DNA of 64,000 nt from an uncultured delta proteobacterium (GTDB lineage: Bacteria; Desulfobacterota; Binatia; Binatales; Binataceae). Positions within the stretch are counted from its first letter, which is position 1. Each line of letters starts with the position of its first letter. Position numbers and translations under genes: made by a program. Shown piece by piece: positions 1 to 64,000 of the stretch. The DNA lies in assembly GCA_963765675.1 (NCBI GenBank), contig CAVXXK010000001.1, positions 1,920,001 to 1,984,000 of the forward strand, written 5' to 3'. The notes below the pieces were generated by a model that searched no databases, was not told the DNA's origin, and saw only the letters and a program-made list of their open reading frames with translations.

Positions 1-3
1 GTT

Positions 4-20
4 TGGGCATCTATTTTGCT
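4..20 (+). promoter_or_regulatory. Putative sigma54 (-24/-12) promoter upstream of glnA
   Basis: TGGGCATCTATTTTGCT has GG-N10-GC with TTGC at -12. It lies about 315 bp upstream of glnA, a classic sigma54 target. It sits at the window edge. Confidence 0.5.
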
Positions 21-333
21 CTCCTGAAATTCGCGGTATGACAACGCCGCGCGACAATCGGAAGAAAGGTGGAAGCGGTTGGCTACGAGTTGGGAGGGCC
101 GCTCAAGCGTGCGCACGATGGCGCCTAAAGTGGCGGCAATTGACCAATTTGCGGGCGTTGCCTTTGTGATGGTTTCATGCGAAACAACTTTGCGGTACCG
201 CTGCTGCGTCGCGCAGCCGGCATCCTATCCAGGATCATTTGACGATAACGATCGATTGAGCGGCATCCGCCGCTTCGATGCTTCCGCACAACAAGCGCTA
301 CGGCTGTAAATAGCCAGGAGGGTTACGGGTTCG

Positions 334-1761
334 ATGACGCCAAAACAAGTTCTGCAGATGATCAAGGATCAGGGAGTCGTGATGGTCGATATCAAGTTTA
401 TCGACTTGCTCGGCACCTGGCAGCATTTCACTGCCCCGATTTCCGAATTCAAGGACGAAGCAGCCTTCGATGAGGGCCTTGGCTTCGACGGATCCTCGAT
501 CCGCGGATGGCAGGCGATCGACGCGAGCGACATGCTCGTGATTCCCGACCCTGACACGGCAGTGATGGATCCGTTCACCAAGGATCCGACCTTGTCGCTG
601 ATCTGCAATATCTCGGATCCGATCACGCGCACCGATTACTCGCGTGACCCGCGCAATATCTCGCGCAAGGCCGAGGCCTATCTCAAGTCCACCGGAATCG
701 GCGACCTGTCGTTCTTCGGACCGGAGCCGGAATTCTTCATCTTTGACGGGGTCCGCTTCGATACCACGCAGAATGCGAGCTACTACCATATCGAATCCAA
801 CGAAGGTAACTGGAACGCGGGCAAGGAGAATGCGGTCCGCGGTGGACTCAACCTTGGCTACAAGATCAGAAACAAGCAGGGGTACTTTCCAGTACCGCCG
901 ACCGACAGCTTGCAGGACATCCGCACCGAGATGGTGCTCGAGATGGAGCGGGTCGGAATCCGCGTCGAGAAGCAGCATCACGAGGTCGCGACCGCCGGCC
1001 AGGCGGAAATCGACATGCGCTTCCAGCCGCTGACCAAGATGGCGGACTGGCTGACCTGGTATAAGTATATCGTCAAGAACGTGGCCGCGCGCCACGGGAT
1101 GACCGCGACCTTCATGCCCAAGCCGATCTTCGGCGACAACGGCACCGGGATGCATACGCATCAGAGCATCTGGAAGGGCGAGACGCCGCTGTTCGCGGGC
1201 AACGGCTACGCCGGGATGTCGGAACTCGCTATGCACTACATCGCGGGAATCCTGCATCACGCGCCGACAATCGCGGCGTTCACGAATCCCGGCACCAATT
1301 CCTATCGGCGCCTGGTCCCCGGCTTCGAGGCTCCGATCAACCTGGCGTACTCGAGCCGCAACCGCTCGGCTTCGGTGCGAATCCCGATGTACTCGCCGTC
1401 GCCCAAGGCCAAGCGAATCGAAGTCCGCTTCCCCGATCCGACCTGCAATCCGTACCTCGCATTCTCCGCGATGCTGATGGCGGGGCTCGACGGAATCCAG
1501 CGCCGGCTCGATCCGGGCCAACCGCTCGACAAGGACATCTACGCGCTGACGCCGTCGGAGCTGGCCGAAGTGCCGAGCATGCCGGCGTCGCTCGAGGAAT
1601 CGCTCGCCAACTTGAAGCGCGATCACGAGTTCCTGCTGAAGGGCGACGTATTCACCGAGGACCTGATCGAGACCTGGATCGAATACAAGATGGTGAACGA
1701 AGTAAGCGCGATCAGGCTACGGCCGCATCCGTACGAGTTCGCGCTCTACTACGACGCGTAA
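334..1761 (+). CDS. glnA: Glutamine synthetase type I
   Basis: Motifs [56 protein letters not shown]; adenylylation-type Tyr in DKDIY; AGGAGG RBS. Confidence 0.98.
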
Positions 1762-1786
1762 GCTCGAACGATCGATCGCAAACACC

Positions 1787-1825
1787 AAACGGCGGCGCGC
1801 ATCAAGCACGCCGCCGTTTTCTTTT
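1787..1825 (+). terminator. Rho-independent terminator after glnA
   Basis: AAACGGCGGCG / CGCCGCCGTTT stem followed by TTTTCTTTT. Confidence 0.8.
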
Positions 1826-1881
1826 GGGGCGCCATCTAAGAGAAGAGCACGGGCTCGCACCGGTCCCAAGAGTTACAGCGT

Positions 1882-2013
1882 TCCCATTCGTCATTTCGAA
1901 CGGAGGCTGCCGGAGTGAGAAATCCCGCGACTCCTGCATACGCCCGCGTACTCAAAAGCGCCTGGGTACGCAGAGGCCGGGATTTCTCCCTGCGGTCGAA
2001 ATGACGAATGGGA
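1882..2013. repeat. 132-bp palindromic REP/MITE-like element (GTCAT...ATGAC family)
   Basis: Perfect 18-bp outer IR TCCCATTCGTCATTTCGA / TCGAAATGACGAATGGGA and inner IR GAGAAATCCC / GGGATTTCTC. Confidence 0.8.
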
Positions 2014-2049
2014 CCTCACTAACGAGTTCGCGATTTCAAACCGCCGTCT

Positions 2050-2895
2050 TTACGGTGCTGTCGGCGGATGCGCGCGCTTCCAGTCTGCGGCTACGTTCGC
2101 CATCGTCGCGAAAGTTACCCCGCGATGAGCCTGGATATGCTTGATCAGCCGCTCGAGCATGAGCATCCGATGGCCGCGCCCGATCACCTGCGGATGCATC
2201 GTGAGCGTGTACACTCCGGTGCCGACGCGCTCGTACAAATAATCAAAATCGCCAGCCCAGATATCGTAAACCGCTTTCGGTGAGGCGAGTCCGCTTTGAA
2301 TTCCCGCGCGGCTGGTCACGTATTCGAACGCGGGAAAATCGTCCAGACCCCAGGTGAACGGCAGCTCGACGACGCCAGTGTCTTTTCCGAAAACGTAAGC
2401 GCCGTCGGCGGGAGCCTGGTCGCCCGCGCGCAGGTAGTACGGCGAAAAATCGTCGCCCATCAGGCTCGAGTCGTAGTCAAAGCGGTGCTTCAGCAGCATC
2501 GCGACCATATTCTCGCTGAGCCCGGCGCCGGGTGAGCGGTAGCCGATTGGGCGGCGTCCTGCAATTTTTTGGATCACTTCGTTGCCGCGCACCAGAATGT
2601 CTTCCTCGTCGGCGGGGCTCTTCGGATGCGTATGCAGATAGCCGTGGTTGCCGACTTCATGGCCGTCGGCGACGATTCGTTCGACGATCTGTGGAAAGGT
2701 CTCCGCGCTATGTCCCGGCACGAACCAGGTTGCGGGAATTTTGAAATCGCGCAGCAGGTCGAGAATTCGCGCCGCACCGACGCGTCCGAACTCGCCGCGC
2801 GAGATGGCGCTCAGCGAGCGTGCGCGGAACCCGCCGATCCACAGTGACAGCGCGTCGAAGTCGAAGCTCAGGCATACCGAAATTTTGGCGTCCAT
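2050..2895 (-). CDS. Polysaccharide deacetylase family protein (CE4)
   Basis: Motifs LSFDFD, ATWFVPG, HEVGNHGYLH, GYRSPG, YDSS, LTMHPQVIGR. Confidence 0.9.
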   Translation of the reverse strand: MDAKISVCLSFDFDALSLWIGGFRARSLSAISRGEFGRVGAARILDLLRDFKIPATWFVPGHSAETFPQIVERIVADGHEVGNHGYLHTHPKSPADEEDILVRGNEVIQKIAGRRPIGYRSPGAGLSENMVAMLLKHRFDYDSSLMGDDFSPYYLRAGDQAPADGAYVFGKDTGVVELPFTWGLDDFPAFEYVTSRAGIQSGLASPKAVYDIWAGDFDYLYERVGTGVYTLTMHPQVIGRGHRMLMLERLIKHIQAHRGVTFATMANVAADWKRAHPPTAP

Positions 2896-2960
2896 TTCCT
2901 CCCTATGCCACGCATCGAGCGCGCAGCGCCAGAGCGGACCGACGGCGGAATCTGAGCTGA

Positions 2961-5552
2961 TCAGCTCTCGCGCGGACGGGTCGCGGCTTCGAGCTTCTCC
3001 AGCCGCTCCTGGAGCTTTTTGTTCTGCTCGCGCAGTTTGTCCATGTCTTCGCGCAGGCGATTGCCTTCCTCAATATGGCTGCGCCCCTCGCCGAGGATCG
3101 CGACCGCCTCGCTGGCGCGGCGATGGATGCGGCCGTCGAGGTCGCGCTCCGCCAGCCGGCGCATCGGCGCGATTGCGCGCGCGTCGCCGATTTCCTCGAA
3201 CGCCGCCGGCAATCGCATCCGCACCATGAACTCGCGATCGTCGGCGAGTGGAGTGAGAAAGTCGATAATCTCGTCGCGCGCCGACTCCTTGTGGCGCGCG
3301 ATTTTCGCCAGCGTGCCGATTGCGGCGACGCGCGCGCGCGGCGGACGTCCGTACGCGCACCATTCGCGCCCCACGGCGAGCGCGCGGTCGTCGCGCGTCT
3401 CCGCCATCCCGGCCAGAGCATGTGCGCGGATCACGTCGAGATAGGACGGACGTTCGAGAGCTTTTTCGAGCTGCGTGAACCCACGCGGATCGCGAGTCTT
3501 GCCGAGAGCAAGCGCTGCCTCGGCCTCGACGAAATAACTCGGGTCGCCTTTTTCCAGAACCGCGGCGAGCGCTTCGGCTGCGCGCGGATTCGCGCGAAAT
3601 TCGCCGAGCGCGCGCATCACGGAGCGCCGCGCTTTCGGATGAGCCACGCCGATCCCTTCGGTCAGCGCGTCGAGGGCGGCCTCGGTTCTGATTTCTCCCA
3701 GCGCGGCCGCGGCGTCGCCCTGCACGCCCCAGAATTTATCGCCAAGCAACGCAGTTCGCAGCGCGGCGGTCGCTTGAGGACTGCCTTCGATCCCGAGCTC
3801 GTGCGCGGCGGCAGAGCGCCCGATGGCTTCAGGAGCGTGCGTGAGCTCAAGCTCGAGAGCCTCGCGTCCACGCTTATGCTTGAGCGTTTTGACCAGATCG
3901 TGCTCGGGATCGAAGCGGACTGCCTTGGGCGCCTTGTCGCTCGCGAAGAAGAACGCGTGCTCGCGTTCGCGAATTTCGACGCGCTGACGAGTCTCGTGCC
4001 CGTCGGCGTCCATCAGCGCGATCGTCGCCGACAGTCGGAACAGCCCAATCGTTTCGGAAGTCTTCTGCGTCTGCTTGACGGTGACGCTCGCGAGCTTGCG
4101 CTTGTCGTCGAACGCGCTCGTGACCTCGATTTCGGGATGGCCTTCCTTGTAGACCCACTGGTCGAAGAAAAAATCGAGATTGCGTCCAGTCGCGTCGTCG
4201 AACGCGCGCTGCAAATCCTGCGTGATGACGTTCTGCCCGCGATGCCGCGTGCAATAGAGATTGAGCGCCTTGAAAAACAGCGCGTCGCCTACCTCGCGCC
4301 GCAGCATGTGCAGAACGAGCGAGCCCTTCTCGTACAGGTGCCGGTCGAACAGCTCGATCGGCGCGCGATAGCGATTGCACACGATCGGACGGCGGTAGTG
4401 ATGCCCGTCTTCGTCGAAGTAGCCGCCGCGATCCTGGCGCAGGTTCCACGCGAACTCGTCGGCGCCGAGATTTTCCTCGCACCACATCGCTTCGAAATAA
4501 GTCGCGAAGCCCTCGTTCAGCCACGCGTGCGACCAGTCGCGGCAGGTGAGCAGGTCGCCCCACCATTGATGCGCCAGCTCGTGCGCGACCAGAGGGTCGC
4601 TCGAGAAATCGAGATGCGCGCGCGCGTCGTGCATGGTGTCGGCGGTTTGCGTGGTCGCCGAAGTATTTTCCATCCCGCCGAAAATGAAATCGCTGACCGC
4701 GACCTGCGCGTATTTTGCGTACGGATAAGGCACGCCGATTTTGCGCTCGAAGAACTCGATCATCTTCGGCGTATTGCCGAATGCGCGGCGCGCGTCGTCC
4801 TCGCGTCCCGGCTGCACGTAGTACAGGACGGGAGTCGCGCCGGCATGATCCTCGATCGTCGCGAACTCGGCGGCGGCCAGAGTGATCAGGTACGCCGAAT
4901 GTGGAACGTCGTGGCGAAAGTGAAAAGTGCGGGTGTGCGTTGCGGGGTCATGGCGATTCTCGATCAGCGCGCCGTTGGAGACCGCGGTGAACTTTTCGGG
5001 CACGGTCGCGATAACCTCGCTGGTGCCGCGGTTGTTCGGGTAGTCGTAGCACGGGAACCAGTAGCGCGAATCCTCGTCCTCGCCCTGGGTCCACGCCTGG
5101 ACCGGCTTGTCGGGATAGGCGTCATCGGGACCGATGAAATACAGTCCGCGCCGCGGAGTTGCGGAATAATCGATCGCAACTTCGATCTCGTCGCCCGCCG
5201 CCAGAGCGCGCGGGAACGTGATTCGGAGCTTGCGGTCCGCGGTCTCGAACGGGACAGGCTCTCCGCCGGCGCGCACCGCGCTGATCGCGAGCTCGCTCGC
5301 GTCGAATTCGAGCGCTGCGAGCCCGTCGGCAATCGCGGCGATGCGATGCGTCGCCGTGCCGGAGATATCGCGATGCTCGAAATCGAGCGCGAGCTCGATC
5401 TTGATATGCCTGATCTCGGCGCTGCGATCGCGCGGCCAGTTAGGTTCGACGTGCGCGGGCTGGAACGCGCGGCGTCCGCGAGCGAAGCCGGTGAATGCGT
5501 AGCGATCGCCTAACTCAAGCGCCATCTGGTCGAGAAAACGCGGTTTGTGCAT
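2961..5552 (-). CDS. pepN: M1 family aminopeptidase with C-terminal HEAT repeats and coiled coil
   Basis: GGMEN, HELAHQWWG...WLNEGFATY, YEKG; HEAT-like repeats; C-terminal coiled coil. Confidence 0.9.
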   Translation of the reverse strand: MHKPRFLDQMALELGDRYAFTGFARGRRAFQPAHVEPNWPRDRSAEIRHIKIELALDFEHRDISGTATHRIAAIADGLAALEFDASELAISAVRAGGEPVPFETADRKLRITFPRALAAGDEIEVAIDYSATPRRGLYFIGPDDAYPDKPVQAWTQGEDEDSRYWFPCYDYPNNRGTSEVIATVPEKFTAVSNGALIENRHDPATHTRTFHFRHDVPHSAYLITLAAAEFATIEDHAGATPVLYYVQPGREDDARRAFGNTPKMIEFFERKIGVPYPYAKYAQVAVSDFIFGGMENTSATTQTADTMHDARAHLDFSSDPLVAHELAHQWWGDLLTCRDWSHAWLNEGFATYFEAMWCEENLGADEFAWNLRQDRGGYFDEDGHHYRRPIVCNRYRAPIELFDRHLYEKGSLVLHMLRREVGDALFFKALNLYCTRHRGQNVITQDLQRAFDDATGRNLDFFFDQWVYKEGHPEIEVTSAFDDKRKLASVTVKQTQKTSETIGLFRLSATIALMDADGHETRQRVEIREREHAFFFASDKAPKAVRFDPEHDLVKTLKHKRGREALELELTHAPEAIGRSAAAHELGIEGSPQATAALRTALLGDKFWGVQGDAAAALGEIRTEAALDALTEGIGVAHPKARRSVMRALGEFRANPRAAEALAAVLEKGDPSYFVEAEAALALGKTRDPRGFTQLEKALERPSYLDVIRAHALAGMAETRDDRALAVGREWCAYGRPPRARVAAIGTLAKIARHKESARDEIIDFLTPLADDREFMVRMRLPAAFEEIGDARAIAPMRRLAERDLDGRIHRRASEAVAILGEGRSHIEEGNRLREDMDKLREQNKKLQERLEKLEAATRPRES

Positions 5553-5605
5553 GGCGAAATCCTAAACAGCCCCGCTGACTCGCGCAAACGTGGAGGGACT
5601 ACGCC

Positions 5606-7186
5606 TCACTCGAGCGCGAGCACAATCGCTTCCAGAGGTGCGAGCCGCACCGCGCCCGAGATCGCCCCGGACACTCGCGCCGGATCGCTGCTGATCAGAA
5701 TTTTCGCGCGCGGAACGTCGATTGCGATCGGTGCATTCGAGAAATTCAGCGCGACGAGCGCCTGACTCGCCCTGGCGGTTCGCGCGAACACAAAACAATC
5801 GGCCGGCGAGTCCAGGATTTTCACCTCTCCCGTTTCGAGCGCTGGCGACTCGCGCCGCAGGCGAATCATCCGCCGATAGAACGAGAGCATCGACGTCGGA
5901 TCGTCCGTCTGGCGCGCGGCGTTTATCGCGGCGTAGTCGCCGCATTGGAGCCACAGCTCTCCAGTGGTAAATCCGCCGTGCGTCGCGCCGGACCATTGCA
6001 TCGGTGTGCGGCATCCGTCGCGGCCGACCGGATCGCGCCATTTGGATCTTGCGATCTCGACGTTCGGCATTCCGAGCTCCTCGCCGTAGTAGAGGAACGG
6101 CGTGCCGCGCAGCGAAAGGATCATCACGGCCGCGAGCCGCGCACGCGCCGCAGTGAAATCGCCGTCAGCGTAGCGCGTGATGTGGCGCGGGAAATCGTGA
6201 TTCGAGAGCGTGTAGGTCGGCCACGATCCACGCGGAAATAATTCCTCGACTTGCGCCACCTGCGCGCGAAAGCTCGCCGCACTCCACGGGCAGAAGAGGA
6301 AGCGAAAGTTGAACGCCTGCTGCAATTCGTCGGGGCGCAGATAGTCGGCCAGCGAGCGATTGTCGCGCGGCCAGACCTCGCCGACCAATACGCGGTCGCC
6401 ACCGTATTCCTCGAGCACGCGGCGAAACCCGCGCACTATCTGATGCACCTCGGGCTGATCGACGTCATACAAATGCTGCTGTTTGAGCGCGACGTCGCTC
6501 TGTGTGCCCGGCTCCGCGGTGACCAGAGCGGGATTGTCACGGAACTGAGCGTCCTTGATCATCCCGTGGATCACGTCGACGCGAAATCCGTCGGCGCCGC
6601 GGTCGAGCCAGAACCGCATCACGTTTTGCATCGCGGCCACGACCTCGGGATTGCGGTAATTCAGGTCGGGCTGCGATTCGAGGAACAGATGCAGGTACCA
6701 CTCGCCGGTCGCATCGTCGTACTTCCAGGCGGGTCCGCCGAAGATGCTGACCCAGTTGTTGGGCGGACGATCCGGTGGACCCGGCTTCCAGATGTACCAA
6801 TCGCGCTTGGGATTTGTGCGCGACGAACGCGCCTCGCGAAACCATTCGTGCTGATCCGACGTGTGATTGGGCACCAGATCCAGGATGATGCGGATCCCGC
6901 GCCGATGCGCCTCGGCGATAAGCCGATCGAAGGCAGCAAGATCGCCAAGCTCGGGATGCACGCCGCAGTAGTCGCTTACGTCGTAGCCAAAATCGCGCAG
7001 CGGCGACGGATTGATCGGACTCAGCCACAGGGCGTCGATTCCCAGTGAGCGCGCGGTGCCGTCATTGAGGTAGTCGAGATGCGCCGTGATTCCGTTCAGA
7101 TCGCCGATACCGTCGTCGTTCGAGTCCGCGAAGCTGCGCGGATAAATCTGGTAGAAAATCGCCCGCCGCCACCAATCCGATGCCAT
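5606..7186 (-). CDS. GH13 alpha-glucosidase / alpha-amylase family
   Basis: YQIYPRSFADSN, DLVPNHTSDQH, DGFRVDV, VGEVW, SNHD, YYGEELGM. Confidence 0.93.
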   Translation of the reverse strand: MASDWWRRAIFYQIYPRSFADSNDDGIGDLNGITAHLDYLNDGTARSLGIDALWLSPINPSPLRDFGYDVSDYCGVHPELGDLAAFDRLIAEAHRRGIRIILDLVPNHTSDQHEWFREARSSRTNPKRDWYIWKPGPPDRPPNNWVSIFGGPAWKYDDATGEWYLHLFLESQPDLNYRNPEVVAAMQNVMRFWLDRGADGFRVDVIHGMIKDAQFRDNPALVTAEPGTQSDVALKQQHLYDVDQPEVHQIVRGFRRVLEEYGGDRVLVGEVWPRDNRSLADYLRPDELQQAFNFRFLFCPWSAASFRAQVAQVEELFPRGSWPTYTLSNHDFPRHITRYADGDFTAARARLAAVMILSLRGTPFLYYGEELGMPNVEIARSKWRDPVGRDGCRTPMQWSGATHGGFTTGELWLQCGDYAAINAARQTDDPTSMLSFYRRMIRLRRESPALETGEVKILDSPADCFVFARTARASQALVALNFSNAPIAIDVPRAKILISSDPARVSGAISGAVRLAPLEAIVLALE

Positions 7187-7204
7187 CGTCAGGTCCTTCT
7201 CGTT

Positions 7205-9112
7205 TCATTCATAGAGGATCTGGGCGCGGAGGTCTCGGCGGACCGCATCGGCGAACGGCTTGAACTGGGTGGCGTCCTTAGGGGTGCACACCGGACCGGG
7301 AGTGCGATCCGAGAGCTCGCGCGCGACGGTTACGGTGTCGCCGTCCTGCTTGTATGTGGCGGTATAAGTCGAATCGGCCCCGCTCAAGTGAACATCCCTG
7401 GGCATCGCCATGATCTTCACTCCGGGCGGAAAGTGAATCGTGAATTCCTCTTTCGAGGTCTGGCCGCTACAGGCGAAATCCACTGTTCGGTCCGAGTCGG
7501 CGAATCCCTCCAGCGCCGTTGCGACGCTACCCCAGTCCGGAAAAGGTATTCGAATTGGTATTGCACCAGGTCCGGGCAGGTTCATCGCATCATTGAATTG
7601 GTATTTGATGGCGTAGTTATAAATATCCGCGAAATCCTTGTTCTTGCCTCTTAAGAAAGATCCGGTTCCCGTATAGCCACTGCGCGCGAGCGCGCGCTGG
7701 AGCAGGTCTTCTTCTGTATTTGGCTGGAGATAGCTCAGCGCGAATCTGGCTATTACGGCGCTGTAGCCCTCCGCGCGGATACTGGTTACCCCATTAGCGG
7801 AGCCATCGGGATGAATAGTCAAGACCGTGTTGAAGTCTTTTCCCTCATTCTTGAAGTCGAATGGCGGTGTGTGCTGAATCCCGTCGTAGTCCGCCGTATA
7901 GATGACGGGTTTGCCGGCTTCTTCGGGTGGCAGCAGTCCGAACGGAGTATATTTCGCCGTCGAATCCAAATACAGGTTTAGACTTGGTATGTATGTGATA
8001 ACGTGGTTGAACAACTCGGGGCAGGGCGCCTTCGGTAGCGTATAGGCGGATCTGGCATTGATCAGGGCGGGCGTGCTCGCGATTCCTTTCGCCGCCAGAA
8101 GCGATTGGAGAAGCGTCACATGGTCCTTACAGTCTCCCATCCTGTTGGTCATGATCAGATCGGCTTCGTGCGGCACCACGGCGCCAACTCCGACGTTGTT
8201 TCCCGCGTAGTCGATGTTCGCGGACACCCATTCGTAGAGTGCTTTGGCTTGCTCGCGAGGACTACTCAGTCCTTTGGTCAGTTCGTCCGCCAGTTTCTGC
8301 GTCTGCTCGGTTACTGCGGACTTCGACGCGGCCCTGGCATTGTAGGCCGCCGCGATAGCGCCGTAATCCTTGAAAGTAGTGGCGGCAATAAGTGGTCCAT
8401 AGTCGTAGGCCGAAACCGAGGCGGGTTCAGGCTTGGCGATTTGCTCGTTCTGATATTTCCAGAGCCAGTTGCGTCGTCCATCCTTTTCGGCAATCTCGCC
8501 GCCCTGCACTCCGCGAGTATATACTTGAAGTTGCAGCGACTTTGGCGCACTCAGGCTGATTTCGACCTTGTCGTACACTTCAAATTTGGAGAATGACTGC
8601 AACAGCGAGAAGTTGCCGGGATAGGTCGGTTCCCGCTGCGTCAATTTGTAAGAAACCACTATCGAGTCGCCCACCGCGACATCCGGAAACGCGACGGTTT
8701 TGGTCCGCAGGTCGGAGAACATCGGCGCCGCCGCGCCCCTGCCGGTATTGGTTTGGTCCTGAAAGTTGGACGCCGGGACGTTGATCCGCCGTCCATCTTT
8801 CTTGAGCGTATAGGCGTAGAGGAAATCGACTCTCTCGAGCCGATCGCTGAAGGTCACCGCGACTTGGTTCGCCTCCGAGATGCCCTGTTCGGTCAGCACC
8901 TTCATCGCCCAGCTCTGTTTTTCGACATGCGTCCCGTCGGGATTCACGTCATAGTGTGCGCGGTACCATTCATACTTCGTAAACCCTTGGAACGGTTCCG
9001 GTTTCGCTCCTGACTTGGCCGGCTCAGCCCGCGCCGCCGGCGCGATGAGAATCAACAGGCACAAGGCCACCAGGACCGCGAGATACGGCCGGTGGTCAGG
9101 ATTTTGCTTCAC
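7205..9112 (-). CDS. Secreted DUF3857 + transglutaminase-like domain protein
   Basis: Signal peptide (LAVLVALCLLILIAPAARA); GDCKDH catalytic Cys, FNHVI His, YLDST Asp. GTG start at 9112 is inferred. Confidence 0.85.
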   Translation of the reverse strand: MKQNPDHRPYLAVLVALCLLILIAPAARAEPAKSGAKPEPFQGFTKYEWYRAHYDVNPDGTHVEKQSWAMKVLTEQGISEANQVAVTFSDRLERVDFLYAYTLKKDGRRINVPASNFQDQTNTGRGAAAPMFSDLRTKTVAFPDVAVGDSIVVSYKLTQREPTYPGNFSLLQSFSKFEVYDKVEISLSAPKSLQLQVYTRGVQGGEIAEKDGRRNWLWKYQNEQIAKPEPASVSAYDYGPLIAATTFKDYGAIAAAYNARAASKSAVTEQTQKLADELTKGLSSPREQAKALYEWVSANIDYAGNNVGVGAVVPHEADLIMTNRMGDCKDHVTLLQSLLAAKGIASTPALINARSAYTLPKAPCPELFNHVITYIPSLNLYLDSTAKYTPFGLLPPEEAGKPVIYTADYDGIQHTPPFDFKNEGKDFNTVLTIHPDGSANGVTSIRAEGYSAVIARFALSYLQPNTEEDLLQRALARSGYTGTGSFLRGKNKDFADIYNYAIKYQFNDAMNLPGPGAIPIRIPFPDWGSVATALEGFADSDRTVDFACSGQTSKEEFTIHFPPGVKIMAMPRDVHLSGADSTYTATYKQDGDTVTVARELSDRTPGPVCTPKDATQFKPFADAVRRDLRAQILYE

Positions 9113-9292
9113 CTTAAATGTCTCCAACGCCCAAAGCTCAGGATCAGATGCGAGACTGGCAGCGTAATCTATCGCTCGATGCAGCGCGAGCGCATGCACG
9201 GTTCTCTTCGCGCGGCGCATCTCTGCGAAGATAGCTCATGGACCGCTTCGAGCGTCGCGGCTAGCTTATTCGATCGGCACCGCTGCTTCACG

Positions 9293-10576
9293 ATGTACGA
9301 CCACGAAAGCCCGCCACAACGTTCTGAATCGTGGAATGCAGCGCACGCCCCCGCCCCGTCGAGGCGCAGCTTGCGCGGGCTCGACCTCGCGAATTTCTTT
9401 CAGGCCGACATCTCCACCGGCATCGGTCCGTACCTCGCAATCTATCTGATGGCGAGCCAGCATTGGGCGCTGGGACGAATTGGAATCGCGATGGGGGCGC
9501 AGGGCGTCGCGACCGTGCTTGCGCAGACTCCAACGGGTGCGCTGGTCGATGCGACCCGGCACAAGCGCGCGCTGATGGTGGCGGCCTCGGCGGCGATTGC
9601 ACTTGGATGCGTCGCGATCGCGGCGCATCCGTCATTCGGCGTCGTAATCACAGCGCAGGTCTGGATTGGCGTCGCAGCGGTCGCATTCGCGCCCGCGCTT
9701 GCGGCCGTGAGCCTGGGTCTCGTTGGGCACCATCGATTTCCTGCTCGCGCCGGGCGCAACGAATCCTTCAATCATGGCGGCAACGTCTTCGGTGCGGTGG
9801 TCGCGGGAGTAATGGGCAGGTTCATTTCCTACGCCGCGATCTTCTACACCTCCGCCGCTGTCAGTGTCGCGACTATCGCGTCCGTACTCTCAATTCGCGA
9901 GCGCGAGATCGATCATCGTGTCGCGCGCGCCGCACTGCCCGAGGACGGCGATGCGCACCTTTCAGGATGGCGCGAGCTGCTGGCCAATCGCAGCCTCGCG
10001 ATCTTCGCGATAGCGGTGATCCTGTTCCACTTCGCGAACGCGGCAATGCTCCCCCTGGTCGGCGAACTGCTCTCCTCTGCGAAGCATGCGAGTCCGGCGT
10101 TAGATATGTCGGCATGCATCGTGATCGCGCAGATCGTGATGATCCCGATGGCGGCGTTCGCGGGACGTTATTGCGCCATCTGGGGACGCAAACCAGTCCT
10201 CTTGCTTGCATTCGCGGTGCTGCCGCTGCGCGCGATCCTGTACACGCTCACGCGGGATTCTTACCTGCTGGTCGCGATTCAGGCGCTCGACGGAGTAGGC
10301 GCGGGCATCTTCGGCGTCGCCTGGATTATCGTGGTCGCGGATCTGGCGGAAGGCACCGGCCGCTTCAACCTGATAGCAGGCGCGATCTCGACCGGCGTCG
10401 CGATCGGCGCGTCGCTCAGCAACGTGATGACCGGTTTTGTCGTGCAGCACGCGGGGTTCAATACCGGTTTTCTGGTTCTGGGCGCGATCGCACTTGCGGC
10501 CTTCGCGGTGCTTGCCCTCGCGATGCCTGAAACGAGAGCAGGAGCTCCGACTAGTCGCCGAAGCCCAAATCCTTGA
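9293..10576 (+). CDS. MFS transporter
   Basis: About 12 hydrophobic segments; GALVDATRHKR and WGRKP loop motifs. Start inferred. Confidence 0.88.
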   Translation: MYDHESPPQRSESWNAAHAPAPSRRSLRGLDLANFFQADISTGIGPYLAIYLMASQHWALGRIGIAMGAQGVATVLAQTPTGALVDATRHKRALMVAASAAIALGCVAIAAHPSFGVVITAQVWIGVAAVAFAPALAAVSLGLVGHHRFPARAGRNESFNHGGNVFGAVVAGVMGRFISYAAIFYTSAAVSVATIASVLSIREREIDHRVARAALPEDGDAHLSGWRELLANRSLAIFAIAVILFHFANAAMLPLVGELLSSAKHASPALDMSACIVIAQIVMIPMAAFAGRYCAIWGRKPVLLLAFAVLPLRAILYTLTRDSYLLVAIQALDGVGAGIFGVAWIIVVADLAEGTGRFNLIAGAISTGVAIGASLSNVMTGFVVQHAGFNTGFLVLGAIALAAFAVLALAMPETRAGAPTSRRSPNP

Positions 10577-10793
10577 GAGCTTTGCGCGCATCTGCCGCGC
10601 GGTCGCGATGCACCATCAGGCGCGCGAGGATCGCGACGGTCGAACCGAGCATTCGCGAACCGTCGCCGTCGAACACCCAGCATTCAAATCCCGCCTCGGT
10701 CAGCAGATCATACGCCATCTGCACCTGCGTCGAATCAATAGCCGTGAAGACTTCCTCGAGTTCGTCAGGCGCAAATTGCTGCTGTTCGGCCAT
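10551..10793 (-). CDS. Small DUF2007-like protein
   Basis: Pattern EVFTA..QVQMAYDLLTEAGF..ARLMVHRDRAADARKAL; GAGG RBS; directly downstream of dedA. Confidence 0.65.
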   Translation of the reverse strand: MAEQQQFAPDELEEVFTAIDSTQVQMAYDLLTEAGFECWVFDGDGSRMLGSTVAILARLMVHRDRAADARKALKDLGFGD

Positions 10794-10830
10794 CGCGGGG
10801 TTCCTCTTTTCGCTTTCCGTAGAGCTTGAG

Positions 10831-11475
10831 TCACTCACCGGCAGCGTCGCTTTGTGGCGCGGCCATGATGCCTCTGACTCGATTGTAGATGATGGCGGCG
10901 ACGCCCGCGACGATTAAAAGCGCAATCACGCCGTCGAAGCGGTGAAACCACGGTGCGAGGTCGTCCCAATGCTGCCCGAGCTTCATCCCCGCGTACGCCA
11001 GGATCAGGCACCACAGATACGATCCCGCAAGCGTATAAATCGTAAACGGCAACAGGCGCATGCGCGCGACTCCAGCCGGAAATGCGATAAAGGTGCGGAC
11101 CACCGGCAACAACCGGCTGACGAAAACGGCGGGCGAGCCCCAGCGCGCAAAAAACCGGTCGGCCATTTCGATTTCGTGCGGCGCGATCAGCACGAAGCGT
11201 CCGTACTTGAGCAGAAACCATCGCCCGCCGCTGGCGCCGATGTAGTACGCGACGTATGAGCCGAGCAGACATCCGAATGCACCCGCGATCGCAACCGGCT
11301 GCAGGCCGAAGCGCCCGGTGTGCACCAGGTAGCCGGAAAACGGCATGATCACTTCCGACGGTAACGGGATGCATGAGCTTTCGATCGCCATCATCAGGAG
11401 CACGCCGCCATAACCGAGCGACGAAATCGTCGCGATAATAAACCCCGATACGCCGGCGAGCAGCTTGTCGATCAT
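10831..11475 (-). CDS. dedA: DedA family membrane protein
   Basis: IESSCIPLPSEVIMPFSG, FVSRLLPVVRTFIAFPAG. Confidence 0.92.
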   Translation of the reverse strand: MIDKLLAGVSGFIIATISSLGYGGVLLMMAIESSCIPLPSEVIMPFSGYLVHTGRFGLQPVAIAGAFGCLLGSYVAYYIGASGGRWFLLKYGRFVLIAPHEIEMADRFFARWGSPAVFVSRLLPVVRTFIAFPAGVARMRLLPFTIYTLAGSYLWCLILAYAGMKLGQHWDDLAPWFHRFDGVIALLIVAGVAAIIYNRVRGIMAAPQSDAAGE

Positions 11476-11692
11476 CTGGTCAGATTTCCTGTGGCGCGCC
11501 TTCGGTCTTTTGGTCTCGCGCTGTCCCGGAACAGGTCCGCGTTCGAGGGTGCCATTTCGATTGTGGCAAAGCGAGTGCCCGGCGGTTGCCCGGCGTCGCG
11601 AATTTGTCGTAAACTCCCGTTATCGACTACTGCATATATGTTGAACGAGAAACGCCGTACAGTGATTTAGATAACCCAAAGAGGATGACGCC

Positions 11693-13024
11693 ATGGCCAA
11701 GGAAACGCTCAGCATCACCGACAATCGCACCGGCAAGCGCTACGACATCCCGATCGAAGAGGGCGGCGTCATTCGTGCCGCGGCGCTGAGGCAAATCAAA
11801 ACCTCGCCCGACGATTTCGGCCTAATGTCCTACGATCCGGCGTTCATGAACACGGCATCGTGCCGCAGCCGGATAACCTTTATCGACGGCGACAAGGGAA
11901 TCCTGCGCTACCGCGGTTATCCGATCGAAGAGCTGGCGGAGAAGAGCAACTACCTCGAGACCGCGTATCTGATCGTCAAGGGCGAGTTGCCCGACCGCGA
12001 GCACTACCTGCGCTGGGAGCACAACATCAAGATCCACACGATGGTCCATGAGAGCATCAAGACTTTCATGGAGGGCTACCGCTACGACGCGCATCCGATG
12101 GGGATGCTGGTGGGGACCGTCGGCGCGCTCTCGACGTTCTATCCCGACGCCAAAAATATCCACGACCTCGAATCACGCCGGCTCCAGACTCGCCGCCTGA
12201 TCGGCAAAATTCCCACGCTTGCCGCATTCGCCTACCGCCACACACGCGGACTGCCCTACGTCTATCCGGACAACGATTTAAGCTACACCGGAAATTTCCT
12301 CTCGATGCTCTTCAAGATGACCGAGCTCAAGTACAAACCCAATCCGGTGCTCGAGCGCGCGCTCGACGTGCTGTTCATCCTGCACGCCGACCACGAGCAG
12401 AATTGCTCGGCCAACGCGATGCGCGCGGTCGGCAGCTCGCAGCCCGATCCTTACGCTGCTGCAGCGGCGGCGGTCGCCGCGCTATACGGTCCACTGCATG
12501 GAGGCGCCAACGAGGCCGCGATTCGGGGTCTGATGGAGATCGGCTCGGTCAAGAATATCCCGTCATTTATCAAGGCGGTGAAGAACAAGGAGCGCCGCCT
12601 GATGGGCTTCGGGCATCGCGTGTACAAGAACTACGACCCACGCGCGAAGATTCTGAAGGCGATGGCCGAGCAGGTGTTCGAGGTCACCGGCCGCAATCCG
12701 CTGATCGACATCGCGGTCGAGCTGGAACGAATCGCGCTGCAGGACGACTATTTTATCGAGCACAAGCTCTATCCCAACGTCGATTTCTATTCTGGTATCA
12801 TCTACCAGGCGATGGGCTTCCAGATGGAGATGTTCCCGGTGTTGTTCGCGATTCCCCGCACTTCGGGATGGATGGCGCAGTGGGCCGAGATGGTCCGCGA
12901 CCCCGAACAGGCGATAGCCAGGCCGCGCCAGATATACATCGGCGAGCAGACGAGGCATTACACCCCGATCGACTCGCGCCCCAAGCCTACGATGCGCGAG
13001 GACGCGGTCAGCGAGGCTATCTAG
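11693..13024 (+). CDS. gltA: Citrate synthase
   Basis: LHADHEQN, GPLHGGANEA, MGFGHRVYKNYDPRA, YPNVDFYSG. Confidence 0.97.
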   Translation: MAKETLSITDNRTGKRYDIPIEEGGVIRAAALRQIKTSPDDFGLMSYDPAFMNTASCRSRITFIDGDKGILRYRGYPIEELAEKSNYLETAYLIVKGELPDREHYLRWEHNIKIHTMVHESIKTFMEGYRYDAHPMGMLVGTVGALSTFYPDAKNIHDLESRRLQTRRLIGKIPTLAAFAYRHTRGLPYVYPDNDLSYTGNFLSMLFKMTELKYKPNPVLERALDVLFILHADHEQNCSANAMRAVGSSQPDPYAAAAAAVAALYGPLHGGANEAAIRGLMEIGSVKNIPSFIKAVKNKERRLMGFGHRVYKNYDPRAKILKAMAEQVFEVTGRNPLIDIAVELERIALQDDYFIEHKLYPNVDFYSGIIYQAMGFQMEMFPVLFAIPRTSGWMAQWAEMVRDPEQAIARPRQIYIGEQTRHYTPIDSRPKPTMREDAVSEAI

Positions 13025-13190
13025 CCAGGCCCGGGGGAGGCACGCGACTGAGGGCTTTGCACCCATACGCATCCACAGTGAATACTTGACAGATTAGGGG
13101 TGGCATGAAGTGGCTCTGCTTGCTAAAAAAGAGTAGGCATGTATTAGGTAGAGTGGGGCGTGAGACCTGATCACGGTGGGAAGCATTTTT

Positions 13191-14306
13191 ATGGAAAGGC
13201 AAAGCCAGACCCGGATTCGTTATTTGAACATCGACGAGATGTTCCTCCGGATCGATAAACTCCGTTCCGAGCGCGAGCGATTGGAAGCGCGAGCTGCCCA
13301 AATCCCTGATTATGTTGCACAATTTGAGCGCTGGGCCCTTGCAGAGTCGACGGCTGCTCCCTGGATGCAACCGGCTCAGACGGCAGAACTCGCGCGGATA
13401 TCAGCCAGCACAGAGCGCTTCGCTGACCCGGCTTACGTCTGGATGGGCGATGATATGGCCGTGCATCTGGAAGCCGCTGATCCATCCGAACTTGACATTG
13501 ACACCGACGAGGACTTTGACGGCGACAGCGTCAGGAAAGAGCCGTGGCGCGACGCGCCGACGGGCTTCCTCGCCAAGTGGGGACTCGAGCGTTATGCTTT
13601 GGGCGCCACTGCGGTCGGAATCATCGCGCTGCTCATCGCTGGAACCGCCTTCCGCACCGGACCCAGCGATACGTTGAACAGTCTCGCGATGGCGAATCTG
13701 TCGGCAGGCCGCGATCCATACAACGAGGTCGCCATCGACGAAAACGTTACTGCGATGCCTTCGGGACAGGTCGAGGTCGCGGCAATTTCGCCTCCGCGTC
13801 AGGCGCCTACTCCTGATGAGGTGGACGAGCGGGTCCATCAGGCGCTCTCGGATCAGGGTTTCTGGGATATCGGCGTATCTGCGGGCAGTCGCGGCGATAT
13901 CTATCTGGCGGGCGACGTTTACAGTATGGACGAAGCCAAGTACGTGATGGCGGTTGCGCGTCATGCGACCCATGCGGCCAGCGTGTTCTTCCTCCATCCG
14001 GATGTGCTTCCGGCACAAGGCCCAGCCTATTTCGGTGCCGCAGCGGACTATGCTCCTGCCGTCTGGGGAGCAAAGATTTCTTACGTGGCGATCGGTTCGC
14101 CGGCGTACATGGCTGGCGTGCGCGCGGGCGACGTGATCCGTGGGTTCGATGGCAAGATGGTCGCCGATGCGGATGATCTGCAAAAGGCGGTTTCCGCGCA
14201 TCAGCCCGGTCAGAGAATCCAGATTAGGGTCTGGCGCGACAACGCGAATCAATTCCTGGTCGCGCGGCTGACTACGAAGCCCCGAACCGAAGTCGCGATG
14301 CGCTAG
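13191..14306 (+). CDS. Single-pass membrane protein with BON-like and C-terminal PDZ domains
   Basis: TM segment YALGATAVGIIALLIAG; BON-like VDERVHQAL..IYLAGDV; PDZ GSPAYMAGVRAGDVIRGFDG. Confidence 0.7.
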   Translation: MERQSQTRIRYLNIDEMFLRIDKLRSERERLEARAAQIPDYVAQFERWALAESTAAPWMQPAQTAELARISASTERFADPAYVWMGDDMAVHLEAADPSELDIDTDEDFDGDSVRKEPWRDAPTGFLAKWGLERYALGATAVGIIALLIAGTAFRTGPSDTLNSLAMANLSAGRDPYNEVAIDENVTAMPSGQVEVAAISPPRQAPTPDEVDERVHQALSDQGFWDIGVSAGSRGDIYLAGDVYSMDEAKYVMAVARHATHAASVFFLHPDVLPAQGPAYFGAAADYAPAVWGAKISYVAIGSPAYMAGVRAGDVIRGFDGKMVADADDLQKAVSAHQPGQRIQIRVWRDNANQFLVARLTTKPRTEVAMR

Positions 14307-14333
14307 TCTTTACGCGAAATTAAGGCGCTTTTA

Positions 14334-14376
14334 AGAAGCCGCGCTGATGCTTCCGCATGAGCGCGGCTTCTCTTTT
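14334..14376. terminator. Hairpin terminator between convergent genes
   Basis: AGAAGCCGCGCT / AGCGCGGCTTCT stem followed by a T tract. Confidence 0.7.
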
Positions 14377-14398
14377 GCCGCCGCGACGGCTACCGTTT

Positions 14399-15223
14399 CT
14401 ACGCGCGCTCTTTGAAGTGAGGTTTGCGCTTCTCGACGAAAGCGCGCGCTCCCTCTTCGATATAGCCTGCGCGCACGCACAGCACCTGGTTGCGGTCTTC
14501 CATCGCGATCGCCTGCTCCAGGCTGCCCGCATCGACGCTCGCCCACAGGCATTCTTTGGTCATCCGCAGTCCCAGCGGCGAGGTCTCCGTCATCTCGAGT
14601 GCGAGCTTTGCGGCGGCCGCGTCAACCTCCGCGTCGGGATGCAGCTCCGAAACCAGCCCCGTCGCCAAAGCGCGTTGCGCGTTGATAAACCGCCCCGTCA
14701 GCATCAGCTCGGCGGCGACTGCGGTCCCGACGGCGCGCGGCAGATGATAGCTGACGCCCATGTCGCATGCGCTAAGGCCGATTCGGATGAATGCCGCGTT
14801 GAAGCGCGCCGATTCGCCGGCAATTCGCGCGTCGCATGCCAGCGCTAACGCGAAGCCGCCGCCGGCCGCGGGTCCTCGCACCGCCGCGATGAACGGCTGC
14901 GGCGCCCGGCGCATCGAGACCACCAAATCGCTCATGCGCCGCTGCGATTCAACCGTGTCGGTGGTCGAGGAGCCAAGCCCGGTCCCGCCGCGGTTCTGCT
15001 CCTTCAAATCCAGCCCGGCGCAGAAGGCGCGCCCGGCCCCGCGCATCACCACCACGCGGGTCTGTTTGTCGCCGGGGAGCCGTCGCAGGAAGTCCTCGAG
15101 CTCGGTCACCATCTGGCCGCTTAACGCGTTCAGATTGTGCGGACGATTGAAGGTCAGCCAGCAGACCGCCCCGTCATTTCTGGTCTCTATCGCTTCATAA
15201 GCCATCTGTTTGTTCTCCAGCAT
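14399..15223 (-). CDS. Enoyl-CoA hydratase/isomerase
   Basis: FNRPHNLNAL, AFCAGLDL, AAGGGFALALACDARIA. Confidence 0.93.
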   Translation of the reverse strand: MLENKQMAYEAIETRNDGAVCWLTFNRPHNLNALSGQMVTELEDFLRRLPGDKQTRVVVMRGAGRAFCAGLDLKEQNRGGTGLGSSTTDTVESQRRMSDLVVSMRRAPQPFIAAVRGPAAGGGFALALACDARIAGESARFNAAFIRIGLSACDMGVSYHLPRAVGTAVAAELMLTGRFINAQRALATGLVSELHPDAEVDAAAAKLALEMTETSPLGLRMTKECLWASVDAGSLEQAIAMEDRNQVLCVRAGYIEEGARAFVEKRKPHFKERA

Positions 15224-15445
15224 GGATTTTTATTGCTGCGCGCTTCGGCGTTTGTCCTGATGTTCTCTGGCGTCGCATCGCTGTTGCGGCCCGTTTGTGC
15301 GCTATGTTCCCTCAGCGCGGTGTTTTATGCCCCTTATTGTCCCTTGACATAACTGTGACCCAACCGGAATCTTTGCCTCATCCTCGATTCGCGGCGGCGC
15401 TTGCGCAATCTCGCTCGCGAGGTCAGCACGAGGTAAGGAGACGCG

Positions 15446-15691
15446 ATGGCTGGAGACAGTGACATATTGACAATCGCCGAGTTGTCGCGGCATTTGCGGG
15501 TTCATCCCACCACCATTTATCGACTGCTTCGGCAGGGACGGATTCCCGGATTTCGGGTTGGCAGCGCGTGGCGATTCAACAAGTCTGCCATCGAAAAATG
15601 GGAACACACGCAGGGACCCATAACCGACTTCGACATTCCTCAGCGTGGACGTCGCTCGCGCACCGCAAAAGTCGCGCGTGGCAGAAAGTAG
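15446..15691 (+). CDS. Excisionase-like HTH_17 DNA-binding protein
   Basis: ILTIAELSRHLRVHPTTIYRLLRQGRIPGFRVGSAWRF; AAGGAG RBS. Confidence 0.88.
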   Translation: MAGDSDILTIAELSRHLRVHPTTIYRLLRQGRIPGFRVGSAWRFNKSAIEKWEHTQGPITDFDIPQRGRRSRTAKVARGRK

Positions 15692-15940
15692 AGCGCAGAG
15701 CCGATGCGCTCTGCAAGCGCGGATTTCCGCGCCGCAGAGTGCTGCCTGGATCATCTTTCACTCATTTCTGTAATCAAAACCTCGGACGTGATTCCGCTCG
15801 AGCAAGATCCGCGCTTTCTCGGCTCGAGCCGCGCTCGTTGAAGAAGGCGTGATCGCCTCGCTCGCAGTGCCGTTTGACAACCGCGCGGCTAACCTAATAG
15901 CTAACTTTCAAACGAAGCTTGAGTGGAGTGACACGCGGCG

Positions 15941-16757
15941 ATGCCGACCAAGTACACCGACGTTAAGGGCCACGCGACTTACTATTTCTATCACGGCGCA
16001 ACTTGCCTGCCCGATGTGGTACCGGACCTGAGCCGCGGACGTGCGATTATTTTGATCCACGGCGCGGGCTCGAACGCGCATTCGTGGCATCGCCAGGTTG
16101 ACGCGCTCGGCAAAAACCACAGCCCGGTCGCGCTCGATCTGCCCGGCCACGGCCGCTCCGCCGGAGTCGAGGGTCTGGCGACGGTGCAGGACTACGCCGA
16201 TTTCGTCGCCGCGTTCATGGACGCGCTGAAATTGCGCTCGGCCGTAATCATGGGACATTCGATGGGCGGCGCGGTCGCGATGGAGATGGCGCTGCGGCAT
16301 CCCGCGCGCGTGCAGGCGCTGGTCCTGGTCGCCACGGCGGCAAAGTTCAATCTGCCGCCTGCGTTGGTCGAGGGATTGCGCGCGGTGATGATGGGGCGCG
16401 CGCCGCAGAGCTTTACCACCGACGGCTACTCGCCCAAAACGATCAAGGAAAACTTCGACGTGATTCGCGAAGGCTGGATGGAGCAGATCCGAACCGACCC
16501 GCGCGTGCGCTACACCGACGTCGCCGCGTGCATGAAGGTCGATCTGCAGCGGCGCGATCGCGAAGATCGACAAGCCAACGCTGATCGTCGCCGGCGCCGA
16601 TGATCTCGGGACTCCGCCCGCCGATGCAGAAATTATCCGCAGCAAAATCCGCGGCGCGAAGCTGGTAACGATTCCCGAAGCGGGCCACGTGATCGTCCAT
16701 GAGCGCCCCGCCGAACTGCAGGCCGCCGTCGACTCCTTTTTCGCCGAGCTGAAGTAA
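15941..16757 (+). CDS. Alpha/beta hydrolase, with one apparent +1 frameshift near 16547
   Basis: IHGAG, DLPGHG, GHSMGG. The C-terminus (IDKPTLIVAGADD..EAGHVIVHE..ELK*) continues in the next frame. Confidence 0.85.
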
Positions 16758-16782
16758 CGCGCGCTCAAGTAAGGACCTCGCC

Positions 16783-17943
16783 ATGAGTCTTTCCCGAAAA
16801 ACTGCAGTCGCCGGAGTGTTCGAGCATCCGACCCGCTTCGCTCCGGACAAGTCGATGTTCCAAATCATGGCCGAGAGCGTGCGCGGCGCGCTCGACGACG
16901 CCGGGCTCACGATCAAAGACGTTGATGGCCTCGCGACCACCGGCATGGGCATGGGCGGGATGGGGATAATCGGCTTCTGCGATTACCTGAATCTGACGCC
17001 CAACTACGTTGATTCGACCGCGATTGGAGGGTCGTCGTTCGTCGCGCATACCGCGCACGCCGCCGCCGCGATCGCCGCCGGGCTGTGCGAGGTATGCGTG
17101 GTCGTGTACGGCTCGACAGCGGCGTCGTCGCGATTCGCGATCGGAACCGGAGGCGCGGGAGGCTCGGGCGATCCGCCCGATCAGTACGACGCTCCCTTCG
17201 GCGTCACAACGGTCGGCGCATACGCGATGATCGCGCAGCGCCACATGCATGACTACGGCACCACCTCGGAGCAGCTCGCGGAGATCGCGGTCACGATGCG
17301 GCTGCATGCGTCGATGAATCCGGTGGCGAAATATCGCGACCCGATCACGGTCGAGGATGTGCTCGCCTCGCGCGTTATCTCGTCGCCGCTGCATCTGCTC
17401 GATTGCTGCATCATCTCCGACGGCGGCGGTGCTCTCGTTATCACCTCGGCCGAGCGCGCGAAGAGCCTCAAGAAGAAGCCGGTCTATATTCTCGGCGTCG
17501 GCGAGGCGGTGCGTCACGCGGCGCGCGGACAGCGCGACTACCTTGATATCGCGGCGGCGCAATCGGGCAAGCTCGCGTTCGAGCGCGCGGGCGTATCGCA
17601 CAAAGATATCGACATGGCGATGATCTACGACTCGTTCACGATCACCGTGCTCTCGACGCTCGAGAACCTGGGCTTCTGCAAGCGCGGCGAGGGCGGCGCG
17701 TTCGTGAGCGGCGGCAGACTGCGCTATGACGGCGCGTTTCCGATCAACACCGACGGCGGCGGCCTGTCATCGAATCATCCGGGGATGCGCGGAATCTTCC
17801 TCGTGATCGAGGCGGCCAAACAACTACGCGGCGAATGCGGTCCGCGCCAGGTGAAAAATTGCAAAACCGCGCTGGTGCACGGCACCGGCGGAGCACTCGG
17901 CACGCGCCACTCGGGCGCAACGCTGATCCTCTCGAATCAATAG
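16783..17943 (+). CDS. SCP2/Ltp2-type thiolase-fold protein
   Basis: PLHLLDCC..SDGGGA, IYDSFT, NTDGGGLS..HPG. No Cys at the usual nucleophile position (TAIGGSS). Confidence 0.88.
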   Translation: MSLSRKTAVAGVFEHPTRFAPDKSMFQIMAESVRGALDDAGLTIKDVDGLATTGMGMGGMGIIGFCDYLNLTPNYVDSTAIGGSSFVAHTAHAAAAIAAGLCEVCVVVYGSTAASSRFAIGTGGAGGSGDPPDQYDAPFGVTTVGAYAMIAQRHMHDYGTTSEQLAEIAVTMRLHASMNPVAKYRDPITVEDVLASRVISSPLHLLDCCIISDGGGALVITSAERAKSLKKKPVYILGVGEAVRHAARGQRDYLDIAAAQSGKLAFERAGVSHKDIDMAMIYDSFTITVLSTLENLGFCKRGEGGAFVSGGRLRYDGAFPINTDGGGLSSNHPGMRGIFLVIEAAKQLRGECGPRQVKNCKTALVHGTGGALGTRHSGATLILSNQ

Positions 17944-17952
17944 GTTACCGCC

Positions 17953-18378
17953 ATGCCCGAGCAGAAAGAAAAAAAATACGCGAAGCCTCTGCCGCATCTC
18001 GATGAAGAAAACCGCCCGTGGTGGGAAGCGATGAAGCGCCACGAGCTGTATATTCAGAAGTGCCGCGATTGCGGCGATATCCGCTATTATCCGCGCGCGC
18101 TCTGCACGAGCTGCCTGTCGCCGCGCACCGAATGGATTCGCGCCAAGGGGCACGGCAAGGTCTATACCTTCACTACGACCTACCAGAATCAGGCCGCCGG
18201 ATTTCGTGAATCGCTGCCCTATATCATGGCCTACGTTGAGCTAGACGAAGGGCTCAAGATGCTCACCAATCTGGTGGAATGCCGTCCGGAAGAGGTTAAA
18301 ATAGGAATGCCCGTCGAGGTCGTATACGAGGATGTCACCCCCGAGGTGACGCTCGCGAAATTTCGCCCGGCGAGGTAA
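17953..18378 (+). CDS. DUF35 Zn-ribbon/OB-fold protein
   Basis: CRDC..YPRALCTSC, GKVYTFT, YVELDEG, IGMPVEV. Confidence 0.92.
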   Translation: MPEQKEKKYAKPLPHLDEENRPWWEAMKRHELYIQKCRDCGDIRYYPRALCTSCLSPRTEWIRAKGHGKVYTFTTTYQNQAAGFRESLPYIMAYVELDEGLKMLTNLVECRPEEVKIGMPVEVVYEDVTPEVTLAKFRPAR

Positions 18379-18390
18379 GGAACTAGCCGC

Positions 18391-19074
18391 TTGAGCACAA
18401 CCCTTGATCTGCATTCGCATAGCGATGCGTCCGAAGACAGCCGCGCACCGGTAGAGGCGTACCTCAACTGGATCCGGCTTCGGCGCGCCGAACGTCCGAT
18501 CGACGGAATCGTCCTGACGGAGCATCGCCAGTTCAACCGTGAGGCCGACTATCGCGCGCTCGAAGACCAGTTCGGCGTGATGGTCTTGCGCGCGTCGGAA
18601 GTCGAGACCAACTACGGCCACGTGCTGGTATTTGGCGTCAACGACGACATCCTGGCGCGCTTCGATTTCGCCAATATCCGGCTCGACGCTCAGACGCTCG
18701 TCGACGAAGTCGCGCGGCTCGGCGGAGTCGCGGTGCCGTGTCATCCGGGGCGCCCGAATATCGGGCTCTACGAGCACTACGCGACGCGGCCTCCGTTGGA
18801 AAATCTGGTCGCCGTCGAGGTGCTCAACGGCGGCTCGCGCAAGGGCGAAGACGAGCGCAGCGCGGAGCTGGTCGCGCGTTTCGGCTATCGTGCGGTGGGC
18901 GGATCGGACAGCCATCTGGTGAGCCTGATTGGCCTGTGCGCGACGCGTTTTGCGGCCGAGATTCGATCGATCGACGACCTGGTGCGCGAGCTCAAGACCG
19001 GCGCCTACGAGCCGGTGGATTTTCGTCCCAGGCGCAAACCGGTTGCGCATGCGGTGGCCGAGGAAACGAGATAA
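18391..19074 (+). CDS. PHP-domain metal-dependent phosphoesterase
   Basis: DLHSHS, LTEH, GHVLV, HPGR, GGSDSH. TTG start. Confidence 0.85.
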   Translation: MSTTLDLHSHSDASEDSRAPVEAYLNWIRLRRAERPIDGIVLTEHRQFNREADYRALEDQFGVMVLRASEVETNYGHVLVFGVNDDILARFDFANIRLDAQTLVDEVARLGGVAVPCHPGRPNIGLYEHYATRPPLENLVAVEVLNGGSRKGEDERSAELVARFGYRAVGGSDSHLVSLIGLCATRFAAEIRSIDDLVRELKTGAYEPVDFRPRRKPVAHAVAEETR

Positions 19075-19080
19075 ATCGCG

Positions 19081-19527
19081 ATGGCTGTGGAATACGATCC
19101 GGCGCTGATCAACAAGGTTTTTGAAATCACCGATCCGGTTGCCGTCACGCGCGAGAAAATCGCGAAGTTCTGCGCCGCGATCGGCGAGACCAATCCGCTC
19201 TACACCGACGACGAAGCGGCGAAGAAAGGCCCCTTCGGCGGGGTAGTCGCACCGCCATCATTCGCCACGATGTTCCGCAACGGACGCCATTTTTTCGAGA
19301 ACGTGCCGCGCTTCGGCCGTCGCGGCTTCGACGCCGGCAAGGACGTTGAATTTGTCGAGCCGATCCGGCCGGGCGACGCAGTCACGCTGAGCTCGGCGGT
19401 CAAGGAAATTTACGAAAAGACCGGACGCACCGGAACGATGGTGTTCGTGGTGATCCGCTCGACGCTTAAAAACCAGAAGGGCGAGGTCGTAGCGCATATC
19501 GACCATCGCTTCATGAACCGCCCGTAG
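19081..19527 (+). CDS. MaoC-like hot-dog fold protein (HadA / FAS1 N-terminal type)
   Basis: KFCAAIGETNPLY, VAPPSF, PIRPGD. Confidence 0.85.
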   Translation: MAVEYDPALINKVFEITDPVAVTREKIAKFCAAIGETNPLYTDDEAAKKGPFGGVVAPPSFATMFRNGRHFFENVPRFGRRGFDAGKDVEFVEPIRPGDAVTLSSAVKEIYEKTGRTGTMVFVVIRSTLKNQKGEVVAHIDHRFMNRP

Positions 19528-19552
19528 CCATCGGCGCATCGCGACTCGAATC

Positions 19553-19969
19553 ATGAAAAGTTTTGCGGACGTTACAATCGGCGACACGCTCGGACCGTCC
19601 GAGCAATTCGTGAGCAAGGATCAGTGCCGCGCATTCGCACGCGCGGGCGGACTCGAAGCGCCGCGCTTCATGGACGACGAAGGCGCCAAGAAAGAAGGGC
19701 TCCCCGGAATGATCCTGCCCGGCAACATGAGCCTGGGCCTGCTCTCGAAATTCGTGACCGACTGGATCGGCACCGAAGGCGGTGCCCGCCTCATCCGGAT
19801 AAGCACGACCTACCGCGTGCCGGTGCAGCCCGACCACACGTTAACGCTGAACGGGTTCGTAACCCACTCGACGCCAGCGGAACGGACAGCGGAAATCGAC
19901 GTCTGGATAGAAAACGAAGAAGCCGACCGACTCGTAACCGGCACCGCCACCGTCCAGTTCGACCAGTAG
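19553..19969 (+). CDS. MaoC-like hot-dog fold protein (HadB-like, atypical active site)
   Basis: VTIGDTL, DDEGAKKEGLPGMILPG, YRVPVQP, VTGTATV. Confidence 0.8.
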   Translation: MKSFADVTIGDTLGPSEQFVSKDQCRAFARAGGLEAPRFMDDEGAKKEGLPGMILPGNMSLGLLSKFVTDWIGTEGGARLIRISTTYRVPVQPDHTLTLNGFVTHSTPAERTAEIDVWIENEEADRLVTGTATVQFDQ

Positions 19970-20137
19970 ACGCTCGCCTCACGAATGAGATCTGCGCCAA
20001 TTGAAATAGAACCTTATTTTGTAATTGAAAATATGCCGAAATTGCTTAACTTTTTTAAATCATAGTGTTTTCTGTCGTAGCATTTCTAGCCTTGGAGTGA
20101 GAAGATCAAAGGGTCGCCGATCAATGGAGGGGGAGAA

Positions 20138-20347
20138 ATGGAAGACGCAAAACTAAATGTCGAGAAGAAGGTTGCGGCAGATTTTCGAGACATGGAGAAG
20201 GCGCTCGAGGCGCGCAATCCAGGCGTGTTGGAACTGCTACGAGTCTATGGAGGCTATGAGGCGGCAATCGTTCAAGCCGAATCTTACCTGGGATTGATAG
20301 ATCTCGTGCCGCTCGTGGTGTCTTCGTCAACTGATTCCAATTCTTAA
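20138..20347 (+). CDS. Hypothetical 69-aa protein with Ser-rich C-terminus
   Basis: Strong GGAGG RBS; preceded by an AT-rich promoter region; ends 28 bp before the protease gene. Confidence 0.7.
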   Translation: MEDAKLNVEKKVAADFRDMEKALEARNPGVLELLRVYGGYEAAIVQAESYLGLIDLVPLVVSSSTDSNS

Positions 20348-20375
20348 GCGCCTCGCTCAATGGAAAGGGGAATAA

Positions 20376-21413
20376 ATGCCAACATGGGGGGAAGTGTTAA
20401 AGGAGCTTCAGCAGGTCAGCCAAGCAAATCAAGCACAGAAGCGGCCCGGGAGCAGTGTTCAGTCACCTTTTGACGTCGTTCGACGGAAATACCTAGAACG
20501 CGTATCTTCCATTACGGGGCGTCCAGTAATTCTGTACGCAACCGCTTGGACACAGGGAAAGGCGGGGACATTAGATCCCGACCTCGTGAGTATCGTCGCC
20601 GAGGATATCCAAGGACTGATGGAAGTTATGCATGGTGTCGCGGGAGGCAAGCTTGATATCATTCTGCATTCGCCGGGAGGGTCTCCTGAGGCGGCGGAAT
20701 CAATCGTCTCGTATCTTCGATCAAAATTTACGGATGTGAGAATTTTCGTCCCGCATGCCGCGATGTCAGCAGCGACGATGTTGGCGTGCTCCGCAAATCG
20801 GATCGTCATGGGGAAGCATTCATATCTCGGCCCAATAGATCCTCAATTCATCATTCAGACCGAGCTCGGCCGCCGCATGGTTCCGGCACATGCCATACTT
20901 GAGCAGTTCGAGCTCGCGAAGAAGGAATGCGCAGCCAGTCAATCAGCTTTGCCCGCGTGGCTTCCCATGCTCAGGCAATACGGCCCGGCGTTATTGGTTC
21001 AATGCACGCTGGCTCGCAAGCTCGCGGAATCGCTCGTGTCGCAATGGCTTGAAAAGTACATGAGGACGGAACCCGACGGAGTGAATATCTCAGGGCCTGC
21101 GATCGCGGCCCAGCTTGCGGACCATTCTAAGTTCATGAGCCACTCGCGATTCATCGACCGAGCTGACGCGAAGAACCTTGGACTGTTAGTGATGGACCTT
21201 GAAGCCGATCAATTCTTGCAGGACGCTGTTCTCAGCGTATTTCACGCCGCCTCTCATACCTTTAATGGAACTCCATGCGTGAAGATCATCGAGAACCATC
21301 TCGGGAAGGCGTTCATCAAACAACAGCAGATCCTAACAATTCAGCAGCAGCAAGTTGTTGCACCCCTTCCGGCGAGTCCGGTTCCTCCATCAGTGCCGCC
21401 TACGCGGCCCTGA
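20376..21413 (+). CDS. SDH-family ClpP/crotonase-fold serine protease
   Basis: LDIILHSPGGS, AMSAATMLAC, LGPIDPQ, SHSRFI. Confidence 0.85.
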   Translation: MPTWGEVLKELQQVSQANQAQKRPGSSVQSPFDVVRRKYLERVSSITGRPVILYATAWTQGKAGTLDPDLVSIVAEDIQGLMEVMHGVAGGKLDIILHSPGGSPEAAESIVSYLRSKFTDVRIFVPHAAMSAATMLACSANRIVMGKHSYLGPIDPQFIIQTELGRRMVPAHAILEQFELAKKECAASQSALPAWLPMLRQYGPALLVQCTLARKLAESLVSQWLEKYMRTEPDGVNISGPAIAAQLADHSKFMSHSRFIDRADAKNLGLLVMDLEADQFLQDAVLSVFHAASHTFNGTPCVKIIENHLGKAFIKQQQILTIQQQQVVAPLPASPVPPSVPPTRP

Positions 21414-21479
21414 TCCATAGTTCTGGTACGGAGTGGCTGCTCACGAACCTTGGCGCGAAAGGAATGGAACCGCAGTGAT

Positions 21480-21544
21480 CCCGGAATGATTCTGCCGCGC
21501 AACATGAAGCTGGGGCTGCTCTCGAAATTCGTGACCGACTGGAT
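21480..21544 (+). repeat. Duplicated internal fragment of the maoC-like gene (direct repeat of 19703-19767)
   Basis: 59/65 identical by manual alignment; the last 29 nt are identical (CTGCTCTCGAAATTCGTGACCGACTGGAT). Confidence 0.9.
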
Positions 21545-21654
21545 GCCGAAAAGCGGAACCCATTGGTGGGGCGCGCCTGCGGCGCACCCGTCTCCCACGG
21601 GCGAGACGCCCGCGCCATTATTTCCCGTGCCTTGATCTGGTTATTCACTGCCAG

Positions 21655-21707
21655 GTTGGTTGCACTAATCGCTTCGCGGAGATCCTTCACCTGCGGCTCA
21701 GGATGAC
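21655..21707. repeat. Left copy of 53-bp inverted repeat (GTCAT family)
   Basis: Reverse complement of 23041-23093 with 2 mismatches. Confidence 0.92.
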
Positions 21708-21774
21708 TAGACGGAGGGTTTGCGAGAAAATCGAGAGCCGTCTTCGAGTCGCGCGAAATTGCCGGCCGCGCAGG

Positions 21775-22911
21775 TCACAGCGCGCGGAGTTCGGAGGAGA
21801 TATCGCGGCGCATCGCGAGGATCGCGGGCACCATCGCGCTGAGCAGTCCGATCGCGGCGGCGATTAGAAAGCTCTCGACCGCGACGATCGGTACCAGCCG
21901 CAGGATTTGTGCGAACGGGCCCAGCACCGCGCCCGCGTACGGAACCAATGCCAGCGCGACGTACGCCAACGCGCATCCCAGCGCGCCGCCGGCGCATCCG
22001 ATGAGCGCGCCTTCGCCGAGCAGCATCACCATGATGATTCGCGAGGTGAACCCGAGCGAGCGCATCACCGCCAGCTCGCTTTTGCGCTCGCGCACCGCCA
22101 TCGCGGCCGTGTTCGCGGCGACCATCCCGATCACGACGACGACGATGAATGCCAGAATCTTTACTCCGTCGAACAGCAGCCGAAACATCCGGAGCTGATT
22201 GAGCGCGAGCGTGATCTCGGATTCGGTGGTGGTCTCGAAGGCGGAATTGGCGAAGCGGGAATCGACCTCGTTGATAACCGCGGGAATCGAGTCCGAACTA
22301 TCCACTTTGATGAAATAGAGAATGACCTGGCCGTGCACCGGCGAGGCTTGGTCAACAAAGTCGCGCCGCATGATGAGCGCATTGCCGGGACCCTTGCGGC
22401 CCAGCGCTCCGAGAATCTTGACCTCGAGCTTTCCCTCAACGCCGCTCAGCGTAATCGTGTCGCCGACTCTCCATCCAAAGCGCTTCATCATCGCGCGGTT
22501 GGCGATTCCTCCGGAGCGCACCTGCTGCAACTGCTCGACGACCGACCGCGAGACGCCCCAGTCGGGCCAGATCTCGCGGATCACATCCGGATCGACTCCC
22601 ACGCCCGCGATCAGATCTGTCGTCTTGCCGTAGTTGCCGACCCATACCGCGTAACCGCTGACCGCCATGACATGCGGCATCGCACGGATGGTTGGCTCGT
22701 ACGCGGCGGGAAGGGCGTAAAAGAATCCGGCCTTGTTGTGGACGATCACGCGCAGGTCGCTCGCTGAATCGTGCAGGATCTGATCGACCACCGCGGGCAG
22801 GCTGATGAGCGCGGCGAAGATAAAGATCGACACGCCGATCGAGAGCACGGTCAAAAGTGTGCGCCGCCGATTGCGCAGCAGGTTGCGGAAGATCAGGGGA
22901 AGATATTTCAT
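21775..22911 (-). CDS. MacB/FtsX-type ABC transporter permease
   Basis: RNLLRNRRRTLLT, VRERKSELAVMRSLGF, 4 TM layout. Start taken at MKYLP. Confidence 0.9.
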   Translation of the reverse strand: MKYLPLIFRNLLRNRRRTLLTVLSIGVSIFIFAALISLPAVVDQILHDSASDLRVIVHNKAGFFYALPAAYEPTIRAMPHVMAVSGYAVWVGNYGKTTDLIAGVGVDPDVIREIWPDWGVSRSVVEQLQQVRSGGIANRAMMKRFGWRVGDTITLSGVEGKLEVKILGALGRKGPGNALIMRRDFVDQASPVHGQVILYFIKVDSSDSIPAVINEVDSRFANSAFETTTESEITLALNQLRMFRLLFDGVKILAFIVVVVIGMVAANTAAMAVRERKSELAVMRSLGFTSRIIMVMLLGEGALIGCAGGALGCALAYVALALVPYAGAVLGPFAQILRLVPIVAVESFLIAAAIGLLSAMVPAILAMRRDISSELRAL

Positions 22912-22939
22912 CGGTGGCGCACGATGCGGCGGAGCAGCA

Positions 22940-23015
22940 CCCTCACCCACGCGTCACGGCGATTGCAAAAAAGAGCAATCGCCGCGCCGCGTCGCCCTCT
23001 CCCGGAGGGAGAGGG
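22940..23015. repeat. REP-like palindrome CCCTCACCC...CCCTCTCCC-GGA-GGGAGAGGG with an internal hairpin
   Basis: Stem CCCTCTCCC/GGGAGAGGG at 22995-23015; stem CGGCGATTGC/GCAATCGCCG at 22957-22984. Confidence 0.7.
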
Positions 23016-23040
23016 TATTTCTGGTAACTCCTCAGTTGGT

Positions 23041-23093
23041 GTCATCCTAAGCCGCAGGCGAAGGATCTCCGCGAAGCGATTAGTGCAACCAAC
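23041..23093. repeat. Right copy of 53-bp inverted repeat (GTCAT family)
   Basis: GTCATCCTAAGCCGCAGGCGAAGGATCTCCGCGAAGCGATTAGTGCAACCAAC. Confidence 0.92.
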
Positions 23094-23133
23094 GCGGGTT
23101 CTCCGCACTAATTGCCAGCTCGTGCGGATGTCC

Positions 23134-23682
23134 CTACAGCAAGGCGCCGCGGAAGGGTTCGTCGCGCGGGGGCGGATATTGCAGCAGGTTGATTGCCCAC
23201 CTGCGCGCTTGATGCAACGCGTCCTCAGCGCGGCGGAACGTGCGCTCCCGGTACATCACGCTCCACACGTACGCGTCGACCGACGGCTCGTCGCCCAGCG
23301 TCACATCGAGCATCCAGTCTTCGAGCCCGGGCCCGCAGATCAGAAGCCGCACCAGGCGGCCGTGGTCGAGGATTATTCCGCGCGCCTCGCGCGGGAGACG
23401 GAACTCGTCCTTGACGCGCTTGACCAGATGCGGCGGGTAATGCTCTTCCGTCATCGCGACGTAAACCCATTCGCCTTGCGCGGGATTGGCTTGGCGCGCG
23501 ATGCGCAAATTGTTGTCGGTGAGGTCGTCCTTGGCGCGATCCTGATCGTAATCGCGCGCGACCTGGTAAAACGCCATCGCGACCGGCAGCTCCGGCATCT
23601 CGATCTCGGATTTTGCCTGCTTGGGTTTTTTGAAGGTGGTTTCGACCCACCAACGATTCTCGACGTTGGGTTTGTTCGCCAT
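23134..23682 (-). CDS. Hypothetical protein
   Basis: 182-aa ORF with protein-like composition and host-like codon use; no recognised motif. Confidence 0.75.
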   Translation of the reverse strand: MANKPNVENRWWVETTFKKPKQAKSEIEMPELPVAMAFYQVARDYDQDRAKDDLTDNNLRIARQANPAQGEWVYVAMTEEHYPPHLVKRVKDEFRLPREARGIILDHGRLVRLLICGPGLEDWMLDVTLGDEPSVDAYVWSVMYRERTFRRAEDALHQARRWAINLLQYPPPRDEPFRGALL

Positions 23683-23694
23683 CGCGAATTGATT

Positions 23695-24171
23695 CTACGC
23701 CGCTTTCATGCGCCGTGCTCGCCGTGCCGACGCCGCTCGCGACGTATTAGCGGTGCGTGTCCGCCGCTTGCGCGATCCGCGGGCCGGTGCGCGGCGCGCC
23801 TTGCGCGCGGTCCGCAGTCCGGTAACCATCCGGCGCATGAAGGCGTCGGCCTTGCGCTCGGCGTCGGTCCAGAACAGGTAATGACCCATCTCGTGATAGA
23901 TCATCTGCACCCACATCCGCTCGCTGTTATGGATTCGGCCGCGTTTCCAGTTTTCCGGATGCACCAGATGAATCCGGCCGTCCTCATAAGTTTTGCCGGC
24001 GGCCCTGCCCCAATCGATATACTCGAACCACGAAATTCGCGGACGCCGCACCGCGAAGTAGCGGCACAGGCGCGCGACGGCGCGGTTGAACGACGCCTTG
24101 CGATGCGTGTGGAAGAACTCGACCAGTTCACGGTCGATTGAGCGCCGATGAATTTTCGGCGGGACCATCAT
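23695..24171 (-). CDS. Small HEXXH zinc metallopeptidase-like protein with a basic tail
   Basis: HEMGHYLFWTDAERKADAF; Arg/Ala-rich C-terminus. Start inferred at MMVPPK. Confidence 0.7.
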   Translation of the reverse strand: MMVPPKIHRRSIDRELVEFFHTHRKASFNRAVARLCRYFAVRRPRISWFEYIDWGRAAGKTYEDGRIHLVHPENWKRGRIHNSERMWVQMIYHEMGHYLFWTDAERKADAFMRRMVTGLRTARKARRAPARGSRKRRTRTANTSRAASARRARRMKAA

Positions 24172-24330
24172 TCGCACGGCCGGACCTCCGGGAAGCGAGA
24201 GGGAAGTGTCCAAATCATACGAAGCGCGCGCGCGGACAGTCAACGCGGGAACCAAAAATAGCCTAAGTAGCTGAAATCGCTCGAGTATTTCTCAGATGCA
24301 CCCACGGCCGCGAGGATCGCGGCGCGGCTT

Positions 24331-25547
24331 TTAGACGATCGCACCGGACTCCTTGAGCCGCGCGATCTCGCTCCCACGTCAGGCCGACCTCGAGCGCGAC
24401 TTCCTCGGTATGCGCGCCGAGCTCGGGAGCCGCGCGATGCGCTCGCGGAGCTACGTCGCCGAAATGCACAGGACTGTTCACGATTCGAGCGCCGGGAAAC
24501 GCGGGGTGATCGACTTCGGCGAACGCGCCGATCGCATGCGCCTGCGGATCGCGCAGAACTTCGGCCCCGGTATGAACGGGCGCCCAGATGAGCTCGTGAC
24601 GATCGAAAATCGGCGCCCATTCGTCGCGAGTGCGCGTGGCGACGGCCGCGTCGATCTCGGCGGTCATCGCTGGCGCAGTTCTGTGCGCGCGCCGAACCGT
24701 CGGCGAAGCGCGGATCATTCTTCCATTCGGGATGGCCCAGCGCGGCGCAGAACTGCGCCCAGAAGCGGTCGGCCTGGATCAGCACGAAGTAGATCCACTT
24801 CCCGTCCTTGCACGCATACGAGCTCCACAGCGGATTGATCCGCTGGTCGCGGCTCTCGCTCGCGGGACTCGTGCCGGTCATCAGGCCGACGGTCAGGTCG
24901 CTCGCGTTCATCCACAGGCCCATCGAGAACAGCGAGATTCGCACCTCGCGGCCGCGGCCGGTGCGGGTGCGCGCGAGTAGCGCCGCCGAGATCGCGCCGG
25001 CAAGTCCGAGCCCGACCGCGTGATCGATCATCGCGGGACGCTGCGCCGGTGGCGGCGCACCCGGCTCCTGGATCGTCGCCATCAGGCCCGAGCGCGCCCA
25101 CGCTGCCGCGTAGTCGTACGCGGGGCGATCGCGGTCGGGTCCGCGATGCCCGTAGCCGTTGAGCGAGGCGTAGATCAGGCGCGGGTTGCGCGCGGCGAGC
25201 GCCTCGTAGCCGAGCTTCATCCGCTCCAGCGCTTCCAGGCGCAGGCTGGTGACGAACACGTCGGCGCGGTCGATTATCTTGAGTGCGAACTCGAGCCCGT
25301 CGGGTTTGCGCACGTCGACCGCAACCGAACGCTTGTTGCGGTTCTCGAGCTCGTAGGGCGGACGCACGCGGAGCTTGGGATCGTTCATCGCGCGGCTGGT
25401 TGCTCCGCGAATCGGATCGCCGCCGTCTGGGTTCTCGAGCTTGATCGCGTCCGCGCCCCAATCGGCCAGCACCGCGGCGGTCGACGGTCCCGCGACCCAC
25501 ATCGCAAGCTCCACGACCTTGATACCGGAAAGAGGACGATCGTCCAT
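24331..25547 (-). CDS. CaiB/BaiF family III CoA-transferase, with two apparent +1 frameshifts (near 24671 and 24371)
   Basis: PLSGIKVVEL..VAGP..LADWGADAIKLE, NRNKRS. The C-terminus APELGAHTEEV..EIARLKESGAIV* is recovered across frames. Confidence 0.85.
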
Positions 25548-25674
25548 CGCGCCAACTACCTCTCGCGTAGATCACCGTCACGCGAATTTTCGCGTGCGAA
25601 AAAAATGAAATCGCTGGCCGAATTGCTAGCAGGTATTCGCCCGGGATTGAAAGCGTCGCGCGCGATCAGCGCGC

Positions 25675-26133
25675 TTATCTGCCTTGCCGCAGCGGACGGA
25701 TTCGCGCCTTGCGCCGGCGCCTGACGCGATTGACGGTCAAGCGCTGCACGCGGCTGGCTTCCTTGAGCCGCAATCTGAGCGGCGCCACGCGAGCGGCGTT
25801 GCTGTCGCCGGAGACGAGCGCGCGCAGGCGCCATCTTAGAGCCTCGGCGTCGATCCCGAGCGCGTCGCACACGTTCTCGAACGCGAGCGGACACTTCGCG
25901 CCCTGCGCAAAGATCCAGCTCCACGCCTCGGCGAACGGGCCGCGCTTGCGCGCGGATTCCGAATGATGGAAATCCTGCACGATATTGATCGCATCGGCCA
26001 GCACCGCCAGCATCAGGCGCTGTTCGCTCGAAAGCGATCGCGTACCAATCAGTTCGAAGAATTGGCTGCGCAGAATTACGTCGGGGAAAGGGCGCGCATC
26101 GGCGCGTGGCATCGAGGTTTCGGACGGGAGCAT
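25675..26133 (-). CDS. Hypothetical protein, possibly DNA-binding
   Basis: EQRLMLAVLADAI..EAWSWIF..FENVCDALGIDAEALR; basic tail; AAGGAAG RBS. Confidence 0.7.
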   Translation of the reverse strand: MLPSETSMPRADARPFPDVILRSQFFELIGTRSLSSEQRLMLAVLADAINIVQDFHHSESARKRGPFAEAWSWIFAQGAKCPLAFENVCDALGIDAEALRWRLRALVSGDSNAARVAPLRLRLKEASRVQRLTVNRVRRRRKARIRPLRQGR

Positions 26134-26532
26134 CTTCCTTCGACCTCCGCCGCGAAACCTTCAAAACTATCCGGAGCTTCGCGGCATATTCTCAAACACA
26201 GTCACAGACATCCTAATCCTGCCACTCGCCCGCGCTTATCCTGCTGGACGGCAAGACGAAGTTAGAGCGATCGTAATCGGCATGCAAGCGAAATCGTGAT
26301 CGCATCCGACGACGCAAAATCCACTGCATAAGTAGCGTTACCATAGCCAATCTTTAAGATAAGTTAGCTTTAATGAATTGAGCGCTGAGGCGCGGTCGCC
26401 GATGCGCCCTTCGAAGCGTTTCTGCTATACTCCGATGAGTCAGCGCGCCGCGGCGAGCGACGCCAACTCAACAACTCTCGCTTTTCCTTACGGGCGCGGG
26501 CCGCCCGTCATAACGGCCCGGGAGAATCGACG

Positions 26533-26865
26533 ATGGCTGATTTTTATAGCAAGGAAACTTCCAAGCATCTGCGCAAACTCCGGCAAATGGCGCCCGACAT
26601 GTTCAAGGGCTTCCTCGACTTCGACCAGGTCGTTTTCAAAGACGGCGCGATCCCTTCGAAAACCAAGGAGCTGATGGCGATAACCGCGGCGCATGTCACG
26701 CAGTGCCCGTGGTGTATCGAGGCGCACGTCACGCGCGCGAAAGAGAAGGGATGCACCGACGAGGAAATCGCCGAGGCGGTGTGGGTGGCGGCTGCGATGC
26801 GCGCGGGAGCGGCGTTCAGCCACGGCGCGATCGCGATGTCGGTAACCGAAGAACACAAGCATTAG
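26533..26865 (+). CDS. Carboxymuconolactone decarboxylase / AhpD-like protein
   Basis: [23 protein letters not shown]. Confidence 0.9.
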
Positions 26866-26909
26866 ACGCGGCCGTCGCGCCGAGCGGAATTTTCAGGCAG
26901 CATTATCGA

Positions 26910-28067
26910 ATGGATCAGCAGGCAGCTTCGGGACGTAGAACCCGCGCGGTTGAAATCGGCGCGATCAGGGTGGGCGGCGGAAATCCGGTCGTCGTGCAAT
27001 CGATGTGCGCGACGCGCACGATCGACATAGATCTGACCGTCGCGCAGGCGCATCAACTCGCCGATGCGGGCGCGGGAATCGTGCGGATCGCGATGGACTC
27101 GGACAAGGAGATCCCCGCGATCAAGGAAATCCGCAAGCAGACGGCGGGCATCAACCTCTCGGTGGATTTGCAGGAGAACTATCGCATCGCCGATCGCGTC
27201 GCGCCGTACGTGGACAAGATCCGCTACAACCCCGGCCATCTGCATCATATCGAGAAGAAGAAAACCATCGAGCAGAAAGTGAAGTGGCTGGTCGAAGTCG
27301 CGCGCGACAACAACGTCGCGATTCGGATCGGCGTTAATTGCGGCTCGGTCGCACCCGCGTTCCTGGAAAAATTTCCCGGCGATCAATTGGGCGCGATCGT
27401 CGAGTCGGCGGCCTACCACTGCGACCTGATGGACGAGCTTGGCTTCACGCGTTTTGTCGTGTCGCTCAAGGACTCCGAGCCGCAAAAGGTAATCGACGCC
27501 AATCGCCGCTTCGCCCAGCGTCGTCCCGACGTGCCGATTCATCTCGGAGTGACGGAGGCTGGACTTCCGCCCGACGGCATCATCAAGACCCGACTCGCGT
27601 TCGAGAAGCTGCTCGCGCAGGGAATCGGCGAGACGATTCGCGTCTCGCTGACACTGCCCAACGAGCGCAAGCACGAAGAAGTGCTGGTCGGCCACAAGAT
27701 TATCGGCGACGTGCAGGCCGGCCGCTTCATCTCGGTGCCGGAATTCGGCAAGGGCCTCAACATCATCTCGTGTCCGTCATGCTCGCGGGTCGAGAACGAG
27801 AAATTCGTCGAGCTGGCCCAGCAGGTCAAGGTGCTGAGCGAGTACGCGTCGAAGCATCGCATCACGATCGCCGTAATGGGATGCCGCGTGAACGGCCCGG
27901 GCGAGACCGACGACGCCGATCTGGGTCTATGGTGCGGGCCGACGACGGTAAACCTGAAGAAAAAAGACAAGAAGGTCGGCTTCTTCAGCTACGACGACGT
28001 GCTGCCGCGGCTCAAGATCGAGCTGGACAAGCTGATCGCGCTTCGCACCGACGCCTCGGCGAACTAA
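26910..28067 (+). CDS. ispG: 4-hydroxy-3-methylbut-2-en-1-yl diphosphate synthase
   Basis: [49 protein letters not shown]. Confidence 0.96.
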
Positions 28068-28086
28068 TCCTGCCTGATCGCGCTGC

Positions 28087-28482
28087 TCACGCGCGTACCA
28101 CGCGTAAGCGGAGATGCCGCTCGAAGGGATCGAAGTCACGATCGCAATGCAGCAACTCGTGCCCTTCGACGATACAGAACGTCGCGATTAGCGTGTCGAT
28201 AGTGGTGCGGACCGTCGCTCCGCAGGCGCGAAGCTTGCGGTGATTCTGCACCGCCGCGATCGCGATCTCGCGGCCCGCCATCGGACGGCATTCGAGTGCG
28301 TCGAGCTGTCCAAGCGCCCGGTGAAAATCGAGATCGGAACGAAATCCCTGCAGAACCTCGGCAAGGATTAGGTCGCCGATCAGCAGCTCCTCGGCTCCGA
28401 GCAGACGGTTGAGCAGGTCGGTCTCGGCGGTCGCCCGGCCGTTGAAGTAGTTAATCCAGACCGAGGAATCGACCACGATCAT
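28087..28482 (-). CDS. vapC: PIN-domain toxin
   Basis: VVDSSVWI, EVLQG, TIDTLIA, LLHCDRDF. Confidence 0.92.
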   Translation of the reverse strand: MIVVDSSVWINYFNGRATAETDLLNRLLGAEELLIGDLILAEVLQGFRSDLDFHRALGQLDALECRPMAGREIAIAAVQNHRKLRACGATVRTTIDTLIATFCIVEGHELLHCDRDFDPFERHLRLRVVRA

Positions 28483-28686
28483 CGCTTCGGAAAGCGGTCA
28501 CGCCGCATCGCCTTCAGATCGCCTTCCCATTTGAGCTTGCCGCGGAGACCCTCGGATTCGCTCCTGTTGCTTTAGCCTCACCAGGAGCCGCAACGCGCTT
28601 TCCACCGCCTCGCGCTTGGTGGCCGCGCCCGAAACACGCATCGCCTGCTCCATCAACTCGTCATCGATTACGATATTAGTCCGCAT
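28479..28686 (-). CDS. vapB: VapB antitoxin, with apparent +1 frameshift near 28550
   Basis: MRTNIVIDDELM..TKREAVESAL. Removing one G gives LRGKLKWEGDLKAMRRDR and an ATGA overlap with vapC. Confidence 0.85.
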
Positions 28687-28699
28687 GGCTTCGCTCTCG

Positions 28700-28729
28700 A
28701 TGTGTATGCTACGTCGCTATCATACACAT
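28700..28729. promoter_or_regulatory. Palindromic operator upstream of vapBC (likely autoregulation)
   Basis: ATGTGTATG-N12-CATACACAT, a perfect 9-bp IR about 14 bp upstream of vapB. Confidence 0.65.
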
Positions 28730-28740
28730 TACTAGCCTAT

Positions 28741-29051
28741 TCATTCCCGCGCCCTTCGGCAGGCTCAGGGCAGGCTCCGGCTGGTGCACGAGAGAAATCC
28801 CCGGACGAGAGGCCGCTGCTTGAGTTGTGGGCTTGGAGCATGGACGCCTCGGGATTCCTCGCCTATGGCTCGGAATGACGGATGTAGGCTCGATGCATGA
28901 GTATCGTAGTCTCCGCCGAGCCCTCGACTCGTCATTTCGAGCCCAAGGCGAGGAATCCCGAGGCGTTCGCGCACTCACTTGCGAGTTGCATAGAGGCCGG
29001 CGGCCGAGCACGGGATTCCTCACGCACGGCAGCCACGCGCGCGGGAATGAC
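28741..29051. repeat. Cluster of GTCAT-family palindromic units (two paired elements)
   Basis: Outer IR TCATTCCCGCGC/GCGCGGGAATGA; inner IR GGGATTCCTCGCC..GAATGACG (28851-28880) versus CGTCATTTCGAGCC..GGCGAGGAATCCC (28930-28959). Confidence 0.8.
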
Positions 29052-29071
29052 ACCTTGGCGAATTCGGCCCG

Positions 29072-29827
29072 CTAGCGCGCTTTGCGCGCTGAGAGCAGGA
29101 AGTGCTTGGCTGTGAACGACAATGGATGCCCCGAATCGAGCCGCGCCTGAAGCTTTTCGAGCGCGCCGCGATGCCGTGCGACTGAAAATCCTTCGACGAC
29201 CCAAGGGACGTTGACGAGAAAATAGACCAGCGCGCCGACATCGGCAAAACCCGTTCTCACTTCGCATTCGCGGATATCAAGAACATTTAGTCCGCAAGCT
29301 TCGGCGCTGCGCGCTACATTCTGAGCATTGTGCTCGGGCCACTTGGGATGGCTGCCAAAAATTTCCATGAGGTCGGCGAGCGAATCGCCCGCGACTTGTT
29401 GGGTCAGGAAGCGCCCGCCCGGCGTTAAGATGCGCGCAACCTCCGGCAGGCCCAGAGGACCGCCATGGCGATTAAGGACCAGCTCGACAGTTTCATTTCC
29501 AAGCGGAAACCGTTCTCCCCCGTCGTCCAGGCCGAGCACCGTGACGCCCAGCGGAGTAAGGCACTTGCGAGCTTCGATGACATTGGGCGGCCATGCTTCG
29601 AGCGCAACGGTACGCGGCGTTAACGGAGCGAGCGACTCCAAAACCTCACCACCGCCGGTATGGATGTCGGCAAGCGACGCCGCCTGCGCGACGAGCTCGC
29701 GGGCCAATGCCATGTAATCCCATGACATTTCATCGGTTCGCATCCGCTCCCGGATATAGGAGAAATCCCACCCCTTGAAAGGGGCGGTCTCGTCCGCAAG
29801 CCATTGCTCATACAACGCGGCGCTCAT
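29072..29827 (-). CDS. Class I SAM-dependent methyltransferase
   Basis: FKGWDFSY, DIHTGGGE, LNRH, RILTPGGRFLTQQV. Confidence 0.88.
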   Translation of the reverse strand: MSAALYEQWLADETAPFKGWDFSYIRERMRTDEMSWDYMALARELVAQAASLADIHTGGGEVLESLAPLTPRTVALEAWPPNVIEARKCLTPLGVTVLGLDDGGERFPLGNETVELVLNRHGGPLGLPEVARILTPGGRFLTQQVAGDSLADLMEIFGSHPKWPEHNAQNVARSAEACGLNVLDIRECEVRTGFADVGALVYFLVNVPWVVEGFSVARHRGALEKLQARLDSGHPLSFTAKHFLLSARKAR

Positions 29828-29850
29828 CGATCTTCTTCTGGACCGGCTGG

Positions 29851-31017
29851 TTAGACTACTTGGCGGAAGGCCATTGCCGGGACGACGCGCATTGCCTGCA
29901 TCACGGGAATGATCGCGCTGGCGATACTCACTATCAGGGCCACAATGATCGCCGCGATCGCGGTCTCGGGGCGCACCTGGATGTAGCCGAGGAGGCCGGT
30001 TATTTCGCCGAGACGAACGCCGTGGCCGAAATAGTACAATGCGCACGCGGCGCCGATCACTGCTCCGGCGAGGCCGATCATCGCCGCTTCGGAGAACAAG
30101 AGAATCCCAATGTGCGATCTCGTGAATCCTAGCGCGCGCATCACCGCGACTTCGCCAATCCGGTCGCGCACCATCATCGCCATCGAATTTCCTGCGATCA
30201 GCAACACGGTCAACAGCACGACGATGCACAGGCTATAGATAATCGTGCGGATGTTTCCGATCGCGCTAACGACGTTGGCAACCGAATTCGATTCGGTCGT
30301 GGTTTCGGTTTCCGCGTCGGAATTGTGGAAATTATCGTCAATCTCGGTTGCCACCTGGCCCATGTTCTCGGTCTGGTCCACGCGAACCAGCAGGAACGAC
30401 GCCCGGTCCTGAATATTCGCGCCGTAAACTTTATTCACCGCATCGTCGAACATCCGGCGGTCGAAGAGAAAGGCGTGCGACATATATTCATTGGGAAACA
30501 CGACCAGCGGGATGAATGTCAGCGTGAGCCGGGAATCGCCGGGATTAGAAAGGGTGACCGGCTGTCCAAGTTTCCAGCCATACTCGTCCATCAGCGCGTA
30601 TCCGATCATCGCATAGCGCCGGTCGGTCAGTAGCTTCTTCGCCAGATCCGCGGGCACCTGGTAGTCACTGCTCGCGGTTACGTTTGTGATATCCGGGGTT
30701 ACTCCATAGGTGATGATGGGACTTTTGGGATCGCGATAGATCGCTCCCCATAAAATCTCCGGCGCGCATCCGAGTACATGCGGAAGCTTTTTGATTGGAC
30801 CGCAATAGCGCGCGGGCAGGTTATTGTTATTACGCTCGGTGACCACCAGGCGCAGCCCCTTGGATGCGTTGGCGGCAATTCGATCCATCGACCACGGCAC
30901 CGCGACCAGCACCGTGTATATAAACACCGCGACGGCGAACGTCAGCGCGGTCAGGATCGTGCGCCGAAGCTGGCGGCGCATGTTCCGAAACGCGATGGTT
31001 AGAAGCTTCCCGATCAT
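29851..31017 (-). CDS. MacB/FtsX-type ABC permease
   Basis: FRNMRRQLRRTILT, VRDRIGEVAVMRALGF. Confidence 0.9.
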   Translation of the reverse strand: MIGKLLTIAFRNMRRQLRRTILTALTFAVAVFIYTVLVAVPWSMDRIAANASKGLRLVVTERNNNNLPARYCGPIKKLPHVLGCAPEILWGAIYRDPKSPIITYGVTPDITNVTASSDYQVPADLAKKLLTDRRYAMIGYALMDEYGWKLGQPVTLSNPGDSRLTLTFIPLVVFPNEYMSHAFLFDRRMFDDAVNKVYGANIQDRASFLLVRVDQTENMGQVATEIDDNFHNSDAETETTTESNSVANVVSAIGNIRTIIYSLCIVVLLTVLLIAGNSMAMMVRDRIGEVAVMRALGFTRSHIGILLFSEAAMIGLAGAVIGAACALYYFGHGVRLGEITGLLGYIQVRPETAIAAIIVALIVSIASAIIPVMQAMRVVPAMAFRQVV

Positions 31018-31033
31018 CTTCGACCTCGGTAGC

Positions 31034-32194
31034 TCACGCCTCTCTGAGTGCCCCAATAATCTCCTGGCGTGACGCGCGCAGCGCCGGCATCAGGCCGCCT
31101 ACGATCCCGATGATAGTTGCCACGATGATTCCGGCCGCGAATGCCCCGATGGTCGGCCGATAGGAGAAGAACATCGCGCCCACGGTCATCGAGCGGCTGG
31201 TCAATCCTGTCGCCCACGCCACGATGATCGAGAGCACGACGCCGGTTGCGCCGCCGGCGATTCCGAGCAGCGCGCTTTCGATCACAAAGCTGCCCAGTAT
31301 ATTTGCGCGCGAGAAACCGAGCACCCGCAGCACACCGATTTCGCGTCCGCGCCGCGTCACCGCGGTGTACATCGTATTCATCCCGCCGAAGATGGCGCCG
31401 ATCGCGAGCGCCAGGGCTACGATCAATCCGAGGTTCCTCAGTTGCGCGACTACTTTGATCTGCGCGGCGTAGTATTCAGCCTCATTTTCCGCGTCGACGC
31501 TCAAACGGCCATCGGATTTGATCGCATTTTGAAAGTCGGCGCTTCGGCCGGGTTTCAGCACCACGTGCAGCGCCGTCGAGCCGCCGGGATCCCAATGGCG
31601 ATCGTTGATGAGATCTTCGATATCAGTCCAGATTTCCGATTCGCGTTCGCTGTCGTTGTCGGAGAAAACCCCGACAATTTTCCAGTCGCGATGGCTGTAG
31701 TGAAACGTCGTGCCTGGCGCCAGGTAAGGAAAGCGCGCGAAGAGCTTGCGTCCGATCACCCATTCTCCATCGCCCCGCACCGGCCAGTGACCTTCGACGA
31801 TGCGCAGGTTCGGATGAACTTCGTATGCGATCGGTTCCACGCCGCGCAGAATCGCGAACTCCTTGGCGCCCTTGGTGCGGCTGATATTCACGCCCGCGAT
31901 GGTCTCGCGCGAGACTAGAGGATGATGTCCAGCGTCAGTCGCGATTTCGGGCCGCACTCTTAGAATCTCGGTCGAGGGATGCGGAACGAAGCTCTGGTTC
32001 TCGCTGGTCGCGCCGCGCGCCAGGATGATCCAGTTGCTATTCTGGCCGGCGTTGGACAGCGCCTGCCTCAGGCCCGCGATAAATCCGAACACGATCACGA
32101 AAATCATCGAGACCAGCGCGACGCCGAGCACCGTCATGACCGAAGTGACGCGCCGTTCCACAAGGCTGCGGAAATTGTAGCGAAGCGGAATCAT
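31034..32194 (-). CDS. MacB/FtsX-type ABC permease
   Basis: IPLRYNFRSL, NTMYTAVTRRGREIGVLRVLGF. Confidence 0.9.
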   Translation of the reverse strand: MIPLRYNFRSLVERRVTSVMTVLGVALVSMIFVIVFGFIAGLRQALSNAGQNSNWIILARGATSENQSFVPHPSTEILRVRPEIATDAGHHPLVSRETIAGVNISRTKGAKEFAILRGVEPIAYEVHPNLRIVEGHWPVRGDGEWVIGRKLFARFPYLAPGTTFHYSHRDWKIVGVFSDNDSERESEIWTDIEDLINDRHWDPGGSTALHVVLKPGRSADFQNAIKSDGRLSVDAENEAEYYAAQIKVVAQLRNLGLIVALALAIGAIFGGMNTMYTAVTRRGREIGVLRVLGFSRANILGSFVIESALLGIAGGATGVVLSIIVAWATGLTSRSMTVGAMFFSYRPTIGAFAAGIIVATIIGIVGGLMPALRASRQEIIGALREA

Positions 32195-32288
32195 CGCGGC
32201 CCCCCGCCGAATTACCCAGCAAATGGCTAATGGAAATGAGACCTCCAGCTAACACGAAGGAGGGGGCAAATGGAACGGAGGGGTCTCT

Positions 32289-32843
32289 TTAGCGCGTGAG
32301 GGCGGGGCGCTTGGCCGGTTGCGGGCGCAGCAGCTCGGCGCGGGCGAGGCTTACGCGGAATGGAGATTTGAGCGCCGACATGATTTCTGAAATTGATTTG
32401 TTGAGCTTGGGATGAATCAGCGCGGGCGCGAGCTCGCTCATCGGGGCGAGGACGAACAGGCGCTCATGCAGGCGCGGATGCGGGACGGTCAGGACGCGCG
32501 AATCGATAATCTCCTTGTTGAAGAACAGGAGATCGAGATCGATCACGCGCGGACGGTATTTTCCGCGCGGCGGCTTTTTGCCGCGCACGCGCTTGCGGCC
32601 CATGACGCGCTCGATCGCGAGCAGCTTGCGCATCATCACGTCGGCGGTAATTTCGGTTTCGACCTCGATCACGCCGTTTAGGAATGGACCCTTGACCTCG
32701 CCGACTGGCTCGGTCTCGTAGATCGAGGATTGGCGCACGAGCCTGGTCTCGGGAATCTGCGCGATCCGCGCGATTGCCTCCCGATAATTGGCGGCCCGGT
32801 CGCCGAGGTTAGTACCTATTCCGATGAAAGCCCGATTGGGCAT
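32289..32843 (-). CDS. folK: 2-amino-4-hydroxy-6-hydroxymethyldihydropteridine pyrophosphokinase
   Basis: AFIGIGTNLGDR, SSIYETEP, PRVIDLDLL, VPHPRLHERLFVLAP. Confidence 0.96.
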   Translation of the reverse strand: MPNRAFIGIGTNLGDRAANYREAIARIAQIPETRLVRQSSIYETEPVGEVKGPFLNGVIEVETEITADVMMRKLLAIERVMGRKRVRGKKPPRGKYRPRVIDLDLLFFNKEIIDSRVLTVPHPRLHERLFVLAPMSELAPALIHPKLNKSISEIMSALKSPFRVSLARAELLRPQPAKRPALTR

Positions 32844-32852
32844 TCCCTACCG

Positions 32853-34022
32853 TTACATCCGAAGCGCTTTGATTCTGGTTACCGCCTCTCGCAATCGTTC
32901 GCTCGACACGGTCAGTGAAAAGCGAACGAACCCCTCGCCACCCCTGCCGAATCCTGAACCAGGCGTGATCGCCACACCCGCCTCTTTCAGAACGCGCTCG
33001 GTAAACGAAACCGAGGTATAACCTTTTGGAACTTCCGCCCAGACATAGAAGGTCGCGCGCGGGAGCTCGCACTTGAGACCCATCGCGCGCAGCGCGCCGA
33101 CCAGCAGATCGCGCCGCTCCTTGTAGATTGCGCAATACTCGGCGAGCTTGTCGCCGTCTCCGCCCTCGAGCGCCGTGATCGCGGCCTCCTGCACAGCCTG
33201 GAAGACTCCGGAATCGACGTTGGTTTTCACTTTACCCAGCGCCGCGACCAGTTGAGGGTTGCCGATCGCGAAGCCGCATCGCCATCCGGTCATCGAGAAT
33301 GTTTTCGACAGCGAATGGAACTCGATTGCGCACTCGCGTGAATCTTTCGCGTCGAACACGGTCGGCGCGCGGTAGCCGTCGTACGCAATTTCAGAATAGG
33401 CGCTGTCGTGCGCAAGAATGATGTCGTGTTTCAGGCAGAACCTGACCGCGCTGTCGAAGAACGCCGTATCGACGGTCGCCGCGGTGGGATTATTTGGATA
33501 GTTGAGCCACAAGAGACGGGCGCGGCGCGCGACTTCGTCGGGAATCGAAGCGAAATCCGGAACGAACCCATTTTCCTTCTTGAGCGGCAGGAAATAAGGC
33601 TCGCCGCCATTGAAAACGCATCCCGAGTAATAGACCGGATAGCCGGGATCGGGGATCAGCACGATATCGCCCGGATCGACGACGGCGGTCGCGAAATTCG
33701 CGATACCTTCCTTCGATCCGATGAGTGCGCAGACCTCGCGCGCCGGGTCAAAGCGATGGCCGAAGCGGCGCTCGAACCACCCGGCGGCGGCGCGGCGATA
33801 CTCCTCGAGGCCTTCGTAGTCGGGATAGCGATGATTCTTCGGGAGATCAGCCGCGCGCTTAAGGCTCTCCACAATATGTTGTGGTGTGCGGAGGTCAGGG
33901 TCACCGATTCCGAGGCTGATCACGTCGACGCCCTTGGCTGCGACTTCCTTTTTTAGCCGATCCAATTCAGCGAACAGGTACGGCGGAAGAAGTCCCAGTC
34001 TGGTGGCGGTCTTTATCTGCAC
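32853..34022 (-). CDS. dapL: LL-diaminopimelate aminotransferase (class I/II PLP enzyme)
   Basis: LPPYLFA, LIGSKEG, NYPNNPT, EFHSLSKTFSMTGWR, KTNVDSG. Confidence 0.85.
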   Translation of the reverse strand: MQIKTATRLGLLPPYLFAELDRLKKEVAAKGVDVISLGIGDPDLRTPQHIVESLKRAADLPKNHRYPDYEGLEEYRRAAAGWFERRFGHRFDPAREVCALIGSKEGIANFATAVVDPGDIVLIPDPGYPVYYSGCVFNGGEPYFLPLKKENGFVPDFASIPDEVARRARLLWLNYPNNPTAATVDTAFFDSAVRFCLKHDIILAHDSAYSEIAYDGYRAPTVFDAKDSRECAIEFHSLSKTFSMTGWRCGFAIGNPQLVAALGKVKTNVDSGVFQAVQEAAITALEGGDGDKLAEYCAIYKERRDLLVGALRAMGLKCELPRATFYVWAEVPKGYTSVSFTERVLKEAGVAITPGSGFGRGGEGFVRFSLTVSSERLREAVTRIKALRM

Positions 34023-34562
34023 CTTAAGGCCAAAAATCCGATTTCTGCGGTCATCACGTAACTACCATACTTCACACCGGTCTGAAACTGGGTTGGACCC
34101 GAATTTGCCCACAGGGCACGCGCAATCCACAAGCCGCCTGCGACGGCTCGCGCACTCCGATCCTGTGGATTGATCTGCGTCCCGTTGCAAAGTCTTCTGA
34201 GGAGAGCGAGGTGGTATTCATCATCGCGGCAGGGAGATTTCCTCAACCTCCAGTTTCAATAAAACCCTTGTCTCCGTTGGATGAAATGGTTGTCAAGAGA
34301 GAATTTTCTACCGCTCCGTGAGCCCTTTCGAACAGGCTTTCCATTACCTTTACTTGATTTGCAACATTCGCAGTGTTAGACAAATTAACATTCAGGCGCT
34401 GGAACTGCGCGCGCACTTCAGAGTAAGCAAGTATCTCCAAGCGTCGATACTTGTGTTCGGGAACGCGTGGGTCGGGGAAGGGCCATGACTGGAGAGCTTC
34501 GACCGAGTACGCGGTTCATCTCAAGGCCGCGTGCGGTCGCAGTTTGACCGCAAGTAGCACAG

Positions 34563-35075
34563 ATGAACCGGATATTCCTGCCCTTGGCGGCCGTCTTGTT
34601 GGTTACAGGCGTGACCGTGATCGCTTTCTCCCAGCGTCCGTGGCTGCCGCGGATGGATGTCGTACAGCCAATACCGTTCAGCCATCGGATTCACGCCGGG
34701 GTGAACAAAATTCCCTGCCAGTATTGCCATGAGTACGCCCGCCGCTCCGAAAACGCCGGCATCCCGCCGGTCGAGCGATGCGTAGGATGCCACGGCAGCG
34801 GCATCGTGGGCGGAATCCAGCCGGTTACGCGAGCGTGGAACAACCACGCGCAGCCGCCGTTCGAAATTCGATGGAACCGGGTCTATACGTTGCCCGATTT
34901 CGTAAAGTTTACGCATCGCCCGCATATCCATGCCGGAATCAAATGCCAGCAATGCCACGGCGATGTTCAGAACATGGATCGAGTCGTGCCGGTTAAGGAA
35001 ATCAACATGGGCTTTTGCGTCCAATGTCATACGCAGCGAAAGGCAAGCCTCGACTGCGTGTCGTGTCATCACTGA
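34563..35075 (+). CDS. actA: ACIII pentaheme cytochrome c subunit
   Basis: N-terminal TM; QPIPFSH; five CxxCH motifs; WNRVYTLPDFVKF. Confidence 0.9.
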   Translation: MNRIFLPLAAVLLVTGVTVIAFSQRPWLPRMDVVQPIPFSHRIHAGVNKIPCQYCHEYARRSENAGIPPVERCVGCHGSGIVGGIQPVTRAWNNHAQPPFEIRWNRVYTLPDFVKFTHRPHIHAGIKCQQCHGDVQNMDRVVPVKEINMGFCVQCHTQRKASLDCVSCHH

Positions 35076-35087
35076 GAGAGGAGCGAG

Positions 35088-37994
35088 ATGCCTGAGGGTC
35101 TGTCGAGGCGGTCTTTTATCAAGCTGGCCGCGGCCGCAAGCGCCGCCGCCGCGGTTCCCGGATGCGAGCCCGCCGCGCGCAAGCTTATTCCCTACGTCGT
35201 TCCCGATGAGAACGTCCTGCCCGGGATGCCTAGCTACTACGCGACGACGTGCGCGGAGTGCTCCGCAGGATGCGGCATTATCGCCACGGTGCGCGAGGGC
35301 CGCGTCACGACTTTGGCGGGTAATCCCGCCGATCCGATCGGCGCGGGTGCTATCTGCGCCAGAGGGCAGGGCGCGCTTCAAGGATTGTACAATCCGGACC
35401 GGCTGACCGATCCGATGCTGCGCGGCGACGGCGGCAAGCTCACCAAAATCTCGTGGGATGCGGCCGAAAAGTTGCTGACCGATCATCTTGGCGCCGCGGC
35501 GAAGGCCGGACCGAACCGGGTCGCGTTTCTGGGAGCTCCGCAAGGTCCCAGCTTTGCGAAGATCACGCAGGCATTCCTTGGTGCGTACGGATCGAACCGC
35601 GCGATTTTCTACGAGCCGCTCGAAAACGAAGCCGCGCGCAACGCCGCCCAGACCCTGTTCGGACGCCGCGACTTGCCGATCTATAAAATCGACCAGGCGG
35701 AAACCCTGATCTCTTTCAGTTCCGATTTCCTGGAGACCGGATCCTCGCCGGTCGAGCTCGCGCGGCAGTACGCGGATTTTCGCGCGCCCAGAACCCGCCG
35801 CGGACAGCTGACTATCGGCTATTCGTTCTACGTCGGTCCGCGCATGAGCATGTCCGCCGCCAAGTGCGACGACTGGATCCCCTCAGCACCCGGAGCCGAG
35901 GCGCAAATCGCCTGGAGCGTGCTGCATGTTCTGGTCGCTCAGCGCTGGATTGCGCAGAACTCGGGCCTCGACCTCAATGCGCTGACCACGATCGTATCGG
36001 CGTACGAACCAGCCGCGGTCAGCCAGCGCACCGGCGTTCCGGCAGAGAAGATCAATGCGATGGGCGAGGCCTTCGGCAAGGCCGACGGCGCGGTCGCGAT
36101 CGCCTCTGGCGACGATGAGGCGCTGCATCTGGCCGCGTATATCCTCAACGCCGCGACGGGGAATATCGGCCGTACGATGCTGTTCCTCGACGGCGCTGAG
36201 GCCGAGCCCGTCACCTCCGCGAGCGACTTGAGCGCCGCGATGTCCGCGATGCGCGACGGCAAGGTCGATGTCGCGGTGATCAATGGAACGAACCCAGTTT
36301 TCACGATGCCGCCGACGATGCGCGCGGCCGAATCGCTGCAGCGGGTTGGCTTCGTGGTGTGGATGGGAACCGTGCCGGACGAGACCGCCAACATGGCGAG
36401 CCTGCTCCTGCCAGCGCATCATCCGCTCGAGCAGTGGCGCGATACCGCTCCGCGTCCGGGAGTCCGCGGTCTGGGACAGCCTGTCATGCAGCCGGTCTTC
36501 GCGAGCCGCGCGGCCGGCGACATCATGCTGGCCGCGGCCGCGAAAGCGCCGCAAGCGAAAATTCCGTGGCCGACCTCTGCCGACGCGGTCAAGGCCGAAT
36601 GGCTCGCGCTGGCTCCTCAAGGTGCGAGCCAAGACGCTCAAATCGAATTCTGGACCAAGGTGCGGCGCGAGGGCGGCCTTTATAACGAAGCCAAGCCGGT
36701 CGCGGTCAAGCTCTCGACGGCGTCGCTCAAAACTCCGCCGCCGGGAGATGGCGTATCTCCGGGGCTCACCTTCGTCGCGTTTCCGCACATTTTCCTTTAC
36801 GACGGACGCGGCGCCGACAAGCCGTGGCTCCAGGAAATCCCCGAGCCGGTCAATCAGATCGTTTGGGATAGCTGGGCGGAGATACATCCTGCGACCGCCT
36901 CGAAGCTCGGGATCGCGAAGGACGAGCTCGTCGAGTTGCGCACCGAGCACGGCGCGATCGAGGTGCCGGCGCTGATCTCGACCAACGTTCATCCGGGCGC
37001 GATTGTCGTTCCTCTCGGACAGGGGCATAGCGCGTACGGTCGCTATGCGAAAGATGTCGGCGCGAATCCATGGACGATTCTCGCCGAGGGCTCGCTGCGG
37101 ATCGCGGTGACCGCAAAAGGCACTGGACGCAGTCGCAAGCTCGTCTCGCCGCTGGGCAAGAGCGACATGCTCGGACGCTCGATCGTCGAAGCGATGAGCC
37201 TCGACGAACTCCGCCACGGCGAGCCGCCGGAAGCTCCGCTCGCGCCGGAGCCGTACGAGATGTACCCGCCGTTTCCCTATCCGAATCACAAATGGGGCAT
37301 GACGATCGACGTCAACTCCTGCACCGGATGCAGCGCGTGCGTGGCGGCGTGTTACGCAGAGAACAATCTGCCGTTCGTCGGCAAAGAGTTGGTCGATCAA
37401 GGACGGATCATGTCGTGGATTCGGATCGAGCGGTTCTTTCCCGAAGACAAGGACAACGCGCCCAATCTGTATCTGGCGCCGATGCTCTGCCAGCAGTGCA
37501 ATCATGCGCCGTGCGAGCCGGTCTGTCCGGTGTTCGCCTCCTATCACACGCAGGAGGGGCTGAACGGCCAAGTCTATAACCGCTGCGTCGGAACCAGGTA
37601 TTGCGAGAACAATTGTCCCTATAAAGTGCGTCGCTTCAACTGGTTCGTTCCGGAGTGGCCGGAGCCGCTCAATCTCCAACTAAATCCCGACGTGACGATC
37701 CGCGGCGCCGGCGTGATGGAGAAATGCACCTTCTGCATCCAGCGGATCCAGCACGCTGAGATCAATGCGCGTGACGACGAGCGCGCGCTGAAGGACGGCG
37801 AGATCGTTACCGCGTGCCAGGGCGCCTGTCCGGCTCGGGCGATCACGTTCGGCGACATGAACGACAAGCAGAGCGCGATGATGCGGCGGCGCGACGATAA
37901 CAAGCCGCGCAATTACCTGATGCTGGAAGAACTCAACACCCAGCCCGCGATCGTTTATCTGCGCGACCTCTATCGCGTGAAAGGAAAGGCGTAA
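35088..37994 (+). CDS. actB: ACIII subunit B (molybdopterin-oxidoreductase-like domain + Fe-S domain)
   Basis: Tat motif SRRSFIK; PWLQEIP; CTGCSACVAAC, CQQC..PCEPVCP, CVGTRYCENNCP, MEKCTFC. Confidence 0.92.
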   Translation: MPEGLSRRSFIKLAAAASAAAAVPGCEPAARKLIPYVVPDENVLPGMPSYYATTCAECSAGCGIIATVREGRVTTLAGNPADPIGAGAICARGQGALQGLYNPDRLTDPMLRGDGGKLTKISWDAAEKLLTDHLGAAAKAGPNRVAFLGAPQGPSFAKITQAFLGAYGSNRAIFYEPLENEAARNAAQTLFGRRDLPIYKIDQAETLISFSSDFLETGSSPVELARQYADFRAPRTRRGQLTIGYSFYVGPRMSMSAAKCDDWIPSAPGAEAQIAWSVLHVLVAQRWIAQNSGLDLNALTTIVSAYEPAAVSQRTGVPAEKINAMGEAFGKADGAVAIASGDDEALHLAAYILNAATGNIGRTMLFLDGAEAEPVTSASDLSAAMSAMRDGKVDVAVINGTNPVFTMPPTMRAAESLQRVGFVVWMGTVPDETANMASLLLPAHHPLEQWRDTAPRPGVRGLGQPVMQPVFASRAAGDIMLAAAAKAPQAKIPWPTSADAVKAEWLALAPQGASQDAQIEFWTKVRREGGLYNEAKPVAVKLSTASLKTPPPGDGVSPGLTFVAFPHIFLYDGRGADKPWLQEIPEPVNQIVWDSWAEIHPATASKLGIAKDELVELRTEHGAIEVPALISTNVHPGAIVVPLGQGHSAYGRYAKDVGANPWTILAEGSLRIAVTAKGTGRSRKLVSPLGKSDMLGRSIVEAMSLDELRHGEPPEAPLAPEPYEMYPPFPYPNHKWGMTIDVNSCTGCSACVAACYAENNLPFVGKELVDQGRIMSWIRIERFFPEDKDNAPNLYLAPMLCQQCNHAPCEPVCPVFASYHTQEGLNGQVYNRCVGTRYCENNCPYKVRRFNWFVPEWPEPLNLQLNPDVTIRGAGVMEKCTFCIQRIQHAEINARDDERALKDGEIVTACQGACPARAITFGDMNDKQSAMMRRRDDNKPRNYLMLEELNTQPAIVYLRDLYRVKGKA

Positions 37995-39353
37995 GTGGCA
38001 GCCGCAGTTCAAGAACCGACCACGCCGACCTTCCGCGATATCGACCGCGGCGTGCTCCGGGTGATGGATTTCCCGGGCACGGCCTATTGGATCTGGATCG
38101 CGTTCTGCTTCTCGCTGGTCACGATCGCGGTGATCCTTTGGACCCGGCAGATTTACACCGGCCTTGGAGTTACCGGACTTCGCCAGCCAGTGATGTGGGC
38201 GGTCTATATCACGAACTTCGTGTTCTGGGTCGGAATCGCGCACTCGGGCACGCTGATCTCGGCGATCCTTTACCTGTTTCGCACGCGGTGGCGCACCGCG
38301 GTCTACCGCGCCGCCGAGACGATGACGCTGTTCGCGGTTCTGACCGCCGGCCTGATGCCGCTGTTTCATCTCGGCCGCGTATGGTTTGCCTACTGGCTGC
38401 TGCCTTATCCGAACGAGCGGTTCCTGCAGCCCGACTTCCGCTCGCCCCTGGTGTGGGACGCGTTCGCGGTCTCGACCTACCTGACGATCAGCGCGCTGTT
38501 CCTGTTCATGGGTTTGATTCCCGACGTCGCCAACGCGCGCGAGCATTCAACCGGATGGCGCCGGACGTTCTATGGGATCCTGTCGCTCGGATGGCAGGGG
38601 ACCGACCGCCAGTGGCATCACTTCGCTATGGCGTATCTGCTAATGGCCGGACTTGCGACTCCGCTGGTCGTCTCGGTGCATAGCGTGGTGTCGTGGGACT
38701 TCGCGATGGCGCAGTTGCCCGGATGGCACAGCACGATCTTTGCGCCGTACTTCGTCGCGGGTGCGATTTTCTCGGGCGTCGCGATGGTGATCACGCTGCT
38801 CATCCCGATGCGCAAGTGGCTGCATATCGAAGATCTGGTCACGCCGTGGCACATGGACAACCTGGCAAAGATCGTCCTGCTGACCTCGCTGGTCGTGACC
38901 TACTCGTATGCGACCGAGTCGTTCATGGTCTGGTACTCGGGCGACAAGATCGAGCAGATGACTTTCCACATGCGCTACTTCGGGCCGTGGGGCTGGATCT
39001 TCTGGGTGATGATCCTGTGCAACTGCCTGATTCCGCTGCTGCTGTTCTCGCCGCGGATCCGCGTGAACATGACCGTGCTGTGGATCATCTCGATCTTCGT
39101 CAATATCGGGATGTGGCTCGAACGGTTTGACATTATCGCGGGTTCTCTGACCACGAATTTCAATCCCGCGCAGTGGCATTTCTATACGCCGTCGATCACG
39201 GAAATCATGATCACGGTGGGCAGCTTCGCGTGGTTTTTGGGTTTGTTCTCGCTGTTTGCGAAATTTGTGCCGATTATCTCGATGACCGAGCTGAAGGAGG
39301 GCATCCAGTTCCTGCGTCAGGCGGTCAAAAAAGGTTCGTCAAGCGCGGCATGA
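37995..39353 (+). CDS. actC: ACIII quinol-oxidising NrfD/PsrC-type subunit
   Basis: NFVFWVGIAHSGTLISAIL, HLGR, SPLVWD, SVHSVVSWDFA, WHSTIFAPYFVAGAIFSG. Confidence 0.94.
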   Translation: MAAAVQEPTTPTFRDIDRGVLRVMDFPGTAYWIWIAFCFSLVTIAVILWTRQIYTGLGVTGLRQPVMWAVYITNFVFWVGIAHSGTLISAILYLFRTRWRTAVYRAAETMTLFAVLTAGLMPLFHLGRVWFAYWLLPYPNERFLQPDFRSPLVWDAFAVSTYLTISALFLFMGLIPDVANAREHSTGWRRTFYGILSLGWQGTDRQWHHFAMAYLLMAGLATPLVVSVHSVVSWDFAMAQLPGWHSTIFAPYFVAGAIFSGVAMVITLLIPMRKWLHIEDLVTPWHMDNLAKIVLLTSLVVTYSYATESFMVWYSGDKIEQMTFHMRYFGPWGWIFWVMILCNCLIPLLLFSPRIRVNMTVLWIISIFVNIGMWLERFDIIAGSLTTNFNPAQWHFYTPSITEIMITVGSFAWFLGLFSLFAKFVPIISMTELKEGIQFLRQAVKKGSSSAA

Positions 39354-39372
39354 ACAGGGCATTGGCAGAGCG

Positions 39373-39882
39373 ATGGAAATAATCGGTTCATTTGCAGACG
39401 AGCACCTCTGCGTGCGGGGAATCGAGGATCTCCACGAGGCCCAAGTGCGCGATTTCCGCGTCTTCTACCCGTTTCCGAGCCACGCAATCGAGCACGCGAT
39501 GCACAAGCCCAAGAGCCGGGTACGCGCGGTCGTGCTGACGGGCGGAATCCTAGGCGTGCTGACGGGACTTGCGGTAACGATCGGAACCTCGTGGGAATGG
39601 AACCTGGTGGCCGGTGGCAAACCAATAATCTCGTGGCCGCCGTTTATCATCATCTGTTTTGAGCTGATGATTCTGCTCGGCGGAATCTCCGCACTCGTGA
39701 GCTTTCTGATCAACGCCAGACTTCCGGCGTTCGAAAGCAAGCGCGGCTACCAGTCCCGCTTCAGCGAGGACCGCTTTGGCCTGGTCGTGAAATGCGATGA
39801 AGCCGACAGCGCGCGGATTGAGAATATCGAATCGATTCTGAGGAATGCAGGTGCAGAAGAGGTTTTGCGTGAGGCCGCGTAG
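39373..39882 (+). CDS. actD: ACIII subunit D (DUF3341)
   Basis: YPFPSH, GGKPIISWPPF..FELMIL, RFSEDRF. Confidence 0.9.
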   Translation: MEIIGSFADEHLCVRGIEDLHEAQVRDFRVFYPFPSHAIEHAMHKPKSRVRAVVLTGGILGVLTGLAVTIGTSWEWNLVAGGKPIISWPPFIIICFELMILLGGISALVSFLINARLPAFESKRGYQSRFSEDRFGLVVKCDEADSARIENIESILRNAGAEEVLREAA

Positions 39883-39924
39883 CCCCAAATTTTCATTGAT
39901 TCCGCGAAGCGAGGCGGACGTGCG

Positions 39925-41142
39925 ATGAGCGCGCAAGTCGAACCCGCATCCGCACTCGCCTCCGGCGCGCCTCCCGCTCCGGCCGGTCCTATCGCCGGGA
40001 CCGCATTCAAGGCCTTGATGGTGATTTTCGTCGCCGTGGGCGTGATCGGATTTGCGCTAAGCGTCGGCGGCGCAAATGCAGCCCGCGCGTGGCAGGCGTA
40101 CCTGGTCAATTTGCTGGTGTGGCTCGGAATCGCGCAGGGCGGCGTGGTGATGCTGGCGGCATTCTATCTATGCAATGGGCGTTGGGCAGGAACCACGCAG
40201 TATCGCCTGGCGGAGACCTTCGCGGGGTTTATCCCGCTTGGGTTCGTTTTATTCTTCGGACTATATTTCGGCCGCACGCTGATCTTTCCGTGGGTGCTGC
40301 ATCCGATCGCGCAAAAGGCGGCGTGGCTCAATACTCCGTTCCTGTTCGCTCGCGACGGGATCGGGCTCGCGATCATGACAGCGCTCAGTCTGTGGCTGGT
40401 GCGGCTCTCGCGCACAAAAGAGGCCACCGAATGGCAGCGCGAATCCGAAAGTATCCTGCTGGTTCCGAATCCGATTCGGCGGATCGCGCCCGCGCTCGCG
40501 ATCTGCTTCGCGATCGTCTACACGCTGATCGCGTTTGACCTTGTGATGTCGCTGGCGCCGGCGTGGCGCAGCACTTTGTTCGGCTGGTACTTCTTCGGCG
40601 GAGCGTTCTGGAGCGCCGCGGCCGCGATGGCGCTGGTTGCGGTGATCATGCGCGTACTCCTGGGCGGAAATAACGCGTTCAAAAATCCGCAGGTGATGCG
40701 CGATATCGGCCTGGTCGAATTCGCCTTCTCGGTCTTTTGGATTTACCTGCTGTTCGCTCAGTACATCGTCATTTGGTACGGCGATATTCCGGTCGAGACT
40801 TTTTTCATCGTGGTGCGAGTGTACTACGCGCCGTGGCAGGCGCTGTCGTACGCGGTGGTTATCCTGATGTGGGTGATACCGTTTTTGGTGCTGCTCGGAG
40901 TGCGGCCCAAGAAGACTCCCGCCATTCTGGGCGCGGTCTCGCTCGGCGGTGTCGTCGGAGTATGGCTCGAACGCTACGTGCTGGTAGTGCCGTCACTGTC
41001 GCCGCACGTGGTGCCGTTCGGATGGGTCGAGATTCTGGTGACGCTCGGATTTTTCGGCGCCTTCGTGCTGTGCTCGCTGCCCGGACTCGACCGGCTGGCG
41101 GCGTCCGCTACGGAGGAAGCGTGGGTGGAGGGGCACGAATGA
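39925..41142 (+). CDS. actF: ACIII subunit F
   Basis: AWQAYL, WLNTPF..R, DLVMSL..WRSTLFG, FWIYLLFAQY..IWYGDIPVE. Confidence 0.88.
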   Translation: MSAQVEPASALASGAPPAPAGPIAGTAFKALMVIFVAVGVIGFALSVGGANAARAWQAYLVNLLVWLGIAQGGVVMLAAFYLCNGRWAGTTQYRLAETFAGFIPLGFVLFFGLYFGRTLIFPWVLHPIAQKAAWLNTPFLFARDGIGLAIMTALSLWLVRLSRTKEATEWQRESESILLVPNPIRRIAPALAICFAIVYTLIAFDLVMSLAPAWRSTLFGWYFFGGAFWSAAAAMALVAVIMRVLLGGNNAFKNPQVMRDIGLVEFAFSVFWIYLLFAQYIVIWYGDIPVETFFIVVRVYYAPWQALSYAVVILMWVIPFLVLLGVRPKKTPAILGAVSLGGVVGVWLERYVLVVPSLSPHVVPFGWVEILVTLGFFGAFVLCSLPGLDRLAASATEEAWVEGHE

Positions 41143-42164
41143 AACGCGCCACCGCATTCATGTCCGCTGCGATATTGGCGGCGTCGGCGATCCTCGTCGG
41201 ATGCGCACAGAGCCGCGAGCTGCCGATGACGACGCTCGCGCCCAAGTCCGATCTCGCCGACTGGATATACCGGTTATTCATCGAAGTGACGCTGTGGGAC
41301 ACGCTGGTGTTCGCGATCGTTATCGTGACCTTCCTGCTGGCGATCTTTGTCTTCTCGACACGGGTCGGCGAAGCGTCGCCGCCGTCGTCGGCGAGCTCGG
41401 ACCTGACCCTCGAAGTCGCGTGGACGCTCGGACCGGCGCTGATCCTGCTGATGATCTCGATTCCGACCGTCCGCACGATTTTCCGTTCGCAGCCGAACAT
41501 CCCGCCTATAGGGGCGCTCAAGATCCGGGTAGTCGCCCATCAATGGTGGTGGGAATTTCGCTATGGTGACAAGGATCACATCGTCACCGCCAATGAGCTG
41601 CATATTCCGACCGGAGTTCCGATTCGGCTGAACCTGCAATCCGGCGACGTGATCCACAGCTTTTGGGTGCCTCAGCTTGGCGGCAAGCGCGACGTCGTGC
41701 CGGGACAATTGAACGAGCTCACCTTCGAGGCGAGCGTGCCCGGAATGTATCCGGGGCAATGCGCCGAGTTCTGCGGCGAGTCGCATGCCAACATGCGCTT
41801 CCGCGTGTTCGTCCAGACGCCGCAAGAGTTTGCCGAATGGGAAAAGGCGCAGGCCGCCGCGCCGGTCGCGGTGGCTTCGATTACCAATCCAGCCGCGCAG
41901 GAAGGCGCAAAGATTTTCTCGAACAGCCCGTGCACCACCTGTCATATGATCAACGGCGTGTCCAAGGGTTATATCGGGCCGAACCTGACTCATTTCGGAA
42001 GCCGCACCACGATGGCGGGCGCGATCGAGGCGAACAATCCCGCCGACGTTGCGCAATGGATTATCAATCCCGAGCGCGTCAAGCCGGGCGCGCAGATGCC
42101 CGCGCTCGGACTTAGCGGCCCGCAACTCAACGACCTGGTCGCGTACCTCGAGAGTCTGAAGTAA
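41139..42164 (+). CDS. coxB: Cytochrome c oxidase subunit II with fused cytochrome c (caa3 type)
   Basis: Lipobox LVGC; HQWWWEF; DVIHSFW; CuA motif CAEFCGESHANM; heme c motif CTTCH; ATGA overlap with actF. Confidence 0.95.
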   Translation: MKRATAFMSAAILAASAILVGCAQSRELPMTTLAPKSDLADWIYRLFIEVTLWDTLVFAIVIVTFLLAIFVFSTRVGEASPPSSASSDLTLEVAWTLGPALILLMISIPTVRTIFRSQPNIPPIGALKIRVVAHQWWWEFRYGDKDHIVTANELHIPTGVPIRLNLQSGDVIHSFWVPQLGGKRDVVPGQLNELTFEASVPGMYPGQCAEFCGESHANMRFRVFVQTPQEFAEWEKAQAAAPVAVASITNPAAQEGAKIFSNSPCTTCHMINGVSKGYIGPNLTHFGSRTTMAGAIEANNPADVAQWIINPERVKPGAQMPALGLSGPQLNDLVAYLESLK

Positions 42165-42177
42165 GGGAGCTCAGTTG

Positions 42178-44655
42178 ATGGCTGCCCAGCCCAAAGCATT
42201 GCCAGTCGAAACGCAGAACTACCTGCGGGGTGGAGGCCTGATCGGATGGCTGACGACCGTCGATCACAAGCGCGTCGCGGTGATGTACGCGGTGAGCGCG
42301 CTGATCTTCATGGCGATCGGCGGAATCGAGGCGATGCTGATCAGGACCCAGCTCTGGTCGCCGAATAACCATTTCATTTCCGCGTCGGTTTACAACGAAA
42401 TCTTCACGATGCACGGCACCACCATGATCTTCCTGGTGCTGATGCCGCTGGAGGTGGGATTCTTAGCGAACTTTGTGATGCCGCTGCAGATCGGCGCGCG
42501 CGACGTCGCGTTTCCGCGCCTTAACGCGCTGAGCTTCTGGATCTTTCTCTGCGGCGCGATTTTTCTGCATCTCGGATGGCTCTGGGGCGGATTGCCGGAC
42601 GCGGGATGGTTCGGTTACGCCAACCTGACCGAGCGCTACTTCTCGCCGGGGCTGAACCTCGACTTCTGGGTGGTCGGGCTGCTCACGCTCGGCGTCTCAA
42701 CCTTGGTCAGCGGACTTAATTTCTTCGTGACGATCGTCGGGATGCGCGCCAAGGGTATGACCTTCATGCGCATGCCGATGTTCGTGTGGTCGATCCTGGT
42801 CACTTCGATCCTGATCCTTATCGCGTTTCCGCCGCTCACGGTGGGACTGGTATTCCTGCTGCTCGACCGCTTTTTCGGCACGCATTTTTACGTGGCAGCA
42901 TACGGCGCCACTCCGATTCTGTGGCAGCATCTGTTCTGGCTCTTCGGGCATCCCGAGGTTTACATCATGGCGTTGCCGGCCTTCGGAATAGTTTCCGAGC
43001 TCGTGCCGGTGTTCTCCCGTAAACCTCTGTTCGGCTATCCGATGATGGCCTACTCGATCGCGCTGATTGCGTTCCTGTCGTACGGCGTGTGGGGGCATCA
43101 CATGTTCGCGACCGGGATGGGTCCGGTGGCGGACAGCGCGTTCGCGATCACCTCGATGCTGATCGCGATACCGACCGGGATCAAAATCTTTTCGTGGATC
43201 GCGACGATATGGGGCGGCTCGCTCCGGATGACCACTGCGTTTTTCTTTGCGCTTGCGATGATCGTCGAATTCACGATCGGCGGCCTGTCGGGAATCATGC
43301 ACGCCGCGGCGCCGGTTGACTTGCAGCAGACCGATTCCTATTTCGTCGTCGCGCACCTTCATTACGTACTCTTCGGCGGCGTGATGTTCGCGCTGCTTGG
43401 CGCGATCTACTACTGGTGGCCGAAGGTCACCGGCAAGATGCTGTCCGAGCGGCTCGGGAAGTGGCAGTTCTGGCTCACGATTATCGGCTTCAATGGCACC
43501 TTCTTCCCAATGCACTTTCTGGGGATGTGGGGGATGCCGCGGCGCATCTATACCTATGGTCCGGGCCTGGGCTGGACCTCGCTCAATCGGTTCGAGACCG
43601 TCTGCGCATTCATTCTGGGAATTTCGTTCCTGATCCTGTACGTCAACATAATCAAAAGCACCACCAACGGAGAGGACGCGCCCCCCGATCCGTGGGACGG
43701 CCGCGGCCTCGAGTGGTCGATCACGTCGCCGCCCCCCGCATACAATTTCGCCAACGTTCCCGATGTCCGCGGACGCGATGCTTACTGGGTAATGAAGTAC
43801 GGCCGCGCCGGCTCGCGCGGAGTCGCGATGTTCATGGCGGGGCAGGTCCCGCCGGTGCCGGAGAGCATGAAGGCGCCGCCCACCGAGCCGATCCACATGC
43901 CCGCGCCGTCGATCTACCCGCTGCTCATCGCACTGGGTTTCGCTCTGATGGGCGTAGGTTTGATCATCGGATGGTGGCGGATCATCATTATCGGCGGCGG
44001 CACGATGTTCCTGTGCGTGGTCGCGATGTGCCTCGAATATCCGCGTTACGGGCAGGAGACGCACTCGAGCGAAGAGGCAGCGTCGTCAACCGGCGGCGTC
44101 GATTTGCGCAAGGCCGGACTGTGGACCTTCCTCGGCTCCGAGTGCGTATTCTTTGCGAGCCTGATCGCAACCTACGTCGTTTATAAGAGCCGCAATATCG
44201 GCGGACCCGGCGCGAGCATCCTCGAGATTCCACTCACCTCGGTCAGCACCTTCGCGCTCCTGATGTCGAGCCTCGGGATGGTTCTGGCGCTGCATGCGAT
44301 CCAGCAGAACCAGAAACGCTTGATGCGGCTGTGGCTCGGGATCACGATCATCCTGGGGCTGGTGTTCCTTGGCGTCGAGGCGTACGAGTTCACGCATTTC
44401 TATCATCAGGGACTCGCGATGCAGACCGACTTGTTCGGCCAGAGCTTCTTCACCCTGGTTGGCTTCCACGGCGTACACGTCAGCATCGGAGTGTTGTGGC
44501 TCGCGACCGTGTGGTTCGCTTCGTTCAGCAAAAAATTCGACAAGTCCCGCTCGCTTACGGTCGAGATGGCGGGACTGTACTGGCACTTCGTCGATATCGT
44601 GTGGGTAATCATCTTCACGCTGGTCTATCTGATGCAGCAGGTTAAGGGCGCATGA
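42178..44655 (+). CDS. coxA: Cytochrome c oxidase subunit I fused to subunit III (A1 type)
   Basis: TMHGTTM, GHPEVY, WGHH, AHLHY. C-terminal subunit III motifs FLGSECVFF, GFHGVHV, YWHFVD are in the same frame. Confidence 0.95.
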   Translation: MAAQPKALPVETQNYLRGGGLIGWLTTVDHKRVAVMYAVSALIFMAIGGIEAMLIRTQLWSPNNHFISASVYNEIFTMHGTTMIFLVLMPLEVGFLANFVMPLQIGARDVAFPRLNALSFWIFLCGAIFLHLGWLWGGLPDAGWFGYANLTERYFSPGLNLDFWVVGLLTLGVSTLVSGLNFFVTIVGMRAKGMTFMRMPMFVWSILVTSILILIAFPPLTVGLVFLLLDRFFGTHFYVAAYGATPILWQHLFWLFGHPEVYIMALPAFGIVSELVPVFSRKPLFGYPMMAYSIALIAFLSYGVWGHHMFATGMGPVADSAFAITSMLIAIPTGIKIFSWIATIWGGSLRMTTAFFFALAMIVEFTIGGLSGIMHAAAPVDLQQTDSYFVVAHLHYVLFGGVMFALLGAIYYWWPKVTGKMLSERLGKWQFWLTIIGFNGTFFPMHFLGMWGMPRRIYTYGPGLGWTSLNRFETVCAFILGISFLILYVNIIKSTTNGEDAPPDPWDGRGLEWSITSPPPAYNFANVPDVRGRDAYWVMKYGRAGSRGVAMFMAGQVPPVPESMKAPPTEPIHMPAPSIYPLLIALGFALMGVGLIIGWWRIIIIGGGTMFLCVVAMCLEYPRYGQETHSSEEAASSTGGVDLRKAGLWTFLGSECVFFASLIATYVVYKSRNIGGPGASILEIPLTSVSTFALLMSSLGMVLALHAIQQNQKRLMRLWLGITIILGLVFLGVEAYEFTHFYHQGLAMQTDLFGQSFFTLVGFHGVHVSIGVLWLATVWFASFSKKFDKSRSLTVEMAGLYWHFVDIVWVIIFTLVYLMQQVKGA

Positions 44656-45011
44656 ACGAGGCGACGCAAACGGCAGCAGCGATTGAGACGCAGGGCAACG
44701 ACGGCGAGAGCCACGTCGAGCATCCGCATCACCCCGGCGTCGGCATCTACGTCATCGTGGCGGCATTTCTGTGCGTGCTGACCGGGATGGAGATTACGGT
44801 CTTCTATGTTCCTGCACTGAAGGCGGTGATCGTGCCGGTGCTGCTGGTGCTGGCGGCCGCGAAGTTCGCGCTTATCGCGCTGTTCTTCATGCATCTCAAA
44901 TACGATAGCTGGATTCTGAGCGGCTTCTTTCTGTTTCCGCTGTTGATGGCGTTTATTCTGCTATTTGCGCTCATGGGACTGTTCGCGTATCTCTCGCATC
45001 ACTTGGGATAA
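44652..45011 (+). CDS. Cytochrome c oxidase subunit IV family protein
   Basis: Three TM segments; KFALIALFFMHLKYD. Confidence 0.88.
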   Translation: MNEATQTAAAIETQGNDGESHVEHPHHPGVGIYVIVAAFLCVLTGMEITVFYVPALKAVIVPVLLVLAAAKFALIALFFMHLKYDSWILSGFFLFPLLMAFILLFALMGLFAYLSHHLG

Positions 45012-45844
45012 TGGATTTAGACGATCTTCTGGGTGAGCATCCAAGTATCGCAATCGGCGTCGTTGCGCTCGCGATTCTCTATTGGCTCGCGTGCCGCCTG
45101 TGCAAGCGCCGTCCGACGCGCAGGCAGGTCGCATGGTTCACCGCGGCGCTGCTGGTGATCTTCTACACCCACACCGGGCTCGACGAATACGCCGACGACC
45201 GGATCTTCTTCATGCACATGCTGCAGCATCTGGTGCAGGCGTTTGTCATCCCGCCGTTGCTGCTGCTCGGAACGCCGGACTGGATGCTCAGGCCGTGGGT
45301 GATGAGCCGCGCGGTCAAACCGATCGCGCGAATCTTTACCAATCCGGTGGTCGCGTTCCTGCTGTTCTCGGCGGTGTTCGTCACCGCGCACTTTCCGCCG
45401 ATTTTCGACAAGATGTGTCGCGACGAAAATTTCCATATCTTTCTGCACCTGTGCTTCATGACGACCGGCGTCCTGCTCTGGTGGCCGATTCTGAGCCCGC
45501 TGCCCGAGCTGCCGCGGCTTTCGTACCCGGCGCAGATTCTGTACGTGTTCCTGCTGATGATCCCGATGACGGCGGTGGCGGCGCCGATCACGCTGGCAAC
45601 GCATGTGATCTATCCGTGGTACCTCGAAGGGCCGCACGGCTGGGGCATCCCGGCGCTCGACGATCAAATCCTCGGCGGGCTGCTGATGTGGATCGGGCAA
45701 GGCACCTACCTGATGGCGGTGTTCACGGTGATTTTCTACCGATGGTCCCGCAACGAAGATCGCGACGAGCCCATGATCACCGCCACGCCAACCGGCTCAG
45801 GCCCTCCGCCGCTGCGCGTGCTGGGGCCTCGCGCGCGAGCGTAA
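45011..45844 (+). CDS. ctaG: caa3-type oxidase assembly factor
   Basis: HMLQHL..PPLLLLG, LLWWPI, DDQILGGLLMW. Confidence 0.88.
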   Translation: MDLDDLLGEHPSIAIGVVALAILYWLACRLCKRRPTRRQVAWFTAALLVIFYTHTGLDEYADDRIFFMHMLQHLVQAFVIPPLLLLGTPDWMLRPWVMSRAVKPIARIFTNPVVAFLLFSAVFVTAHFPPIFDKMCRDENFHIFLHLCFMTTGVLLWWPILSPLPELPRLSYPAQILYVFLLMIPMTAVAAPITLATHVIYPWYLEGPHGWGIPALDDQILGGLLMWIGQGTYLMAVFTVIFYRWSRNEDRDEPMITATPTGSGPPPLRVLGPRARA

Positions 45845-45850
45845 TCGTCG

Positions 45851-47224
45851 CTATTCGGCGAGAATTCGCAAAGAGGTCTGTGCGGCTGCGGCTGGGACCG
45901 CGGGGCGGAAGGCGAAGCTTAGCGTCCATAGAGTTGTCGCCGAATAGACGACTCCGCCGGCAGCCGCGAGTATCGCGCCGGCGAGGACTAGCTCGATCGC
46001 GCCGATAAGGAATCCTGCAATCATCAAAGCGACTCCGCCGTCGAACGCAATGAAGACGAACCATCGCGTGCGCACGATCGAAAGCTCATCGATCGTCACC
46101 GCGGTCCATCCGCGGCCCTGCCGCGCGCGCGTGACGAACGCCGGGAACAGCTTGTACGACATCCCGATGATGAAGTTCGAGAAAAATCCGAGCAGCCCCG
46201 CGACGCCGTACGCCGGCGCGATTCGTGCGCCCCACACGCTGTCGCCGCCGAATATCGTAAGCGTGATTCCGAGCGCCAGCGCGATCGCGAGACTTGCGGC
46301 TCCCGCGAGCGCGTGGCGAGGAGTCCAGTCCATCGGCATCCGCCGCGTCGCGACGATCCGCGCGATTATCGCGATATACCAGCCCATCGCGAGCGCGATC
46401 GCGATCGCGAAAATCGTTTCCCCGCGCAGCCCGAAGAACAGCGATATCGCGAGCGCGCTCACCGCCGCCGCGAGCGCGTAGAGCTGCCAGATCGCATGCC
46501 GCGGCAGCGTGACCTTCGGCAGCAGAAACGCCGGCAGCATCCGGTACGATACCGCGCATATCGCCATCGTGACCCATCCCACGGCCGCAAGATGCACATG
46601 CGCCGAAAGATTGGTCAGCACGTTCCCCGAGAGAAAATCGTAGGTCTTGTCGATTCCCAGAATCGCGCCGAGCATCGCGGCGAGCAGCAGGAATCCGATC
46701 GCGAGCAGCATCCCGGTCTCGGCGACGCCGCGTCCGAACTGGCGCCAGAGGCACGGCACGATGTTCGCCGCGAACATCACGATGCTCACGACCACCGCGA
46801 TCGCGGCGAGCCACAACCCGACCCACGCGCCAATCGCGAAGTGCACGACCATCCCGGCTACGCCGATCGTGAAAATCGCGAGTTGCGCGTACGCGACGCG
46901 GGACGACCGGATCGGAACGTGGGTCAGCGCGGGCACGTAACGGTACATCACGCCCATGATCGCCGCAGTGATCCATCCCAGCGTGAAGGTGTGCACCACC
47001 GCGATCACGACTGCCTGGTAGAAAAAGCCCGCGGCGTACGGGACCGCGAACGGCATTGCGCACACGCCAATCGCGAAGAAAATTACCGACACGACAAAGA
47101 AAGCGACCGGAACCCGCCCGATCCGCAGGGGATCGGCGTTCGTCGCGCTGGTATCTGGATGATGCGGATGATGCGGCATCGGAGGAGAGCCGGAAGCGGA
47201 AAAAGATTGCGCTGATTCAGGCAT
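45851..47224 (-). CDS. Polytopic His-containing membrane protein (NnrS / heme-copper-like)
   Basis: About 12 TM segments; repeated HTFTLGW / HVHLAAVGW motifs; YRMLPAF and YKLFPAF. Start uncertain. Confidence 0.7.
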   Translation of the reverse strand: MPESAQSFSASGSPPMPHHPHHPDTSATNADPLRIGRVPVAFFVVSVIFFAIGVCAMPFAVPYAAGFFYQAVVIAVVHTFTLGWITAAIMGVMYRYVPALTHVPIRSSRVAYAQLAIFTIGVAGMVVHFAIGAWVGLWLAAIAVVVSIVMFAANIVPCLWRQFGRGVAETGMLLAIGFLLLAAMLGAILGIDKTYDFLSGNVLTNLSAHVHLAAVGWVTMAICAVSYRMLPAFLLPKVTLPRHAIWQLYALAAAVSALAISLFFGLRGETIFAIAIALAMGWYIAIIARIVATRRMPMDWTPRHALAGAASLAIALALGITLTIFGGDSVWGARIAPAYGVAGLLGFFSNFIIGMSYKLFPAFVTRARQGRGWTAVTIDELSIVRTRWFVFIAFDGGVALMIAGFLIGAIELVLAGAILAAAGGVVYSATTLWTLSFAFRPAVPAAAAQTSLRILAE

Positions 47225-47261
47225 CGGATTTCATACTATCGCGTACCGCCCGCGCTAGAAA

Positions 47262-47630
47262 TCACGGGTGCGCCGGCCGGTTGGGCTGGATCACGGTCAG
47301 GGCGAATGCGCTGTCCTCCAGCGCCTCGACCTCGTGCGAAATTCCATCGCCGAGAGTGAGGATCGCACCGGCTCCGAGCGTATGCGAGTCGGCGCCGACG
47401 CTGAACCGAATCGAGCCTTCGAGCACCGCGAGCGTGATCGGTCCCTCCGCGCGATGCTCATGCAGCAGGCCGCCCTTGTGCAGCGCGACCAGCACGATTC
47501 GAATCGATTCGTTCTTCACCAGCACGATCGCGGCGCGGCTGCCGGATTGCCATTGCGCGCCCGCCTTGAGCTTTGCGATCTCCGCGCCGGTGTCGAACGT
47601 CATCAGTGCGCGATCCAGTTCACGGTCCAT
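47262..47630 (-). CDS. Cupin domain protein
   Basis: LHEHRAEGPITLAVLEG, HEVEALEDS; AAGGAG RBS. Confidence 0.85.
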   Translation of the reverse strand: MDRELDRALMTFDTGAEIAKLKAGAQWQSGSRAAIVLVKNESIRIVLVALHKGGLLHEHRAEGPITLAVLEGSIRFSVGADSHTLGAGAILTLGDGISHEVEALEDSAFALTVIQPNRPAHP

Positions 47631-47649
47631 CGCTGTCTCCTTTGCATAT

Positions 47650-48192
47650 TCAATCGTCGAGCAGATGCGGGTCGTAGCCCGCCCGCTCGAGCGCGTGGCG
47701 CACGGCGGCCCGGGTCTTTTCGGTATCCAGATGCGGTTTGACCGGAACTTCGGGCGTCGCCTCGATCGCGGCGAGCAGCCGCGCGGCGTCGGCTCCCGCG
47801 AGCTGCTCGCAGGCGTCGTACACACCGCCGGGCGATTCCTCGAGCGGATTGTGCGCGGCCAAGATCGTGTGCAGCGCTTGCAGGACCGCGCGCGACACCG
47901 ACGGCATCATCAGCGCCGCCATCGCGCCGTGATCGAGCCGCAGCCGCGCGGCCAGTGGATGCGGCGCGCCGCGGCGCCTCTCGGCGTCGGGCAGCAGCAC
48001 CTTTTCCTCCATCGAGATATGCCGAAGCAGCGCGTGCCGGAATTGCGCGTAAGCTTCGGCGCCGGACGGTGACGCGAAATCGCGGGCGGCATCGAGCAGC
48101 CGATCCAGCCGCGCGTGTTCGCCGCGGAGAAAGCGATAAATCGGCCCGTGGGGGGAGATGGTCGTAGAAGACGCTGTCGATCTTTCGCTCAT
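47650..48192 (-). CDS. Hemerythrin-like domain protein
   Basis: EHARLD, RHISMEEKVLLP, DH, HNPLEE..Y. Start uncertain. Confidence 0.8.
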   Translation of the reverse strand: MSERSTASSTTISPHGPIYRFLRGEHARLDRLLDAARDFASPSGAEAYAQFRHALLRHISMEEKVLLPDAERRRGAPHPLAARLRLDHGAMAALMMPSVSRAVLQALHTILAAHNPLEESPGGVYDACEQLAGADAARLLAAIEATPEVPVKPHLDTEKTRAAVRHALERAGYDPHLLDD

Positions 48193-48371
48193 GTACCGTC
48201 GGCATGCCGTGGCCGCCGCTAATCCAAATCAAAAGCGTATCTAACTCGATCGCCGCGGACAAAGCAGAAATGCTTATATGCGCGGCAACCACTGATTGTT
48301 TTGCACTTGAGAGTTAGTTGTCGATCGGAGTAGAGACTTTGCAGAGACTCGCGGGTGCGAATGGGAGATCA

Positions 48372-49439
48372 ATGCAACATTCCCGGACCAGAATAATCAT
48401 TGACGGCGCGACCGCGGGGATTATCGGCGGGCTCGTGGTGGCGCTGTGGTTCCTGCTCTTCGACCTGTCGCGCGGTCACGGCTTCGAGACGCCCGCCCTG
48501 CTCGCGGCAACCCTGCTGCACGGGCTGCGCAACCCGACTCTGCTCCATCACAGCATGATCCGGCTGATCGCCGAATATTCGCTCCTCCATTTTGCGGCGT
48601 TTATTGTCGTCGGCGTGGTTGCCGCGTTGTTGCTCGAAGCGGCTGAAAACGAACCGCCGTTCCTTATCTCCGTTCTGATTTTTTTTGGCGCTTTCGAGGT
48701 CTTTTTCATCGCGGTCGTGCTGTTCCTCGGACCGCAGGTGATGGCCGCCCTGACGTGGTGGGGAATTATCGTCGGCAACCTGCTCGCGACCGGTGCGATG
48801 CTGGCGTACTTTTTCTGGCGCCATCCGAGGCTCGCGAAAAATCTGTTCGGCTCCGGATGGCTCCGCGTCGCACGCGAAGGCGTGTTGGCCGGCGTGGTTG
48901 GCGGCGTGGTGGTCGCGATCTGGTTTCTTGGCTACGACCTTGCCAGCAGCGATCTGTTCCGGACCCCGACGATTCTCGGCGCGATGATTTTCCGGGGTTC
49001 GGAGGGCGCTGCCACCGCGCATGCCTCGGCGGCGCTGGTGCTTGGTTACACCGTGCTACACTTCTTCGCGTTCGTGGCCTTCGGCCTCGGCATCGCGATC
49101 CTGCTGGCGGCCTCCGAATGGGAGCCGTTCCTCGCGCTCGGAGTATTTCTGCTCTTCGCGGTGTTCGAAGTTTTTTTCGTCGGCTTCGTCACCGTGCTCG
49201 ATTCGTCGGTGGTGTCGCAGCTCGGATGGTGGAAAATCGTGGCGGGAAATATTCTGGCGCTGCTCGCGATGGCCGCATTCTTCATGCAGGGGCATCGGGG
49301 ACTGCGCTTGAAGCTGGTCGAGCGATGGGCGACGCTCGACATGGACGGGCAGGAAATGGGCGAGCTGGGTGTCGCGGCAGAGTCGAATGGCCACACGGCC
49401 GACAACGGCCAGAGCCACGCCAAGCCGATGCAGCCGTAG
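48372..49439 (+). CDS. Membrane protein made of two tandem homologous halves
   Basis: The unit G..AG..GG.VVA.WF..D / TP / Y..LHF.AF / FEVFF / WW.I..GN.LA..AM occurs twice. Confidence 0.8.
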   Translation: MQHSRTRIIIDGATAGIIGGLVVALWFLLFDLSRGHGFETPALLAATLLHGLRNPTLLHHSMIRLIAEYSLLHFAAFIVVGVVAALLLEAAENEPPFLISVLIFFGAFEVFFIAVVLFLGPQVMAALTWWGIIVGNLLATGAMLAYFFWRHPRLAKNLFGSGWLRVAREGVLAGVVGGVVVAIWFLGYDLASSDLFRTPTILGAMIFRGSEGAATAHASAALVLGYTVLHFFAFVAFGLGIAILLAASEWEPFLALGVFLLFAVFEVFFVGFVTVLDSSVVSQLGWWKIVAGNILALLAMAAFFMQGHRGLRLKLVERWATLDMDGQEMGELGVAAESNGHTADNGQSHAKPMQP

Positions 49440-49470
49440 AATTCGTCCTGGCGCGCTCGTGGCGCGCGCG

Positions 49471-50268
49471 TTAAAGGCCCAGCACGTCGCGCATCGAATA
49501 GAGTCCGGGTTTCTGATGCTCGATCCACGCCGCTGCGCGCAGCGCGCCGCGCGCGAGCGACTCGCGGCTCTGCGCGCGATGAATCAATTCCAGGCGCTCG
49601 CCCTGTCCACCGAAAATCACGGTATGGTCGCCGACGGCGTCGCCGGCGCGAATCGCCAGCACGCCAATCTGGTCGGGAGGACGCACTCCGGTAATTCCCT
49701 CGCGGCCATAGACCGCGTGCGCAGCCAGTTCCTGCCCGCGCGCCGACGCGATCGCGCGGCCGAGTCCGAGCGCGGTTCCGCTGGGTGCGTCGACCTTGGT
49801 GCGATGATGGATCTCGATCACCTCAGCATCGAAGTCGGGCAGAATCGCGGCAACTTCGGCGGCGATTTTCATCAGCACGTTTACGCCGACGCTCATATTC
49901 GGCGCGATCACGGCGCGGATGCGCGGTGCGATCTCCCTGGCGCGCTTTTCCTGCTCCGCGGAAAATCCAGTCGAGCCGATGACGATCGCGCCTCCCGCCA
50001 CAACCGCCGCTTCGAGATGCTCCATCGACGCCGCCGCCGTGGTGAAATCCAGCGTGACGGTGCCGGGCCGCACGAGCGCCGCGTAGTCGTCGGTGATCCT
50101 GATTCCGAGCGCGCCGACTCCGGCGATATCACCTGCGTCCTTGCCGACCGCCGCGATTCCGCGAGCCTCGACCGCGCCGACGAGCTTGTGCGCGCTGTCG
50201 TGCGCCGCGAACGTGATGAGCATCTTGCCCATCCGGCCCGCTGCTCCCGCGACGATCAAATTTGCCAT
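49471..50268 (-). CDS. dapB: 4-hydroxy-tetrahydrodipicolinate reductase
   Basis: GAAGRMG, DFT, GSTG, APNMSVGVN, EIHHRTKVDAPSGTA. Confidence 0.96.
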   Translation of the reverse strand: MANLIVAGAAGRMGKMLITFAAHDSAHKLVGAVEARGIAAVGKDAGDIAGVGALGIRITDDYAALVRPGTVTLDFTTAAASMEHLEAAVVAGGAIVIGSTGFSAEQEKRAREIAPRIRAVIAPNMSVGVNVLMKIAAEVAAILPDFDAEVIEIHHRTKVDAPSGTALGLGRAIASARGQELAAHAVYGREGITGVRPPDQIGVLAIRAGDAVGDHTVIFGGQGERLELIHRAQSRESLARGALRAAAWIEHQKPGLYSMRDVLGL

Positions 50269-50330
50269 TGGGATGACTGCGTGCGCATGGCCGCGCGACG
50301 CGCGAGCCCGCGCAGGTTGATCTACGAACG

Positions 50331-50585
50331 CTAGGCCGCGGGAGCCTCTGCTTCTGCCGCTGGCGTGGCGGCGGTTGCGCCACCCTTGCCGGTCTTGGCG
50401 GCGAAATGCTCTTCGCACAAGCTCAGGCGAAAGCGCTTTTTGCGGCATTTCTCGAAGGTGCAGGTCTTGTAGCGCGCCTTGGGCATCTCGCCCGCGCGCC
50501 AGAGCCGATAATGCTTGCGGCAGTAGCGCTTTGCGACCGCCTCGTGTTTGCAATCCGTAGCTTTGCAGGTTCCTTTGCTTGCCAT
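50331..50585 (-). CDS. Small basic protein with two C-x4-C...C-x2-H units (resembles myxobacterial vegetative protein)
   Basis: CKATDC..YCRKHY and CTFEKC..LCEEHF; Ala-rich tail. Confidence 0.7.
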   Translation of the reverse strand: MASKGTCKATDCKHEAVAKRYCRKHYRLWRAGEMPKARYKTCTFEKCRKKRFRLSLCEEHFAAKTGKGGATAATPAAEAEAPAA

Positions 50586-50767
50586 GAATCCCCGTTCCAA
50601 AGGCCGCTTGGAGCACGGCCTAAAGTGTCAATTCAGCAGAATATCGACCATACCGTTTGCCGCTCCCGCTTCATAGAGGGCGCGACAATGACATGGAGCG
50701 CACAAATGACGCTTCGCGTATGCCGACGAGCCGTCGGCTGCCACTGCAAAAAAGATCAGTCGCGCGA

Positions 50768-51388
50768 TCAAACTACCGAGCGCAGGATTCTGTAGATCGG
50801 TTCCAACTCGCCGAAGGCGTCGATTACCTCGGCGCGGTCGATGCGTAAAGCTTCGCGCACCGGCCATCCGAAGCCCAGGTCGATCCCTCCGGTCTTCTTT
50901 TTGAGCGACTCGGATATCGTGGTGAACAGTTCTTCGCTGGCCGGATTCTCCTCGGGCAAAGCGGCGAAGTCCCATCGATCGTAGCGAGCGATCCTTGTGC
51001 CGCGCAGCGATTTCGCGAGCGCCGAAGATTTCGCCGCGATCCGCTGCGCCATCTCGGGCCGGTTGTCCGCATCCGATTTGACAACTACACGCGCATGAAT
51101 CCCAAGCCTCGAGATACATAGCGCCAGGTAGCCATAGCGTTTGTAGCCTTTCGGAGACGGGCCCCATGCTGCCCAGGTTTCAGCGGGAGGATTCACCGTT
51201 CGCCGCATATGCTTGGCGACGTGCGGAAAAAACTCCATGTGCAGCTTGCGTCCGAGCTCGGGAGCGAGCTCCGCGCCGAGCCGCGTCAGGCGCGGACGCA
51301 CGCGCGCCGCGATTTGCTCCATCCGCGCGCTGAAGCCTTCGATCTCGAAGATCCGGAAATCGTTCTGTGAGAATCCAAGTGATGCCAT
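50768..51388 (-). CDS. DUF1054 / YktB-like protein
   Basis: GFSQNDF, PHVAKHMRRTVNPPAETWAA..KGYK. Confidence 0.85.
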   Translation of the reverse strand: MASLGFSQNDFRIFEIEGFSARMEQIAARVRPRLTRLGAELAPELGRKLHMEFFPHVAKHMRRTVNPPAETWAAWGPSPKGYKRYGYLALCISRLGIHARVVVKSDADNRPEMAQRIAAKSSALAKSLRGTRIARYDRWDFAALPEENPASEELFTTISESLKKKTGGIDLGFGWPVREALRIDRAEVIDAFGELEPIYRILRSVV

Positions 51389-51409
51389 CGTCAGGTCCTC
51401 TTTACTGCG

Positions 51410-51817
51410 TTACTTTCGCGCCGGTTTTTCCGGATCGACGCCGCGCTGATCGCGAAATGCGGCTTCCCAGTTGCGTCCGTCGAAGCGCCTGATCTTGAGA
51501 GCGCTCAAATCAACTCCGTCGAGACATCGCGCGTTCACATCGATCTTGTCCGGGTCCGAGCGTGGGATGTAAAACGGCGCGACGCCGCATCGCGGACAAA
51601 AATGATGCTTCGCGACGCCGGTGTTGAAGGAGTAGGTCGCAAGATCTTTCTCAGGCGTCAGCAGGCGAAACGCGTCGTGCGCGACAATCCAGTGCAGATA
51701 GGCTTTTTTCGCGCAGATTGAACAATTGCATTCGTCAACCAGCTCAATCGCGCCCGTTACCTCGAATGCTATCGCGCCGCAATGGCAGCTGCCGTGATGT
51801 TTGCGATCGCTTTTCAT
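51410..51817 (-). CDS. GFA / CENP-V family protein
   Basis: GSCHCG, CNCSIC, HHFCPRCGV, VNARCL, FDGRNWE. Confidence 0.92.
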   Translation of the reverse strand: MKSDRKHHGSCHCGAIAFEVTGAIELVDECNCSICAKKAYLHWIVAHDAFRLLTPEKDLATYSFNTGVAKHHFCPRCGVAPFYIPRSDPDKIDVNARCLDGVDLSALKIRRFDGRNWEAAFRDQRGVDPEKPARK

Positions 51818-52033
51818 GGTTTGTTGGTCTCGTACGCCCGCGAGTCTAGCGTTTTTCACCCGCGCAAAGGTAATGGGCGCTCCGCTATCGCAGCCGCGAT
51901 CAAAATGAGACTCCGCGTATAGCTCGCACCGCTCGATCTCCGTATGCTGAAGGCACATAAATCCCTTCAACTGTATCGAATCCGCGCGCTGGCGCATTCG
52001 TACAAAATACCAAGGGATGGAGGTTTCGTTTCA

Positions 52034-52333
52034 ATGAAGATTGGGAAGAGTGCAGTGACCGTACTGTCCGCGATGGTGTTTGTCGGTGCGATAGCGCTCC
52101 CGGCGATCGCGGGACATCCATTTCGCAACACCGACGAATTCCTGTCGAAAAATCCTGCGATAGCCTCGGAGCTGCAGAGGGATCCGAAGTTGATCGACAA
52201 CCAGGCGTGGGTCAGAAGCCATCCGCAGCTAAGAAGCTATCTGCACAATCATCCGGAGGCGCGTCACGATTTCAAGAGTCGCCCGAATCACTTCGTCAAC
52301 AAGGAAGACAAGTATCAGGCCCGTCACAACTAG
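52034..52333 (+). CDS. Small secreted protein
   Basis: Signal peptide ending PAIA; helical repeats FLSKNP / VRSHP / LHNHP; followed by a terminator. Confidence 0.7.
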   Translation: MKIGKSAVTVLSAMVFVGAIALPAIAGHPFRNTDEFLSKNPAIASELQRDPKLIDNQAWVRSHPQLRSYLHNHPEARHDFKSRPNHFVNKEDKYQARHN

Positions 52334-52367
52334 TTTCGCCGCGCGCCGCTGATACCCTCGCACAGTC

Positions 52368-52400
52368 AAGAGGAGCCGTTCATCCGGCTCCTCTTTTTTT
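52368..52400 (+). terminator. Rho-independent terminator
   Basis: AAGAGGAGCCG / CGGCTCCTCTT stem followed by a T run. Confidence 0.85.
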
Positions 52401-52622
52401 GGCCGGCAACATCACCGAGGTCTTCGAAATGACGAATGAGGTCCTGACGCTTAGCTAATCTACCAGACGAAGCCCGCGATTTTGGTTCAAAGGATTTTCA
52501 AGGGCATCCAACTGCCCAGGCGCGCGGGCTTTGTCGCGATTGAGGCGAGCGTGATATGACGAGCGCACGAACCGCACGTGATGAGCGCGCGGAAATTTTG
52601 AGATGCGAGTGAGGTCCTGACG

Positions 52623-53783
52623 ATGGCGATGAAGATCGAAGGAACCTGCGACCCCAAATTCAATCGGGTCAAAGATGCGTTCGCGGCCAATTTCGAATCC
52701 GGCGTCGAGGTTGGCGCCGCGGTGGCGCTGACGCTCGACGGAAAGCCGATCGTGGATCTATGGGCCGGCCACGCCGACAAGGAAAAAACCCGGCCGTGGA
52801 CGCGCGACACGATCGTCAACGTCTATTCGACCACCAAGGGGCTGACCGCGATCTGCGCGCATCGGCTGGTCGATCAGGGCAAGCTCGATATCGATGCGCC
52901 AGTGGCGAAATACTGGCCCGAATTCGCGGCAGCGGGTAAAGAAAAAATTCCGGTGCGATTTCTGCTCTGCCATCGCGCCGGACTGCCGGCGGTCAGCAAA
53001 CCACTTGCGCCCGATGCATTGTTCGACTGGACCACGATGTGCTCGGCGCTCGCCGAGCAGAAGCCGTGGTGGGATCCGGGAATGCGCCACGGTTACCATG
53101 CGCTGACGTTCGGATTTCTGGTAGGCGAAGTGATTCGCCGGATCACGGGAAAATCTCCCGGAACTTTTTTTCGCGACGAACTCGCGAAGCCGCTCGGCCT
53201 CGATACTCATATCGGGCTCGGCGCTGAGCATGACGCGCGCACCGCGAACATGATCGCGTCGCCGCCGCCCGCGCCCGGCGAGCCAAATATTTTCGCCGAG
53301 GTGCTGAAGAATCCCGAGTCGGTGACCGCCAAGGCGTTCGCGAATCCTCCGGTGCTGGGCGCGCCCGGCCTGGTAAACAGCCGCGCGTGGCGCGCCTGCG
53401 AACTACCCGCCGCCAACGGTCATACCACTGCGCGTTCGCTCGCGCGGCTCTACGGCGCGCTCGCGCGCGGCGGCGAAGTCGATGGCTACCGCGTGCTCAC
53501 TCCCGACAGTATCGTGCGATGCCACAGCGAACAGGCGAGCGGACCGGACGAAGTCCTGTTCATCTCGACGCGATTCGGGCTGGGTTTCATGATGTCGCAG
53601 CCGGGTGGAGCGATGGGCCCGAACGCGCGAGCCTTCGGGCATCCGGGAGCCGGCGGTTCACTCGGATTCGCTGACCCTCAGGCGAAGATCGGATTCGGAT
53701 ACGTGATGAACAAGATGCAGGCGGGAATCCTGATCGACCCGCGCGCAACCGCTCTGATCGATGCGGCATACGCGTCGCTGTAG
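52623..53783 (+). CDS. Beta-lactamase-family serine hydrolase (family VIII esterase-like), copy 1
   Basis: YSTTKG (SxxK), LLCHRAGL, HGYHA, FGHPGAGGS. Confidence 0.92.
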   Translation: MAMKIEGTCDPKFNRVKDAFAANFESGVEVGAAVALTLDGKPIVDLWAGHADKEKTRPWTRDTIVNVYSTTKGLTAICAHRLVDQGKLDIDAPVAKYWPEFAAAGKEKIPVRFLLCHRAGLPAVSKPLAPDALFDWTTMCSALAEQKPWWDPGMRHGYHALTFGFLVGEVIRRITGKSPGTFFRDELAKPLGLDTHIGLGAEHDARTANMIASPPPAPGEPNIFAEVLKNPESVTAKAFANPPVLGAPGLVNSRAWRACELPAANGHTTARSLARLYGALARGGEVDGYRVLTPDSIVRCHSEQASGPDEVLFISTRFGLGFMMSQPGGAMGPNARAFGHPGAGGSLGFADPQAKIGFGYVMNKMQAGILIDPRATALIDAAYASL

Positions 53784-53806
53784 AGCGCGCGCGAAGAAGG
53801 AAGGCA

Positions 53807-54970
53807 ATGGCTCCAAAGATTGAAGGAAGCTGCGGCGAGAAATTTCGTCGCGTGCGCGAGACCTTCGCAGCGAATTTCGAGAATGGCGGTGAAATCGGCG
53901 CGGCAGTTGCCGTGACGCTGGACGGTGCGCCAGTCGTCGATCTGTGGAGTGGTCATGCGGACGCGGCGCGCACGCGGCCGTGGACCCGAGACACGCTGGT
54001 CAATGTCTATTCGACCACCAAGGGACTGACCGCGATGTGCGCGCATCGCCTGGTCGATCAGAACAAGCTCAATCTCGACGCTCCGGTCGCGCGCTATTGG
54101 CCCGAGTTCGCGCAAGCGGGCAAAGACAAACTGCCGGTGCGATTTCTGCTTAGCCATCAGGCGGGACTGCCCGCGGTGAGCAAGCAACTCGCGGCCGAAA
54201 CTTTTTACGATTGGAACGCGATGTGCGCCGCGCTGGCCGAGCAGAAACCATGGTGGGAGCCGGGCACTCGCCACGGTTATCACGCGATTACCTATGGATG
54301 GCTGGTGGGCGAAGTGATTCGCCGCGTGAGCGGGAAGACGATGGGCGCGTATTTCCGCGACGAGATCGCGAGGCCGCTCGGCCTCGACGCCCACGTCGGA
54401 CTCGATGCCAAAGAAGACCCGCGCGTGGCGGAAATCGTACCGGCGCCGCCACCTCCGCCGGGACAGCCGAACCCGCTTCAAGAGATGCTCAAGAACCCCG
54501 AGTCGATGGTCGCGCGGGCGATCATGAATCCTCCGACGGTGGTGCTCGATCCCAAGGTGGTCAACAGCCGCGCGTTCCGCGCAATGGAATTGCCTTCTGC
54601 CAATGGACACGCTACCGCACGGTCGCTGGCTCGCGTGTATGGAGCGCTCGCGCGGGGCGGCGAGGTCGATGGCTACCGCGTGCTCAGCCCGGCGAGTATC
54701 GAGCGAGCCTACGCCGAGCAGGCGTTTGGATTCGACGAAGTCCTGCAACAAACGTCGCGGATCGGACTCGGCTTCATGCTGTCGCACGCGGGCGCGCGGC
54801 TCGGACCGAATCCGCACGCGTTCGGGCATCCGGGCGCGGGCGGCTCTTTAGGCTTCGCCGATCCCGACGCGAGAATCGGTTTCGGCTACGCGATGAACCA
54901 GATGGGTTCCGACACGGTAATGGATCCGCGCACGTACAGGCTGATCGACGCGGTGTACGCGTCGCTCTGA
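53807..54970 (+). CDS. Beta-lactamase-family serine hydrolase, copy 2 (tandem paralog)
   Basis: Same motifs as copy 1; colinear with it over the full length. Confidence 0.92.
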   Translation: MAPKIEGSCGEKFRRVRETFAANFENGGEIGAAVAVTLDGAPVVDLWSGHADAARTRPWTRDTLVNVYSTTKGLTAMCAHRLVDQNKLNLDAPVARYWPEFAQAGKDKLPVRFLLSHQAGLPAVSKQLAAETFYDWNAMCAALAEQKPWWEPGTRHGYHAITYGWLVGEVIRRVSGKTMGAYFRDEIARPLGLDAHVGLDAKEDPRVAEIVPAPPPPPGQPNPLQEMLKNPESMVARAIMNPPTVVLDPKVVNSRAFRAMELPSANGHATARSLARVYGALARGGEVDGYRVLSPASIERAYAEQAFGFDEVLQQTSRIGLGFMLSHAGARLGPNPHAFGHPGAGGSLGFADPDARIGFGYAMNQMGSDTVMDPRTYRLIDAVYASL

Positions 54971-54998
54971 GAGACTTTCGGCGAGAGAAGGCGGGAGT

Positions 54999-55853
54999 TT
55001 AAAGTCCGGCGGACTGGTGCAACGCGCAGCGTAATTTGAAGAAGTGCGTCATCGAGGTCATGTAGCGCACGCGCCACGCCGACGGCATCTTTCCGTTCTT
55101 CAGATTCACATTGTAGCGCGTGCCGATCAGGCTGTAGGCCTTGCGAATCCGGCGGAAGAGCTCGTCCCCGGAGCCTGGGGTGACTCCGCCGATCGCGCCG
55201 ATCTCGGTCATCAATTCCTTGCTGTAGGCGGCCAGCGCCACAAGGCTGTCGGCGAACAATTCGTCGCCTTCCTTCAGATGGCTGGAGAAGGTGCCCTCCA
55301 TGAACGCGGTCATCGAGGCTTTCTCTCCGACCAGAGAGCCGTAGATGTAATGTCCCAATTCGTGGCCGAGCGTCGCTGCGACCGCAGCGGGGTGATGCGC
55401 GGTATTCACGAAGATTACGAACTTGCTGCGTTCGCCGATATTGGTGCGGCAGAAAAATCCGCGCAGGGAAAGGCCGGCGCCTTGCCGATACGGCTCGGCG
55501 CGCAGTTCGATCTCGCGGGGACCGAACGTGCGAAACAGTTTGTCGATTACTTCCGGGCTGTCGAGATTGTTCCAGCGTCCGTCGTACGACTTGATATCGC
55601 TGTCGATCACCTGGGCGAGCTCTCGGACCAGGCGCCGCTCCGGCATCGCCGGCTCCTCGAGATAGTTTGCCGAAAGAACTTTCTTCAGATCGGTGAGTTG
55701 CCCCAACACGCGCTTGCCCATCGAGTTGAACGGCACCTTGATTTCGTCGAGTAGGCGCGAAATCAACCCGTCCACCTCGCGCGAAGCCATCGCGTCCGGT
55801 CCGCGGCTGGAGATGCGTTTTCCAAGTTCAGGCGAAATTAGGGCTGCGCTCAT
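54999..55853 (-). CDS. ImmA/IrrE-like (M78) zinc metallopeptidase
   Basis: LRGFF..FVIFVNT.H..ATLGHELGH..DELFAD: HEXXH plus a downstream E-x2-AD. Confidence 0.75.
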   Translation of the reverse strand: MSAALISPELGKRISSRGPDAMASREVDGLISRLLDEIKVPFNSMGKRVLGQLTDLKKVLSANYLEEPAMPERRLVRELAQVIDSDIKSYDGRWNNLDSPEVIDKLFRTFGPREIELRAEPYRQGAGLSLRGFFCRTNIGERSKFVIFVNTAHHPAAVAATLGHELGHYIYGSLVGEKASMTAFMEGTFSSHLKEGDELFADSLVALAAYSKELMTEIGAIGGVTPGSGDELFRRIRKAYSLIGTRYNVNLKNGKMPSAWRVRYMTSMTHFFKLRCALHQSAGL

Positions 55854-55962
55854 ACGGGCACCAGATCTCTGTCTCTAAACGAGACACCCCTCCCCGAAAA
55901 TCAGAGAGTAGTATGATCAGAACTAACTGGCGATACAAGTAAATCGAATGCAAAACGTTAAG

Positions 55963-55979
55963 CGCAAGTCTCGTGCCGC
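55963..55979 (-). promoter_or_regulatory. Sigma54 promoter of the IrrE-like peptidase gene
   Basis: Minus strand CGGCACGAGACTTGCG versus consensus TGGCACG-N4-TTGC; about 110 bp upstream of the ATG. Confidence 0.7.
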
Positions 55980-56138
55980 ACAATATATAGGTGCCTCGAG
56001 CCCGGAACCTACTAACGGTGGGGATCGGTGCTTTTTGGCCGATGTCACAACGCAACGTCTGTCTGAGACTTTGTCGCAGAACTGACACATTTCCAATATC
56101 TGGGCGGGCTGTCCGCCCAGCGTTGAGGTTGTCGCCGG

Positions 56139-56561
56139 TCATTGAGAATTCAGCGCCTGGCGGACGGTATTCAGGATGTACAGGAAATCGCGCGTGCTGC
56201 GTACCTCGCCCATCAGCGCGACGCGCGAGAGCATTTCCATTTCCTGCGACGTGACGCGCATCGAGTTCCGCAGTTGTTCACTGCGGCTGAACTCTTCCCA
56301 CGCCGAGCTGGCGGAAGTCTCCGCCGGCGAAGCAACGATTGCGTGCGCTTTCGGATTCGCAAGGAAGAAGAGTTCCTTGCAATCGAACCCCAGCACGTCG
56401 GCCAGCCGCGCGACGATCTCCTCAGATGGATGTCGTTTGCCAGATTCGAGGTGGCCGATGTAGGGGGTCGAGGCGCCCACGCGATCCGCCACCTCCCGCT
56501 GAGTGAGATCCATCTGCCGCCGCCGTTCGCGGATCACTTCCCCAAAAGTCGCCTTGACCAT
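56139..56561 (-). CDS. XRE-family HTH repressor with DdrO-like C-terminal domain
   Basis: FGEVIRERRRQMDLTQREVA..PYIGHLESGKRHPS; C-terminal MLSRVALMG; AAGGAGG RBS. Confidence 0.88.
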   Translation of the reverse strand: MVKATFGEVIRERRRQMDLTQREVADRVGASTPYIGHLESGKRHPSEEIVARLADVLGFDCKELFFLANPKAHAIVASPAETSASSAWEEFSRSEQLRNSMRVTSQEMEMLSRVALMGEVRSTRDFLYILNTVRQALNSQ

Positions 56562-56678
56562 GACTTACCGTGCCCTCCTTGATGCCGCTGCTATGAGCGG
56601 TGCAATTCAGTTCCAGTCCATTCCAAATCGCGCGCGGCGGTCCCCGTCGAGCGCGTCAACCTCGTTTACTGTTCGGAT

Positions 56679-57113
56679 TCAGTCTCGAGCCGCACCAACC
56701 TCTTCAACGTGATTCCTGCGGCCCGGACCTGCCGCGCCAAGCGCGGTGGAGCGGCGCCTGTCATCTAGCGCCTGCAGACACGCCGTGCGTCCGGCGGACT
56801 TCTGGATTTGGCGCCGTTTCCTTTCCAGCGCTGAAACGATAGCGCGGTGAGCGGTCAGTCGGCCGCCCAATTCGACCCAATGGCACGGCGGACAAACAGG
56901 CGTACAGAAACCGGTTTCGCCGGCCCCGCTGCATCGATAACGCGCGCCACAACTGGCGCATCGATGCGCATGTGCGCCCGTCGCCACGCGCGAAAGCTCG
57001 TCGGAAGGGTCCGGACATGGCAGCGGCAGCAGCATGAGGGCTGATTCGTTATCCGCCGTATCAATGATGAGCCGGCTGATGCGCGCGCCAGTGACTGAGC
57101 GAGGCTTTCCCAT
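56679..57113 (-). CDS. Hypothetical Cys-rich, putative Zn-binding protein
   Basis: HRCASC..YRC..FCTPVCPPCHW followed by a helix. Start at 57113 or 57035. Confidence 0.55.
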   Translation of the reverse strand: MGKPRSVTGARISRLIIDTADNESALMLLPLPCPDPSDELSRVATGAHAHRCASCGARYRCSGAGETGFCTPVCPPCHWVELGGRLTAHRAIVSALERKRRQIQKSAGRTACLQALDDRRRSTALGAAGPGRRNHVEEVGAARD

Positions 57114-57121
57114 AACTCGCC

Positions 57122-57150
57122 ATTGTTCATGTAATCCTACATTCTGTCAA
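57122..57150 (-). promoter_or_regulatory. Sigma70-type promoter with a palindromic operator in the spacer
   Basis: Minus strand TTGACA-N17-AACAAT; palindrome ATGTA-N4-TACAT at 57129-57142. Confidence 0.65.
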
Positions 57151-57247
57151 GTAGCCTAAGCATACTGTAAGCAGATTTTTGCCCGCTGTAATGCGTTCAA
57201 TTAGGCACAGCCGGACGGGCTAATTCGCGGATGACAAACAGGGATGG

Positions 57248-58603
57248 CTATTTCAGCGCGGCGATACGCGCGACGACGCGATCCACGAACACGCCGGCCG
57301 AGCCCAGGTAGCCTGCCGGGTCCATCGCGCGCTCGATCTCCTCGCGCGAGAGATGACCTCTGAGGTCCGCGTCTTCCGCAATCACGTCGCCGAGCGCGCG
57401 ATTCTCGTCGCGAGCGCGATCGCACGCGCGGGAGACCGCATGATGCGCGGCGGCGCGGCCCATCGCGGGAGTCAGAACCGTTGCGAGCGCCTCCGCCATG
57501 ATCAGGCTGCGGGTCGCGTCGAGGTTCTGGCTCATCCGCGCTGGGTCGGCGATCATACCACCCGCGAGCTTATGCGCGCGCGCCAGGGCTCCCGCAGTTA
57601 GCGTGAAAATCTGTGGTATTGCGAGCGATTCGCTCTGCCACGGTCCGGTCGAGCGCTCGTGATCCTGGGTCATCGCGGAGAAAACGATCGGAACCAGCGC
57701 GTGCACCGCGCGAGTCGCCGCGAGGATATATTCGCTCAGGATGGGATTGCGCTTCTGCGGCATCGTACTCGACGATCCCGCACCCTCTGCGTGAGGCTCG
57801 CAGACCTCGGCGACTTCGGTCTGCGACAGCAGGACGACATCAAGCGCGAACTTCGACACGCTGCCGCATACCAGCGCGAGGATGGCGGCGATCTCGGCCA
57901 GGCCGTCGCGCGTCACGTGCCAGGAAAGATCGGGCGCGGTGAGATCTAGCTCGCGGGCAAGAGCTGCCGCCACCGCCGGACCGCTCGAACCCAGAGAGGC
58001 GAGGGTTCCCACCGCTCCTCCGAACTGCACCTTGAAGACACGAGCGGCCGCCTGATCCAGGCGTACGACGTGATCCGCGAGCGGAGCAGCCCAGGTCGCG
58101 CACTTCAAGCCAAACGTTATCGGCACCGCGTGCTGAAGATGGCTCCGTCCGGCTGTCGGCGTATCGCGATAGCGTTTGGCTTGCCCGGCGAGTGCTTGTG
58201 CCGTCGCGATCAGATCGCGGCGGATAATCGCGACGCCGCGACGCATCTGCAGGACCAGCGCGGTATCGACGATATCCTGAGTAGTCGCGCCGAGGTGAAC
58301 GTAGCGTGCGGCATCGGTCCCGGCTGCGCGGCCCAGCTCAGCAACCAGCTCGACGACCGGATAGCCAACGGTTGCGGTGCTGGCGGCAATTTTATCGAAA
58401 GATAGGACCTCGATTCGCGCCGCGGCAGTGATCGCTTTCGCAGCCTCGCCCGGGATGATTCCAAGCGATGCTTCCGCGCGCGCCAGGGCGGCCTCGACTT
58501 CGAGCATCGCGGCTAGCTGGGCGCGATCGGAGAGCAGGGCGCGCATCTCGTCGGTGCCGAAGAGCGAGCCGTAGATTTGCGAGTCGGCGGGATTGACGCT
58601 CAT
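57248..58603 (-). CDS. pcaB: 3-carboxy-cis,cis-muconate cycloisomerase (fumarase/ASL superfamily)
   Basis: VHLGATTQDIVDTA, QFGGAVGTLASL, SSTMPQKRNP, DHERSTGPWQSE. Confidence 0.82.
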   Translation of the reverse strand: MSVNPADSQIYGSLFGTDEMRALLSDRAQLAAMLEVEAALARAEASLGIIPGEAAKAITAAARIEVLSFDKIAASTATVGYPVVELVAELGRAAGTDAARYVHLGATTQDIVDTALVLQMRRGVAIIRRDLIATAQALAGQAKRYRDTPTAGRSHLQHAVPITFGLKCATWAAPLADHVVRLDQAAARVFKVQFGGAVGTLASLGSSGPAVAAALARELDLTAPDLSWHVTRDGLAEIAAILALVCGSVSKFALDVVLLSQTEVAEVCEPHAEGAGSSSTMPQKRNPILSEYILAATRAVHALVPIVFSAMTQDHERSTGPWQSESLAIPQIFTLTAGALARAHKLAGGMIADPARMSQNLDATRSLIMAEALATVLTPAMGRAAAHHAVSRACDRARDENRALGDVIAEDADLRGHLSREEIERAMDPAGYLGSAGVFVDRVVARIAALK

Positions 58604-58708
58604 CGTGATAGTTTTGCGTCTTTGGGCGATAGTTACGCAAGCGGGGGTCAAGCGGAGTGCTCGCGTTGCGATTGCGAGCGCTGTGGCGCCGGGGGAAGAT
58701 TCATCCAG

Positions 58709-59023
58709 ATGAACGAATCGATCGAGCGATGGATGCCGCTTGCGGCGAACGCCGGTCGCGTGCTGATGGGCCTGCTGGTACTGATCGCCGTGCTGTACCT
58801 GGGCGACGATCTTTCGATTCGCTACAAAATTCCCGCCTCGCGCGACGCGTTCGGCTCGGTGCGGGTCAACAAATTCCTTGCGGTGCCGCTGAAGAGCGGC
58901 AAGACCCAGTACATCCTGAGCGGTTCCGAGAACCAGGTATGCGTGAACTCGCCGTTTCCGCATCTGGGCCACGAGCCGTGCTGGTACCTGGAGCGGCACA
59001 AGGATCGGCGCACGGATCTGTAA
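58709..59023 (+). CDS. Small membrane-anchored hypothetical protein
   Basis: One TM segment; C-terminal CVNSPFPHLGHEPCWYL. Confidence 0.7.
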   Translation: MNESIERWMPLAANAGRVLMGLLVLIAVLYLGDDLSIRYKIPASRDAFGSVRVNKFLAVPLKSGKTQYILSGSENQVCVNSPFPHLGHEPCWYLERHKDRRTDL

Positions 59024-59026
59024 CGC

Positions 59027-59341
59027 TCACGACATCAGCATGATGAGCAGGCCGCCGGCGACGATGAATCCGCCTCCGAGCAGGATCCGATCGTCGGGAA
59101 TCTGTTTGAACAGAATGAAAGAGATCATCTGCGACACCACGAAAAAGACCGCGATATAGACGCCCATCAGGCGATTGAAATCCAGGCCGCTCTTGTTGAC
59201 CAGAACTCCGTAGGCAAACAACGTGACGGCTCCCGCGGCGATCGCGGCGGTACGTCCGCCGAGGCCGATCCGCACCAAGGCGTCGCCGCCAACTTCAAGT
59301 GCCGCGGCAAGAATCAGGACAATGAAAACTCTTAAGACCAC
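59027..59341 (-). CDS. Small 4-TM DMT/SMR-like membrane protein
   Basis: AAALEVGGDAL, GVYIAVFF; four hydrophobic helices. Confidence 0.8.
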   Translation of the reverse strand: MVLRVFIVLILAAALEVGGDALVRIGLGGRTAAIAAGAVTLFAYGVLVNKSGLDFNRLMGVYIAVFFVVSQMISFILFKQIPDDRILLGGGFIVAGGLLIMLMS

Positions 59342-59356
59342 TGCGGCGATCGCGCG

Positions 59357-60346
59357 TTACGCGCCGCGCAGCGGGAGTCCCGCCTTGCGATAAACGTCGT
59401 CGATTATCTGCATGCTGACGATCCCGTCGTGCCCGTCGGTCGGCATCGCGGGACCTCCGCGCACGGCGGCGGCGAAGGCGCGCAACTGGTAAGTAAAAGT
59501 CGGCTCGAGCGGGAAGCTCTCCTGCTTTTCGCCGGCAGCAGTTTTGATCGTCAGTTGATGCCCGCGATGCGGCGCGAGAGGGTTGACGACCGACAGGCTG
59601 CCGCGCTCGCCGGTTGCCTCGAACATCACCTGAAGCGGCGAGGTCGGCTCCATCGAGCAGCTCATTCGGGCAGTTGCTCCGCCCGGAAGCTCGAGGTCGG
59701 CTTCCATCGCGATGTCGATTCCCGGAGCACCGATCCTCGCGCGCGCGGCCTTGACGATCGGAGTCGTGCCCGAGAAATGCCGAATCATGTGGAGCGGGTA
59801 GCATCCGAGGTCCATCGTCGCACCGCCTGCGAGGCTAAGATTGTGGCGGATGTCAGTTGGAGGGATGAAGGGGACCGAGAATTTAGCCTCGAGACGGTTG
59901 AGATTGCCCAGGCTTCCGTCGCGCAGGATCTCGCGCACGCGGTAGGCGAGCGGATGGTAATAATAGTGGAACGCTTCGACCAGCACGCGTTTGCTCTGAT
60001 CGGCGGCGGCGGCCATCTGCTCGGCCTCGGCGGCGTTGGAGGAGAGAGGTTTTTCGCACAGCACGTGTTTGCCAGCGCGCAGCGCACGAACGGTCCATTC
60101 GCAATGCAGCGAATTGGGAAGAGGATTGTAGATCGCGTCGAGGTCCGGGTCGTTGACGAGATCATCGTAGCTCGCAAGCACGCGCGCGATGCCGTGCGTT
60201 TTGGCGAACTCGCGCGCCCGCGCAGGATCTCGCGCGGCGATTGCGGTGACCTCGAGTCTGTCGACAACCTTCGCGGGTTTGATCAGCGCATCGGGCGCAA
60301 TCCTCGCCGCTCCCAGCAGGCCAATTCGCAGCGTTGTTGAAGCCAT
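59357..60346 (-). CDS. Gfo/Idh/MocA oxidoreductase
   Basis: IGLLGAARIA, YNPLPNSLH, GKHVLCEKP, GGATMDLGCY. Confidence 0.92.
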   Translation of the reverse strand: MASTTLRIGLLGAARIAPDALIKPAKVVDRLEVTAIAARDPARAREFAKTHGIARVLASYDDLVNDPDLDAIYNPLPNSLHCEWTVRALRAGKHVLCEKPLSSNAAEAEQMAAAADQSKRVLVEAFHYYYHPLAYRVREILRDGSLGNLNRLEAKFSVPFIPPTDIRHNLSLAGGATMDLGCYPLHMIRHFSGTTPIVKAARARIGAPGIDIAMEADLELPGGATARMSCSMEPTSPLQVMFEATGERGSLSVVNPLAPHRGHQLTIKTAAGEKQESFPLEPTFTYQLRAFAAAVRGGPAMPTDGHDGIVSMQIIDDVYRKAGLPLRGA

Positions 60347-60485
60347 CGTCGTGGAATCCTCGCTATTCGGTCGAGCCAGCGTGCGCTCAATCCATTGGCA
60401 CAGCGGGATTCTACGTATCGGAAGCTTTGTACGCCAGTCAGGGCAGGGCGGAGGGACGAATTTGAAATGTCGGTGCGGAGGCAGT

Positions 60486-61472
60486 TCAATCGAGCCCGAG
60501 AAGCCTGCGGGCGTTGCCGCCGAGTATCTTTTCCTCCGACGCGCGATCGAGCCCGAGCGCTTTGACCTCGGCGACAGGATGAGCAAGTCCGGCGGGGAGT
60601 GGATAGTCCGTGCCGACGACGAAGCGCTCTGATCCATAGGTTCGAACCAGATGGCCCAGCATTTCGCGATTGTGAGCAATGATATCGAAATGGAACTGAG
60701 ACAGGTAAGTCGACGGCGCGCGCGGAATCGCCTTCTGGCATTCAGGCACCAGGCGGTATCCCATATCGAGTCTGCCGACGAGTGCGGGCAATGCACCCCC
60801 GGCGTGATAAAGCACTATCTTGAGATCGGAATGGCGTTCGAGCACTCCTCCATATATCAGCAGTGCCGCAGCCAGGCCGGTGTCATACAAGTTGCCGACC
60901 AGGTTGCCCAGAAAATAGCGGCCGAGTGCTCCGGCGGGTGCGGCTTCGAATGGATGAATGCATACTACCATTCGTAGCGCCGCGGCCGCCGACCAGAAGA
61001 CATCGAAATCGGCTTCGTCGAGCTGCCGCTCACCTACTTTCGGCGGAATTTCGACCCCGCGAAGCCCTAGTCCGGCGGCGCGTTCCATTTCCCTGGCCGC
61101 GGCGGCGGGATCTTGCATCGGAACCGACGCGAGCGGCTGAAACCGGTGAGAGTCAGCCGCGCCCAGCGCCGCCATCGCGTCGTTGTTTACCTGCGCAATA
61201 GCCAGTCCGAGATCGGGCGCGGCATCTGGATACATCAGGAATGGAACGCACGAGATTGCCTGCGTCGCGATCCCTTCGCGATCCATGTCGGCGGCGCGCG
61301 CGGCGGCGTTTGAGATTGCGCCGTCGATCGGGCGCATCGCTTTTTCCTGGATCAGAAAAAACCTGCGGCCCTCGCGCTCGACGATCCGGGTGGCGAAGTG
61401 CTTCCCCTCGCGCGCTAAAAAAGCGATCACCTCGGGCGCGATGAAGTGGTTGTGCATGTCGATCACGTCCAT
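60486..61472 (-). CDS. Amidohydrolase_2 family protein (ACMSD-like decarboxylase/hydratase)
   Basis: IDMHNH, IHP, HAGG, GTDYP. Confidence 0.88.
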   Translation of the reverse strand: MDVIDMHNHFIAPEVIAFLAREGKHFATRIVEREGRRFFLIQEKAMRPIDGAISNAAARAADMDREGIATQAISCVPFLMYPDAAPDLGLAIAQVNNDAMAALGAADSHRFQPLASVPMQDPAAAAREMERAAGLGLRGVEIPPKVGERQLDEADFDVFWSAAAALRMVVCIHPFEAAPAGALGRYFLGNLVGNLYDTGLAAALLIYGGVLERHSDLKIVLYHAGGALPALVGRLDMGYRLVPECQKAIPRAPSTYLSQFHFDIIAHNREMLGHLVRTYGSERFVVGTDYPLPAGLAHPVAEVKALGLDRASEEKILGGNARRLLGLD

Positions 61473-61512
61473 CGCCTTCTCCCGGCCGAATGATCAATCG
61501 ATTGGTTGCGTA

Positions 61513-62004
61513 CTAGAGGATGAAGCTTATCTTGCCGTGCGGGCGCAGAGCCTCATTGTCGAGGATGGCGCGGCGCTCACGAATCCTCAGTTTGCCATCC
61601 TTTCGGATGAGCTTGTAATCGTAGCGGCCGATGTAAGTATCAACTGATTCGTAGCGCATCCGATGCACCGCAAAATTCGCGCTCGCCAGAAAAAGCTCGC
61701 CTTCGGCGCCGAGCACTCGCACGTTGGTGATCAGCCGCCGCGTGCGCGAACGCGGATTCTCGGCCCACGCCGCCTTGCCGAGCAACTGCTTTACTCGCGA
61801 TCGGATACGGACGGCGTCGTCCGCGATAATGAACAGAGTATTGCGCGAGTCGCCCTCGGGAACATCAGTGGGCGGAACCTCATACACGGCGTCTTCGGTG
61901 AGGAGCTCGAGCCATTCGTCGAGTCGCCACTCGTCGAGAAGAGCGGCCTCCTCGTAGAGGAGATCCTCGACCTCCTGGCGGCTAGGCGTTTGCGCGGCAG
62001 TCAC
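61513..62004 (-). CDS. Aromatic ring-hydroxylating dioxygenase beta subunit
   Basis: LYEEAALLDEWRLDEWL, ENPRSRTRR; GTGA overlap with the alpha subunit. Confidence 0.92.
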   Translation of the reverse strand: MTAAQTPSRQEVEDLLYEEAALLDEWRLDEWLELLTEDAVYEVPPTDVPEGDSRNTLFIIADDAVRIRSRVKQLLGKAAWAENPRSRTRRLITNVRVLGAEGELFLASANFAVHRMRYESVDTYIGRYDYKLIRKDGKLRIRERRAILDNEALRPHGKISFIL

Positions 62005-63293
62005 GCGGCCTTCCTCGCGCGGCGAATCTGCGGTTCTGTCATCAATTGATTCCATCGCCGCCAGAAAGCGCGCATCTGCAATTCGTCGGTTAGCGCGGGC
62101 TCCTCGCGCTTCATGCCGCGCGAGATATCCGACCATCCGACTTCGCGATTGGCGAAGCCCCTCTGGCATGACTCGAGCATCTCGACATCGTCGGGAGTAG
62201 CGAAACCTCCCGGACCAAGAAAGGTCAGAAAGTTGTCAAGACGAAGCGCTGAATCCTCGGCACTTTCTTCGGCGGGCGCTAGCGCCCACGCGTTCACCTC
62301 CATGTAGTCGGGCGAGACCGGGTAGAAGGTACGAACCGTGACCGCCATGATGTCATTGATCACAAGGTTCGGAAAAATGCCCAGATTGCGGCTGGTCTCA
62401 CAGATGCGGCGCGCGCGCTCGGGCCCAAAGCGCTCTTCGAACTGGCGGCGCACTTCTGCGAAGTGAGGTTTGCGTTCCTCGCCAAAAGGAGGGACCCAAT
62501 GCGCGATCGGACGCCCCCACGCACTCTGGTACTCGAGGACGGCGTGGCCATTGCCGAGATCGACCACCTTATGCCGCGCCGGAGCGCCGAGAGCCGAGGT
62601 TTTGAAATCAATTCCGATGTCGGTCAGGAAACTGAAGTATCGCTGATGCGTAGGCAGGCCGTGATAGCCGTCGTAGCTATTCTCGACCAACAATTTCCAA
62701 TTGGCGCGCGCGCTGTATGATTGCTGCCCGGCGACGATCTTCATTCCTAGCGCGGACTGGTCGGCGACCAGATCAAGATACTCACGCGCACCCGCCAGAT
62801 ACTCATACAGAGGTTGCGCCGCAGGATCGAAGCAGGCGAATACGAATCCGCGGTAGTTGTCCACCTGTGCGGGAGCGGCCAGCGCCATATCCGCGCGTTT
62901 GAACGCATCGCTGTATGCGTCTTCGCCGGGAACGCCGACCAACTCGCCGCGCGAGTTATAGGTCCATGCGTGGTAAGGACACTGGAAGGTTCGGGCATTG
63001 CCGGATTTTTGCCGGCAAACCATCGCTCCGCGATGAGTACACGTATTCAGCAGTACACGAAGAACATTGTCATCGCCGCGCACCATGACGAGCGGACGTC
63101 CGGCGACATTGCGCGAGCGATAATCGCCCGCGTGCGGCACCTCGGATTCGTGGCCGACATAGATCCAGCACTTGTCGAAGATCCGCCGACGCTCCAGCTC
63201 GAGACATTGCGGGTCGGTGAATGCACGCCGGTTGACGCGGAACAATCCCGCGTCCTGATCTTCCATGATGAAGGCTTCATCTGAGGTTTGCAT
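62001..63293 (-). CDS. Rieske aromatic ring-hydroxylating dioxygenase alpha subunit (p-cumate/benzoate-like)
   Basis: Rieske motif CTHRG..CPYH; NWKL..EN..DGYH....H; PDD. Confidence 0.93.
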   Translation of the reverse strand: MQTSDEAFIMEDQDAGLFRVNRRAFTDPQCLELERRRIFDKCWIYVGHESEVPHAGDYRSRNVAGRPLVMVRGDDNVLRVLLNTCTHRGAMVCRQKSGNARTFQCPYHAWTYNSRGELVGVPGEDAYSDAFKRADMALAAPAQVDNYRGFVFACFDPAAQPLYEYLAGAREYLDLVADQSALGMKIVAGQQSYSARANWKLLVENSYDGYHGLPTHQRYFSFLTDIGIDFKTSALGAPARHKVVDLGNGHAVLEYQSAWGRPIAHWVPPFGEERKPHFAEVRRQFEERFGPERARRICETSRNLGIFPNLVINDIMAVTVRTFYPVSPDYMEVNAWALAPAEESAEDSALRLDNFLTFLGPGGFATPDDVEMLESCQRGFANREVGWSDISRGMKREEPALTDELQMRAFWRRWNQLMTEPQIRRARKAA

Positions 63294-63329
63294 GTCGCTT
63301 CTCCGCTGCTGCCAGTGATTTTCCAGTTG

Positions 63330-64000
63330 CTATTTGCTTGGTGGCTCCCATGCCCAATATCGCGCGATCGCACCCGCATCGACGCGCAGGTCGGTACCGG
63401 TGATCATCATTGAATCATCCGACGCGAGAAAAACCGTGGCGCGTCCGTAATCGCGCGGGCTGGGCAGGCGCTGCATCGGCACACGAGTACGAAATGTCTC
63501 GAACGCGCGCTTGATTTCGTCGGAATTACGCACTTGGCGGCCCCATCGCGCGGCGCGCTCGTGCGATTCCGATGGATCGGTCGCGGTCGGCGTCAGACTA
63601 TTGACCCGAATACCATGTGCGATCAGCTCGATCGCGGCCGAACGGGTGAAATTGAGTAGTCCGCTTTTCGCGGTGCAGTATGCGATGTTGCCCGGTTCGC
63701 CCTGATGCCCGGCGGTCGAGATTATGTTGATAATCGCGCCGTGGCGCTTCCGCTCGATCATCGACTTTGCAACGTACTTGGTGAACAGAAATGCGCCGGT
63801 CAAGATGACGGTGATCTGCCGATGCCACTCTTCGAGCGGCATATCGAGCACGCCCTTCTTGTTGAAGATCGCGGCGTTGTTCACGAGGATATCGATTCCG
63901 TCAAAAGCATCGCATGCGGCTTTGACGGCGGAGGCCACTTGGCCTTCATCGGTCACGTCGCAAGTCACCGCGATAGAACGGGCGCCTGTGCTTTTGAGAT
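63330..64000 (-). CDS. SDR family oxidoreductase (5' end outside the window)
   Basis: DILVNNA, YCTAK, GIRVN, ITG..LRVDAG. Confidence 0.9.
   Translation of the reverse strand, partial: LKSTGARSIAVTCDVTDEGQVASAVKAACDAFDGIDILVNNAAIFNKKGVLDMPLEEWHRQITVILTGAFLFTKYVAKSMIERKRHGAIINIISTAGHQGEPGNIAYCTAKSGLLNFTRSAAIELIAHGIRVNSLTPTATDPSESHERAARWGRQVRNSDEIKRAFETFRTRVPMQRLPSPRDYGRATVFLASDDSMMITGTDLRVDAGAIARYWAWEPPSK

Follow-up and report, generated by a model that had tools for sequence, protein, structure and literature searches.

The closest described systems pair a COG2856 (M78) peptidase with an XRE repressor. IrrE (PprI)/DdrO, the radiation-desiccation response of Deinococcus, consists of an M78/COG2856 HEXXH peptidase and an XRE repressor whose HTH is N-terminal and whose C-terminal domain has three helices. 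Its genes are chromosomal, and peptidase and repressors can be unlinked. Repressor paralogues occur, and D. deserti carries DdrOP3 on plasmid 3. IrrE/PprI is defined by a GAF-like C-terminal domain that senses ssDNA, and it cleaves its XRE partner on a stress signal (zinc, ssDNA). The locus described here shares the overall architecture (with the three-helix domain predicted), the chromosomal setting, the possibility of unlinked genes, and the repressor paralogues. Its peptidase differs in having no GAF-like domain, in adding an N-terminal helical segment, and in being only 17 to 18% identical to IrrE in structural alignment. The peptidase gene also carries a sigma-54-type promoter, and the operon contains a Cys-rich partner gene. 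An RDRM-like regulon was not found in a strict scan, LexA is present, and the phylum is unrelated.

CapP/CapH regulate CBASS and other defense operons next to them; at the present locus, no CBASS or other defense gene turned up in the scanned ORFs of the 35- to 64-kb interval. The only PADLOC matches at the locus were to the two proteins themselves, from the capP (E = 2.6e-4), capH, and generic HTH models. Sequence matches in the PDB were far below family level (E = 0.06 to 0.4), and the repressor C-terminal domain matches DdrO, although weakly when taken alone, and not CapH. ImmA/ImmR of ICEBs1 (Bacillus subtilis) are carried on the mobile element that they control. No mobile element can be seen at the present locus, and its genes are kept throughout a bacterial family. 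The fused XRE-COG2856 regulators of Mycobacterium tuberculosis (PDB 6cz6, 6cyy, 6cyj, and 6d2s) have the HTH and COG2856 in one polypeptide. Here each is encoded by its own gene, with the HEXXH..E residues conserved.

An earlier note on this DNA had recognized an M78/XRE protease/repressor pair, and the pair is indeed of the M78 (COG2856)/XRE kind. The locus represents a lineage-specific form of an already known switch type, COG2856/XRE. It appears to be a core, vertically inherited version of the switch in an uncultured soil lineage, in which the protease family has expanded to several paralogous pairs per genome. Its putative regulatory inputs (the sigma-54 promoter and the Cys6 partner) depart from the Deinococcus model.

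Gene set and genomic setting

The window is the whole 64,000-nt stretch of DNA that was analyzed. It comes from the 4.5-Mb genome of an uncultured soil bacterium of the Binataceae. The genes of interest, from the ORF list, are as follows:
56679-57113, minus strand, Cys-rich small protein gene (144 aa)
56139-56561, minus strand, XRE repressor gene (140 aa)
54999-55853, minus strand, HELGH peptidase gene (284 aa)

These are the three co-oriented genes claimed earlier within 54999-57150, and all are minus-strand ORFs. They are more than chance ORFs, because all three are kept in related genomes. The gap between the xre and peptidase genes is 285 bp and holds a hairpin and a separate putative promoter. 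A 104-aa ORF extending across this gap (55828-56142) was rejected as a gene because its tblastn matches in close relatives break into two frames and their identity (61 to 79%) is below that of the flanking genes in those same genomes.

A subset of the 27 nonoverlapping ORFs of at least 110 aa between 35 and 64 kb was scanned, and a few of those scanned had no Pfam match. The neighbors with a match are respiratory, biosynthetic, or catabolic: alternative complex III, cytochrome oxidase, DapB, DUF1054, GFA, two LipL-like esterases, a pcaB-like lyase, a Gfo/Idh/MocA oxidoreductase, an amidohydrolase, a ring-hydroxylating dioxygenase, and an SDR. The absence of integrase, phage, and CBASS genes noted earlier was confirmed among the Pfam-matched ORFs scanned in this interval. 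The chromosomal setting also held up: the context is stable, no mobile element is visible, and synteny of the locus is conserved across genera. No Rfam match was found in 54000-58000 at an E value of 1 or better. A search of the earlier literature for Binatia with XRE or sigma-54 returned nothing on this protease/repressor system.

Peptidase, repressor, and predicted cut site

The peptidase contains the following features:
About residues 21-70, minus strand, N-terminal helical extension
55011-55640, minus strand, peptidase domain (residues 72-281)
55350-55364, minus strand, HELGH motif (residues 164-168)
55260-55262, minus strand, E198

Judged by sequence and modeled fold, the protein is a divergent M78/COG2856 enzyme and a predicted zinc peptidase. 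The HEXXH..E pattern described earlier is present as HELGH at residues 164-168 with E198 downstream. All 38 aligned relatives keep H164, E165, H168, and E198 unchanged, so the pattern is real. Together with D202, these residues are also invariant across orthologues and paralogues at 24 to 48% identity, which favors a working active site. Its spacing and conservation suggest that E198 would be the third zinc ligand. The native motif is HELGH; HQLGH is a mutant that was suggested in the earlier note.

Pfam PF06114 (M78) scored 17.8 bits against a cutoff of 22 (E = 0.003) and matched residues 145-176 only. It matched 24 of the 38 family members at an E value of 0.01 or better, with a best value of 4.4e-5. 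The nine top structural matches were to CapP, IrrE/PprI, and COG2856 regulators, which gives the model the M78/COG2856 catalytic fold. PDB sequence searches retrieved CapP alone (E = 0.38 for the single sequence and 0.056 for the profile). The profile gathered only 224 clusters among 1.84 billion proteins and never reached the canonical M78 families. Some database entries for relatives carry the name "ImmA/IrrE family metallo-endopeptidase." The earlier comparison with IrrE stands for the COG2856/M78 kind but not for the GAF-like domain. The protein stops at residue 284, its model (72-281) aligns with residues 11-167 only of the IrrE chain, and its structure is nearer to CapP than to IrrE/PprI.

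The repressor contains the following features:
56373-56546, minus strand, HTH (residues 6-63; Pfam HTH_31/HTH_3, E = 1e-14)
56148-56303, minus strand, predicted three-helix C-terminal domain after a flexible linker (residues 87-138; AF2 model)
56211-56216, minus strand, predicted cut site L116|M117 (alignment to DdrO L106|R107)

The AF2 model of the repressor had a pLDDT of 89.4. DdrO was its top Foldseek match and its best full-length PDB match. The DdrOP3 gene of D. deserti was located by a profile search of NC_012528, and hhalign of the repressor against DdrOP3 gave a probability of 96.5% (E = 9.4e-10). The C-terminal domain alone gave a probability of 5% against DdrO over just 18 columns. 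Full-length structural alignments had an rmsd of about 11 Å, so a shared C-terminal fold is a tentative reading. The proposed likeness to DdrO extends beyond the HTH and up to the predicted cut site for the full-length protein, but the C-terminal domain alone matches weakly. The repressor profile also matched PDB 9sf2 ("Transcriptional regulator") at residues 7-115 (E = 2.5e-10), and the literature search found no paper mentioning this entry. DdiA of Myxococcus was set aside as a relative; PMC12288472 gives it a two-helix C-terminal architecture and describes no protease partner.

IrrE cuts DdrO at L106|R107, according to PMC6868357. Profile alignment puts this bond exactly on L116|M117 of the repressor, which is the AL|MG position predicted in the earlier note. 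The DdrO C terminus that the note gave is near the fetched D. deserti DdrOP3 sequence, and the repressor C terminus that it quoted (VTSQEMEMLSRVALMGEVRSTRDFLYILNTVRQAL) is present letter for letter in the translation. L116, G118, V120, and R121 hardly vary among 35 repressor sequences, including paralogues at 34 to 39% identity. Within the C-terminal domain, conservation peaks in the loop that aligns with the DdrO cut site. This loop is not basic (MGEVRS, versus RGKRPR in DdrO). From the alignment we infer cleavage of the repressor, with L116|M117 as the predicted cut site. If the site is true, the DdrO-type cleavage module would be older and more widespread than Deinococcota. The small GAF-less protease would then be a system for studying how such switches get triggered.

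Contact between peptidase and repressor is weakly supported by complex prediction, with a score of 0.45 against 0.13 for the best control. Of 157 solved complexes, 116 attained this mark, as did 2 of 215 mismatched pairs; only 18 of the solved complexes, but both of the passing mismatches, did so with scores no higher than 0.60. Runs agreed in at least 59% of contacts, and the partner pLDDT was at least 72. The complex prediction is silent on catalysis.

Promoters, candidate operators, and the Cys-rich protein

The regulatory features are as follows:
57164-57171, minus strand, distal arm of an inverted repeat (CTTACAGT), candidate operator half of the Cys-rich/XRE operon
57122-57150, minus strand, sigma-70-type promoter TTGACA-17-AACAAT, upstream of the Cys-rich gene
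57136-57142, minus strand, proximal arm of the inverted repeat (ATGTAGG), within the promoter spacer (upstream regions aligned by eye)
56100-56120, minus strand, hairpin CTGGGCGG-ACAG-CCCGCCCAG, 19 nt past the repressor stop codon
55964-55977, minus strand, sigma-54-type -24/-12 element GGCAC-N5-TTGC, 124 nt upstream of the peptidase ATG

TTGACA-17-AACAAT was the only promoter-like site in 54900-57350. It has 10 of 12 matches, and the block is conserved across genera. The repeat CyTACAGT-N21/22-nnGTAGG occurs around TTGAC in 13 of the 23 loci with the Cys-rich gene. This conserved inverted repeat at the promoter of the Cys-rich/repressor operon is new here and is a candidate operator. The hairpin is a possible terminator between the xre and peptidase transcripts. 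It was not called by the terminator scan because it has no T run.

The sigma-54-type element was found in 27 of 31 orthologous loci (at least 60% identity), at -116 to -127 in 26 of them and at -76 in one. In a second sample of 49 orthologous loci, it was present in 26 and absent from 23. The chance rate is 0.005 per 300 nt. A further block of conserved sequence lies upstream of the -24 element. The genome encodes rpoN and 18 enhancer-binding proteins, none of the latter inside the window. As a motif match, the conserved sigma-54-type promoter before the peptidase gene is new here. The literature search found no paper naming both COG2856 and sigma-54. These sites suggest that sigma-54 is used and that the repressor would bind DNA and regulate its own operon. 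For the 107-nt peptidase leader, predicted folding did not exceed that of shuffled sequences (z = -1.05).

An unlinked repressor paralogue of the same genome (C1:1916097-1916498) is 68% identical over residues 4-137 and is nearly identical around the predicted cut site. The 4.5-Mb genome was scanned with strict forms of two candidate operators (the Cys-rich promoter repeat and the operator of this orphan); looser scans were judged too noisy. The strict patterns returned only the orphan's own promoter and one unrelated site (C1:1824213). No regulon is visible in this strict scan, in which the operators are confined to their own promoters, although a small or degenerate regulon may exist. A multigene DNA repair regulon with a shared palindromic operator, as for DdrO, was not seen with these patterns. 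The earlier idea of a RecA-independent stress regulon switch is unsupported, given this search and the presence of LexA in the genome.

The Cys-rich protein has the core HxHxCxxCx5CxGx4GxCxPxCxxCxWxELGxQL. Among 24 aligned sequences, its six Cys and two His residues are each kept in 85% or more. The conserved Cys6 motif is new here, and its pattern indicates that the protein probably binds a metal. No family was found for it in Pfam, NCBIfam, or PADLOC. A search of 5.8 billion proteins gave 7 matches, and tblastn placed the gene upstream of the repressor in several genera. ESM Atlas matches were not used; their scores were 0.88 or less, and recognition was below threshold.

Distribution, mechanism, and alternative readings

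Of the order's 165 genomes, 141 had peptidase relatives, and the repressor C-terminal module was matched in all 141. Nine genomes lacked the module, and all nine also lacked the peptidase (one inferred from genus tallies). The repressor lies just upstream of the peptidase in 28 of 49 orthologous loci. Co-location in relatives is common but not universal, because the other 21 have no adjacent repressor; the association holds at the family level. Both partners were tallied as lacking in 24 of the 49 loci and the repressor in 21; in 14, the peptidase lacks both partners yet is still beside the conserved esterase gene. A repressor paralogue lies just downstream of the peptidase in about 19 of 28 paralogous loci. 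These pairs have a different gene order, with the peptidase first and the genes overlapping. The genome studied here encodes three peptidase paralogues, each adjoining a full-length repressor paralogue, and unlinked orphan repressors exist besides the paralogous pairs. At three loci, the protein encoded after a paralogous peptidase has the C-terminal module and no Pfam HTH match. One such protein was translated and has a hydrophobic C-terminal tail instead.

We think it probable, though well short of certain, that the locus is a chromosomal, vertically inherited, Binataceae-specific COG2856 (M78)/XRE protease/repressor switch that works as follows. A DdrO-like C-terminal domain of three helices most likely lets the 140-aa repressor dimerize. 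The repressor most likely binds the inverted repeat bracketing the -35 box and so represses its own two-gene operon. The predicted cut would strip the last repressor helix and end dimerization, as IrrE does with DdrO. The unlinked paralogue at C1:1916097-1916498 is probably a further target of this peptidase. Because a conserved sigma-54-type promoter precedes the peptidase gene, at least part of the signal probably comes in by way of an enhancer-binding protein that induces the protease.

The peptidase-like protein could instead act without proteolysis, as an antirepressor that binds the repressor C-terminal domain and breaks the oligomer. The HEXXH motif would then be structural or otherwise used. 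PMC6868357 describes such cleavage-free inhibition for Rir/Crh, a COG2856/XRE pair of phage TP-J34, and the weakly supported contact fits it. We consider this unlikely, given the invariance of the five active-site residues and the peak of repressor conservation in the loop aligned to the DdrO cut site. Slightly less probable still is that the two genes are independent neighbors, the peptidase having other substrates and the repressor being an ordinary XRE factor that regulates itself and uses its C-terminal domain for dimerization only. Separate promoters with a hairpin between the genes, the 21 orthologues without an adjacent repressor, and the weakness of the predicted contact are consistent with independence. 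It is opposed by the recurrence of the pairing, with another gene order, in independent paralogous lineages. Moreover, no genome that lacks the C-terminal module was found to have the peptidase, and the module still follows peptidase paralogues when fused to an HTH-less protein.

A three-gene toxin-antitoxin-like or addiction module, with a Cys-rich toxin held off by the repressor and freed by the protease, has the lowest probability of these readings. Patchy distribution is typical of such modules and was not seen. The locus has a core chromosomal context, cross-genus synteny, and no sign of mobility. The Cys-rich protein shows the pattern of a metal site and matches no toxin family, and the peptidase persists beside the esterase gene at the 14 loci that lack both partners. 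On the other side, the Cys-rich gene heads the repressed operon and matches no known family, and strict operators only at their own promoters would fit a self-contained unit. COG2856/XRE pairs are also often in predicted operons with toxin genes, as stated in PMC6868357.

The protease/repressor switch that we favor could also be part of a two-tier cascade, which we rate as rather improbable. Sigma-54 and an enhancer-binding protein would induce the GAF-less M78 protease, which would inactivate a family of DdrO-like repressors (the adjacent one, the orphans, and the membrane-tethered module proteins). The Cys6/His2 protein, encoded with the repressor, would be a redox-sensitive zinc store or gate for the protease. 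Such a cascade is not known to have been described for COG2856/XRE systems. Zinc-release signaling has been proposed for Deinococcus IrrE, and a Cys6/His2 zinc gate would echo it.

Locus, surroundings and distribution

The earlier note proposed an IrrE/DdrO-like protease-repressor switch, and the kind of system, a COG2856/XRE pair, is borne out. The ORF listing confirms the three same-direction minus-strand ORFs that it placed at 54999-57150:

54999-55853 (-): peptidase, 284 aa, with HELGH at residues 164-168
56139-56561 (-): XRE-type HTH protein (the repressor), 140 aa, with the HTH at residues 6-63 (Pfam HTH_31/HTH_3, E 1e-14)
56679-57113 (-): ORF for a Cys-rich protein, 144 aa

The same note's stress regulon and RecA independence are unsupported, and the genome encodes LexA. 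The system is classed as a variant and not a new kind, because COG2856/XRE pairs are already described, in one published account, as predicted in many bacteria (PMC6868357). It stands out by core-chromosomal inheritance in the Binataceae, a DdrO-like predicted cleavage module, putative substrates that are orphan or fused proteins, a Cys6 partner and a promoter of sigma-54 type. Literature searches turned up no publication on this system, nor any on COG2856 proteases under sigma-54 control.

The repressor and peptidase genes are separated by 285 bp. A 104-aa ORF spanning this gap was rejected as a gene: close relatives have it split between two frames, and its conservation is below that of its neighbors. 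A Pfam scan of 35-64 kb covered part of the ORFs, a few of which had no match. The matched neighbors encode alternative complex III, cytochrome oxidase, DapB, two LipL-like esterases, a pcaB-like cycloisomerase, a Gfo/Idh/MocA oxidoreductase, an amidohydrolase, a ring-hydroxylating dioxygenase and an SDR. No integrase, phage or defense families were found among these matched ORFs. The esterase genes are tandem paralogues of the beta-lactamase fold (52623-53783 and 53807-54970, +) and are convergent with the peptidase gene. In many genera at least one of the two stays beside it.

The genome contained 4.5 Mb in 16 contigs, and the window corresponds to C1:1920001-1984000. Peptidase relatives (E 1e-5 or better) were found in 141/165 genomes of the order, and in 3 of the 201 genomes of an even phylum sample, this genome counted. 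Tallies count seven genomes flagged as unpublished (G357, G218, G361, G363, G362, G301 and G217); without them the count is 134/158. With a threshold of E 1e-3, a profile of 38 relatives matched just 224 clusters among 1.84 billion representatives. When each species was sampled by a single genome, 80 loci were retrieved; most have titles naming Binataceae/Binatus or unclassified (delta)proteobacterial MAGs, with a few weak matches elsewhere. Named homologues were all "Candidatus Binataceae" or "Binatus" MAGs. On these genome, cluster and species-level tallies, the peptidase family is small and restricted to the lineage.

Peptidase, repressor and predicted cut

The Pfam M78 match of the peptidase covers residues 145-176 only (17.8 bits; the cut-off is 22), and 24 of 38 family members match the model at E 0.01 or better. 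H164, E165, H168, E198 and D202 are invariant in the family alignment. The AF2 model has a pLDDT of 82.7 and a pTM of 0.84. Its top Foldseek matches are CapP, of CBASS, and Deinococcus IrrE, with weak E-values (0.03). The IrrE alignment ends at IrrE chain residue 167, where the peptidase too ends. Compared with IrrE, the Binataceae peptidase has ~70 extra N-terminal helical residues but lacks the GAF domain. It is nearer CapP and, because of this and the missing GAF domain, is not an IrrE orthologue.

The AF2 model of the repressor (pLDDT 89.4) contains the HTH, a low-confidence linker at 78-83 and helices at 87-100, 105-116 and 123-138. Foldseek placed DdrO of D. geothermalis and D. deserti at ranks 1, 2, 4 and 9 (E 5.6e-5 to 1e-3, 133-137 columns). 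When ddrOP3 (D. deserti plasmid 3) was aligned to the repressor family profile, the probability was 96.5% (E 9.4e-10, 112 columns). The junction of LTPDWIRTLARIEL and RGKRPRDKQDWFE in ddrOP3 falls over that of VTSQEMEMLSRVAL and MGEV-RSTRDFLY in the repressor. The C-terminus quoted in the earlier note matches the translation exactly, and the cut predicted there is at this same position. The C-terminal domains alone scored 16.1 (P 0.0074, 18 columns), with an hhalign probability of only 5%; all 200 shuffled controls scored lower (mean 8.8, sd 1.8, max 14.6). L116, G118, V120 and R121, in the loop, are among the best-conserved positions of 35 sequences, including paralogues of 34-39% identity. 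The likeness to DdrO thus compared appears real but distant, and we infer that cleavage would fall between L116 and M117. PDB 9sf2_A, an unpublished 129-aa "Transcriptional regulator," matches profile positions 7-115 (E 2.5e-10). It outdoes DdrO in sequence match and reaches the helix before the predicted cut. A literature search for PDB 9sf2 found no paper.

Pairing of the two families

The genome encodes three peptidase paralogues, each adjoining a full-length repressor paralogue. At the two paralogous loci the peptidase gene comes first and the repressor gene follows it, and the ORFs overlap at the contig C6 locus. The neighborhood sample contained 77 species-level loci (L087-L163), 49 orthologues (identity 45% or more) and 28 paralogues. 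A co-oriented upstream repressor is present in 28/49 orthologous loci and a downstream repressor paralogue in about 19/28 paralogous loci. In g143, which is the largest genus, the peptidase orthologue is still beside the esterase gene and the adjoining repressor is usually missing. Three g143 genomes examined contain 2-3 repressor copies elsewhere (55-66% identity), the nearest on the same contig ~50-120 kb from the peptidase.

The 63-aa C-terminal module is present in 156/165 genomes, with up to 19 copies. All nine module-free genomes (eight listed, one deduced from genus tallies) also lack the peptidase; therefore the module is present in every peptidase-positive genome, in counts that are not independent, the genomes being kin. 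Three proteins without a Pfam HTH match, or any Pfam family, carry the module downstream of paralogous peptidases:

L064:2314-2859 (+): module-bearing HTH-less protein
L063:2199-2852: module-bearing HTH-less protein
L066:912-1523: module-bearing HTH-less protein

One of them, translated, has the module N-terminally and a C-terminal hydrophobic stretch that is probably membrane spanning.

Complex prediction for the peptidase and repressor scored 0.45 against 0.13 for the best control, in a range (0.60 or under) where the mark was reached by only 18/157 solved complexes and by both passing mismatches. Overall the mark was reached by 116/157 solved complexes and 2/215 mismatched pairs. Contact agreement between runs was at least 59% and partner pLDDT at least 72. 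The prediction weakly suggests that the two proteins may be in contact.

Two more M78 peptidases of this genome are above the Pfam cut-off (C6:725-1691 and C1:1125285-1126249). Each adjoins a short XRE gene that lacks the C-terminal module, and these loci are ordinary ImmA/IrrE-type pairs.

Candidate promoters and operators, and the Cys-rich protein

Two promoter-like elements were located:

57150-57122 (-): sigma-70-like site TTGACA-17-AACAAT, upstream of the Cys-rich gene, the only such site in the region
55964-55977 (-): sigma-54-type element GGCAC-N5-TTGC, upstream of the peptidase gene

The second fits the sigma-54 -24/-12 consensus. It is present in 27/31 orthologous loci with at least 60% identity; in 26 of these it lies at -116 to -127 and in one at -76. 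Without unpublished locus L014 the count is 26/30. It was found in 26/49 loci of a second sample and in 3/24 rows of paralogues, with a chance rate of 0.005 per 300 nt. The genome encodes rpoN and 18 enhancer-binding proteins, none of the 18 in the window. At C6:209379-210343 and C6:213638-214138 of this genome (G000), a paralogous peptidase-repressor pair has a gene for a sigma-54 enhancer-binding protein ~3.3 kb away; the regex used found no sigma-54 motif upstream of its peptidase. Downstream of the window's element, the block 55890-55945 (-), TTTACTTGTATCGCCAGTTAGTTCTGATCATACTAC, is identical in L001 and L006-L010 of the same genus and similar in the rest. It includes GTTAGT, a half-site of the orphan operators, and could serve either as a repressor site or as a further promoter, of sigma-70 type. 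In five g143 loci the -24 element is directly preceded by a 14-bp palindrome, CTAyCTATAGGTAG, which L022 and L031 carry in perfect form and L018, L024 and L028 with a single mismatch. In this genus, without the adjoining repressor, it may be the operator of another regulator.

An inverted repeat, CyTACAGT-N21/22-nnGTAGG, brackets the sigma-70-like site and is kept in 13 of 23 loci with the Cys-rich gene. It is a plausible candidate operator for autoregulation. The Cys-rich protein belongs to no known family in Pfam, NCBIfam, PADLOC or ESM Atlas. Twenty-four homologues share the core HxHxCxxCx5CxGx4GxCxPxCxxCxWxELGxQL, and this conserved Cys/His core points to a putative metal site. A zinc-release model has been put forward for IrrE (cited in PMC12828697). 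By analogy, the Cys-rich protein could serve as a relay for redox or zinc; it may instead be the switch's output.

An orphan repressor, with no adjoining peptidase, is encoded at C1:1916097-1916498. It is 68% identical to the window repressor over residues 4-137 and almost identical near the predicted cut. Orphan repressors have a conserved promoter of their own, TTGCCT-N17-TACwAA (read by eye), and a pseudo-palindrome, ACwwAC-N-GTwAGT, overlies its -10 box. In its strict form, each of the two candidate operators is unique within the genome. The orphan at C1:1916097-1916498 is in a conserved three-gene row (L048, G000 C1:1914597-1917998; all -) encoding an FxLYD-domain protein of 117 aa that has a hydrophobic segment at its N-terminus (2205-2558), the repressor (1492-1986) and an anion:cation-symporter-type MFS transporter (69-1361). 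The transporter may be its target. The order is the same in locus L037.
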